A stretch of DNA of 64,000 bases from the human T2T-CHM13v2.0 reference genome, Homo sapiens, in NCBI RefSeq assembly GCF_009914755.1, contig NC_060932.1; one strand, written 5' to 3'. Positions 1 through 64,000 of this stretch are shown here, piece by piece (positions within the stretch are counted from its first letter, which is position 1; each line of letters starts with the position of its first letter). The notes under the pieces were generated by a model that saw nothing but the letters and a program-made list of their open reading frames with translations, was not told the DNA's origin and did not search any database. A program made the position numbers and the translations under genes.

Positions 1-2355
1 GAAGCCAGCTTCTCAATTCAATTCAACCCAATGAATATTTAGAAAGTAACTGCTCTGCAGAAGGCCCCGAGCTAGGTGCTGCTGCGGATTCAAAAGCAGA
101 GAGAAGTGACAGTTGATATCAGCATTGGGCTCAGTCAGGCTCCATGGGGCTCTGCCTCAGAGAGCAGCTCATTTAACCTCATAGTATGTTTACATAGGAG
201 AAGATGCTGCTGCGGTAGATTTCCAAGTTAGGGGTGAATCGAATGAGGATCAGAGATTAAGCAATGTCACCAAAGCCACAAAATTACTTGGTGGACAAAT
301 TGGGCCATGAAATCAGGTGCTCTGGTTCCTAATCCCAAGTACCTTCCATGACCCTATTTCTGTAGCTCATGCTGCAGACAGGTTCACTTTACTGGCCCTC
401 TTGAACACCTGCCGCAGGGCTAGCTCTACAAGCGTGTGTTAAGTTCCCACCATGTGATAAACCCTGTGGATTGAGAGATGGGAGAGATGTTGGTCCTCGA
501 CTAAAGAATCTTATAGTCTTGGGCCTCTCATTACTGTTCTTCTCTTAATAAGGCCTTTAGTTAGGCTGTTTGCTTTTTGAACACTCCGAAGGGAATCTTA
601 TCACTAACATCATGTATTGTACTAAATCCCATTCTGTCTAGGCTAGAAGACATCTTCAGAACCACGGGGAACCCCGTGGGGCATCAGGCTAAGATATCCT
701 GAATTTTGAAAGTAGGTAGATTCAAGACCATCCGCATGTCCTGTCTAATGGACCCTAGAAATGGTACGTGCAGGGGATTCCAATTCATCATCTAGAAATT
801 GCAAATGTTTGCTTGCAGTTATTTCTTTTTTCACATAGCTGCTTCTTCAGACTCTGAGGGTGCCTCATGTGTTATTTCATCCCTATATCTTCAGCCTTAG
901 TATTTTGCTTGATATAAGGTAGGTGGTCACAAACGTTTGAGGTTTCTTCCTTCTCTCCCTCCCTCATTTACTGTAACAAAATCTAGGTAAAGGGTGAGGA
1001 CTACCCATATATTTTCATCTCAGGAAGAGGCCAAGAAGTTTGCCTCATGATTAAGCAGAGCTAGCTATCTTTAGCTTCTTCTTCTGTAATGGGGACCATG
1101 AAGTAAAGTAATTCCCCTTTACGGAGCTCAGAGGAAGGATTGTATACTCCGTGGTGAAAACAGCAGAGGCTGCACAGTCAGATCTAGGTTCAAGTTCAGT
1201 TCTGCTTCTCAAGAGCTATGTGACTTTGTGCAAACCACTCAATGTCTCTGCACTAATGTTTTCATTGGTAAAAGATGAAAAATAACATCTTCACCCTTGC
1301 AGACTTAATATGCATATATTTGCACAAGAAAACATATATAGTATAGACCTTCAATACTTGCCAATAATAGATCTGAAATATACATGTATGTATGCATAGA
1401 AAGGTAAATATTGGAACACACTGCATTCTCCGCATTATCTAGTTTAAATCTCTCAACAGTTACAACAATTGTGGGCAGCTCTGGAAACCGAACCTGGAGA
1501 GGTCACAGAGACATAAGTTAGATTTTCTGATCCAAAATCTTTGATATAAAATTGTTCTAATTTTCCTAGAATTAAACATCCCTTAAGTTTCTTCTAGTTT
1601 TACCCCAGCAAAAACATATAAATATATCCTCATAAAGAGTGGGCCTCAATAGCTTAAAATAAATCTGATCTATGTTCATTTATAAGTCAGTTATTTTATT
1701 CCTTTCAATAAAATACAGTAACTTGAAAGCAACAGCAGCACATTGCCAGAAGAAGCAACTTTAAAGCAGGGACCCTGTGGAGGGTACTGTATTCTTACTA
1801 ATTATTCTCGATATCTGAACTCACATCATAAGATGATCACAAGGGCCCTTTGGATGGCCGCTTCCCAACTGGTGATTTACATATCATTAAATTCTTAGCA
1901 GGGGGAGAAACCAGAGGCTGAAACGTCCCAGGCCACTGCAAAGTCAGAACTGACCAGAAACATGGGAAAAGTGAGTGCGTTGGAAGTGATTCAGTCGGCA
2001 TGTAAGTGTCCAATGTTTTTATTCTACTTTATCTGAATGGAAAATAAAACATCAAACTGAATCCCCAGAAACCCCCATCATGGCCCGCTGGGGACTGGGG
2101 GCTCTGAAGGCAGGGTGCCCACACTTCAATCCCATTCCACACATGGCAGCTGCCTGACGTGGAGAGAGTTATCCCACCTCTTCCAGGCTCAGTTTTTCCT
2201 ACGTGAGACGTGACCACAACAGCACAACCCACTCAGGTGATGTGAAGGCGCTTGAGATAATGCCATGCTCAGCGCCGGGAATGACTCTGATCTTCCAAAC
2301 CCATCGGTAAGAGAAGCGTGCAGAGCAAACCCTGCGCAGGAGAGGGACAACTTAC

Positions 2356-2409
2356 CCGAGCTCCTGGAGGACCGGGGGCGCCTTGGTGACCTCTGGGTCC
2401 TGGAGCTCC
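2356..2409 (-). CDS. COL22A1: COL22A1 exon, 54 bp (GAPGPRGHQGAPGPPGAR)
   Basis: taccag|GGA GCT CCA...GCT CGG|gtaagt. Confidence 0.96.
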
Positions 2410-2680
2410 CTGGTAACACAAGCCAAACAGATGTTTAGTCATGACTTTTCCCCCATATGATCAGGCCCACCATCACCCATGGCCCTCTCCTGACTCAAAG
2501 TTTACTTTCCAAGTTCTCGATAGGGAGTAGAGGTATGGGAGTGGGTATTTGCATTTCTGGCAGAAAGGCAACTGAAGTCTGAAAGGCTCCATCTGAGTTC
2601 AGCCTGAGATCATGGTTGTGGCTTTTCTGTTTCTGCTGTGACCTAAATCCCCATGAGAAGAAGACGCGTGTGCCTCTTAC

Positions 2681-2710
2681 CTGTTCCCCTTTCAAGCCCT
2701 CTTGCTGCAC
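2681..2710 (-). CDS. COL22A1: COL22A1 exon, 30 bp (VQQEGLKGEQ), carries a triple-helix interruption
   Basis: tctcag|GTG CAG CAA...GAA CAG|gtaaga. Confidence 0.94.
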
Positions 2711-2983
2711 CTGAGAGACAAAGCAAGCATTAGCAAAGGTGCTGGCATTTCCGCAACCACAGTCAACCTCTCTCAGCTGCACTAAGGCCATTCATTCACA
2801 GGCCATGCTGTCATGTCGTGCCTCCTGACTTTTCTCTGATTCTGCCCCATTTTTAGTGTTGAAAGCCTTCTATCCAACCCATGTCCTTGGAAGAGCGTTG
2901 CCTTATTCTTAGAGGTGAAGACTCATCCAACCACCCAATCCCACCAGCACCTGCATCCATGATTCCAACCACTGCTGACTCAC

Positions 2984-3028
2984 CACTGAGCCTGGTACAC
3001 CAGGTGGCCCCGCAGGTCCCACGTCACC
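2984..3028 (-). CDS. COL22A1: COL22A1 exon, 45 bp (GDVGPAGPPGVPGSV)
   Basis: gtgcag|GGT GAC GTG...TCA GTG|gtgagt. Confidence 0.96.
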
Positions 3029-5068
3029 CTGCACAGAAACAACAAACATTTCAGCATAGTTACTGGTGCCACCTTCTGTGGCAGTCCCATCCCTCTGAGG
3101 CTTATTCTTGTGGGCCCAGGGGACCACACCCCTCCCTGTGCACCACCACACATATCTTCGTCTTGCCCGAGCCTGCTGTCTTCTGAAATTCTCAAAGTTC
3201 GGGTTCTGATCCTCATCTCTGCCTCAGATCATAGGCTTCTTGCTGGCAGGAGTCTTATTTTCTATTTTGTGCACATCCAATCTAGTGCCTAGATTTGGGT
3301 CATGTTCCATGAACACCTCAGGGCCCTCACCAGCCTCTGCGGCTTGAGAGCAGCCTCATTGAGCCCCTGCCTGCGCCAGCCACTGTCTTTGCACTGTGAG
3401 AGCTGTGATGATATATTTTGGCAGGTCTCTTATGCCAGGTTCATAGCTCCGCACACAGTCAGCATTCAATAAGTATTTATCAAATAAGTAACTAAAAATG
3501 TGGCACTGCTTCTCATCCATTTTCATTAAGTCACTTTATACACAAGGTTTGTCTCCTGCCTCCTCCTCCTTGGCCTCCAGGTCCCCTGGGCTATGACGGC
3601 TGTGGCCTGACCGGATGTTCCAGCGTGTGCGCTACAACTTGGTCCTAAATGAAGCATATTTATCAATTTTGATCACAGAAAAATCTTTAGTATTATTTCT
3701 ATGGTGCCTTATGGCTAAAGCAAGGAAAATACATATAGTCAATGTTTCCACACATGACGTAGGGACATAACTTTTCCTTTTACCTAGAGCTTAGCTCAGG
3801 GAGCATGGGAAACATTTAAAACCTGTTGTTAATGAAGCTAGTAAATGAATAAATGAATCACCAATTAAAGCTGAAGGCATCTATTAGGTCTTAAGGCTAA
3901 GGGGGAAGAGTGAATGGCTCAAGACACACGCTCACTGCCTTGGGGATTCTATTCTATGGACAGAAAATGTTTCCTCTGAGACCAAAATGGATACATTTAC
4001 AATGTATCTTCCAATGCCCTGTCTCCCATCCCTGCCCGAGACCTGGAAAAATCACCTCACTTTTCACAGCATCAAGTGTTTTTCTAAAAATCCCGATCCA
4101 TCATGTTTTATGTCAAAAACCTTGAGTGCCAGTTTTCTTCATTGTACCTTCCTGTTTTTCACACAGAGAAATCGAGTCCTGCCTCAGAAACGCTTCTCTA
4201 TTCTGTTTTATTCTCTCCATGCTGCCAGTACCCCTGCACACACGTGCACACACACGAGCACATATTCTCACACACATGTGCTTGCACACACACTGCATTC
4301 ACCACTCTATAGCCCCTGCAGGCACTTCCAGGACATGAGAACATGAAGATCTCCATACACTCAGATCCCAGCGCGGATATCAAGTCACTTCTTCACGAAC
4401 ATCCTTCAACATCTCCAAACAGAGTCAGATTTCCCCTAGACTCCCACAAACCTTATTCATATCTTGGTAATACAGGATTGTTAGAAGACATTCTGAGCTA
4501 TACTATGTGTGTGTGTGTATGTGTGTGTGGAGGGAGAGAGAGAATGGCTGAATAATGAATCTTTTGAGGTTCAAAATCATGTCTTTTTTATGACTACTTT
4601 GTGTCAACTGTCACATTCCCTTCTGTTGGTTTCATTGTTGTATTTCTCATAATATTATTATTATATTACACCACAAAAAGTGAGTTTCCAATAACAGTTA
4701 TGAAATCAATCAATCAACACGTGTTTTAATTACTCTCAACTCACCATATAAGGGCCAATGTTCCAACAAATTTGGTAGGAAAACTAAGACCCTCGTATCC
4801 ATCCCTAACAACTGTGTGTATACAGCTAACAGTTATTGGAGAGACTCTGCCTTGCAGGCTTTTCTTCAGGGACTGGACATGGATTCACTCTCGTTCCCTA
4901 TGATACTATCTTTCCTGTCTTAAAGATGAGGAAACTGGGGCACAGATACACTGAGTAACTTGTCCAAGGTCAGAAGTCTAGTACATAATAGGACCAAAAG
5001 TCTTTCCTGGAATCAATTTCTTCCCACAATATGGGTGACACATTTTTGTAAAGATCAGTTGTGGCCAC

Positions 5069-5625
5069 TGTGGTGGCCCGTCTCCACGACGGTCCCCCGT
5101 AGTCCCTGCTTCCTGCATGCAACCCTGTGTGGGGACCTCCCACACCATCCCCGTTCCTCTATGTGACTAACAGAAACAGCAGACGTGATGGGAGGTGACT
5201 TCCAAGATTCGGTGATAAAAATGACTGTGGCTTCCATCTCAGACTCCCTCCTTTCCCCCAACCTTGAACCAGTCACTGCTCACTTTTGGGGAGCAATTTC
5301 CCTTTCTGTGCACAGTACCATGGAGAAGCCCATGTAAAAGGGAAGTAAACATCTCTGGCCAACAGCTGTCAAGAAACTCAGGCCTACCAGTGATGACATG
5401 AGTGAGCCTGGAAGTAGATTCTCCAGCACCAGTGGACCCTTGAGATAACTATTAATGTGTCCCCACTGACAGCTTGTCTGCCTCTCAGGAGAGATCGTGA
5501 AGCAGAACAATCCAGCCATGCCATTCCCAGATTCCTGCCCTCAGAATCGTGTGAGATCATACATGATTGTTTCCAACTACTAAGTTTCAGGATGATTTAT
5601 TATACAGCGGTAGGTAACTAGTGCA
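5069..5625 (+). mobile_element. MLT1-family (ERVL-MaLR) solo LTR, old
   Basis: MLT1-type motifs (gtgacttccaagatt...; cccagattcctg...ctaagtttcaggatgatttattatacagc...taactagtgca); subfamily uncertain. Confidence 0.7.
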
Positions 5626-7440
5626 ACCATAGACCCAATCCAGTAAAATCATTAAAAGGGCATAAAAATGCATCCCCTGATATTTAGATCTGCAGTAAAT
5701 CATCGAATGGACAGGCAGATAATATGATAGGCCTTGGTCAATAATCAGATTCACTTTGGGGCTTGGGCAAGAAATTGTAATTGTCTAGACTTCGGTCTAT
5801 TATCTGTAAAATGAAGCAGTTTAAAAAGACCGTCTCTGCGGTTCCAGTGACTTTCCCAAATTGTGTAGCATCTAAGATTTGTCTCAAGGATGTGATCTCA
5901 GAATGAGATGAGAGGCATCATATCACCTGAGCTTCACTGGTTTCTTAATTATTTTAATGAAAACCCCAAAATCATGCCATGGTCCTTGACCTTCTCCTCC
6001 CGTTTCTGCTGCATTTATCATAATAAGAAATAATAACTCAGCAGTTTCCCAAATATGAAGGGCCAAACCCAATCTCTAAATAAGGTGGAAGGTTGAAACT
6101 TATAACACACACACATAGGCGGCAGCAAGAAATAGAGTCATCACCTAGATCCAGACTTCAAGGCTCATTCCCTCTTTGTGACTTGAAATAAACTGCTTAT
6201 TTTAGGACTTAGCATCCCCTGTCAAGGAACTGCAAGAATATATTAAAATCCTGACACCTGGATAATATAACAATATACATCTCAACTCTAAAAATACTTA
6301 GAAGGAGAGAGAATAATGAACTCGGCTAGCACTGAAGCCCGAGTGAGCGAGTTTGGAAGACATTAACTTTCTCCAGCCCCCATCCTAAGCTGAGGTCTGT
6401 GTCAGCCCGTACTATTTATTTATTTATAACAGATACCTTGTCTGCTTCCATAAGGAGTTGGAGCAGCCTCCTCCCATATTTAGAGCATATGCTGGAAACC
6501 AGTCTGAGTCAGACAATGACCTTCACCTGAACTCTGCGGTGAGCCACTCTGAGAAGAAGCGATGCTGATCGGGTCTCAGCCGTCTGAGCTGAGCTGGATG
6601 TCTCCCGTCTCAGCCCCTTCTCTCTCCCCAGTTATTCTCCAACCCAATGTCTGATGCCTTCCTAAGGGCCTGTCTAGGAACCTGGAAGAATGTCATCCTC
6701 TTGCACTTGAGCTCAGGCTATGTCTCGTCACCCCTCCTATGCCAATCCAGAATACAACATCACACCTTCTCTTTTTCCTTCTTCGTGACCCTCAATGCTT
6801 AGGAAGGCTATTTTCATGGACATTTTTGTAGGCCCTTCACATTTTGCAAAGAATGTCTACCTGCCACTGTTGCATCTGAGATGCAGAAATTCTTAGCAGC
6901 AAATTTACTTCATTAAACCTGGAAGATATTCTAAAATAGATGACCAATAAAGATACAACCCTTATTTTGTTTTTCAAATACCTAGGGCATTTTCAGGATT
7001 CTGATTCTGATTTTTAAAAATTGCAAAATGTAGTAGAGAAGGAGAAAAGAAGAGGAAGAGAAAAGGAAAAAGTTTTTGTAAGATTTTTTAATATTTATTT
7101 ATAGCCTTCCTTATTCCAAAAAGCACTGTAATGCTTTTTTACATTTTAATACATCTAAATATTATATAACAGAACTTTATATAAATATTATATATTATAT
7201 AACAGAACTTTCTTTGCTTTTCAAATGTATGTTTATTCCTAAAAGTAGAAAAAAAATTCAATATGATAGCCAGAAATGTCTTATGTGAGTTCCTGATGCC
7301 CCAGCCACCACCCTTTGTGTGTGCTTTGTTCCCAGAGTTGCCACCCAGGCCCCTTCCCTGAGCCTGGTTTGCCAAGGCGGGCAGTCCCCGCACCTGCCTG
7401 CCCAGGGCACAGAGCCCTTGACAGCCCCAGGCTCGCTCAC

Positions 7441-7485
7441 CTTTTCTCCCTGGGGTCCTGCCACACCAGAAGGGCCGGGCCTGCC
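7441..7485 (-). CDS. COL22A1: COL22A1 exon, 45 bp (GRPGPSGVAGPQGEK)
   Basis: ctccag|GGC AGG CCC...GAA AAG|gtgagc. Confidence 0.96.
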
Positions 7486-9610
7486 CTGGAGGAAAGAAAG
7501 AAAAGGCAGATTATGATGGGCACTACGGATACGGTGGTGGGGTGTTGGGGAGAAACAGGTTGAAAGACAGCTGCCCACTGTGGCTAGACTTTTCTTCAGA
7601 AGCCAAAGTCCCTTTAGACCTGACTTTCTGGACTGTGCTTATTGCTAGAAAGTTCTTCCTCAACTAACCTAAGCTCCCTATCTCCATGCTTTCTCATCTG
7701 CAGTTGCGCTGGTTCTGCAGCATGGATAACACATTCTGAGAAAACAAAGGACCCCTTCCTTAGGGATATGAGGGCCTGGGCAAGAGGAAGAAGAAGCACA
7801 TAACCAGGACCTGCCCCGGCCCAGGGAGCATAGAAGGTGGAGTCTGGTGGAGTTGAAGGAAATCCTTAGAGCTGAGGACTGGTGAGGCACCAGGGAAGAG
7901 GGAAGAGCTGCCCAGACTCTGGCCAGGATTAGTTAGGGCCACAGGGAAATCAAAGTCCCAGAAGTCTGGTGCAGAGGATGCTGAAGACTTGTCCCTCCTG
8001 CTCTTCAATGTCCCTGCTGGGAAGCTTTCCACCAGCGGCCAAGAGAACGCCTGAGCTTCCCCAGCTCCTGCAGGAGCAGGGCGTGGGAGCAGCCCAGGAG
8101 CCACAGCACAGAGCACAGGGTAGTCCTCAGCCAGCGTCCTCACAGACCCCAGGGAGGGCCTGGAGGGCAGCTGCACAATCAATCTCCATCCATGGACAGA
8201 GGGCTTTGTATAGGAAAAGATCCTAAGGACATAGACATGCGTTCAAGGATGCATGCAAAGCACCCTCACTTCCTCTGTACTCTGAACAGCAAAGATCTGT
8301 AACCCCACTGCCTGGCTTCCCCTGCACCCTGAGACCCTCGCCGGCCAGCCCACACCACCAGCACTAGGTCTGTGTGCTGGGTTATTGTTTTTTGCACACT
8401 CATCCATGGGAAGGATTCCTTTCCCTCTTTGCCATCACCAAGCGGGTATTTCCAGTGACAAGAGCCAGGCCTGGCAACCAGGCACCGCACGATGGATATT
8501 TTTAAGCAAGTCAATAAATCGTGGTACATTCATACCATAGACCATTAACTGGTCATTTGAGTCAGGCCTTTGGTGAATATTTTTTTAAATGGTTCCATGT
8601 TTATGATACAATGTTGAAGGAAGAAAAGCAAGATATAAAAAGTATGATTCCAATGTGTTACCTGACAATAAATACAAATCCAGATATTTGTGGGAGATGG
8701 AATGAACTATAAGTTTAATTTATATTAATATAGTATATTAGAATATTTATTGTAATTCATTGACATTTAATATAATTAACATATATATTTTATCTATGGT
8801 TTCATTTTTATATCAATAAATATATTAATTGATGTATATGTTAAATTATGCTATGCAACATAGCATTTTACTAATTGGCTTTAATATGAATGTATGATTT
8901 TAGGTTTTATTTCATTTTAGTTTTTAAATTTAAATATGTAAATGTAGTTTCTTTTGGAATAGATGATGCGTTCACATGGTTCAAAACTGAAGTGCATAAA
9001 CATTTAAAGTCCCCTTCTGGGGGCAACCAAGCAGCAAGGTTATCATCGTCTTATGTCTTCTTCTAGCGACGGTCTTTGTAAGTCACCAGATGCATTTTCC
9101 CCCGACACCATTCCCAACACTTTTCTTTATTTTCCACTGAACCACATGTCTTGCAGACCCCTCACATCAGTGCATCCAGAGTTTCTTCATGAATGTCCTC
9201 AGCCTCATAGCACTCTCTGTGTCGATGCCTCCTGATTTATTTAACTAGCTTTGTACTGAGGAGCACTGGGGCTGTCTTGAATCTTTCCCTCTGGGGACAA
9301 GACGGCAATGAGCGCTGCTTACACACATCACCTTGAAAACGTGCACGTGGTCAGAGGCCTTTAAATTATGATAACGCACCACCTTACCTGATGTAAAATG
9401 GATTTCAAGTGGGATCCCTCCAGCTCTGGGGTTCGCAGAGTCAACCTACAGCCACACAGCCGGGGTATGGTCCTAAGCCTCCTGCAGCCTCCAGCTGAGC
9501 AAGGAGGAGGCCCAGGTGCTGAGGCTCTGTGGAGCTTTATGTGGGGTCTGGTCATTCCCATCCTCTGACCGCTGATGAAACCTAGCCCAACAGCGCCAGC
9601 ACCCACCTAC

Positions 9611-9664
9611 CTGCTGTCCTGTGTCCCCAGGCTTCCCAGGGAATCCATCCAGGCCTCGCTCTCC
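9611..9664 (-). CDS. COL22A1: COL22A1 exon, 54 bp (GERGLDGFPGKPGDTGQQ)
   Basis: tgccag|GGA GAG CGA...CAG CAG|gtaggt. Confidence 0.96.
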
Positions 9665-9785
9665 CTGGCAAAAGAAGGCAAATGGTGAAATAAAGAGGTT
9701 AGTGACCACAGGCAGCAGCCCAGCACACATCCCCACAGTGACCGTCATGGACAAGGAGGGTGGGGAAAAGGTGCCAAACGCACGT

Positions 9786-9786
<1 letters not shown>

Positions 9787-9816
<30 letters not shown>
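9787..9816. repeat. (CA)15 microsatellite
   Basis: Direct reading; other CA/TG repeats at about 4506-4529 and 42730-42758. Confidence 0.95.
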
Positions 9817-9821
<5 letters not shown>

Positions 9822-10314
9822 CCCTAGACAGGATGTGTCTTGGAGGACAAGGAACATAGGTCTAGGGTCAGAACAACTAGAGTCATCTCTCTGCTTTTCA
9901 CTTTTCAAATCTGTGGCCAAGAGATGGCCATGTGCCTTCTGTGAGCCACACAGTCTCTTCATCTCACGGTTCTTCATGGGGGTCAAACAAAGCCATGGGT
10001 GAGTGGGGTCTGTAATGCAGTTCATAAAATTGCAGGCGTATTTTATGCATCATTCATTTGTCCCGTAAACACGTGTGAACATGCACCACATCCCCAGCAC
10101 TCAACATAGACGTCAGAGTGAACTGCTGGCTAGCAGTAAGCCACCATCTGCGCATTCATCTGTTTACATTCAGACGGAGCTGACTGAGTGTCTTACTAGC
10201 TGTGGGATCTTGGGCAGTCACTTCACCTCTCTGAGAGTGTTTTGATTACCCTGGGGATGATAATAACCCCTTCCTCAAAAGATAGCTATGACTCCCAAAA
10301 AAAAGAAAACAAAA

Positions 10315-10890
<576 letters not shown>

Positions 10891-11896
10891 TCATCAGGCT
10901 CCTCAGACACAGCCACTTTGTTCCGGCTTCTGCCTTCCCTGCCTCCTATTCCCTCCGCTGCCTCCCCTGCACCCTTCGGGGCTCAGATTCAGTGTCCCCT
11001 CCTGACCTTTTCATCTAAATGAGAGACTCTCTTCGGCTGCAGCATGGTCTCATTTTCTTCTCCCTCATCTCCCTTAATTCAATTTTCATCTATTATCCCT
11101 GTACACGCACCTCCCCAGTCACACGAGGACAGGAGGTGCGTTCACTCTTGGTTCTTCCGTTCCTGGAGCCTCAGTGTGGGCCCCGCTGACATTTACTGAA
11201 TGACTGGAAGATTATATATACAAATTATGTTGAACTCTCCTTCTATTTCTTTATAACCTCATTTCCCAAGTCGTGATTTCTTTGCTGCTTTTTCCGTTTG
11301 AGGTTGGTTCCTCTCTTTCAGGATGTTGTTTTTCTTCCAGGGGTTGCAGGTTCTTGGTTTTCAGCTCATGGCTGCTGTGCTCGCTGTGGGTGCCCGCCCA
11401 CCAGTGGACAATGATTCTATTCACTGCCGCTCCCTCTGGGGATGGCAGGGCAGGGGGAACCTCCCGTGGGTGGGATGCAGAGGAAGGTTTTCTTCCTTGT
11501 GTGGCTGCTCCTATCTCTCCCCGGGCTTGCTGGCTACCTGCGGAGTGGGTCTCTCCTTTCATCTGGAAACAAATACTGAGGCTTCCTACTGCCCAGGATG
11601 GGCAGGGAATGGGGCAGGGGCTGCCTGACTCTGCGTCTCCAAGTGCAGGAAACCAGTGAATCACTGACGCCTGCCTCAGGGTCCCCCCATTCCCCATACC
11701 CACTGATGTGAACGTAGGGGTGTCCCAACCCTCTCTGGGCTCTGCAGTTTGGTTTGCAGGCCCCTGGCCTTGCTTCTACATAAACTTAATCCTACATGTT
11801 TTCTATCTTTCAGAAATTATTTTAAAATTCCAGAACATTGATGTACACTTGTATTTTCAATCACAATTATACACTAATCTTTTAAAAAGGCTTTCC

Positions 11897-12196
11897 CAGT
11901 GGCTCATGCCTGTAATCCCAGCACTTTGGGAGGCTGAGGCAGGCAAATCACCTGAGGTCAGGAGTTCAAGACCACCCTGGCCAACATGGTGAAACCCCAT
12001 CTCTACTGAAAAATACAAAAACATTAGCCAGGCATGGTGGTGGGCACCTGTAGTCCCTGCTACTCAGGAGGCAGGAGAATGGCATGAACCTGGGAGGCAG
12101 AGGTTGCAGTGAGCCGAGATCGTGCCACTGCACTCCAGCCTGGGCGACAGAGTGAGACTCTGTCTCAAAACAAAATAAAAGTAATAAAAATAAAAA
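11897..12196 (+). mobile_element. Alu, near full length
   Basis: cagtggctcatgcctgtaatcccagc...gagactctgtctc plus A-rich tail. Confidence 0.95.
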
Positions 12197-12695
12197 GTCT
12201 TTGCATCACGTGACACTTGGGGCGAATGGTGAGTGGAGCTGCCTGGGTTTCGTCTCTGCCAAGTGATTCCACATCTATCACTATATCCTCTCCTCCAAAC
12301 TTGGCAAGGTTGGCAGGCCCAAGCACCAACAAGAAATGAGGAAACTGAGGCCGGAGGAGGTGAAGCCACTTCACCCCAGCTGGGTGTGCTGGCACTGGCG
12401 CCAGAACCGGCCCTCCTGTCCTTTCGTCCTTGGTCTCTTTCTACTGCCTTGGAGGGGGAGGGTCGGAGCAGAGTCCCTGGAGGGACTGCGGGGCCTGGGC
12501 TGGTGAGTGGACAAGGGTCTTTGAGCCCATGGACTCTCACCCTCTACCTCTAGATGAGGAAACTGGGAGCCCTAGGGTGCACCTTGTCCAAAGGCACATA
12601 GAAACTTAGCGGTGGTACCAGGACTCAAATCGAGGTCTCCTGATTTCCAGTCCTGAGTGCACTTCCTTGTGACAGGCCACCCTACTAAAGATCAC

Positions 12696-13322
12696 TGTAA
12701 GGAACATGGCTGTGCTTTGGTCAAGGAATAGGCTGAGGCGGACATCCGGGCCTGAGTGACTCAGTGAGTTTGGAACGCAGGCGCACAATTCCATGTATAA
12801 TGGAAACATAGCTATGGAGCCACAACATGGGAAGGCCATCCCTTGGCCCTAGGCCACTATTGTCTGTAAAAGGTATAATTGCCCTGTTGACACTGTGCAG
12901 GTGTGGTCACGCCCAGAGAAAGAGAGAGAGCCAAAGCTGTCTGTCTTGCAGACGGCGGGGAGGCAGGACACAGCTCAGCTTCCTTGTGCCCAGAGAGAGA
13001 AAGAGTGAAGCTGCTGACCCTGAAGGCAGGGAGAGCCGGCTGCACAGCTGTGTGTCCTCTCAGCAGAGAGGAGCCACCAGGCTAAGCAGCCAAGACCGAG
13101 CAGACAGTGTGAGAGTAAGCTGCTGATGGGAGAACAGTGTAAGAGAGCTAGTGTGAGTGAGCTGCTGATGAGACAGCTGCTGAGTAGAACCACATTTCAC
13201 CTGCCCTATGGCCCCCTGAGTGTTCTTTCAGCCATCTGCTCATCCACCCACTCCCCTCAGACTTCAGCAAGGGCTGGACCCTAAATCCGAGTGTGACATT
13301 TGGCATAGATGTGGACCTGACA
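12696..13322 (+). mobile_element. ERVL solo LTR, LTR18 family (LTR18B-like)
   Basis: TG...CA termini (tgtaaggaacatggctgtgctttggtcaaggaatagg...gacctgaca) with 5-bp TSD atcac at 12691-12695 and 13323-13327. Family assigned from recalled consensus. Confidence 0.8.
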
Positions 13323-13599
13323 ATCACCCTGGAACCTGACTCTCCCAGAGACCTCAGAGCAAGGCCAAGTGTGCCTGTTGCCCAAGTCCCTGTTTCTTAC
13401 TTCCCTGCACTTGCACACCAAGATGAGTGGAGTCTGGAGCCAAGAGTTCCTCTGACTGCAGCTTAGGACAGCTGCAGGTGCACAGAGAGGGCCTGGCTGG
13501 ACCTGGGGGCAGCAGTCTGCACTGCTGGCCGGCATGTGACAGAGGAGCGAGGTGGACATGGCTGCGGGCCTGATGGATGGGTGGTCATTAGCAGGGGCG

Positions 13600-13932
13600 A
13601 GAGGAATGAGAGAGGATACATGAGGGAAGGAAATAAGTGAGAAAGAGAAGAGTGGGGGTGGGGGAGAGACAGATGGAGACAGAGACAGATACAGAGACAC
13701 AGAGAGAGAGACTCAGTAACAGAAAAACAAAGACAAAGAGATGTGAGAGACGGAGAGAGAGACAGAAAAAGACAGAAGACAGATAGACAGGAGAGAGATA
13801 AAGAGATACAGAGAAGCAGAGGGACAGTTAAGACAGGTGCAGACAGAGACAGACGCAGAGAGACCGAGAAAGACAGGACAGAAGAGAGAGTTTGAGAGAC
13901 ACACACAGTCAGGTACAGGGAGAGAGACAGAA
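13600..13932. repeat. GA-rich low-complexity tract (degenerate (AG)n/(AGAC)n)
   Basis: Purine-rich gagagacagaga repeats; source of the Leu/Ser-rich spurious minus-strand ORFs. Confidence 0.9.
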
Positions 13933-14199
13933 GATGTGGCATTCAGAGTGCGGTCTCAAGCTGAAATGCCTGCCACAGCATCTGGGACAGGCAGTGGAAC
14001 CACGCCATAGTGTGGGCCCATCCTGAGGCCACACTAGGGCACCCATGCCCCCCTGCAGGCCCTCCACTCAGACTTGCTGCTGTTGATTGGGTTTGCCAGC
14101 TTTGCTAGCACTGCACTGGCTACACAAATGCAGCTGAGTGCAGGCTTCGGCTCCTGCAGACTGAGAGTGAGACCCCGGGCTCCGGCGTAGAGGGGGCAT

Positions 14200-14420
14200 G
14201 GGTGGTGGTTAACCGCACGACTCAGATCCAAACCCTGGCTCTCCCACGCTCCAGCTGTGTGACCTTGGACCAGTTCCTTAGCAGCTCTGTCACTCGGTTT
14301 CTACAAATAAGGAGCATAATATTAATACTTACCCAGTAAAGCTGCTGTGAGGACCACGTGAGCTAATCTACGTGAGATGCTGACAATACTGCCTGGCACG
14401 TGGAAGGTGCGCATTAACAG
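14200..14420. mobile_element. MIR SINE (representative; further MIR-like remnants near 1170-1290, 10180-10290 and 18130-18290)
   Basis: Core motifs agctgtgtgaccttggac...ctcggtttctacaaat...gtgagga...gcctggcacg; boundaries approximate. Confidence 0.65.
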
Positions 14421-15856
14421 TCAGTTAGGCCAAACGAAGGATGACTGTGTGGAATGGGCTTGGGGTAGGGGAAAGAAAGACAAAGAAATCACTTGGAAGG
14501 GACCAGCAACAGGGGAACAGCAGAGGAGGGAAGGGACAGGTGCTGGGGACATAAGGGCCCGGAGAGCACTGAGTAAGGAGTAGCCAGACCTGGATTCTAA
14601 TCCTGACTCTGTTGACGGCCGGCTGCCACCTGGAGAGAGGCTGCTCCTCTCTGGGGCTCCAGTTCCCCACCAGGATAACAAAACACACAAAAAAGGAAAA
14701 AGCCAGCTGTATTAGGAGAACTCTACTCTGATTCTCATATCCGGAATCAATAGGAAAGTGTAAGCTTATGCAAACGAAAGAGGACTGGACCTCTGCTCTG
14801 AGAACCAAGTGCTGAAACAGGCACTACCTCATTTGACATTTCAAGCGATCGTATGGGATATTGTTCCCATTTTCACGGCAGAAAACCCAGTCTCCAGACA
14901 GTGCACCGCCCGGTCTCCATCCTGGCTGCAAAGCCCACAGAGCCCCTCCAGGCCAAGGCCACTTGCTGCGGTTCTGAGTTGCTGACAGCAGAGGGCGCCC
15001 CCACTCCACTGAAAGCAGAAAACCGCCGGCTGCCCGTGCCTGACCACTCTGAAACCTCGCTGCTGATCAGCACATTCAGTGTGGGAGGGAGACACGTGGT
15101 GTCTTTCTTCTCCTTCTCCCTCACATACAGTAAACCATTCATATAACATGGGTGCTAGAACTGAATTAACGTATTGTTTTCCCCTGAAATCGGCTGCAGC
15201 CCCTTCGTGCCTTTGATGAGCAGGATGGCCCAGGTGTCCCTGTGGTACTTCATGCAGAGAGGGCCTCAGCACACCCTGCATAAATCCTCCCCACAGCCTC
15301 CTGGCCCTCCGCCTCTGCCCTCGATCCGATCCATTGCCTCTCCCATTGCCAAAGTGGTCTCCCCAAAATCCATTTCTGGACATCCTTCCTTTCCCAGCCC
15401 CCCATGGTTCCCATGGCCTGCAGGATGCAGCCGCCTCCTCAGCCTGGCAGCAGGGGACCCTCCCCATCTGTCTTGCTCACTCTCGGCCACAGCAGCAGTT
15501 GCACGGCACTGTTGACTGTCACTGAAGCACACTCTTGCCCGAGCCTGCCCCTGGCTTGGCCACAGGATCGCCTCTTTCTAGAAAGCCCACCTTCCATTCT
15601 CCTCTCCGCCAACCAACATCCGGAGGCAGCAGAAGGCAGTGGAAGGGCGTGCACTGTGGCAGAGACATGCAGGTGCTCCTCTTTCCTGTGCTTTGACAAG
15701 AACTCAAACCCCTAGCAATCACAACGGACTCGTTTATTAAATAGGAATATGTAAAGTACCCTTCATTTGTTGTTTTTTGGTTCGAATTTGTGAGATAACA
15801 TAGGTGAAATTCTGGGTACTTAACAGATCACCACCCACAGTAAAGAACGCCATTAT

Positions 15857-16179
<323 letters not shown>

Positions 16180-19100
16180 CTACCTCCCCCATGAAGACTC
16201 TCCCATCTCCTGTCTCTCCAGCCCCCTCCAGAAGTGGCTTCTCTTTCTTCTGGAATTCAGTTTCCATCTCATCTCTTCCTCTCTCCTGACACGTAGGCTC
16301 TCCTTGTCCTATACTTTGCAAATCTTACCCTCCCCTCTAAGCTGTGAGTTTAAGAGTCAAGGCCTGGATGTGATTTGTCTTCTACCCCCTGCAGGGCCTG
16401 GCGTGCAGTGATGCTCATGACATGAATGGATGCAGGCACTGTACTGACTGACGTGAACTCAACAGTTCAACAATGAGCTCCCTGCTGTACTCGGACCACA
16501 TAACGTGGCCTCAGGAGAGGAAGATAAATGAAACACAGAAGTCTTCAGGCAGCTCCCACCCACCCAATTATGTTACTGTGCTCACCCAACAAAGGAATCC
16601 ATGCCCTCACCCTGTGGTCTCCTTGGGAAGGGGGAAGATGGCATCTTAGGAGCTGAGAGCCACCCTGGCTGCCCCCACCCAGACACCTCCAAGCTAATGA
16701 TGCCCATTCCCAGGGACTTCCACCCAAAGGGCTGCCTTGTCCTCCCGGTGGGGACTCCACCACCACCCTGTTCTAGGAGCAGCACATCCTAAGGTGTCTC
16801 GGGATGAGCCCTGGAGCTACCCACGGACTTGGTACCTGAGATCTCGAGCTGCCAAGTGGCTGCTCCATAAAGGCAACCGAGTGAAGATGAATGCGGGCAT
16901 CTGTAGGCACCCAGCACACAGCGGGTACCCAGTAAATACTTATCACAGTCACTCCTAGTGCATGACACTGCCAACCCCTCAAAAGCAACACAAATTGGGG
17001 GTGAGACTTATTGATGACTTTTTATAAGGCTGACTTGGGAGCCAAAATGGAAAAGACAGAGGTGCCCATGTCTGCAGGGTGGATTGTGGCTTCAGTCCCT
17101 TCAAAACACCAACTCTCTTTTGTTAATTGCTTAGGGACCTTCTACCAGGTGCCAAGCCCTGCACTTGCTCTCATAACTCATTGGATCCTTAGAGCCACTA
17201 ACTGGGAGAGGCATCACCATCCACCCCTAAATGTCAAGTATGGACATGGAGGCCAGAGGGGTCCAGAGCTTGTCTAAGGTACCTGCACTGGTGGAGGCCA
17301 ACCAGGGTGACAGCCTAGTTCCTCCGATTCCAAGGCTGGTGCTCTTCCCATTTTGAGGCCCCTCCTTGCTCTGAGTCAGGGCAGGACACCTGGGGAACCT
17401 CAGGACTGGAATGTTTACAGCCACCCAACGTTGTCTGGGAGACATGGTTTTCTAGGTGGAAACAGGGCCCTCAACGCCCAGTGCTTGGCCCTTTTTGTGT
17501 GTAGACTCCTCTCTGTGCCTGGCTGGATTCACCTTATGATTTGCCCAGCAGCCCCTGGACAGCCCACTCGGGCTCCGCCACCTGGACCTCCTCATGCCTC
17601 CAGAGCCTTCAGTTACCTCACTGTGCCTGCAGAGACATGATCTGGTAAACCCCCAGATGAAGGGCCGTCTCCCTGCTTTACAGGGAATGCCCTGCCCTGG
17701 GGCTGTTAGAGGTGGCCTCAGTGCTGGACGATGGTGGCTGTCTCTGCTAAGGCAGGGCTGGGGCACTGTCCCACCCCATGTTGGGCAAGGCCAGGCAGCT
17801 GGAAGGGCTTTTTCCAAGAGAAGATGGAAACCTTCTTGCTGATATAAGAAATCAGAGAGGTTCCTGAGAAAATAAACTGTAAGCACCCACCAATACGAGA
17901 GCTGAAAAGGGGTGTTCGGCATCACGCAACCCAGGCTCTTCCTTGGCAGGTGGGTAAACAGAGGCACAGAGAGGAGCCAGCTCTTTTGTGAGTCACCAGC
18001 ACATCAGCAAGGGAGTCGGAGGCAGTGCAAAGCTGACCTTCAGAGGTGCGGGCTCATCCTCACCCCTTCTCCGTGTCTGTTTTCTCTTTCTCTCTATCCT
18101 CAAACCCCATATATAAAGCACATGCTGCCCAGAACCTTTCTAAGCCTTTTGTAAATATTAACTCATGGAATCCTCATCATATCCTTATGAAGTAGATAAA
18201 ATTACTCTCTGCAGTGAAGAAACCTGGGACTTGCAGGTTAAATAATTCTGCACAGGTCACACTGCTCGCAGAGCCCCGAGCTGGGATTCAAGGGCAGGCC
18301 CCAGGATCACAGTGCAGGGCTGCTCTAGCCACGGCCACGTCACCTGGTGCAGGCTGCAGGGACTCAGAGGCTGATGGGGGCGTGGCTGAGGTTACTCCCT
18401 GCACCTCACCAGGGGATGATCTTCGCTTCCTGAGCTTACCCCAAAGGAAGCTCCCACAGCAGGTAGAGCTATGGCGACAGTCTAGGGGAAATACGCCAGC
18501 ATTCTGCCTTTCTGACCTTCGGGCCTGGTAACCCACAGATGGGAAGGCCCAAACCAGAAATGAGGAGTTTCTGGATCCTGCTGGCTTTCTAACAGGCCAC
18601 AGGGCATCAGGAAACACATGGCCTCTGCGCTCAGTTTCCCCCGCTTCACAATCAGGAGTTCTCCCCCGGCTTCTCTACAGCCCTTTCCAAGTCTGATAAT
18701 TTAGGATTTTGATAAAACCGCAGTGTTCCTTGACTGAACAAAAGTCTTAAAGCAAGACTCCAAAAGCTTGCTGGAAAAACGTCCAACGCTACATGGAAAA
18801 AAGCCTGTTGCTTCCAAACGGTGTTTTGGCAAGAACAAAACAGTGCATACAGACTGGATTTCTCTTGAAGCAAGTGGGAAAAAGTAATAAATGTTTGTGA
18901 ATGTGTTAGTTATGGACCGGACACTGTTCCTGTTATCCACCTTCCAACGGCTTCAGAGAAGACATTAATATTTCCATCCTGCAAGTGAGAAAACGGAGGC
19001 TCCAGTAGCTGTGGCAGCTGTCCCAGTGGCAGACCTGGCCCCCCGGGGCCTGCGGAGAGCTCTTTGCTTCTCTGGGAAAGCCGACTGCACCGCGCCTCAG

Positions 19101-19911
19101 GAGCTCACCCGAAGCCCCCGCAGCCTCCAGGAAGCGTGGAGATCATTGTTCCGATGGAGACGGTTCCTGCTGTGGACGCTCAGTGAGTGTTTTCTCCCTG
19201 TGATGTTTCCTGGCTCAGGTGAGGTGGTCCAGGCAGCTTCCTGTTGGCCGTCTCATCCACTCCCAGGGTTTCGTCTAACCCTGAGCGTGGAGTACCCCCT
19301 TTAAACCCACCCGCACATCGCCAAAAAGTCCCATTCCACACCTGTGAGGGAAGGCCGTCTGCACGCTGAGTTCGATCTTGGTTCCTGCATCGTCTCTCGC
19401 ATGGGCCCGGTGCTCACCCATGTGTCAACAGAGGACTGGCCACGGGCCATGCTGCAGGTACCAGCTCAGGCAGGGAAGACCCAGAGGTGAATAAGGTGCG
19501 TTATGTTAAAAATCCAAGAGTCTACATATGTGTGTGGGGGTGGGTGGCTGAAAGGCAAACAAATGCCATGTGGTTGACCAAGGTCATCACGGTGAAGAGG
19601 ACAGGGGTTCTAAGCAGCACAGAAGGAGAGGCTCTGGGACAGGTCCAGGGAAACCCAGCAAGACTTCTGAGGGAGAGATGCTTGAGCAAAGCGTATTTAA
19701 AAAAAAGATTTTTATACCAATCTTCGTGGCTGGATGGCTGGGTGGGTGGGCACGTGACTGAGGCAATGAATAGAATACAGGAACGGATGCGTCCATTCAC
19801 CTTTTCATACATTTCTAATCACGCTGTAGGTTTCTTAGGTCAGAGATTATGCTTGTAGTTTTGGATTCTTTCTGGCACATTAAAGAAAATAAATACTTAA
19901 AACATAGTTTT

Positions 19912-20125
<214 letters not shown>

Positions 20126-21596
20126 TCAATGTTTCTCCATTAGGCAGAGGGTGCTGAGTGCTGGGAGGCGTCTCTGCAAAGCCCCGGCGCCGCGTGTGGC
20201 CTAGCTGCAGACACTGAGGCTGGGGACAGGCCCCCCAGTTAAAAAATATATATTCTTTAAAAAACAAACAAAGCAAAACAAACAAAAAACATTCTTTTTG
20301 CACTTCAGATTAGTGCTGTGTGACTTACACCCACTTTCCTGGACTGCTGGCTCATGGAACAGTGAACCCAGATGAGGCAAACAAGCCCCAGGAGCGGAAC
20401 CACCACAGGCCCCTGAGTGGCCTTCCCCTGACAGGCTCAGCCCAGCCCAGGATTCAGACAAATGGAGAAGCCACCGCCTTCCCAGGCTGATCCCGGCTTC
20501 TGGCTGCCCCCCGAGGGACCACATTGGTACTGGATTTGGTTCTGATGACCAAGGCACTAGGAGTCTTCGGCCTCCATATCCCCTTCAAATACGGCTGTCT
20601 CTTGTCTTCACACAACCTGGCTCTGTGCTCCTGTCCTTTGGAGTGGGGGGTCCCACACCTTGGATTCATCCATTGTCCTTACAGGGGATCTGGCCGTAGG
20701 ACATGTGATTTGAAGGAGTCATCTCTTATTCATTTATTGATTTAGCAAATGTGTATCAAAGGCCACCTCTGCCCCAGCTCGACAGTAAAGCACTGCACAC
20801 CTGCAGCCGTGTGTTGAGCTGACTACGTAAATATCCGCCATGTGTTGGCAGGTGTTGCCCGCTAAACTCTTGGGACCTTGATGGAGGGCCTGCACCAGGC
20901 ACTCTGTGGGTGCTGAGGGAAGACGGGATGCCTGGAAGCCTGTTTCAGACTCCAGGCCAGGGACAGGCTCCACCTCTGACTGCACCCTCAGGTGACAGCC
21001 AGCGTGTGACCCCCACATGCCTGGGCCTTCTGTCTGAATCACTGCTGAGCCACACGCTTTGGATGTGAGTCTCAAGCTTCCTCTGGCTTCTACAGCCCAG
21101 CCCTGCTGCGGGGCAGTTCCTCAAACCCCACTCTCCGCTACACGGGGATTGAAATAAGACCCCTGCTCCCTCCAGCACCAGAGCTGCACAGCAACTCACG
21201 CTCCTGTGTGCCCAGAGCCTCAGTTACTCCAAATGCCACTTTTATGTCCTCACCATGTGAGGGAAGGAGCAGAGGGCCCACAGAGAGAGCTGACCAGCAA
21301 ACAAATCTACAGAAACATGTGAAAGCTCTCGGAAGAGGTAACGGTAAGGGTTTTGCTTATTAAAGTTAAAATGATTAAAATTTAATATACAAACAAACAA
21401 AAATCATGTTTGGGAGCCTGCTTTGGGGAACGAGGCCAGTCCCCGCCTCCCTGAATGAAAAGGGACCTTTCAGAAAGCAACGTGAGCGAGCCACAGACAG
21501 ATTCATTTGCTTTGACCAGTAATTTCACTTCTGGGAAAGCAGCCTAAGGAAATAATCATAAATTTGAAAATAAATAAATAAAGCTATAAGTTTTAA

Positions 21597-21918
<322 letters not shown>

Positions 21919-23166
21919 AGCATTCTTTTTAAAAGTGAAAAACTGGAAACAATTGTAAATGATCAATGCCAGGGGAATGGGTACCTGAATTATGGTTTAT
22001 TCACTCAGTGGAACGCTGTGCAGTCATTTAAAACAAGCTCTAAAAACTCTACAGCAGCACGGAGAAAACGCTGCATGTCGGAACAGCAAACAGGACGCAG
22101 CATGGAATACAGGATGATGTGGCTGTGGAGGGACACTCCCCATGTGTAAGAATTCCCAAGGGAAATATGCCTACGTGCCCACTATAGTTGTATCAGGATG
22201 GCAGGATTACAGGCTATGTTTCACTATCTTTCAAATATCTTAAAATAAATGTAAATTAAGGTTGAAGAACAAGTTCCTATGGAACTAGAGAGTCACATCC
22301 TGCAGGAAGACAGCATGCAGCAGACCCCAGCAAAGCATCTCAGACATGGGTTAGGCGAGAGGGCCTAGCCCCAGCTCTTGGGACACATTGCTCCAGATCG
22401 TAAGGAACTCAATGAATGGGGCTGGGAAGAGTACACTGAAAATTCAGCAGCAGCTATGGTTTGGGAAGGTGGAGCTGGGTGGGAGTTGCAGTGGTTGGGC
22501 AGCCATCCCCACCACTCCCCAGGGGAACCATGAACCGGCAACAATGTCAGCACATATGGCGGAATCCAATCGGAGAACCCTTCCACTGTTACCTGGCAGC
22601 AGTCATGAAGGAGCCTCCACCTAGGCCTCCTCAGACATGTTGGTTGCATGGCAATCTACATTTAAGAGCCCGAGTGTGGGCCAGTTCACAACGTTTGGTG
22701 ACTGTGGCTCAAATGCAGGTCACCAATGCCACTCTTGTCACCACTCATTCTTCCATTTGTTTGAGAGCCAGGGTAACTGAGGACCAGAGAAGTTATGTAA
22801 CTTGCCAAGTAAGATACGAGTCCTCTGAGGCAGCAACTGGGACTTTGGAGTCCAATCCTTAAACCTGTCTGGTCTGGAAACCCTAAACTCCGCCTTGGTG
22901 CAGAGGATGACAATACCTGCAGGTACTGAGACCACAGCCTTCCCAGCACAACTTACATTTAGGGTGGGAAATTAACACTGTCTGCATCAGCCCTCGCCTG
23001 CCACATGCACACATACACATGCAAATATACATGTACACACATGTGCACACATGCACACACAAATGTGTACACACACACACGAGCATACACAGAGCAGATG
23101 GTTCCATGCACCCTCTCCCTTTTCTATGGAAAGCCGTATTGATGAATGAGTGCAGACTATAAATAC

Positions 23167-23211
23167 CTTTTCTCCTCGAGTTCCCTTTTCACCTCGTTCT
23201 CCTTGGAGACC
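23167..23211 (-). CDS. COL22A1: COL22A1 exon, 45 bp (GLQGERGEKGTRGEK), includes the GLQGER integrin-binding motif
   Basis: ccccag|GGT CTC CAA...GAA AAG|gtattt. Confidence 0.95.
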
Positions 23212-24661
23212 CTGGGGGACAAAGAAAGAGCAGTGACCCAACATCTTAATCTGGCTTCTCTGTGCTCACCGTGGGGGTGTCCATGGAGAAACTGCCTGGC
23301 AGCTTCCAGCCCAGGGTGGCAGGGATGGTGATAGTGAGGACCCTGTCTCCCTGTGTAGTCTAAGGCCACAAAGCAGCTGCTGTGTCGTCTGGGCCTGGGC
23401 AGCAGAGGCAGGCCACTTCCAGAGTGAGACGTGAGTTCCTGGGCTTGTCCCTTGGCTTAGGCGATCCAGGTCCTCACGGCCATAGATTGGGACATAGCCC
23501 GGCTCCTGAACTCCAGTGGCCAAGGACAGAAATGTGGCTTCAAAGTCAGTTCCCCCCAAGACACTACATCTGTGATACCCCATGACCATGGTGCCCAGCC
23601 AGGGGTCCCAACGTTGAATCAGAGAATGGCTCCTTTAAGGCAATCGCCCCTCCTCCCTCGGGGATAGGGTCACTGTCTGTCCCCATTGCTCATCCTGCCT
23701 TTATCTAGAGCAGCACCTAGACCTTGTGCTGTGGACTCCCTGCCCCTCTGTGTATAGACTAGGTGGGAATGTCAGCCAGGATATGGGTTTCTCTGAGTGC
23801 AGGATCCAAAACATGATCCCCCTGCTTCCCCCCACCCCATCATCCAGGGTCACTGGATCCTCTTACCATGCGTCACTTTGTTGATAATACTCAGCCCTGA
23901 ACGCTGCATTTTCTGCCTCCCCCAGGTAGAATGTAAGCCCCACTAGGGCAGTTCCTTCAATATGGTATCCCCAGAGTCTAGAACAGAGCCTGTCACTTGG
24001 TAGGCACTAATACACATTTGTTGAATGACTAACTGACCCAGTGAGTGACTGTGTCGATCCCTCGTTTGGCACAGGAATCTTCTAGGGGTTGTGTCGGAAG
24101 GCTACTGCCCTACTCTGAGAAGCAGAAGGCCTGGCAGTGCATGTGCCTGCTCTTCCCAGGTGCACAGATTACACGGTGAGGCACTGGGGCCACCCACACG
24201 AGCTGAAAAAAGCACAGCTCCTCCCCAGGCAGCAACCAGCAGGCCAGGCAATGGCGCAGGGTAGGGACCTCCAGGATGAGCAGGAACATGTCCTGTGTAT
24301 CTATGTGAGCTCCCTGTGGGCTCCACTCCCTTTTCTCTCCTTTCTTGGAGAAGAGACCCTGGGGCATTCTATGGAAAAGATGGTAGAGATAGCGGGTGCC
24401 ACCCAGGCCTCCTTGTTGATTTCTGGAATGATACACACATCTTTGACCTAGAGAGAGTACAGGGCCAAGGCCACAAGACGCCGTCCTAAAGAGCAGAGCA
24501 TCTGCAGGGCCATCCAGACCTAAAGGGTGAGTGGGCATCCTTCCTGTTTTAATTTCATCTAAATATTTTGGTCACACACAGAGATCAGAGGTCTTCAATG
24601 TCTCCCTGGCAACTCAAGCTGCTTTGCTTGAAAATGACATTTTACACTGCTTCTTTCATTT

Positions 24662-25051
24662 ATCTATGTTTTAAGCCCTGCATGCATTAGATATTTGTCC
24701 TAATGCTCTCCCTCCCCTTGCCCACCACCCCCCAACAGGCCCTTGTGTGTGATGTTCCTCTCCCTGTGTCCATGTGTTCTCATTGTTCAACTCCCACTTA
24801 TGAGTGAGAACATACAGTGTTTGGTTTTCTGTTCCTGTGTTAGTTTGCTGAGGATGATGGTTTCCAGCTTCATCCATATCCTTACAAAGGACAAGGACTT
24901 ATCCATTTTTATGGCTGCGTAGTATTCCATGGTACATATGTGCTGCATTTTCTTTATCCAGTCTATCATTGATGCACATTTGGGTTGGTTCCAAGTCTTA
25001 GCTATTGTAAATAGTGTTGCAATAAACATACGTGTGCATGTGTCTTTATAG
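24662..25051 (-). mobile_element. L1PA (L1PA8-like) ORF2 end / 3'UTR fragment
   Basis: ORF 24787..25029 is the L1 ORF2 C-terminus (MFIATLFTIAKTWNQPKC...CMFSLISGS), followed by 3'UTR motifs. Confidence 0.9.
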
Positions 25052-25553
25052 AGAATCGAGAATAGTGTTAAATGGTCGAGAAGCTACTTTGTTCCTCATA
25101 CACCATATCTGTTTGTTCATCTCTTTATTCACTGGACATACTGAACACCATACTGGACAGTCTGGCACTGTTCCAGGGGCTAAGAATTCAGTAGACTCCA
25201 CCCTTCTTACAAGAGTACAGTACAGGACAGGCTGGGGAAAATGAATTCTTTAGATCAAGTGTCAAAAATCCTGTGGTGCTGGTTAAAAATGCAGATTCCT
25301 GGGATCTACCCTGCTTCTTGATGTGAGAAAGGGGTCCCAGGAATATGCATTTAAACTTGTTCTCTGGGTGATTCTTATGGACTGTAACATCTAATAATTT
25401 CTGGTCTAAGAAAGGAGATACCAACACTTCATTGGCATCAGTAAGGCAAAACAGCATTACTGTCTAGATGCAGGTGGAGGAACTTGCTAGAACCTGGTTT
25501 TTGATTCCTGGAGAAGGGGTAGAACCCCTGCCCAGACAAGTGCCTTCACTTAC

Positions 25554-25607
25554 AGGAGCTCCGACACGTCCAGGAGGTCCGGGGAGTCCAGGTGGTCCTT
25601 GGGGCCC
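25554..25607 (-). CDS. COL22A1: COL22A1 exon, 54 bp (GPQGPPGLPGPPGRVGAP)
   Basis: ctgcag|GGG CCC CAA...GCT CCT|gtaagt. Confidence 0.96.
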
Positions 25608-26709
25608 CTGCAGAAGAGCATTTACAGAGTAAAGTTTCAGGGATGGAAAAGAAAGGCAAGTGCAGCCGTACAGCTCAGCCAGTCCCACGTTTGGTGACAA
25701 GAGCTGCTAGCTCACCTCTCACCAAGTGCTGCCCATGCTGTTGGCACAGGTCTCGCCAGCAGACACTCCCTCGACCTCTGCTTCCCTTCCCTATTTAGAA
25801 GTCATGCCATCTGCTGCCTGGTGGAGCCCTGATTCACACCCAGATTCTCTTGACTTCAAGAAACAGCTAAAGGTGTGTGCCTATGAACCACCAGGAGGCC
25901 AGATGCTACTATTCCATTTCACTCTCCCCGTGCCCCTCGGCCTCCCCATGACCTGGGTCTGGATATGTTCATAGCTTCTGAAACATTACAACTGATTCCT
26001 GTGGCTCATCATTCACACTTTGCCATGGGCTCAGTACAGCCTGGACAAGTCCTGACAAAGAGCTCAGAAGTCTGCAGACCTGGAGGTACCTCTGCTAACC
26101 AGACCATGAAGTGCTATTGCCTCTGAACAACTAGTTTGGAAATTATCTATTAAAGTCTGCTAAAATAACAACATGTATTCATTCAGCCAAGGGTATCCCA
26201 ATTTTTAATCTATCCTACTGCAATAAAAATATAGTAGATAAGGAGAAACACACAAATGCACACATGCACGCATATTCAGTGCTTCATTAATTTTAGTGGA
26301 AAACAAATGACATTAGTATAGTCCTTAGGACCATAAATAGGGGAATGTTATATATTACAATACATCCATATGAATGTTATATATTACAATATATCCATGT
26401 ATGATTGGGTACATCCAATACATCTAATTCTATGCATTGATTAAGAGAATGTGTGGGGCCCATCTGTATTTACAGAGAAAGATGTCTCTCATCTCTTGTT
26501 AAATAACAAAGATAAATGACCAAGTATGATATAAATACATTTTTGTAAGAATTGTGTGTGGATATACACACACAAATGTGCAAGCAGTTATATGAGAAGA
26601 GGGGCAGGGAACCTATCTGAGCATCTCTTCTGCACCTAAAGCAACTGGCTTTGCACTGGGCCTTGTCCCCTGGGAGCATCAGAAGGGCCCAGCTCACAGC
26701 AACACTCAC

Positions 26710-26763
26710 CCGCATGCCGACCTCACCCGGCAGCCCCGGCTCTCCCAGCTCTCCTGGCTCCCC
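26710..26763 (-). CDS. COL22A1: COL22A1 exon, 54 bp (GEPGELGEPGLPGEVGMR)
   Basis: gttcag|GGG GAG CCA...ATG CGG|gtgagt. Confidence 0.96.
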
Positions 26764-26966
26764 CTGAACAAACAAAACAACACAAAGTCATAGGCAGTGG
26801 GACACAGGCCCAGGTACACCAGAGAAGCCCACAGTCTCCCAGGGCCTCTGCTTCCTGCAGCTCAGAACACATCACAGAAACAAGGTAGCCACCAGTGAGC
26901 AGGGCCCGGGCTCCCCTCAGATGCTATTTCTATAAGCAAAGAAGCGGACCTTTGCTGCACACAGTA

Positions 26967-27261
26967 TTTTTTTTTCTTTAGAAACAGGGTCTGATTCTGT
27001 CTCCCAGACTGGAGTGCAATGGCACGATCATAGCTCACTCATTATAACTTCAAAATACTTGGCTCAAGTGATCCTTCTGCCTCAGCTTCCCAAGTAGCCT
27101 GGACTACAGGCACGCACCACTGCAGCCGGTTGTTTTGTTTTTTGTAGAGACAGAGTCTCGCTTTGTTGCCTATGCTGGCCTTGAAATCCTAGCCTCAAGT
27201 GATTCTCCTGCCTCGGCCTCCCAAATAGCTGGGATTATAGTTGTGAGCCACCATGCCTGGC
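26967..27261 (-). mobile_element. Alu (AluJ-like)
   Basis: agaaacagggtct...gatcatagctcact...gtgagccaccatgcctggc; TSD acacagtatt at 26959-26968 and 27263-27272. Confidence 0.9.
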
Positions 27262-28127
27262 AACACAGTATTAGCTCCACTCCTACTCACTTCTGTGGCT
27301 GGAAGTCAACAAAATTAACTTTGGAGAGAGCAGGGGGAAAGTGTAAAAACTGGCGCCACCCTGACGGTTGTCTTCATGGAAAGGATGTTGGCCACCTAGA
27401 GTGGAGTGAGAAGAGAGTCTAGGGTCCAAGTAACTCCCCTTTCTCCCTTGTCTCCAGGATCTTAGACCACCTGTCCCAAAGTGCTGCCAGCTGTGGACCT
27501 CAGCGTTGCTCACAAGCCAGGTTCCCTCTCTGAGACCTGATCATGTGTGGCTGAACATGGCGAAGGGATCAGAGAGGTGAAGAACGCAGAACTAATGTGT
27601 ACTTGGATGCTTGGTGGAGAGGAGACTGACCCACCGAAGCTGAGATCACTTTGAGCTTGGGTTGCTGGAGGATGTTGCAGCTCAGAGGCAGGTGAGATGA
27701 AGAGGTGGGGTTTGGGGTAATGATCGGAGGAAAGCTGGCTTGCCACATAGGGTGTGGGGTGTTGCTTGGGTCTCACTCTGACTCCTCCAGCTACAAACTG
27801 GGGTCTTAAGCAAATCCATTGCCTCGCTGGGGCTAGTTCCAAGTCTAGGCACGGGGGATAACAAGGTTGCCTTGCAGAACTACTTGTTAACTAAATGAAA
27901 AATCATTTCCAAGGACAGGCAGGCGATACCCGGGGGGCAAAGCTGCTGCTGGTCTTGTCACAGCTATTAGGCTGAGCTCCTGGTATCTGCGAGGATCCTA
28001 ATATAAATACGTCCCCACTCAAGTCTGGCCCTGGCAATGCCACCCCACTTAAGGACACGGGGTTCTGACCAGGAGATCACCAGCCTAGTACTGCCTTGTG
28101 AGCCAGGGCAGACGGAACAGAACTTAC

Positions 28128-28181
28128 TCTCATGCCTTTGCTGCCGTCTCTCCCAGGGGGGCCGGGCAGGCCCAGGGAACC
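28128..28181 (-). CDS. COL22A1: COL22A1 exon, 54 bp (GSLGLPGPPGRDGSKGMR)
   Basis: ctttag|GGT TCC CTG...ATG AGA|gtaagt; canonical 54-bp collagen exon. Confidence 0.96.
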
Positions 28182-28537
28182 CTAAAGCCAAAAAAAGAGA
28201 ATAGCAATTAGTAAAGAATAACTGAGACAGGCTCTCAGAATGCTAGTGCAGTGGAGAACGTGCCAGGAAGGGAAGGAAATTGTGACCAAGACTGCTGCTC
28301 AAAAATTGATCCACAAGCCTGCAGCATAGGCATCACTTGGGAGAGTATAAAATGCAGATTCCCAGGTTTCACATCAGATCTACATCAGGGTCCATGTCAT
28401 AGCCACATACCCAGAAGATCTGTATGCACCTGATGTGGGAGGAAGCAGCTCTGGTCCATAGTCCTTCACTAGCTGGAGGTGCGGCCCTTCCTCGCCCTGG
28501 GCTTGGTCTCATATGTGTAAAGTAGAGGATTGGGCTG

Positions 28538-28715
28538 CAGCGGGGCTCTCAACCTTGGCATCATAGACATCTGACTGGATGAGCCTTTGCTATGGGGCTG
28601 AGCTGTGCACTGTAGGATGCTCGGCTGCATCCCTAGATGCCAGCAGCACCCTCCAGGGGTGACAACCAAAAATGTCTTCAGATATTGCCAAAAGCCTCCT
28701 GCTTGGGAACCACTG
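28538..28715. mobile_element. MER20-like hAT-Charlie DNA transposon
   Basis: cag...tctcaaccttggc...gtgacaaccaaaaatgtcttcagatattgccaaa...gaaccactg. Confidence 0.8.
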
Positions 28716-29429
28716 GGCTAGAAAAGGTATTCAACTTGTTTTAATTTTAGCTGGGACAAACTTCTTTCTAAGGAATCTCATGCAGACACACATGACATGA
28801 ATAAACACGGTGCAGCTGTGGGAAGTTGGGGGCTAGACCAGCTCCTCACCCCACTTTCTACTCCACACACATCCTGGAGAAGGCTGGGGCAGGGAATTTT
28901 GAAACAGGTAACTCCAGCACCTCTAAGCTCCCGCCCAGCTCCAACACCACTTGGTGCCAATCAAAGGATCCTGCCTGAGATCTCCCCGCCCCACTCCCAG
29001 CTCTCCGTCAGTGTCTGTGTGGCACTGAGCAAGGCTGCGCCTCTCTCTGGGCTGTTTCCATCTATACAGTGCGGGTGCTGGGTATTCAATGAACAAATGA
29101 AGAGATGAAACTCTACTATGTAAAGTTTATAAAACACTATGTGCCAAAGTATATTTCTACATACATCATCTGATTTACTCATCATAATCCTATGAGATAT
29201 GTATTATTTTCTCAAAGCATATCAGATATATTTCTAGATTTTATCTACAAACATGCAGGCATATACATGCTTTTAAAATTTCTATGAAGTGCCTTCCATG
29301 GCCTCAACATTCTGTCTGACATAAGTCAGTGTGATATTGAAAAGAAAGACTGACAGACAAATGTCTCTGGCCATGGCATGATACAGACATGAGTCCATCT
29401 CAGCTGTAGACCTTCCTGGCTGTGAGACC

Positions 29430-29819
29430 TTTTCTTTGAGACATGGTCTTGTTCTTTCACTCGAACTGGAGTACAGTGACATGAACATGGCTCATGCAGC
29501 CTTGACCTCCTCGGCTCAAGCAATCCTCCCACCTCAGCCTCCTGTGTAGCTCGGACTACATGCACACATCACCACATCTGGCGAATTTTTGTATTTTTTG
29601 TACAGACAGGGTTTCACAATGTTGCCCAGGCAGGCCTCAAACTCCTGAGCTCAGGCAATCCACCTCCTTGGCCTCCCAAAGTGCTGGAATTACAGGAGTA
29701 ATTCCAAGTCTAGGCATGGGGGATATGGTGGTGGCAGGCACCTATAATCCCAGCTACTTGGGAGGCTGAGGCAGGAGAATCGCTTGAACCAGGGAGGTGA
29801 AGGTTGCAGGTGCCCAGCC
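29430..29819 (-). mobile_element. AluJ-like element interrupted by an oppositely oriented AluS fragment
   Basis: 17-bp TSD cctggctgtgagacctt at 29415-29431 and 29819-29835; plus-strand Alu right-arm piece at about 29728-29809. Confidence 0.9.
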
Positions 29820-30458
29820 CTGGCTGTGAGACCTTAAACACACCCTGGAAGTCTCAGAGTCCCACTGGCCTCAGGTGTGAAGTGTGGATATTGTTACCAG
29901 CAGCAGGATGGCTGCAAGGTGAGGCAAGGTTTGGTAAATGAAAGTGTGCACACTCTGCTGTGGGAACAGAATTGGGCTTCCTGGTACTGTCCGTTCTCCC
30001 AGTGACCCAGGCCCACGATGACAGACGGATCAATGGAAGCACCCCACCAGCGCACCTGTGGCCTGGGAAAGAACACCTTTGCCAGCTGCTGTGTGCACCA
30101 TAAGCCTCTGGGGATGGCCACACAGATTTGCTCTGCTGCCCTTACCTGACAATTCAACAGCAGAGACAAAGGGACTGTGCAAAGACACAACACTGACTTA
30201 CTTGTAAGTTGCTTGCAGTTCTCAGGCTTGGGACCAGGAGGGTCTAATCCTGGGCCCTGAGGGGTAGTAACTTCATGTGGGTGGGGACTGGCAGAGGGGA
30301 TGTCTCCAGCAAGGAAGCCTAGCAAGCAGTCATTCATGGAAAGGGCAGGCTGAACACCACCCCTCTGACCCTCGCTTAGAGGAGGGTGGGTACTTTGGGG
30401 CAAATTCCTTACTCTCTGAATCTCAGTTTAATTTTCTATAAAATGGGGACAATCACGG

Positions 30459-30889
30459 TGTATTAGGGTTTTCTAGAGGGACAGAACAAATATATATATA
30501 TTTTTTTCAAAGGGGGAGTTTATTAACTAACAACAAGATCACAAGGTCCCACAATAGGCCATCTGCAGGCTGAGAAGCAAGGAGAGCCAGTCCAGGTTCC
30601 AAAACTGAGGAACCTGGAGTTCAGTGTTCCAGGGCAGGGAGCATCCAGCATGGGAGAAAGATGGAGGCTAAGAGGCTGGGCCAGTCTCTCCTTCCACATT
30701 TTTCTGCCTGCTTATATTCTAGCTGTGCTGGCAGCTGATTAGATGGTGCCCACCTAGATTAAGGGTGGGTCTGCCTTTCCCAGCCCACTGACTCAAAAGT
30801 TAATCTCCTTTGGCAACACCCTCAGACACACCCAGGATCAATACTTTGTATCCTTCAGTCCAATCAAGTTGAGGGTATTAACCATCACA
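30459..30889 (-). mobile_element. MLT2A (HERV-L) solo LTR
   Basis: Minus strand begins tgtgatggttaatac...tcaacttgattggactgaaggatacaaagtattg and ends ...ccctaataca; 5-bp TSD cacgg at 30454-30458 and 30890-30894. Confidence 0.9.
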
Positions 30890-33824
30890 CACGGCCACTG
30901 TGAAAAGTTGTTTTAAGTATTAAAATCCTCCCAGGTGCTTCCCAGAGCATTTCCAAAGGAAATGGGGATTCTTTGATCAAACAACTATGTGGAAAAAAGT
31001 GCAGAGTTAAACCAAGTGAAGCAAGTTCCTTTACAGTGGGTTTTCTTGAAGGCTTACTCATGCCCTTGTTGATGATTCTCCATGAGGCCCTGGCCTACCA
31101 GACCCTTTTCAAGGGCATGGAAGGACCTGCTGTGGCTCAGAGCCCAGAGCCCAGAGCCCATGCAGGGAGAGGGACTGCTGCTTCTCAGAGCCTCATCTAG
31201 GGTAAAACTGGGTCCAAGACAAAATGAACAAGGGCTGTTCATTCTTAAACTTGTGATGGAGACCAGGCTGCCATTGCTTTCATTTCAGCAGAGGGTTCGA
31301 AGATGTTAGTTGGAGAATCAACCTTATTTCTAGGGTTAAAAGAGGAAACACTGAGACAGTCTCAGACTGGCAAGTGTTGTATTTAGGGGTGATTTTTGGA
31401 AGGCGGGAGACATGCTCATTCCAGGATACCTGTCCATCCTTGGCTGGATACAAAGGGGCAGACAAGTGGTTTGGGAATATTTCATGAGAGAAAGGATTGT
31501 TCAATGGGAAGGATAGGGGATTTCTGTCATCAGTTGTTTCTTGGGAAAAGTGGGGGCCACTGGTTTACTTTTGTGGGTTAAACTATCACAAGCATCTTCC
31601 TTGGAGCATGCTGTCACGGCAGGTGCTTTCTCAGCCTCCAGTTACACATCAGCAAAATGAGGAGCCACCTCCCCTCCCCTTGAGCCACTTCCCCATTTGG
31701 CAGTTCTGGAATTTAAATTTTAAAATCTGAGATTGAAAGAGGTAACCAGTACAGGAGGAGGTGATTTCTACCCGATTAAACACACATGCATGTTTAATAA
31801 TGGCAGAACCAACAGTCAGAGTAGAGTAATATTAATCATAGTGTATTAATGTGATAGTACAGATGTTGCTGAGGATAGTTTATCTATTATTACAAGGCGC
31901 CAGGCACTGAGCACTTTACATCCATCACTGCATTCAACGCCTCCCCACAACAGTTCTATGAAAGAGACAGAATCATCATCTCCATTTCAGTGTTTATGAA
32001 ACAAAGTCACAGACAGCTGATTAGCTCTAATCTAATCAGCTGATTAGATTAGATTTAATCTGCCCAAAGTTACAGTGCTTATAGAAGAGCCAGACTCCAG
32101 GCCCTAGAGTGTGCTTCCGAACATCTTCACAACACTTAATAGTGTCCGAACTCACATCAGTTCCCTGGTTGTGGGGCAGCCCTATAAGCTAAGCGTTGCT
32201 ATCCTCACCCTACCTTCGGGCACACTGGGGCACAGGGCAGGTGCATGACTTTCTCATGGCTACCAGGGAGTCTACATGGCAGAGTGAGGCAGGTTGGGGT
32301 AGTTCACACTTTAGCATCCAGCCTTAGCTCTCCCTCTCCAGGGATTCTGCCCTTCCTCTTCAGCCTCCACCAGCCCTGCTCCCCTGGGGATACTGAAAGG
32401 AACACTCATTTGACTGCCTCAGAGGCGGAGAAGCTCTGCGTGGAGCCAGGAGACGGTGGTGAGCAATAAAGTGGGCTCAGCTCCCAACACAGCCTGTGTC
32501 TCCAAGGTCCATGCTCCAACCCCTACCTGCCTCTTGCACTAACCTGGGCAAATGATGATGTCCATTTCCAGGGACACCAGTCCATGAGACACATCCCTAC
32601 AACCCTAGGAATCAATGATAGATTTTCCTATAGCAGGCAGCATCACAAAAGGATGAGGACTTCCTCTGAGGGCATGCGCTAGATAGTGCCTCCCTCCAGA
32701 ATCAGGCCGCTGGGGGTGACTCGCCTGAGATGTTGGTCACCCACTTACGATGGCACGCCCTCGAATGACCAGTCTGTCTTCTGGCTCTGGTGGGTTGGGC
32801 AACCCTGCAGCTGAACGCAGAGGCAGGGATGTCTTGATGGGATGGGCTCCTTTCTCAGGAATAAAGGAGGGGGCAGCAGGACACCTTGGCCTCTCCTCCC
32901 AGCTGCCAGTTTTCTAGCGTTGTTGGTTCTTTCAAATAGATGCCCAGTAGATGTCTGTGTGAATTTCTCTCGTCCACAAGATGGGAGCTCTGTGAGATGT
33001 GGAGCAGGACTTAAGCACCTCTGCATTCCCAGTGTCTGGCTTGACATAGTGTCCACACTGCCCTGTGTGCTTCAATTCTTTCTAGAGCCCTGTGGGCTTG
33101 TAAGGGAATGGAAGACTCCTACTTTAAAATTAGTCTTGTGTAAGCCCCAGAGACAAGGTGAACAGCGGGTGTGGTAGAGAGGTAATGGTCCTTAGAGCCA
33201 ACGAGCCACAGCTTCACACTGTCCACCTCCCACTCTCCCTGCCTCCCCATCACTAAGTACTGATGACTTTGGACAAATTGTCGAAGTGCTCTGAGTCTTG
33301 GTCTTCATTTGTAAATAGGGATCGTCAACCTAACTTCAGAATTGGTCTTCCCAAGGACATGGAAAACTAGGCGTGTTGGTTTTAGATGGCTGAGGTAGTA
33401 GAAGAAAGTCCCTTCAGCTTTGTTCAGGGATGTGGCCACCCTTACTGTGTATTCTAAGAAGAGAACTAGAGGTCTCTGTAGAAGTGAATATGTTCTGAGT
33501 CAGAGACGGTAACATCTCTTTTTGAATCTTTTTTTACATGGTTAAGATAACCAAGTCAGCACTGCAAATACATAGATTTTAAGAAACATCCACCTGCAAG
33601 TCATCCTGAGATCCAAGCATTTTACTAGAATGATTCCTGCCCTATGAAAACTTTGCCCCAAGAGAAAGTCAACCTAACTCAAATATTTCATTAGTATTAA
33701 TATTAGTATCACTGATTCTTAACATTATAAAACATCTTCACCATTCCCTTGTGATAGACCTTCCAAAATTCCCCAGCTGGACTCATCATCAGCTGCCCAT
33801 AGCATCTTTGAAATGAGAAAGTTA

Positions 33825-34181
<357 letters not shown>

Positions 34182-35295
34182 TCATTTAACTTCTATGAGC
34201 CTCTCATCCTTTCTAAAGTAGAGGTTTACAGGCTTTCAGATGAGAATTAAATGTGAACATAATTTGCAGACTATGAAGTATTATTGAAATGTGAGCTCTT
34301 CCATTGTATCTCTTGATAACTAAGAACACTCATCCAAGTGCATGGGATGGGTCAGGGAGAAGAGTGGGGAAAAGACTAGAGGTTGCCCCCAGATTGATAA
34401 CGTCAGGCATAGAAAGATCTTTAAAAGAATATGTAAAGCTAAGGATCCACAATAAAGCACAGAAGAAAAAAAAGGAAAAGAAAGGAAAGGGCAGGAAGTA
34501 AGCAAAGAAGAGAGAGAAAGAGAAGGGAAAAAAAGCCTAGGCTGGGAGGAGAGGGTCTGATCTGCATGCAGCCTCTGTCTCATGTTAACAGAGCAGAACA
34601 GACTCATTCCCCTCCTGTGTCTCAGCTCCTTCACCTGGAAGGGAGATGACACAAGGAGGAGGAGTACCTCTGGCTCAAGATGGCTGGTAAGAGGCCTTGA
34701 GAAAATACTTGGGAAATGCTTCGTATACAGAGAAATTCAAAACAAGCATCAGATACTATTATTTTGGGTAAATTACCCAAGCCTCTATTTTCCACCTATA
34801 AAAAGAAAATCAACACTCAGGATATAAGAGAATGACAATGGATGAGATTCACTGCAGAAGACAACCAAGGCTCAGAGAAGAGGGGCTTCCCTGTGTTCAC
34901 AACAGCTGCTGTGACTCAAAATCAGGGCTTGGCTCCAAGTCCAGGCTCTGACCTGTCTTCCACCCCTGCCTCTCCCTCCACCACATACAAACTCACTTCC
35001 TCCATGATCTCATTTGGAGGCATATGGGGAGGGGGGCAACCATCTAGCAGGAAATTATCCATCTCCTCTCACCCACTTGTCAGCATCCAGAGCCCCAGGG
35101 ATCATCCTTTTACCTCATCAAGTAAGACACAGAGAAAGGAGAGAGCAAATATTTCTGCTGCTCTTTTGGCTAATTAAATATCAGGCCCTATTTCTAAATG
35201 TTAACAAAAAGATCGTTGCATTGCTAGAGGTGCTGTTACTAATATTCTTCATCCATTTGGTAGGCCCTTTAGTGGGGTCTTAGGAATATGCTGGG

Positions 35296-35481
35296 CAGTG
35301 GTTCTGAAAGCATGGTCACAGGCCAGCTGCATCAACCTCACCTGGGGTTGCGTTAGAAGGGCAACTTCTCAGGCCCCACCCCAGACATACTAAATCAGAC
35401 ATTCTGGGAGTGGGGTCCAGCCTGTTGGCTTAACAAGTCCTCCAGGTGATTTGGAAGTTGTCTCAAGTTTGACAATCATTT
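35296..35481. mobile_element. MER5A-like DNA transposon (similar remnants near 25270-25400 and 28290-28450)
   Basis: cagtggttct...catcaacctcacctggg...ctcaggccccaccccagacatactaaatcag...aacaagtcctccaggtgatt. Confidence 0.8.
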
Positions 35482-37279
35482 GCCAGCATGACAAATGCAG
35501 GCTGTGAAGTCTGAAAACATGAACTCAAATCCTGGCTCATCCCCATGAGGAGGTAAAGTCACCTGTGCTTGGTCCCAGGTGAATTTTCATTTTATAGTGA
35601 ATAGCCTGTAAAACAAGGACAGCAATATTTACCATGAAAGTTAAACTAAATAGCACATGCATGAATCCTAGCAGATAGCAAGTTCTTGTAAATACGAGGT
35701 ACTATCATGATTCTTTGATGATCTATGAATTATTTTAGGTGAATTTGAAGAAAGGGAAGGTTCTTTATGTTGGCCTCCTGGAACATGCTTTCTAATAACA
35801 CTCTCTAGGCTTCCTGAGGTTTTAGGAGTTACAGAAGTCCTCCTCAGTGGGGAGGCTGAAGAGCTCTGACATTTTGCTGCTGGTCGCCTCTGGGAATAAG
35901 ACCTCATTAATGCTGAGGGCGCAGAAGACGTCATTTGGTTTATAAAAAAATGGAACACTATGCTGGTGCAATGGTAATTATGTTTAACGTTTATGAGCAC
36001 TTTTTACAAACATAAGTCATCTATTTTCATTAGCTCATTTAATCCTTGCAGAAACCCTCCGAGGCAAGTATTATTATAGTTGTTAATTTATGCATGAGGA
36101 AAGCAAAGGTTACAGGGCTAAGTAACTGACCCACTGTTACACAGCTGCTAAGTGACCCAGCCAAGTTCTAGATCCAGCCAGTCTGTGACCGGGGTCTGCA
36201 CCCTGAGCTTCCCCTGCCCTCCCAGTTCAGGAGTCCAGCATTTACCCTTCCCATAAGCGCTCTCACCCTCTTGTATGAAGCCCTTGGTTTTGTGACTGGT
36301 CCATTAGACTTGGCAAGCACCTGAGTGTCAGACGGAGCTAGAGGAGAAATGCAGATTCCTATCCCAGCTCTGCCTGAGGCCCTGCAGTGCTGTGAACTTC
36401 AGAACTTCCCCAATGTGTCCTTCAGCACCATGGACAGGGCCTGCAGCACCTCTATTTATTCTAACTCTGGGCATTTTGCCCCTAACCTACAAGGCTATTT
36501 GAGGGCACATAAGCAGCTAAACTAATTTCCCCTTAAACCCTTTAATTATCGTAAAAATAGAAGGCACTCAACCACAGTTATCCAACTCGATAACCATGAA
36601 TAATGCACATTAATGCACAGGCTAAGAATAGGAGATGGGGGTGCTGATTAAGCCAGCCATGAACAAAGAGAAAAGGACCCAGAGCTAGAGGCAAATGGCG
36701 TCAATATATCTATATCTTAGAAGTTTCACAAATATAAAGACAAATGTATAATTTATATTTTCTGGTTCAGAGGCTCTATAATGCAGTCTTTATATAAAGT
36801 AAGCTGATTCCTATAAGGTTTTTGAGGGTCAATAATTCCCAGAAATCAGCATCACATTGAAGGAGGGGCAGGGAACTGACATTGACCAATGCCGTGGTGA
36901 AAAATGGGGGATCCCCACTCTTGTGTCTTGTGTCAGGTGGATGCAGGCTTGGCCCCACTTACTAACCAGCTCTGTCACCTTGGCCATGGCCTGCCCTTCT
37001 TAAAGGAAGTCTCAGAGGCTGAAGCTCATAAACTGAATAGCCTGGAACATTAAGAGGTCAATAAAAGACTGATGTCATGATTCTTCCCAGTACATGGCAC
37101 TTCCTTTTCAAAGTCACTATACCATTCCAGATAAAATCACCAGTGCTGGCCAATAAGTTCTGCATGGCTGCTATTGCTAAAACATGCTCATCTTATGCCT
37201 TCAGGGAGAACTTAAAAAAATCAAAAGTGTGTGTGCCATCCCTCATTGTGCCAAATATCTCATAGTAGCAGAAACCCCT

Positions 37280-37624
37280 TGTCTTTTGGGGCTACCATAA
37301 ACTGGGTAGCTTGTAAACTACAGAAATTTATTTCTCACTGTTCCAGAGGCTGGAAAAGTCCAAGATCAAGGTGCCGTCAGATTTGGTGTCAGGTGAAGGC
37401 CTGCTTTTTGGTTCATAGATGGCTGTCTTTTCACGGTAACCTGACATGGTGAAAAGGACAAACGGGCTCTCTGGGATCTCTTTTATAAAGGCCAATCCAG
37501 TCATTCATAAAGGCTCCACCCTCATGACCCAATCACCTCCCAAGAGCCCCACCTCCCAATACCATCACCTTGGGGGTTAGGATTTCAACATATGAATTTG
37601 GGGAGCACCACTTTCAGACCATGG
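37280..37624 (-). mobile_element. MLT1A-like MaLR solo LTR
   Basis: cagaaatttatttctcactgttccagaggctgg...aagtccaagatcaaggtgcc...aataccatcaccttgggggttaggatttcaacatatgaatttgggg. Confidence 0.8.
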
Positions 37625-40600
37625 TTCCCCTGATATGCAGAAGTGTCTTGTGGTTTCCAGAGACCTTTCTTGGTCAACACTCTGGGAGAGAGGCTCCAGG
37701 AAGAAAATCCACATGTCGTGGAACTCCCTCTTCATTCCTCCTCCCGCTCTGCAGTCCAATTCTACCTCCAAGCAATCTTCTTATAACTTCAGTTAAAGCC
37801 TGCCTTTGAAAAACATTGAAGAAATAACCTGGTTCCGGTGAGAAGAACCCATTATTTAACACTGTGGACAGCACAAGGTGTGTCTGTCTTGTTGGGATAA
37901 GGGAAGACCTGGCTTCTCTGTGACTGCAGACCTGACTGTCACCCAAAGGGCCCCCACCCAATGAGAAGCACGACTGAGTAGGAACATACCTTCTTTCCAA
38001 TGGCTGTGCCCTATCAGTTATACAGTGGTCAGAGTGATTTTTTTTAAAACACCCTACGTCCCTACCCTCCTATTTACTCTTAAGAGTTAATCATTCTCCA
38101 AAGCTCGCACCCCCATTTGCTGTCCCTGCCTAGCCCCCCAGCACCATGCTGGGTCCTCAGCTAGTACTTGCTATGATTTCAAGCAAGCCAGAGCTCATTA
38201 TAAACTATTTTGTCCTCCTATATCCTTTTACAATGAAATCAATCCCATGAATGTGTGGGCATGTTTTTCTAAGCCTCAGTGCCCTTTTCCATGAAATGGG
38301 CATAACAATAATGATGTCTTTCACCTGCAATCTATGGGAGGGACAAATAGGACAATGCCCATAGAAATGCCTTGCTTGATGCTGGGCACCTTGATGGTGA
38401 CTGGATTAGAAGCACCCCTAAGATTTCAGCAGGCAAAGCAGGATGCTGGGCGTGCAAGGAGGAAGAATCAATAACAGGAAGGCAGAGATATCCTGAGCAT
38501 TACCACGGAAAGATAAACCTAGAATCAGCGGGAGACAAATACTGGGGAAGGGTCCTGTGGGTCCCATCATGTCCAGCAGGATGTGCACACCAAGCACACC
38601 GGACTCCATCTGCCAAGTAACACAGAACAGCGTAACTCCAGTGCCAACTTAAGGTCAATTGCAAACTTAAGAGCGCTTGCATTTTCAAACGGGACAGTGT
38701 ATGTAAACCAAATAAAGACATCTGGAGCAGAGGAATTCCAGGCACCTTGACCTTTCCTCCATTTGGTAATTAGCTTCTTATTTGTTTAGCAAACCACCCC
38801 ACAAACACCCTCCAATGCCGTGACTTCAGAACTCTCAGGTGGATTTCCTGCACACTTGGCATCCTCTTCAGGATGTGGAGCCAAGGCTCTGAGAAGGCTG
38901 CATCCCAGGAAGCTGGAAGAACCTGGACTACCTGTCTGGCTCAGAGACTCACCTTTCACCACATTCATCCCTGTCAGGTTTATGGTGCCAGTAAAATTGA
39001 AGAAAACCATAAAAGACAATGAACTGTGTTTCTGTGACCCAAAATTCTATCTACTGCTGAGTCAACGAGCCCAGTAAAATTTAGCTGAGTTTCTTATATT
39101 TGCTTGCTGATTTTTTTTTTCTGGTGCACCATACTGTGAAATCTGAGCAGAAAATCCATATGAAGTTTTATTTATTGCCATATGGATTTCTGTGAAAATG
39201 CTGAAGACATGACTTTTTGGTGGTGCTTGTTATTGTATTTTCCCCCTTTACCAAATGTTCAGTCCCTAGTTGCTGACCCAAGCATGGCTTTGTGGGACAT
39301 TTTGCCCCCATTTCATTCCTGGTGGGTGTCAGGGCCCCTGAATATTGTAAGATGTGGTCCAGGCTCCATCAGGTCCATCCTGTCCACTCCAGGAAAGTTG
39401 GGTCTCTTCAGGACCCAACACTGTCGCACCTCTAGGCCCTTGTCTAGGCAAATCCCTGCCTGAAAGGCCACCACCACCAATATCCCAACCCAACTCTACC
39501 TGCAATATTAATAATAGCTACTGTTCATAAAGAAAGCTAAGACCACTGGCAGGAAATGCATAGCCTCCCGGCTCTGAGACACTGGAGATCTGCCTCAGGT
39601 GAGCCTGCTCTCTACTCAGCAACCGATCTGTCTCAGGGTCACCTTCATCTTCTTTCAACTGGCTCCTTTCATGGTAGCAACATGGCTATGGGAATTTCAA
39701 GGCTCTCATGCTTACATCCTTGGGCCCAGGGAGAAAAGAGCATCTGTCCTTGTCCTTCTAAGTGAAAGTACTGAGTCCATTCTAATGGGACTAACCAGGA
39801 GAATGTGCCTGAACTGATCCTCATACTTGGAGAATGACTCAGACCTGATTCTTGCTCAGTCTTTCTGAAGTTGCTTCATTTACCAGGTCCCTGGCTGTCT
39901 CTTCCCGTGGATAAACTCACCAACCCCTCACATCAGCTAATGAGAGTGTGCTGTTGTTGTTCCTGTTATATTCAGTGTATGGGCCAAGGTCACTCCCCTT
40001 GTCTAAGCCTCAGTTTCCTTAGCTGCCAAAGAACAGTGATTCAATCAGCTCTGCAGCTTCCCGTCATTTTAGTAACAATCAGTGATTGTGTTTCCTGGGC
40101 ACATACTAACTGTGTGACCTTGTGCAGGTCACTTGACCTCAGTGCCGTGTTCTCCTCATCCTTGAAATGGGCACAGCATTGCCTTCCCTGAAATATTGTC
40201 TTAATGATGGGAGAGTAAGTATGAAATACCCTTAGCAGGATGCCTGGTACATGCAGAAGCCAATGCACATTGCCGCAGTGGTTAATTACAATTCCAAATA
40301 TATAAAAAGAAACAGCCAGAATAAGAGTATTACCATCCCTGGACTCATCGAGCTCTGGTCTACCCAATACCCTCAAACTCAATCCAACCTATGCGTCAAT
40401 TACTTTGGAGACAACGGTCAGCTAAGAAGCCAGTTTGTTAAGCCTAGTCTCAATGCATGAGTCACGAGTGGCCTTCTACCCTCTCTAGACGCTATCAATT
40501 CCCTCGGCCCACTCTGGTCTCCTCATTTCTGGAGGAGAAGTAGAGACTTCAAGTTACAGAAAAGAGCCCTAGGGGGCAAAGGCTGGGGGTGGGCTGATTC

Positions 40601-41305
40601 CCTAATCTCAGAGCTGCTGCCTGAAGAGGACTTTATGCATCATCTCATCCCACCTCCTCCATTGTACAGAGGAAGCAGAGTCCCAGAGAGGGAAGTGACT
40701 CACTCCAAATCACACAGCTAATATGTGGCGGAATCTAGACTCAGACTTTGCTAAAAATATCAACTGCAGGAAAATGTCAACCAAGGACACAGCCAGAAGT
40801 GCCAGCGTCCATTCAGCTGCCTGTCTCTCCTGCCAACATCGAAGATGTGAGGAGGTCTCCATGGCCACAACTATGCCCTCGCGGCATCAGACCCTTGAAT
40901 GTGATGCTGCAGGTAGGACTCCTGGCACCAGAAGGTGCCTTCAGGTGTGAGGAGAACAGGCATCCAAGGCTGCCCGCTGTGAGCTCACCCCAGAGCCAAT
41001 GAGGCAGAGATGTCCTGCAGCCCACAGGGAGGAAGGAGGCTTCCGGTCCCTGCCTGGTGACAGGAACACACGCGAAGGACACATTAGTTGAGAGGAAAGG
41101 CTGGTCCCAGAGGAACATGGGAAGGAGGTCACAGAGCTGCACGGTATTGCCTGGCAGGTACAACCCAGACCGAGTGTTCTGACCTCCGGACCCCGGAAGT
41201 CCCGGATCCTGATTTGGAGGAATCCCCGGGTGCCTTCTTCATACCCTGTGCTCGGCCTCTGCCCACTGGAACCGAGCATGCAAGCAACAATGAAAGTAGC
41301 TGCTA

Positions 41306-42304
<999 letters not shown>

Positions 42305-42729
42305 GTGTAAAACAAGAAAGTAGCTACTGAATTTGAGCATTTGGTTCCTGGTGCTGTGCTTTTAAGTCACAGAGAAGTCATGGAAAGCGGCAGGAGATTT
42401 TTAGGTCGGGAGATGGAGGCTCAAAACTGATGGCAGAGCCAGAGAGTGGCGGAATGGAGACATGAACTACATCTGCCTGGTCGTACCACTTAAGTTATGC
42501 TGTGTGTTGTGCTACACCCAAACTGCTTTTCATTCTTGTGAGGTAGTCAATTTACATGTGTGCCTATGCTTTTAATGGAGGAGCTCATTGTGAAATAAAG
42601 AATGACACAAAGAAATGTGAGGGAGAAAATAAACATCCTCATAACTTTTTCACCCACAGACAGCCAGTGGTTAATAATAGGTATTTGTCTCCATCATTAA
42701 TTTCTCTGTCTCTCCTCTCTCTCTTTCAG

Positions 42730-42761
<32 letters not shown>

Positions 42762-43588
42762 CTGGTGTCATATTGTATACACATTTTGCAAGATGCTTTA
42801 AAAATGAACAGAATATTGACTGCATTTTCTAGGTCATTAGTTCTTCTCCTAAATGTCATTTTGCATCATCAAATACTGTTGCATTATTGAGGTATACAAT
42901 AATGTATTTTGCCCACCACACAGCATTGTGTCATTTCTAGTCTCACTTATAAATTACACATGGATATGTACTTGTGCATATCCTTGATTTATCTCCTTAG
43001 AGGAGAGCTAGATGTGTAAGAGTGCCTACAGGGAGAGAATGAGCTGGCCACAGGAGAGCTGTTTCTACTGTAACTTAATGGAGTGTTACATGTGTTACAT
43101 AACCAGCCCTATGCAAGGGACTAATGTGACCCCCTCTGAGCGATGAATGACCTCTCAGGATCCAACAGCACTATGTTTTGAGTCCACGCGTGCCTGTACT
43201 CCAGTGAAAGTATCAACGGGCATTTGCACTGTAAAGTCTTGTGGCTGCCTCTCCAAGAAAACGATAATTTTTTGTTTCTTTTTTCTTTCATTTTTTAAAT
43301 AGCTCGTATGAGTAGAAAATGGCATTTTTAGTGGCTCTCTGCTTTCTATTTATCCTTATAGGCTAACATCTTAAGAGTAATTTCTTCTTTAGGAGGAATC
43401 CCATATTTCCCAGGATTGGTCAAGCCTGTGCATATTTTACTGCAGGTAAAAGAAGGTGCAACATGCATAGCTGGGGAGAACATCTTTATTTTTCCCACAA
43501 ATTCTTCTGATGTCCTTTATTTTACCTCCAATCTTATTGGGGTTTCCTTGTAAATGATGAGTAATTTTTTTCTCTTGCTTGCTACTTT

Positions 43589-43619
<31 letters not shown>

Positions 43620-44019
43620 GGTTTTTGGCATTTTTACTATGATGTTTGTAAGTGTATCTCTTTGTGTTTATCTTAATTGGGACCTGCCCCCAGATTTCCA
43701 CTTCTCGGGTATAGTTCAAACGTCAACATTTCCAACAGAATATGCCTGGAATTCCCCAAGATATATGTGTCCTACTCAATTCTCAACCACCATTTTACCA
43801 TTTTCTGTCTCCACCTTCTCTCTTTCTGCTGAGTACAGTACATGCTTCAACCACCCAAGCCATGGAGGACACACATTGAGGCCAGTTACACAGCCCAGGA
43901 CACCTCTTTTCCCCCACTCGAATTCTTTCCAGGCAACATAACAGTAGCACACACCTCCCCCAAACCTAAGTCCTCTGTCCCATTCCCTTGGAGGAGTGTG
44001 ATAAAAGGAAGATGCTTAC

Positions 44020-44058
44020 CTTTTCACCCTTTTCCCCTTGGCCAAAAGGTCCTATGCC
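44020..44058 (-). CDS. COL22A1: COL22A1 exon, 39 bp (GIGPFGQGEKGEK), contains Gly-X-Gly helix imperfections
   Basis: ttctag|GGC ATA GGA...GAA AAG|gtaagc. Confidence 0.94.
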
Positions 44059-44289
44059 CTAGAAAAATGAAAGAAGGCAAAGATTCACTACAGAGCATCT
44101 CCATGGCATGACATTGCAAATGGCAACATCATCCCGAGATTTGAAAGGATTAGATATTTTCTCATCAGCTCTGCCCAGTAGCCACTAAAAGAAATGGTGA
44201 CTATTGTTAACTGAGTGTGCATTCTCATGAGTATCATCTCACTTAATGTTTCCAATAACTCAATATTATAGTTACTATTCTTTGTTTCC

Positions 44290-47200
44290 ATAACAGTTTC
44301 ATTGAAATATAATTTGCATACCATATAATTCACCTACTTAAAATGTACAATTCAATGATTTTTAGTATAAAGTTGTGCAACAAAATCCCCACAAACAATT
44401 TTAGAATATTTTTATCACCTCAGAAACAACCCATATCTATTAGCAATGACTCCACACTTCCTCTACTCTAGCTCTAGGAAAACATTAATCTGTTTTCTGT
44501 TTCTATAGATTTGTCTCTTCTGTACATTTTTTATATAAATGGAATCATATAATATGTGGCCTTTTATGATTGGCTTATTTCACTCAGCAAAGTCTTTCCA
44601 AGGTTAATCCATGTCAGACCATGTATAAGTACTTCATTTTATTGCAAAATGATATGACATTGTACGCATATGACATACATTTTCTTCAGGTGACAGACAT
44701 TTGGGTTTTCTACTTTTGGCTATTGTAAATAACGCTGCTATAAACATTTTTGTGAAAGTTTTTGTGTAAACATATCTTTGCATTTTTGAGGGGTATATTC
44801 CTAAAAGTAGAATTGAATTGCTGGGTCATATGGTAACTCTGTCTTTAACCTAAGGGCTGCAAGGCTGTTTTCCAAAGCAACTGCACCATATTATGCAAGC
44901 AATCCATGAAGATTCCAATTTCTCCACATTCCTAGTTGTTCTACCCATTATTGAAAAGGAGGTATTGAAGTCTCTAACTATTGTTGATTGGTTTTTCATT
45001 CCTCCTTTAAATTCTGTCAGTTTTTGCTTCATGTATTCTGGGGTTTTGTTAGGTGCATATATGTTTATAATTGCTATATTTTTAAGAAATAATTTTTTAT
45101 TATAAAATGTCTCCCTTTATTGATTTTTTTGGTTTAAAGTCTATTTTGTCTAATATTAGTACAGTCACCCCAGTTTTCTGTTTTTTATTTTCAAGATGTT
45201 TATTTTCCATCCTTTTATTTTCAACCTATTGAAACCTATTTGTCTCTTTGAATACAAAAGATATAACCTATCTGTGTCTTGTGAAACCTATTTGTCTCTT
45301 TGAATACAAAAGATACAACCTATTTGTACAACAAATTTGTTGTTGTACAAATAGGTTGTATCTTTGAATCTAAAGTATGTCTTCTATAGACAGGATATAG
45401 TTTGATCTTGTTATTATAAACTTTCTTAAAATTTCTGCTTTTTAGTTGGTTCATGTAGTATATTCACATATATTATTATATAATTAGATTTATATATGCC
45501 ATATTAGTTTTTGTTTTCTACAGGTCTCCTGTCCCACTTTTGTTCCTTTATTGCTCCTTTACTGATCTTTTTTGAATTGAGTACTTTCTAGTGTAACATT
45601 TACACTACTTTCATGATATTTTTAACTGTATATTTTGGAGTTATTTTCTTAGAGGGTGCTCTAGAGTTTCTTATATGCATAATAACTTAATAGGGTCTAC
45701 TCTAGATTTATAAAAACTTACTTCCAGTTAGACATAGAAACATACTCCTTCTTAGCTCTATCCCTTCTTCCCTCTTTTTGTGCTATTATTTTTATGCGTA
45801 TTACATGCGTGTTTGTTAACACCAACCATACATGGTTGTAATGTATTGTTATACCTAACTTGCCATCCCTGTGCCTTCTAGCCTCAATCATTTCTGATGA
45901 CAAGTCAGTTGTTAATTTTATTGGAGTTTCCTTGTAAATAATGAGTCATTTTTTTCTCTTGCTACTTTCAATTTTCTTTGGTTTTTGGCATTTTTACTAT
46001 AATGTTTGTAAGTGTGTATCTCTTTTGTGTTTATCTTAATTGGGGTTCACTGAGCATGTTGAATATGCAGACTACTGCTTTTCATAAAATCTGAGATGCC
46101 TTCAGCCATTATTTGTTTGAATACTTTTCTGCTCCTTTCTCTCCTCTTCTGCTTTAATTCCCAGTAGGTGCAGATTCATGCACTTTATGAACCCCTACAT
46201 TTCTCCAATAATCTGTCTATTTTTCATTATTTTTTCTCTGTTCTTCAGATTACATCATCTCTACTGATCTATCTTCAAGAATTCTGATCTTTCTTTTGAG
46301 CCCCTCTAGTTTTTTCTATTTCATTTATTATAATTTTAAACCCCAGAACTTACATTTGGTTCTTTATAATTTCTAACTCTTTATTGATATTCTGTATTTG
46401 ATGAAATATGTCATTATGCCTTCTTTTGCTTACATCAGAATAATTTCCTTTAGTTCTTTGATCATAATTATAATGATTGCTTGGAAGGCTTTGTCTGTTA
46501 AATCCGATATTTGTATCCTCTCTCAGGCAGTTTCTCTTGTCTGCTGCCTTTTTCGGTTTATGTCACATTTTTCTGTTTCTTAGCATATCTCATAATTTTT
46601 GTTGAAAATTGGACATTTTAGACAATATAGCAATCCTGGATATTGACACTTCCCTTACCAAAAATTGTTTTTGTTCTTTTCTTGTTTATTTGCTCACTGA
46701 CTTGGCTAGATTATTTTAATTAAGTCTATCCCCCTTCCCCAGTGTTCATCTCTGAGGCCAATTTTCAGAGGGCATGGCCTTGGACCTGTACATAATCACC
46801 CCAGGATGACGATGGTTTTAACAAGACTCGTTTTGAAAGTCTCTTTCTTGATTTCTCGGTCAAACTGTCTGCCTCTGCTGACATTCAATCCAGCTCTTAG
46901 GTTCCATTACTTTCCAAATGATCCCTTTACTATTTTCTGCAATGCTATACATGGCATTCATTGCTCTACAGTCTGATCAAACTGAATCAGGTCCCCTTTG
47001 CATGGGTAGCTGTTGTGGGCAGTCATTGAGGTTTCTTTCTGATGCCAGGAGCAGTCTTCTTAGTGGTGTTTTCCCCCTGGTTCTTTCTGGTAAACTAGCT
47101 TTGGTAAAGTTGTGGTTTACTATAGAGTACCACACTCCTCTTAATTTCTTACCACCATCATCTCCTTTGTTTCTAGAGAACTCTTACACTTATACTTCTC

Positions 47201-47600
47201 CACATTCTGTTTCAAAGTCAGTGCCTTTGGGGAGAGCTTCAGAGTTCTTCGTTCCTAAGGATTGTACCCTGGGCTAAATATCTGCATCCCTGCTCTGGAA
47301 CTGGGAGCTGGGAGCTGGGACCATGGCCCTCTTCTCTTGGAACGGTGCCCTGGCTGGGAAGGAGCAGTAGCCTCTGCTTTTCTCAGCTTGCATCCTTCAC
47401 TGGGGAGCCTCCACTGTATGACTGAGCTTGGAAAGGGTTGATCAGAATCCCAACATTCTTGGCTTGTCATGCCTGAGGTTGCACCTCCACCCTGTGAATG
47501 GGGGTTGGGGAGAGGAAGCGAGCCCTATCCCTTGGCTGCATCTGCCAAGAATTTAGGCTCTGGAACTCCAGACGCAGGAGGTGAAAAATGTTGGAATTTC
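44290..47600 (-). mobile_element. Old, internally deleted L1M element (3'UTR, ORF2/ORF1 remnants, probable 5' region)
   Basis: T-rich strand with L1 motifs (aaatggaatcatataatatgtggcctttt; gaattgctgggtcatatggtaactct; gtattgaagtctctaactattgtt). Boundaries approximate; may be more than one element. Confidence 0.7.
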
Positions 47601-48832
47601 ACCAGGTATTATCTTTTTGGGGGGAGTAGATTCACAGAGTTCCTCATGTTGCCATTTCAGAAGTAGAACCACTACAGATATTATTTTTATATCTGTCTCA
47701 CAAATGTGAAAAGTGAAGCTCAGAAAGTTCTAGCGACTTCTTCAGTTCATGAAGCTAGTAGGTTGTGGAACCAAAATTTGAATGTAGGCTGCCTGATGCT
47801 AGTGCTGCTTCCTCAATCACAGTGCTATTTGGCCTCAATAGAGCTGCTGATGATATCAGGCAGGCAATAATGATCATAATTATGCGATGGACCGCTTCCC
47901 AGAGTTCAGAGCTCCAGAGTACAACCATGTTTGTTCTCTGGCTGATTCTGGTGGTTTCTCTGAATTCAGAATGTCCTCCCAATCTCCCTTCCTTTGAACC
48001 CAGCTACAAGTGACAGCACGTGTCCTAAAGTGGGTCTTGTCCCAGACATGGAGGAGAGGAATGGACCTGGCATTTCCTACACCTACTGCCTGACAAGTGA
48101 GTTCCTAAAAAACCACATGTGTATGAGTTACCACTCTTCTCTGAGCTTCAGTTTGCTCATCTGTAAGGTGGGCCTTTCACTAGGCCTCACGTCACCGAGC
48201 TGATGTGAGAGTTAAGTGAGCCCCAAGTCTGTGAAGCATGTAATGCAGAGCCAGCAGTGCAGTGAGTGCTGGTAAATGTGACCAGCTCTCCTTATTTCCA
48301 TGTCTTTCTGCACACAACAGGTGCTTCCTACCTACACAAAGGAGGTAGATATGCATGTGTAGGTGAAGGTGAAGCACAGCCAAGTGAGCACAAGACCCAG
48401 ATTAAAACAGATGCAGGTGTAAATTCTGTCTCTGCCACATCCAGCCTCTATGACTGAGGGCAAGTCATTCGAGCCTGAGAAACCAGTGTCATTCCCATTA
48501 GAGACGTGATGAGACTATGTCAAAAGTTGTTCCATGGAGCAAAGGTTAGACTCCATAGGATGCACGTGCCAAGAGTAGATGGCATCACTACGCATGAGGG
48601 GGCAACAATGTGGGGTGCTGAGGGAATTGCATTTGCCATGCTAATTCTTCTAGGGAAGAGGCTTGTTTCCTGGGTTTCCTCCTGAGCACTGAGAACACAG
48701 AAGGAACTAATTATAATCACACACATCAAAAAAGACAATGGTCATTCACTGATCACCCACTATGGGCCAGGCATTTTGTAAACCAAGTAGTTGTTATACT
48801 CCTCATTTTGCTAATGTGTAAATGAGGCTTTA

Positions 48833-49103
<271 letters not shown>

Positions 49104-50072
49104 ACCTGCCCAAGGTCACACGGCTAATAAAGGCTGCAGCCAAGGACAATAACTGAGGCCCATTTGACACCAAACTTGTGCTGTTGATGCTACATGATTC
49201 TATGCAGGAGGGCAGAGGTTAGTGCTTCCACCAGGACAGGGACTGACTGCACTCACTACTGTTCTAAACCATTTACATGCATCAATTTATTTAATCTTCA
49301 TAATGCTACTGAATACGTTATTTTATTATCCCCATTTTACAGATGAGAAAACTAAGGATAGAAAGGTTAAGTATCTTGGTGAAGCCGGAATTCACTTCTC
49401 AGCCATTCAGCTCCTGAGGGCCACCCTGAACTGTGACTTCATCTCTGCAATTCTTTCCTGACCCATCATTAATTGCATTCACTCATCAGCTGAAAGATTC
49501 ATGAATACAATTCATGCTAGGCCAGGTGCTGGAAACTCTGTGACTATAAATCACAGATCAGGACACCTGGGAGTCCTCTGATGCTGGGATGGAGGAGGTG
49601 CTGTGGGAACACAGAGCTGGGTTTTGGAGTGATGTCTTGGAGAATTAGACACAGTTGAGTAGGAATGATGAGAACTCATGAGCCAAGCAGGAAGGCATGG
49701 GGAAGAGAAAACAGGGGTGGGGAGAAGGAAGCATTATTCTTGGCAGAGGAAAGAGCCTGTGTAATGGCCAGAGTCAGGAAGGGCACAACAAAATGACAAA
49801 TTAGAGGGTTAGTAACTGTGATGATTCAAAGCACAGAATTCTGGTTATGGGGTGGCAAGAGACAAGGCTAGAGAGTCCGCCAAGACCATATTCAGCAGGC
49901 CTCCATGCCCATGGAGAGGAGCTAGGGCTTCATCTTGAGGGTGGTGTGGGAGTAGTGCCTGGCCCCTGCCAGGTATTCAGCCCACACTTGCTGATTTGCA
50001 TGATCGGAGGGCCCTGGGTCCCCCACGCCCGCCCTGAGGTTCAGCCATGTAGAGGAGCAGCCATCTACTCAC

Positions 50073-50135
50073 CACATCACCTTTCTCTCCCTTAGGTCCA
50101 GGAGCGCCAACCGGCCCAATGGCTCCTATGTCTCC
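50073..50135 (-). CDS. COL22A1: COL22A1 exon, 63 bp (GDIGAIGPVGAPGPKGEKGDV)
   Basis: cctcag|GGA GAC ATA...GAT GTG|gtgagt; 7 Gly-X-Y triplets. Confidence 0.96.
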
Positions 50136-50591
50136 CTGAGGGGTTGAGACCAGAGACAAGCATCAGATTAGGTTTCCCGACAGGGCTCTTGCACACACAG
50201 GACCCTCACGGCCAACCTTGCTCCAATTCCCTAGAAGCAGCTGACTTCATCTTTGCCATTTCTGCAACGAGGCCACATGTCCCACCCCTGGAGAGGAGGA
50301 AGCATCTAAGTCATCTCCCAACATCACAATTCCAGGAACCACGGACTTCTTGAGGAAAGCAAGTGCATGAAAGCATTGCACATTCATCCTTGGGAATGGC
50401 CTGCCACTGATCCCACCACCAGGGCCTCGGAAGGGGAAGTGGAAGTTCCAGGTTTGAACAGCAGCTCTGCCACTTCCCAGGAGCACACCATTACTGTCTT
50501 TGGGCCTCAGGCTTCTCTTCCATAAACAGGCACGTCATCACGCAGGCACATAAGATTAAGAGCATAAAGGTGCTTTGAAAACTTCCAAGTG

Positions 50592-50653
50592 TCCCATCCA
50601 AGTACTAACCAGGCCCGACCCTGCTTAGCTTCCGAGATCAGACGAGATCGGGC
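50592..50653 (-). pseudogene. 5S rRNA fragment (nt 27-88 of the human 5S sequence), retrocopied
   Basis: Reverse complement is GCCCGATCTCGTCTGATCTCGGAAGCTAAGCAGGGTCGGGCCTGGTTAGTACTTGGATGGGA, identical at 62/62 positions to 5S rRNA as recalled. Both ends of the RNA are missing. Confidence 0.95.
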
Positions 50654-50750
50654 ATGGCACATGTATACATATGTAACTAACCTGCACAATGTGCACATGT
50701 ACCCTAAAACTTAAAGTATAATAAAAAAATAAAATAAAATAAAATAAAAC
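50652..50750 (+). mobile_element. Young L1 (L1PA2/L1HS pre-Ta-like) extreme 3' end plus A-rich tail, fused to the inverted 5S fragment
   Basis: gcatggcacatgtatacatatgtaactaacctgcacaatgtgcacatgtaccctaaaacttaaagtataata followed by (TAAAA)n. TSD aaaacttccaagtgtc at 50578-50593 and 50751-50766. Confidence 0.93.
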
Positions 50751-51898
50751 AAAACTTCCAAGTGTCAACCAGAGTCCCCTGGGCATTCAATTTGTATAAC
50801 AAGTCCATCCCTGTGTACCTGGGGCCCTCATAACTGTCCAGGAGGAGAAAGAGAGCAGGTAGAGGAAAAAACTGTGTCTGCAAGGGAGGAAAAACTCATC
50901 ACAAGCCAAGTGTTGAACTGGAACCTAAATCTCCTGCCATCTCATGAGCCAATCCAAGATAGGTGTAGGCACAGGAAACAGAGCCTTCAATTCTATTCTT
51001 TTGTCTTTGTTCTTGATCTGAAACTTTATCTCTCTTGTTCCCAGCTCATCTTTTATATTCTAAGAACACATGGCTACTTTGCTTATGCTATTCCCTTTGG
51101 CTATGATGCCCTTCCCTGCCTCCTTTGTCCTGAGCAGTTCCTGTCTATTCTACTGGACCCAGCTGGTCAGGGCTGTCAGCAGAAAGGTGTCCTGAGGTCC
51201 TACCAGGTAGCAATGGGGCCTCCCCTCTCAGCCCCTCAGCTCCTGGGCCCCTCTATCCTGACTCTCTTCATACTATCCCAATCCTCTCTTTCCTGCTCCC
51301 TTCCCCCTGGCCTATGAGTCCTGGGGACCAGGCTCTCAGTCAGTCACTTTTATATTCCCACATCACAACTGGGCCTTGCACCTGGCAGACTCAGCCTATG
51401 CATGTGGACAGAGCCCGAGCTCTGTGTAGGGACACGGAGCCACCAGGAACCCCAGCCTTTGACTCAGGGTCCTAACCATGGTTTGGGACAATGTGACGGA
51501 TGACACTATAGGACCACGATTGCAAGTGAGCTCTGCAGGAGCCGGGCAGGTCTCCAGGTGGCTGCATCAGTTGCCCTTTTCAGTGCTCTTCTCCTCCCAC
51601 CATTTCTGCTCTCCTTGTGGGGCCCAGGGCCTGCTCTGCTCAAGCACAGCAGAGGCAGCCATTACTAAACAGCCCTTGCTTCACACAAATGTCTTCTACT
51701 GAGAGGCCTATGAAACCCCAGGTAGTTTGCGCTTTCCTCCCGTCACAGCCGAGAATCGAGGTGACTTCTCAGAGGAGCTCGGTGATGCAGAAACCCCTGC
51801 CATCCTCCTCACAGCGACCAGCTGGCACCTGGGCTGAGCCGCTCTCCATCAGCACAAAGAGAAGACTCACCAGGGGAGAGGAGCTGAGGGGGCAGCGG

Positions 51899-53868
51899 GT
51901 GTGTGTGAGAGTGTGATGGTGTGTGTGATGAGGGGTGTGTATGTGATGAGGGGTGTGTGTGTGATGGGTGTGTGTGTGATGAGGTGCGTGTGGTGTGTGT
52001 GTGTGTGATGGGATGTGTGTGTGATATGGGGTGTGTGTGTGCATACGTATGTATATGTGATGGTGTGTGTGTATATGTGATGTGTGTGGTGGCTGTGTGT
52101 GGTGGGTGTGTGATGGGGTGTGTGTGATGGCGTGTGTGTGATGGTGCATGTGTGTGATGGTGTAGGTAATGGTATGTGGTGGTGTGTGTGTGATGGTGTA
52201 GGCAATGGTGTGTGGTGGTGTGTGTGTGATAGTGTGTGTGATGGTGTGTGTAATGGTGTGTGATGGTGTGTGTGTGTGTTAGTGTAGGTAATGGTGTATG
52301 GTGGTGTGTGTGTGATGGTGTATGTATGTGTGATGGGGTGTGTGTGCATATGGGTATGTGCATGAGGGTGTGTGTGTGTGGTGTGTGTGTGTGATTGGGT
52401 GTGTGATGGGGTGTGTGTGCATGTGTGTGAGATGGTGTGTGATGGTGTCTGATGATGTGAGCATGCATGTGTGTGTGTGTGATGGTGTGTGTGGTGGTGT
52501 GGGATGGTGTTTGGTGTGTGTGTGATGGTGTGGCTGTGTGATGGTGTGGATGTGTGATGGTGTGCATGGGTGTGTGATGGTGTGGGCATGTGATGGTATG
52601 TGTGATAGTGTGTAAAGGTTGTGTATGGTGGTGTGGGATGGTGTGTGGTGTGTGTGATGGTGTGTGTGTAATGATATGGGATGGCATGTGATGGTGTGTG
52701 TGTGTGATGGTGTGTGTGTATATGTGTGATGGCATGTGTGTGATGGTATGTGTGATGGTGTGTTATGGTGTGTGTCTATGTGTGATGGTATGTGTTTGTG
52801 ATGGTGTGGGACGGTGTGTGAGGGTGTGTGTGTGTGATGGTATGTGTGATGGTGTGTTATGGTGTGTGTCTGTGTGTGATGGTATGTGTTTGTGATGGTG
52901 TGGGATGGTGTGTGATGGTGTAGTGATGGTGTGTGTATATGTGATGGTGTGTGTGTGTGTAATGGTATGTGATAGTGTAGGTGATGGTGCGTGATGGTGT
53001 GTGTCTGTATGTGTGATGGTGTGTGTGTTTTTGATGGTGTGTGTGTATGTGTGATGGTGTGTGTGAGATGGTGTGTTTGTGTGTGATGGTGTATTATGGT
53101 GTAGGTGTGATGGTGTAGGTGACGGTGTGTGACTGTGTGTGTGATGGTATATTATGGTGTGTATGTGTGATAGTGTGTGTGATTGTGTGTGATGGTGTGT
53201 GTGTGTGACGGTGTAGGTAATGGTGTGTGGTTGTGTGTGTGATGGTGTAGGTAATGGTGTGTGATGGTGTGTGTGTGATGGTGTGTGTGTGATGGTGTGT
53301 GTGTGTGATGGTGTAGTTAATGCTGTGTGGTGTGTGTGTGAGATGGTGCGTGTGTGATGGCGTGTGTGTGATGGTGTGTGTGTGTGATGGTGTGGGTAAT
53401 GGTGTGTGGTGGTGTATGTTTGTGTGTGAGGGTGTGTGTGATGGTGTGTGTAATGGTGTGTGATGGTGTGTGATGGTGTAGGTAATGGTGTGTGGTGGTG
53501 TATGTGTGTGATGGTGTGTGTGATGGTGTGTGTAATGTGTGATAGTGTGTGCGTGTGTGATGGTGTAGGTAATGGTGTGTGGTGGTGTGTGTGATGGTGT
53601 GTGTAATGGTGTGTGATGGTGTGTTTGTGTGTGATGGTGTAGGTAATGGTGTGTGGTGGTGTGTGTGTGATGGTGTGTGTGTGTGATGGTGTAAGTAATG
53701 GTGTGTGATGGTGTGTGTGTGATGGCATGTGTATGTGTGATGGGGTATGTGTGTGATGGTACGTGTGTATATATGTGTGATGGTGTGTGTGAGATGGTGT
53801 GTTTGATGGTGTGTGTGTGATGTTGTATTATGGGGTGTGTGTGTGTGTGTGATGGTTTGTGTGTGTGT
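51899..53868. repeat. ~2 kb complex simple repeat built from (TG)n and TGATGG units
   Basis: Continuous gtgtgtgatggtgtgt-type array; gives rise to the His/Thr-rich pseudo-ORFs. Confidence 0.97.
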
Positions 53869-55286
53869 CCGTAGTGTCACATCCTAGCACAGTGGGGGCA
53901 AAGCAGGGAAGGGTGTGAGATGAGGGAGGGAGGGATGCCAAGGAAATATCTACAGTCAGGAGAGAGAGAAAAGAGAAAGAGAAAAGGCAGAGGAGAGGAG
54001 AAACAGACAAGGCAAGAGAGGAAGCAAGGAGGGACGCATAGGAAGGGAAGAATGCCCAGCAAAGGTGGACAGGAAGAAAGCATCGCTCAGGCGAGTCATT
54101 TCACCATTTCGGCTTTTGATTTCTCATCTGGAGAATGGGACCAATGCTGCTTGTCACGCAGGGTTGATTTAGGGTTTGCTATCACTCATTCAACAAGAAG
54201 GGACCACCTGCAACGTGCAGAGCCCTGAGCTCACAGCAGCGGGCACTGGAACGGTAATCCTTACCCCACAGCGCCTGCTGTCTGAGGCACAGGTAGGCTC
54301 CCACTCAAGCCTGACACACAGCAGATGCAGTCATTGTCACTGCAATTCAGTGGAACAGGATGGAAGATGGGAAAGAAGTGGGCAAAAAGAAAGAGATTCC
54401 ATGTACTCCCTGGTCTGTCTGCACCATGAGACTCAGGCATGTGACGGTCAGGTCCTGTCTAAACCATCCTCTAACCCCAGCATTGACCTCAGGGCCTGGC
54501 CCTCAGCAGGTTTCACTAATGATGCACTGAATACATTATTCAAACTAAGAAATGCAGGAGGAGAAATAGGGGGGAGAACAGAGTGGAAGGAAAGAGAGAG
54601 ATGAAAAGAGATACAGAGAGTGAGAGATAAAGACAGAGAGAGACAGTGACACATAAAGAGAGGCAAAGGCTAGGGAGAGAAGGGAAAGAAAGGGAGGGGA
54701 GGGAGAGGCCCAGCTGTCTCCAGTGATTTTCACCCACACACTCAGTTCCTCTTTCAAACACGGGATGATGGTGAACTCTCCACTGTGCCTTGATAAACAG
54801 TATAACCCTGGGAAGTGACAGAGAGGAATGAGACCACTCTGTGACTGAGGACAGAGGGGCCCTACCTGGCTTGGTGCAATTAGTGAATTTGGAAATCATG
54901 TGTTTAAAGGGTCATGCAGTTTAATGAATCTTAAAAGCCCAACCCCTAAAAGTTTCTGGAATACAGCAGCTTCAACCAATTGCTGCAAAGTTAATTGACC
55001 ATGGAGAGTTGAGCGTGTTGGAGCAAATGAGACCTGAGCCAGGGCTCTGGGAATCTAACCCTTTCTTGCTCATATTTGCAGACTGAGAACTGGAGGTTCT
55101 GGGCAGTTAAGAGGCTCCCAGGATTTCAGACTTTATGACATTTGCTCTTATCCATCTAATTTAACAAGCTCTGAGGCAAAATATTAGCAAGGCAGCATCC
55201 CCACACACCATCTTTTGTCTTATATAGACAGCAAAGGAGAGGACAAGTGAGGTTCTAAACTACACCTCTGCCATGCCTGTACTGAC

Positions 55287-55331
55287 CTTTGGACCAGGGA
55301 GCCCCATGGGGCCAGCAACTCCCATTTCACC
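55287..55331 (-). CDS. COL22A1: COL22A1 exon, 45 bp (GEMGVAGPMGLPGPK)
   Basis: ttttag|GGT GAA ATG...CCA AAG|gtcagt; 5 Gly-X-Y triplets. Confidence 0.96.
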
Positions 55332-55574
55332 CTAAAAGAAGAAAGACAACAAAAAAGTAAGTTTCTATTTTAATTTTCCCTTTCTCTCAACACTGGATGG
55401 TAATCCACCCCCACATGCTTAGAAGCCAATGGCTTAGTAAGCCCAGCGCCGACCAATGAGTTGGGCAAGGAAATTGGTTGACTGTGCTGAAAGTCTCTGC
55501 TCTTGAACTGCAAACCTATACGGGAAGCTTTGGCACAGCCTCCAGGTGCAGCTACCGGTGGACACAAGATAGAA

Positions 55575-55902
55575 ACAAGCAAACTGAGGCACAGAAAGAC
55601 AAATACCACATTTCTGCTTACTTGTGTAAGTAAAAGCATGAAACACCAAGAAGCAGAAGGCAGAGTGGTGGCTACCAGAGGCTATGGAGCGGGAGGAATA
55701 CACACACGTTGTCAAAGACTACATGCCTCAGACAGGAGGAATAATGAATGGTAAGTATTTGAGAGGATGGATATGACAATTAGCTGAGTTCAATCATTCC
55801 ACATTGTATACATGTATTATGACATCACTTTGTACCCCATAAATATATGCAATTATATAGTTTGTCAATACCCAAACTAAATATGTAAATAAATTAAAAA
55901 AC
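55575..55902 (+). mobile_element. L1MA-like 3' end fragment
   Basis: aggcacagaaagacaaataccaca...gtggtggctaccagaggct...tgtaccccataaatatatgcaattat, ending in an A-rich stretch. Confidence 0.75.
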
Positions 55903-56960
55903 CCAAAGGAGTATTCACTAGCTATTTTTACCTGAATATATCATCACTTCAATTAAAAAGAAAATTATGTTGACTGCTAGCGGTTCATGTAGTTATTGTT
56001 CACTAAAATACAAAAGAGGACATATATGTAAGCTATTTCTAAATGTAAACTTTGTTTCAATTTAACAATGTGTAAAGATCAGGTTACTGGATTTACAAAT
56101 GTAATCTGTACGTGTTCGATACATGTAAATGTCGCCAAGCTGAAAACAAATGCAACACGATTAATATAATTTTATAGATATAAATATCACCACATTAAAA
56201 AAGGCAGCAGTACATCCATTTATGTGTGCACTTAGTGCTAACAGCAATCTACACTCTGGTCACAGTTGCACACTTGGCCAGCTCCGGAACACACATTTTT
56301 AAATGCATTCACAGATGTCATTTGCTCAGGCAAATGAAGATAAATAATTTTTTGTGTGTTTCTCCTCACCTAGCGCCCACAAGAGCGCCTGGTACACAGT
56401 TCACTCTCCCCATGATGTTTGCTTATAGAGATGCAACACCAGGCATCATGTTGACCTAGCTGAATAATGAAAATGTTTTGCAAACTCAATTGAAGTTTTA
56501 AACCACTGGAAACAATGTCTGTCTGTGGCCAGAGCTCTGCCTCCTAGGAGAAAACATTCAGACTTCCTAGGCCCCCTGTGTTGTATTTTTTTTTTTATTG
56601 AAACGAAGATGAAAGAGACAGAAATGATACCTGCTTAATGAGGTCATTGTGAAGTTCTTCCGCTCCACGGGGCTATTTTGTGGGGAGGGAAGCAGCAGGC
56701 TCCCTTCTCACCCCCCTGTGCTTGGGAAGTTCTCTAGCAGGCCTGCTGTGAGATCCTTGGGGCTCAGCCAGGCCTCAGAGCTCCTGGTTTCCTAACCAGA
56801 GTGTAGACTACAGAATTTTTGAGGGCCAAATTCTATTTGTCTTAAAACCTCAGTGTACAGCATAGTACACAGCACATAGCAGATGCTTAATGTCTATGGT
56901 TAGACTTTAGAAGAAGGAATGAAGGAGTGATTAAGTCATTATTGAATCATGCCACCCTAG

Positions 56961-57311
<351 letters not shown>

Positions 57312-58785
57312 GAGAGGGTGTATTTCTTTATCCCTCCCTCTCATCTATCCATCCACGTATCTGTCCATCCATGTCTTCATACCCTGATTGACTTATATAT
57401 CAACTCAGCTCTTATTTATTGGCTTTCTCTGTGCCAGGCTATGTATTAGTAGCTGAAAATACAGACATGGAAAGATCCAATCTCTGCTATCCAGAACTTA
57501 TGATTTTATGGAAGTAACGATAAGGAGACATTTTCAATCTAATGTGATAATTGTTATAACAAATAGAAGTACAGGGAGAAAAAGGAATATGCTGTCATGG
57601 AAATAGCAGGTGCTAAATGAATAACTATTGAATGGATGGATGGAGAATAAGGAAAGGAGGAGGAAAGAGAGGGAGGGAAGGAGGAAGGAAGGAGAGGACA
57701 CGAAGGAGGGAAGAGGGAAATGACACAGATAATAATGTGTGCAGAAAAGAATTCCTTGGGATGTCTTGAAAGAAGAGCAGGCATTGGGTCTGGCATCGCT
57801 CCTGGCACAGTCCATCTGTGTGCACACTGGCTTGTGACCAAAACCTTACCATGCCATCACTCATCCTGCTCATTGCTTTAAACAAGGATTCCAGCGGATT
57901 TGGGTTTCAACAGCTGCTTCTGTTATTTCATTGACATGTAAAAACCATATCCTCAGCCTGACTGCGGTGGACCTTAGCCTGCCGGGGGTGGGTGGAGGAG
58001 CTGCTGCTTGGCACTGTGTGCACCAGCCCTGGCTCCTGCCTCCGCCCCATCTCATCCCTTACACAGGCCCCAGGCTGAAGGGCTCTTAAGGTCACCCACT
58101 AACCAGAAATAGCCTAAGCTCACAGCAGGCTTCCAGCTTGGGCCTCCAGCAAGGGAGGCCAGAGTTCGATGTCCGAATTAACTGAGAACTCCCCAAGGGT
58201 TCCCTGTACCTCACGGTCTGGCTTTCTGGGTAGCACAAAAAGAAGGAAGGCAGAGTGTGAAGGAGAACAGAGGAGAGGAGAGAGGGGAAGGAAGCCAGTC
58301 TGTCTACCAGGATAGGCTTCTGAAAAGAAGACTGCTGCTACAATACCCAGAGCAGGCCCACTCCAGTTAACTCCCACTGTCATCTCGTCTGTTTGTCTAT
58401 GCATCCATTGTCCCCAGCAGAGTCACCAAGCACCTCTCACATGCAGGGACTGAGCTGAGAGGAACAGATAGAGAGGGACAATACAGCCTGGTACAGGAGA
58501 TGAAGGGCCCCGGGGCCATTGGCTCAGCAGAACTTCGCAGACACTTTCCCCAGCACAGTTCTACTTGGCGTCTGCCTTTTGTAAATCTTTCTGTTCCTTC
58601 TACTCAAATGGAGAAGAACTTTTTTACCCCTTATCAAGGGTCACTGTCTATAGAAAAAGAAAACAAATCACAGCCCTGGGCACACAGTGAGATATTTATT
58701 CTAGTCTCAGTCCATTCTAGGACGGTCGTGGTGGTGTTCACAGAATGCACCACTTTTTAAAAATAGAAACACATAGACAAAACTC

Positions 58786-58788
58786 TAC

Positions 58789-58821
<33 letters not shown>

Positions 58822-58910
58822 TATATATATACACATACATACACACACATATATACACACACGTACATACACATATATACACACATATATATACATGTGT
58901 ATATATATAT
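58786..58910. repeat. Compound (TA)n/(CA)n microsatellite
   Basis: Direct reading. Confidence 0.95.
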
Positions 58911-59320
58911 GAATGATAGTGAATGGTTAATCAAAGAAAACATTGAGAAGAAAGGAATGAGGGTGTGTTCTTGCAAAGCACATAGAAATCCTCACTCACT
59001 GTCTTCTTCTGAGTCTTATTCTCAAACAGCATCTCATTTGACTCAGTCACCCCTGAGTGGAGATCACAAAGGAGTAAACTGGGAAGCCTGGGGAACGCAC
59101 ATTCTGCTCCTAGAAAGCTTTCATCAGGACCTGGTATGCAGCAATCCCCTTCCAGTGTGCACAAGAAGCAAGAGGTCCAAGGCACAACACAGGGTGCTGT
59201 GAGCTGACAGCCATGGGCCTCCTGGTGCCCCCCTGACCTGAAAGGCCACATGCATGATGGGAAACTCCCACTGCACCACCCAGGGTTCTGCTGGGGCTGA
59301 AGGTGGACTGCAGACAATAC

Positions 59321-59443
59321 CTTCTCTCCAGCTGGACAGGAGCAGTTGATGGTCTTCAAAAACCCAATCTGTTCACTGCCTGGGGTGGGAGGCCGCTGGG
59401 GTGGGGGTGGAGGTGGAGGCTCTGTCACCACGGTCACCTGGCA
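59321..59443 (-). CDS. COL22A1: COL22A1 exon, 123 bp (CQVTVVTEPPPPPPPQRPPTPGSEQIGFLKTINCSCPAGEK), Pro-rich linker into the collagenous domain
   Basis: ttccag|TGC CAG GTG...GGA GAG AAG|gtattg; peptide visible in ORF 58931..59437. Confidence 0.96.
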
Positions 59444-60460
59444 CTGGAAGGAAAGCCCAGGAGGTCAGAACCTGGCTCTTCACTCAGCAGGCACTCCCTG
59501 GCAGAAGCACAGTGTCGGGTGCTTCCTCAGAACCAGGCAGCCAAAGGTTGAGAAAACGCTGAGGATGTCTCTCCTGAGGCCTTGGGGCAGAAAGCCTGGC
59601 CGGCCCAGGCTCAGCCATTTCACTGGCTGGCTCAGCAATCTGGGTGAACCGCCCACAGTCTCACACCTCGCAAGTGCTCAACAGTTCCCGCTGTCCCTAT
59701 TCTCACCTCCTCCTTTTCCTTCTTCATCCCATTCTGTTCTTCCCTCACCCTCTGACTCCACAACCAGGTCCATCTGGCTGCACATTCCCAGCACCTGCTG
59801 TCTATCTGCATGCCACAGAAGCCCTGAGCCGGGTGCGCTGGCTGAGTTGGAACTGGGTCCTGGGGATGAGGCTAACCAGGCATTGCGTGGATCTCACCCT
59901 GCAGCCCGGGAAGCAGGCTCCATTATTATTTGAGTCTTTCAAGCAAGCCTTGTGACCAGGACTTGGCAAAGAGGGTTGGAAAGGGAGAGGCCTGAAACGG
60001 GGCAGAGGCTGAGGTCCGAGAACAGAGCGGAGCCTGCACAGAGGGATTGAAGGGGCAAACCCTGGTGTCTTGGGCCATCCATGTCCTGACCTCCCTGTCT
60101 TGCTGACCAGCCCAGGGCACTGCGGCCTCTCCCTCCTCTGGGCGCTGGTGGCACGGACAGTCATCCCCTCATTAGAAACACCCTCCCAGCCCCTGCCTCC
60201 TACATCCCCTAGAGCAAGGCTTCATCACTCAGCTAGCAGCACTGGGGTTACACTGACTAAGGTACAGACCACAGTAGCCCTGGAGGAACCTGCATGGCTT
60301 GGCTCCCCCAGCCCATACCCTAAGCTCCCTCTCAGGCCATATTCTGATGGTGGATGTCTCCCTGACCACCAACCACCCAACCCTAAGCTCTGGATTCCCC
60401 TTCCCTCTGGAGGCCACACACCCATTTCCTCCCATCCTCTCTGTGCGAGAGTCTGCTCAC

Positions 60461-60541
60461 CGGACCCGAGGGGATATCACAACAAGTCTCCAATTCTGCG
60501 TGTCTCGAGTCACAATAGATCACAATCCGCTGTAGGTCAAA
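60461..60541 (-). CDS. COL22A1: Collagen alpha-1(XXII) coding exon, 81 bp (FDLQRIVIYCDSRHAELETCCDIPSGP), end of TSPN/LamG-like domain
   Basis: Minus strand reads ctttccag|TTT GAC CTA...GGT CCG|gtgagc; phase 0/0. The peptide joins in frame to the next exon and matches the recalled COL22A1 protein. Confidence 0.95.
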
Positions 60542-60739
60542 CTGGAAAGGAAAGCAAGGAGAGAGGATAAGTTTTAGGGACTTTGGAACCCAGAAACCTC
60601 CGTGGTTTCACACAGGCCCCGTCCTGGTATCTGGTTCCACTTCCTCTTTGGGGTCTTCCTGAGTCCACCCCGGGATACCCCTATCCTGGGCTCCACTCTG
60701 GATTTTCACAAGGAGCTAAGCATCATCTGCTCACACCCC

Positions 60740-61097
60740 TGATCTGGCTTGGCTGTGTCCCCACCCAAATCTCATCTTGAATTGTAGCTCCCATAATTCC
60801 CATGTGTTTCGGGAGGGACCCGGTGGGATAACTGAATCATGGAGAGGGTTTCCCCCATACTGTTCTCATGGTAGTGAATAAGTGTCACGAGATCTGATGG
60901 TTTTATAAGGGGTTTCCCCTTTTTCTTGGCTCTCATTCTCTCTTGACTGCCACCAAGTAAGATGTCTCTTGTTCTTCTGCCATGACTGTGAGGCCTCCCC
61001 AGCCATATGGAACCGTGAGTCAATTAAATCTCTTTCCTTTATAAATTACTCAGTCTTGGGTATGTCTTTATTAGCAGTGTGAGAACAGACTAATACA
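60740..61097 (+). mobile_element. THE1 (THE1C/D-like) solo LTR
   Basis: tgatctggcttggctgtgtccccacccaaatctcatcttgaattgtagctccc...cagactaataca; TSD acccc at 60735-60739 and 61098-61102. Confidence 0.92.
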
Positions 61098-61779
61098 ACC
61101 CCTTCCTTCCATAAGGGAGAGCCCCCGTGCAAGGGGCTTCAGGACACGTTAAAGTCCAGCGTTTCGTTCTACACTGAAGGGGCTTCAGGACACGTTAAAG
61201 TCCAGCGTTTTGTTCTACGCTGAAGGTGCTAAGGCCTCTGCCCTCCGCTCCGCACACAGGGGCACACCACCATCCTCTCTCCAGGTCACCAGCACTGCAT
61301 TGAACAAGATCCTTAATGATGCTATTGCAAAGGCCTCCAAGTTCCACATATCCCTATTTTCAACCTCTCCAGGCATTTCCACAGTTGTTTCAGTGAACTT
61401 TTAAAATAAAAACTTACTTCTATCACCTCCTTTAATATGACAGCCCCTTAAACAAGACGTAACACGTAAAAAACCTAAAATTTAAAGGGGTTGTGGTGCT
61501 AAAACATCCACATGCATGAACACATTCACACACACACAGTCTACAGACAAAGCCCAGGCCCTTTCGTGGGACACCCCACCTGCCAGGGCCTGGCCCTGCC
61601 TGGCTCCCCAGGTGTCCCTCTCTTCACCTGCACTTGCACTCTGCAGCATCTAACCACATGGCAAACCACACCTGCACATTCACGCTTTAGCACGTGGTAC
61701 CTCTTCTAGGAAAGCCCTTGAGCAACAAGCAATCTCCCAGTCACCACCCAGAGCCATATCCAGGTATCCCCTTTAGGGG

Positions 61780-62313
61780 CTGTTTTTCAAATACATCCAC
61801 AGATTGGGAACTTAATTCCCCTCCCCTGGTGTGAAGTGATGGCATGTCACTTCTGAGATCAGGTCATAAGAAGACTGGCTGCTGTCTTCAGTGTGTTCTT
61901 CTCTCTCTGTCTCTCTGTGTGTCCCTCTCTCTCTCATCACTCACCATGGGGCACAGAAGGTAGCATGTTGTCAGCTACTCAGTGGACAGGCACAGGTGGA
62001 AAGGAATTAGGGTGGCTGCAAACACTAGCAAGGAACTGAGGTCCTCCATTCCACAGCTCACAAGAAGATTCCAACAGCTCCTAGTGAGATTGGAGGTGGC
62101 TTTTCAGCCTTATTTGAGCTTTGAGATGACTGTAGCATTGGCCAGCAGCTTGAGGGCAGCCCAGTGAAAGACCCTGAGTGAACCACTCAGCTAAGCCACT
62201 CTCAGATTCCTCATCCATGGAATCTATGAGACAGTACATGTTTGTTGTTTTAATCTGCTTTTGCTGGGGGAGATGGGATAACTTGTTACACAGCCACAGG
62301 TGTAACTGATACA
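61780..62313 (+). mobile_element. MLT1-family solo LTR, old
   Basis: gtcacttctgagatcaggtcataagaagac...cagctaagccactctcagattcct...ttgttacacagc...taactgataca; left boundary approximate. Confidence 0.7.
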
Positions 62314-62372
62314 CCTCCCTCTACAGCCAAGAATTCATCAGGCCCTCTTCTCTGCCACATGTGCATCTTGCA

Positions 62373-62713
62373 TGATATGGTTTGGCTGTGTCCCCACCCA
62401 AATCTCACCTTGAATTGTAATAATCCCCATGTGTCAAGGGTGGGGCCAGGTGGAGATAATTGAATCCCCATACTGTTCTTGTGATAGTGAATAAGTGTCA
62501 TGAGATCTGATGGTTCTATAAACGGGAGCTCCCTTGCACACGCTTTCTCTTGCCTGTTGCCATGTAAGATGTGACTTTGCTCCTCATTCACCTTCCACCA
62601 TGATTGTGAAGCCTCCCCAGCCATTTGGAACTGAGTCAATTAAACCTCTTGCCTTTCTAAATTACCCAGTCTTGGGTATGTCTTTATTAGCAGCATAAGA
62701 ACAGACTAATACA
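62373..62713 (+). mobile_element. THE1 (THE1B-like) solo LTR
   Basis: tgatatggtttggctgtgtccccacccaaatctc...cagactaataca; TSD ttgca at 62368-62372 and 62714-62718. Confidence 0.92.
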
Positions 62714-64000
62714 TTGCAGAGACAGCTAACATCAGACACAGCAGACTGAAGGATAATTAGACGTCTGTATGTCCATCTTCCTTCCAGGCTCCAGGACTTC
62801 CGAGAGCAAGGACCGAATCCCAGGCAGTGCTGCCTTCTCAAGCACGAAAGCCGAACTCTTGCTAATGTATCAGAGCTGTCGACAATCTCTCGCTCTCCCC
62901 AGGCCCTGCAGGACATGGTTCAAGCTCACCCCTAGTCTGCCATGCTCATTGCTCCCTTTCCTTCAGCCACATTGGTTTCCTCCTGCCACCCCTCCTGCTC
63001 CTGCGCTGGCTCCTCAGCCGCCTGTCCACACACAGGCCCTCCCTGTCACTCTAGCACAACATCCTGAATGTGGTCCTAACAGCACTTCTCACAATGAATG
63101 ATTCTGTCTGTTTCTTAGCTCAGTTTTTTAAACATCCCTAATAGAACATAGACCACGAGGGCAAGGTCTCCTGTCTCCTGTCCTTCGCTGGAGCAGTCCG
63201 ACTCATAAAAGTGCCGTACAATCGATGGCTGGGTGGACGAGTGGATGAATGGATGGGCATTTATCAAATGGAGCTTGAGCTCAGTCAGTGGAGGGGGGAA
63301 CGCTTATTGCATTGAACACTGATGCAAAGTGCCCTGGACTGACCACTCCCCTGCTCCCTTCTCAGGCCCATGTTGGACTCGGGAGTCCCTCTGCACACTG
63401 AAGTGCCCCTTGAAGTGTAGCCCCTCACCCCACTGACTTTGTTCAGCAGAAACAATAACAATACCATTCATCTGTCTGTTTTATTTCCTGTAGAGAACCA
63501 GCCCAGAAACAGGAGAAAATGACAAAATGAAAAATTGTGGTTTTGAACAAAGCCTACTTTCAGAGACAGCCCTGCTTTCTTCATTATCAAACATACTCGC
63601 AGCAGCTGGGACTGCCTGGCAAGGCCGCAGGGACAGGGAAGGAGAAGAAGGAGACAGGAGGCAGGCCAGGGACAGAGCACACTGGATTGGGGATCTGGAC
63701 AGAGGCGTTCTCAGGTGGGGTGAGAGGTCCTCTGAGCCAAGAGGGGCCCCTTTCCGATTGCCTGAAATGCCAGCATTGCCCCAGCCACTCAATCCTTCTC
63801 TTCCTTTCCTCCCTGCCCCACACCCTGGGATTTCACCTCCTGACATCACTGTGCTGCCCCACTCCTGTCTGGAAGTCCTGCTCCGGTTTCTGCCCTCAGC
63901 AATTATGGGTTGAACTGCTGCATGGGTCTGCTTGGCTCCCTGGATCCCAGCTTCCCTCCGTATCCCACCCATCAGCAGCTTAGAGACCCTTTGCTGGCTG

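What the first reader, a model, noticed from the sequence alone, without database searches (positions are those of the whole stretch)
50578..50766. Young chimeric retroinsertion: INVERTED 5S rRNA fragment fused to an L1 3' end inside one perfect TSD
Seen: a 16-bp TSD (aaaacttccaagtgtc), then 62 nt antisense to 5S rRNA nt 27-88, then ~70 nt of L1 3' terminus, a (TAAAA)n tail and the TSD again. The 5S part has no mismatches to the recalled sequence and all 4 CpGs are intact. The L1 part has young diagnostics (cacaatgtgcac, actaacctg). The 5S/L1 junction shares GC, and the target end gtgtc matches 5S antisense gtctc at 4 of 5 positions. Established: classic small-RNA/L1 chimeras such as U6/L1 are co-oriented and start at the RNA 5' end, while L1 twin priming yields inversions with junction microhomology. 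Inference: the second-strand nick primed reverse transcription on a different RNA (5S), i.e. twin priming in trans, in a single recent event that may be human-specific or polymorphic. Such trans events may already be reported as a class; I cannot tell whether this locus has been described.
Basis: partly seen in the sequence, partly recalled or inferred. Interest (0 to 1): 0.8.

Follow-up and report, generated by a model that had tools for sequence, protein, structure and literature searches.

The report
Known inverted 5S rRNA/L1 chimeric insertion
An intron of COL22A1 holds a small, well-preserved retro-insertion in which a backwards piece of 5S ribosomal RNA is joined to the tail end of an L1 element, and both this locus and this kind of insertion have already been published.

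Summary
A perfect 16-bp target-site duplication (50578-50593 and 50751-50766) encloses 157 bp. These are 60 nt antisense to 5S rRNA, 69 further nt of L1 3' end, and an A7(TAAAA)4C tail. The 5S identity to the chr1 5S genes is 62/62 (nt 27-88); its last 2 nt lie in the duplication. All 4 CpGs are intact. Both junctions carry microhomology: 2 nt (4 of 5) at duplication/5S and 2-3 nt at 5S/L1. The junction occurs once in T2T-CHM13.

It is not new. Law and Burns 2026 (PMC13174262) list 27 5S/L1 chimeras, 23 of them antisense, and propose twin priming. Their Supplementary Table 2 contains this exact locus (hg38 chr8:138803380-138803533, L1PA2, same duplication, EN motif yes, co-arrival supported by alignment).

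What I add is small. The priming site lies in 5S loop D. Three sister loci share both breakpoints (nt 22-27 and 88-91). This is the catalogue's only L1PA2 case.

Whether it is human-specific or polymorphic could not be tested. hg38 and CHM13 both carry it at the same length.

The parts
50574..50581 (-). L1 endonuclease target. The top strand reads tttg/aaaa and the bottom strand 5'-TTTT/CAAA-3'. The first-strand nick that primed on the poly(A) tail falls here.
   Evidence: Sequence read. Listed as cleavage site TG/AAAA, 'EN motif: Yes', in Law and Burns Table S2.
50578..50593 (+). 5' copy of the 16-bp target-site duplication AAAACTTCCAAGTGTC. Its 3' end (gtgtc) is the inferred second-strand primer.
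   Evidence: 100% identical pair, spacing 173. The same duplication is printed for hg38.
50592..50653 (-). Fragment of 5S rRNA, nt 27-88, antisense to the L1 part, 62/62 identical to the chr1 5S genes. 50592-50593 overlap the duplication (microhomology GA/tc). 50652-50653 (perhaps 50651-50653) overlap the L1 part.
   Evidence: 100% over 62 nt to 38 chr1 array copies; alignment to antisense 5S from L014; Rfam RF00001, minus strand, 26.4 bits, below threshold.
50652..50722 (+). L1 3' terminus in sense orientation, 5'-truncated to about 71 nt. RepeatMasker calls it L1PA2 according to the published table, where it spans window 50652-50734 after conversion from hg38.
   Evidence: 39 of the 40 scored hits are L1 3' ends aligning from query position 91-92; identical to L004 and L010 over the body; L1PA2.
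50723..50750 (+). A-rich tail, A7(TAAAA)4C, 28 nt.
   Evidence: Sequence read. Similar (TAAAA)n or (TAAA)n tails are seen on other L1 copies (L007, L010).
50751..50766 (+). 3' copy of the 16-bp target-site duplication.

Best explanation
This is a single L1-driven chimeric retro-insertion made by twin priming in trans.

1. L1 ORF2p nicked the bottom strand at 5'-TTTT/C. The T-run annealed to the poly(A) tail of an L1 (L1PA2-type) RNA, and about 70 nt of L1 cDNA were made.
2. The top strand was cut 16 bp downstream.
3. Its 3' end (...GTGTC-3') annealed to a different RNA, 5S rRNA, at nt 87-91. The two terminal bases paired with G87 and A88 in the unpaired loop D.
4. It primed a second cDNA that ran from nt 86 down to nt 27.
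5. The 3' ends of the two cDNAs then annealed through GC or GGC and were filled in and sealed.

The product is duplication - antisense 5S(88-27) - L1 3' end - A-tail - duplication.

Shown here: composition, orientation, duplication, microhomologies, and uniqueness of the junction. Inferred: the order of the steps, the enzyme, and that the template was whole 5S rRNA rather than a fragment.

The insertion is an inert intronic passenger in COL22A1. The L1 part is antisense to the gene and the 5S part is sense to it. It lies about 460 bp from the exon at 50073-50135. I saw no sign of function.
For: - One perfect 16-bp duplication encloses both parts, with no second duplication.
- The target is TG/AAAA, scored as an EN motif.
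- The 5S part is 62/62 identical to the active chr1 genes and inverted relative to the L1 part.
- The duplication's 3' end matches the next 5S bases at 4 of 5, including the terminal 2.
- The 5S/L1 junction shares 2-3 nt and carries no filler.
- nt 87-90 are an unpaired tetraloop, and nt 27-28 are unpaired, in the minimum-energy fold of the 5S gene sequence.
- A 39-mer across the junction, allowing up to 3 mismatches, occurs once in CHM13.
- These are the signatures given for twin priming by Kojima 2010 (PMC2912911, passages read). TSD length there peaks at 14-16 bp. Only 28 of 605 5'-inverted L1 lack 5' microhomology, and about 70% have 2-5 bp. Extra nucleotides are rare.
- Three sister loci fetched from CHM13 have antisense 5S nt 25-88/91, 22-89 and 25-91. 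Their terminal microhomology to the duplication is 0, 2 and 3 nt.
- In 16 of the 19 antisense catalogue rows with a TSD of 7 bp or more, the annotated 5S interval overlaps the upstream TSD (coordinates).
- Law and Burns list this locus as a chimera whose two parts arrive together in the multi-species alignment (found_by_close_proximity = 1, found_by_msa_prediction = 1). They propose twin priming for antisense chimeras.
Against: - No experiment or de novo event shows ORF2p priming on 5S rRNA. The paper itself says little is known about reverse transcription of 5S rRNA.
- The microhomologies are short. One of the four loci examined (L024) has a terminal mismatch.
- The TSD/5S overlap count rests on RepeatMasker intervals that tolerate mismatches, and it has no matched control.
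- Law and Burns raise 'targeted processing' of 5S as a reason for the recurrent truncation points. The sequence cannot tell a pre-cut fragment from internal priming on intact RNA.
- I could not inspect orthologous empty sites myself.
Confidence: 0.85

Rival explanations
1. Template switching during first-strand synthesis. ORF2p copied about 70 nt of L1 RNA, then jumped to a template of antisense 5S polarity (a 5S cDNA, an antisense transcript or 5S rDNA) and copied it before the 5' end was joined.
For: Template switching is an accepted route to L1 chimeras (passages of Law and Burns). The 2-3 nt shared at the 5S/L1 junction would also suit a jump.
Against: It needs an antisense 5S template that is not known to be available. 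Law and Burns state that template switching and RNA ligation give co-oriented parts and that twin priming gives opposite orientation (Figure 7 legend). The 4-of-5 match between the duplication's end and 5S nt 87-91 is explained by priming from that end. The same applies to the TSD/5S overlap in 16 of 19 antisense catalogue rows with a TSD of 7 bp or more.
Confidence: 0.07
2. Retrotransposition of a pre-formed chimeric RNA, for example a read-through transcript from a locus where an antisense 5S pseudogene already lay just upstream of an L1 3' end.
For: L1 3' ends carry their own polyadenylation signal, so any transcript running into one can be retrocopied. This rests on general knowledge, not on a call.
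Against: The junction 39-mer, with up to 3 mismatches allowed, is found only at this locus in CHM13. In one search none of the 39 non-self hits (40 scored of 693 candidates) extends into the 5S part. The 5S part is identical to the active genes rather than to a decayed pseudogene. Similar but independent junctions at sister loci (5S ends at nt 25, 22 and 25, joined to different L1 positions) point to a recurring process, not a master copy.
Confidence: 0.05
3. Two separate events: a short L1 insertion with its duplication, and a later or earlier insertion of a 5S fragment exactly at its 5' edge.
For: None found.
Against: Only one duplication pair encloses both parts, and it abuts the 5S piece on one side and the tail on the other. 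The published alignment-based test scores the two parts as arriving together (method read).
Confidence: 0.02

Closest known systems
Antisense 5S rRNA/LINE-1 chimeric insertions (Law and Burns 2026, Cell Genomics, PMC13174262; 5S/L1 chimeras first reported by Buzdin et al. 2003, known to me only from that paper's reference list)
   Same: It is one of them. Supplementary Table 2, sheet '5S', lists L1 chr8:138803451-138803533:+ (L1PA2) with 5S chr8:138803380-138803450:-, TSD AAAACTTCCAAGTGTC on both sides, size 16, cleavage TG/AAAA, EN motif Yes. The antisense orientation (23 of 27), the truncated 5S and the upper breakpoint near position 90 are all typical.
   Different: - It is the only L1PA2 entry, so the youngest subfamily in the list; two entries are L1PA3.
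- The 5S piece stops at nt 27 instead of reaching nt 1-3. The paper calls reaching nt 1-3 the common form. Four of the 23 antisense rows, this one included, start at nt 22-29.
- RepeatMasker's '5S:29-102' in the table overstates the piece, because the alignment runs 13 nt into the duplication. The exact identity is nt 27-88.
L1 twin priming / 5'-inverted L1 (Ostertag and Kazazian 2001, recalled and cited through; Kojima 2010, PMC2912911)
   Same: An inverted 5' segment, a direct 3' segment with an A-tail, a 16-bp duplication, microhomology at the 5' junction and at the inversion junction, and no filler.
   Different: In classical twin priming both primers anneal to the same L1 RNA. Here the second template is a different RNA, 5S rRNA.
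U6/L1 (and U3/L1) chimeras made by template switching or RtcB RNA ligation (Moldovan et al. 2019, PMC6789731: search listing only; Garcia-Perez 2007 and Doucet 2015: reference list only)
   Same: A small non-coding RNA copy sits at the 5' end of a 5'-truncated L1 inside one duplication at an EN site.
   Different: U6 is full-length and in sense orientation in 98.3% of cases, and U3 is sense in 95.5%. Here the RNA piece is internal (nt 27-88) and inverted, which those mechanisms do not produce.
Tail-less, 3'-truncated retro-pseudogenes of small RNAs (tailless tRNA retrocopies mentioned in Kojima 2010)
   Same: Priming by annealing of a nicked DNA 3' end to an internal, unpaired stretch of a structured RNA. 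L013 (chr5) is a sense 5S nt 1 to about 90 copy without an A-tail, flanked by GAGAAAGTGC, whose GAGA coincides with loop D.
   Different: Those are first-strand events that give sense copies with no L1 part. Here the internal priming is on the second strand and sits beside an ordinary L1 first-strand cDNA.

Membership tests
5S rRNA/LINE-1 chimeric insertion | A 5S-derived segment directly abuts the 5' end of an L1 segment. | tested here: met
   5S nt 27-88 at 50592-50653 and L1 from 50652, with no gap.
5S rRNA/LINE-1 chimeric insertion | One target-site duplication encloses both parts, with an EN-type target and an A-tail. | tested here: met
   A 16/16 duplication, the target tttg/aaaa and the tail A7(TAAAA)4C. 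The table says EN motif Yes.
5S rRNA/LINE-1 chimeric insertion | Both parts are present or absent together across species (contemporaneous arrival). | not testable with these tools
   No primate genomes are held here. The published table scores it 1 for both the manual-MSA and the predicted-MSA columns (method).
L1 twin priming (classical, in cis) | The 5' segment is inverted relative to the 3' poly(A)-bearing segment inside one TSD. | tested here: met
   5S on the minus strand, L1 and tail on the plus strand.
L1 twin priming (classical, in cis) | Microhomology between the TSD 3' end and the start of the inverted segment, and at the inversion junction. | tested here: met
   2 nt exact (4 of 5) at TSD/5S. 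2-3 nt at 5S/L1. Reference frequencies.
L1 twin priming (classical, in cis) | Both segments are copied from the same L1 RNA. | tested here: not met
   The inverted segment is 5S rRNA, 62/62 identical to the chr1 genes. So this is the trans variant of the mechanism, not a classical 5'-inverted L1.
U6/L1-type sense chimera (template switch or RNA ligation) | The small RNA is co-oriented with L1 and starts at its nt 1. | tested here: not met
   Antisense, nt 27-88 only.
5S rRNA gene (Rfam RF00001) | Reaches the family's gathering score as a full-length 5S. | tested here: not met
   26.4 bits against gathering 38. The flanks are forced into the model. Only 62 of 121 nt are present.

The most novel reading that the evidence does not exclude
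The locus may be the youngest surviving antisense 5S/L1 chimera, possibly human-specific. Read with its sister loci, it suggests that the recurrent '90' and '46' truncation points of 5S in such chimeras are priming sites and not RNA cleavage sites.

On this view the free top-strand 3' end anneals by 2-6 nt to an unpaired loop of intact 5S rRNA (loop D, GAGA, nt 87-90 here). The cDNA often stalls at nt 22-27, in the loop B region. The same loop-D annealing would also make tail-less sense 5S pseudogenes such as L013.

That would turn 5S/L1 chimeras into a natural read-out of how L1 second-strand ends find templates.
Probability: 0.35. Interest if true: 0.35.

Novelty: already known. Interest (0 to 1): 0.15.

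Why it matters
The finding matters little beyond being a clean textbook specimen. It shows, with no substitutions to blur the junctions, what a trans twin-priming product looks like, and it is the youngest 5S example in the published catalogue. It could serve as a reference case. It could also serve as a marker locus if it proves lineage-specific or polymorphic. The recurrent breakpoints and junction microhomologies seen here are a modest refinement of the published hypothesis, favouring internal priming in loop D over prior cleavage. Nothing suggests an effect on COL22A1.

Tried and rejected
- Source copy elsewhere in the genome. A 39-mer across the junction with up to 3 mismatches finds only this locus. 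A 231-nt query finds only L1 3' ends beyond self (40 of 693 candidates scored, so weaker partial copies could be missed).
- An ancient 5S-derived SINE or a decayed pseudogene as the origin of the 5S piece. Rejected, because the piece is 62/62 identical to the active array.
- Own subfamily typing of the L1 part. I compared it with nine L1 copies. The body is identical to several of them, but about 70 nt carry no diagnostic that I could tie to a tool-derived reference, so 'L1PA2' rests on the published RepeatMasker call.
- Dating.
  - There are no substitutions in about 161 nt (129 nt of insert without the tail, plus 2 x 16 nt of duplication).
  - At the 0.17% per Myr used by Law and Burns, this gives P(no change) of about 5% at about 11 Myr and about 17% at 6.5 Myr (my arithmetic).
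  - The sister loci show 3 substitutions (L1PA3), 7 substitutions plus 1 indel (L1PA7) and 10 substitutions (L1MA3) in their 5S parts.
  - So the insertion is young, but whether it is human-specific is not resolved.
- Insertion time point. I looked for it in the four held supplement files of PMC13174262 and found none for this locus. mmc1, mmc6 and mmc7 (PDFs) could not be read and may hold it.
- Ostertag and Kazazian 2001 is not held.
- By hand, from the table's TSD strings and the 5S sequence, I estimated exact terminal microhomology of 2 nt or more in about 13 of the 19 antisense rows with a TSD of 7 bp or more. This is my reading and not a computed result. It was verified at sequence level for four loci only (2, 0, 2 and 3 nt).

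Full report
**What is in the sequence**

Reading 50400-50950 and scanning it for direct repeats gives exactly one family. It is AAAACTTCCAAGTGTC at 50578-50593 and 50751-50766, 16/16 identical, with a start-to-start spacing of 173. By my arithmetic about 3.5e-5 such pairs are expected by chance in 551 bp. Between the two copies lie 157 bp.

The window turned out to be searchable within its own assembly, which the hub names T2T-CHM13.

- A 71-nt query over the left part, minus strand, matched 38 copies of the chr1 5S rDNA array at 100% over query positions 8-69. That is window 50653-50592, 62 nt. Forty of 633 candidates were scored; the other two were the locus itself and a chr5 pseudogene.
- I read a genuine 5S gene from one array copy (L014) and aligned it. 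The match is 5S nt 27-88, antisense on the + strand.
- The last two of these bases (G87, A88) are the final 'tc' of the 5' duplication. So 60 nt of 5S lie inside the duplication, not 62.
- The four CpGs of this stretch are all intact.
- Rfam's 5S model finds the place on the minus strand only below threshold (26.4 bits against 38, E 0.0075), as expected for half a molecule.

A 231-nt query across the whole element (40 of 693 candidates scored) gave the locus itself plus 39 L1 3' ends, all aligning only from query position 91-92 (window 50650-50651) onward.

- Side by side, the 69 nt at 50654-50722 are identical to several of those copies, for example L004 and L010.
- The tail is A7(TAAAA)4C (50723-50750).
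- Five of the seven longer copies read ...CCGGCATGG at the point where this element reads ...TCGGGCATGG. One reads CCAGCATGG and one CTGGCATGG. The 5S and L1 parts therefore share 2 nt (GC) or 3 nt (GGC).
- That sample is biased towards G, because the hits were chosen by similarity to the query.

**One event or two, copied or made here**

Only one duplication pair exists. It touches the 5S piece on one side and the A-tail on the other. The pre-insertion target reads tttg/aaaa, that is 5'-TTTT/C on the bottom strand, a near-consensus L1 endonuclease site.

A 39-mer across the 5S/L1 junction, with up to three mismatches allowed, occurs once in the 3.1-Gb assembly. So no source locus with a ready-made junction is present there.

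**Mechanism**

The geometry is that of twin priming, as summarised by Kojima 2010 (PMC2912911, passages read).

- The bottom-strand nick primes on the poly(A) tail.
- The top-strand nick, 16 bp away, leaves a 3' end (...GTGTC) that anneals to an RNA and primes a second cDNA. That cDNA ends up inverted at the 5' side.
- The two cDNAs join at a short complementarity.

The difference is that the second template here is 5S rRNA and not the L1 RNA.

- The duplication end GTGTC matches antisense 5S nt 91-87 (GTCTC) at 4 of 5 positions, including the terminal two.
- In the minimum-energy fold of the 5S gene sequence, nt 87-90 (GAGA) form the unpaired loop D, and nt 27-28, where the cDNA ends, are also unpaired.
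- Kojima reports that only 28 of 605 5'-inverted L1 lack 5' microhomology, that about 70% have 2-5 bp, that TSD length peaks at 14-16 bp, and that filler bases are rare. This locus fits on every count.
- RNA ligation and first-strand template switching give co-oriented parts (Law and Burns, Figure 7 legend). They would need an antisense 5S template to explain this structure.

**It is already in print**

A full-text search for 'twin priming', '5S rRNA' and 'chimeric' found four papers holding all three terms, of which two were listed. [quoted passage not shown] I read its outline, sections 9, 10, 18 and part 1 of the Methods, passages found by term, and Supplementary Table 2.

The paper states several things.

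- The truncations cluster at positions 46 and 90 (loops C and D).
- 20 of 27 have 7-17 bp TSDs and 14 lie at the EN motif.
- Antisense bias 'may indicate twin priming'.

Sheet '5S' of the table contains this locus:

| Field | Value |
|---|---|
| L1 | chr8:138803451-138803533:+, L1PA2 |
| 5S | chr8:138803380-138803450:- |
| TSD | AAAACTTCCAAGTGTC at 138803377-392 and 138803550-565 |
| TSD size | 16 |
| Cleavage | TG/AAAA |
| EN motif | Yes |
| Found by proximity with clear MSA | 1 |
| Found by MSA prediction | 1 |

- The hg38 spacing (173) equals that in the window, so hg38 and CHM13 carry the insertion at the same length.
- By the Methods, the last two columns mean that the L1 and the adjoining segment are present or absent together across the aligned mammals.
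- The table gives no insertion time point for the row. The PDF supplements could not be read.

- From the table I count 23 of 27 chimeras as antisense. This is the only L1PA2 entry; two are L1PA3 and the rest are older.
- RepeatMasker's '5S:29-102' for this row overshoots, because the alignment runs 13 nt into the duplication. The exact identity is nt 27-88.
- Four of the 23 antisense rows have a 5S piece running from about nt 22-29 to about nt 89-102. I fetched the other three in CHM13 and aligned them.

| Locus | L1 subfamily | 5S nt | Changes in 5S part | Exact terminal microhomology to TSD |
|---|---|---|---|---|
| This locus | L1PA2 | 27-88 | 0 | 2 nt |
| L024 (chr11) | L1PA3 | 25-88/91 | 3 substitutions | 0 nt (2 of 3) |
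| L026 (chr8, 9.86 Mb) | L1PA7 | 25-91 | 7 substitutions + 1 indel | 3 nt |
| L025 (chr17) | L1MA3 | 22-89 | 10 substitutions | 2 nt |

- The substitution counts form a gradient that matches the order of the subfamilies.
- Both breakpoints recur, although the L1 partners are joined at quite different L1 positions. These are therefore independent events.
- Across the 19 antisense rows with a TSD of 7 bp or more, the annotated 5S interval overlaps the upstream TSD in 16. The overlap is at least 2 nt in 15 and at least 3 nt in 12. This measure is crude, tolerates mismatches and has no control.
- Taken together, this favours annealing of the top-strand end to 5S loops as the origin of the 'truncations'. 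Prior cleavage of 5S, which the paper raises as a possibility, is not excluded.

**Age**

There is no substitution in about 161 nt (129 nt of insert without the tail, plus both duplication copies). At the 0.17% per Myr used by Law and Burns, the chance of no change is about 50% at 2.5 Myr, about 17% at 6.5 Myr and about 5% at 11 Myr (my arithmetic).

The interrupted tail argues for some age or for quick microsatellite growth. 'Young' is supported. 'Human-specific or polymorphic' is open, because no ape or pangenome sequence can be searched with these tools.

**Context and function**

The insertion sits in the COL22A1 intron between the exons at 50073-50135 and 55287-55331 (hub annotation), about 460 bp from the nearer exon. 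The L1 part is antisense to the gene. The 5S fragment lacks both ends of the RNA and scores below the Rfam threshold. I see no evidence of function.

**Verdict**

Both the class and this very locus are already catalogued, so novelty is nil and interest is low. The refinements above are incremental.

Noticed in passing
L013:1468-1573 (G000 chr5, about 35.05 Mb): A sense-oriented 5S copy, nt 1 to about 90, with no A-tail. It is flanked by a perfect 10-nt direct repeat GAGAAAGTGC. The GAGA of the downstream copy coincides with 5S loop D (nt 87-90). It looks like a tail-less retro-pseudogene primed internally in the same loop that served as the second-strand priming site at the COL22A1 locus.
   Followed up: partly
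L024, L025, L026 (G000 chr11 about 104.26 Mb, chr17 about 71.88 Mb, chr8 about 9.86 Mb): Three catalogued antisense 5S/L1 chimeras share both 5S breakpoints with this locus (lower end nt 25, 22 and 25; upper end nt 88-91), although they are joined to different L1 positions and subfamilies. The paper's text stresses pieces that reach nt 1. This sub-class of about nt 25-90 (4 of 23 antisense rows) is not singled out there.
   Followed up: partly
L005 (G000 chr20 about 64.14 Mb) and L009 (G000 chr1 about 177.02 Mb), around position 1450-1600 of each locus: Two other very short L1 3' ends begin within a few bases of the same L1 position (...GGCATGGCAC) as the L1 part here. One sits directly behind an Alu-like A-rich end. 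This could be a preferred truncation or joining point, or simply a selection effect of the query.
   Followed up: no
window 50574-50676: Rfam's 5S model reports this fragment only under the permissive E-value threshold (26.4 bits against gathering 38). It also forces unrelated L1 and flank bases into helix I. A gathering-threshold scan would therefore miss such chimeric fragments.
   Followed up: yes
window 50723-50750; L007 and L010 tails: The A-tail has become a (TAAAA)4 microsatellite ending in C just before the duplication (aaaac|aaaac). Similar TAAAA or TAAA arrays sit on other L1 3' ends. I did not examine whether these arise after insertion or are copied from source tails.
   Followed up: no
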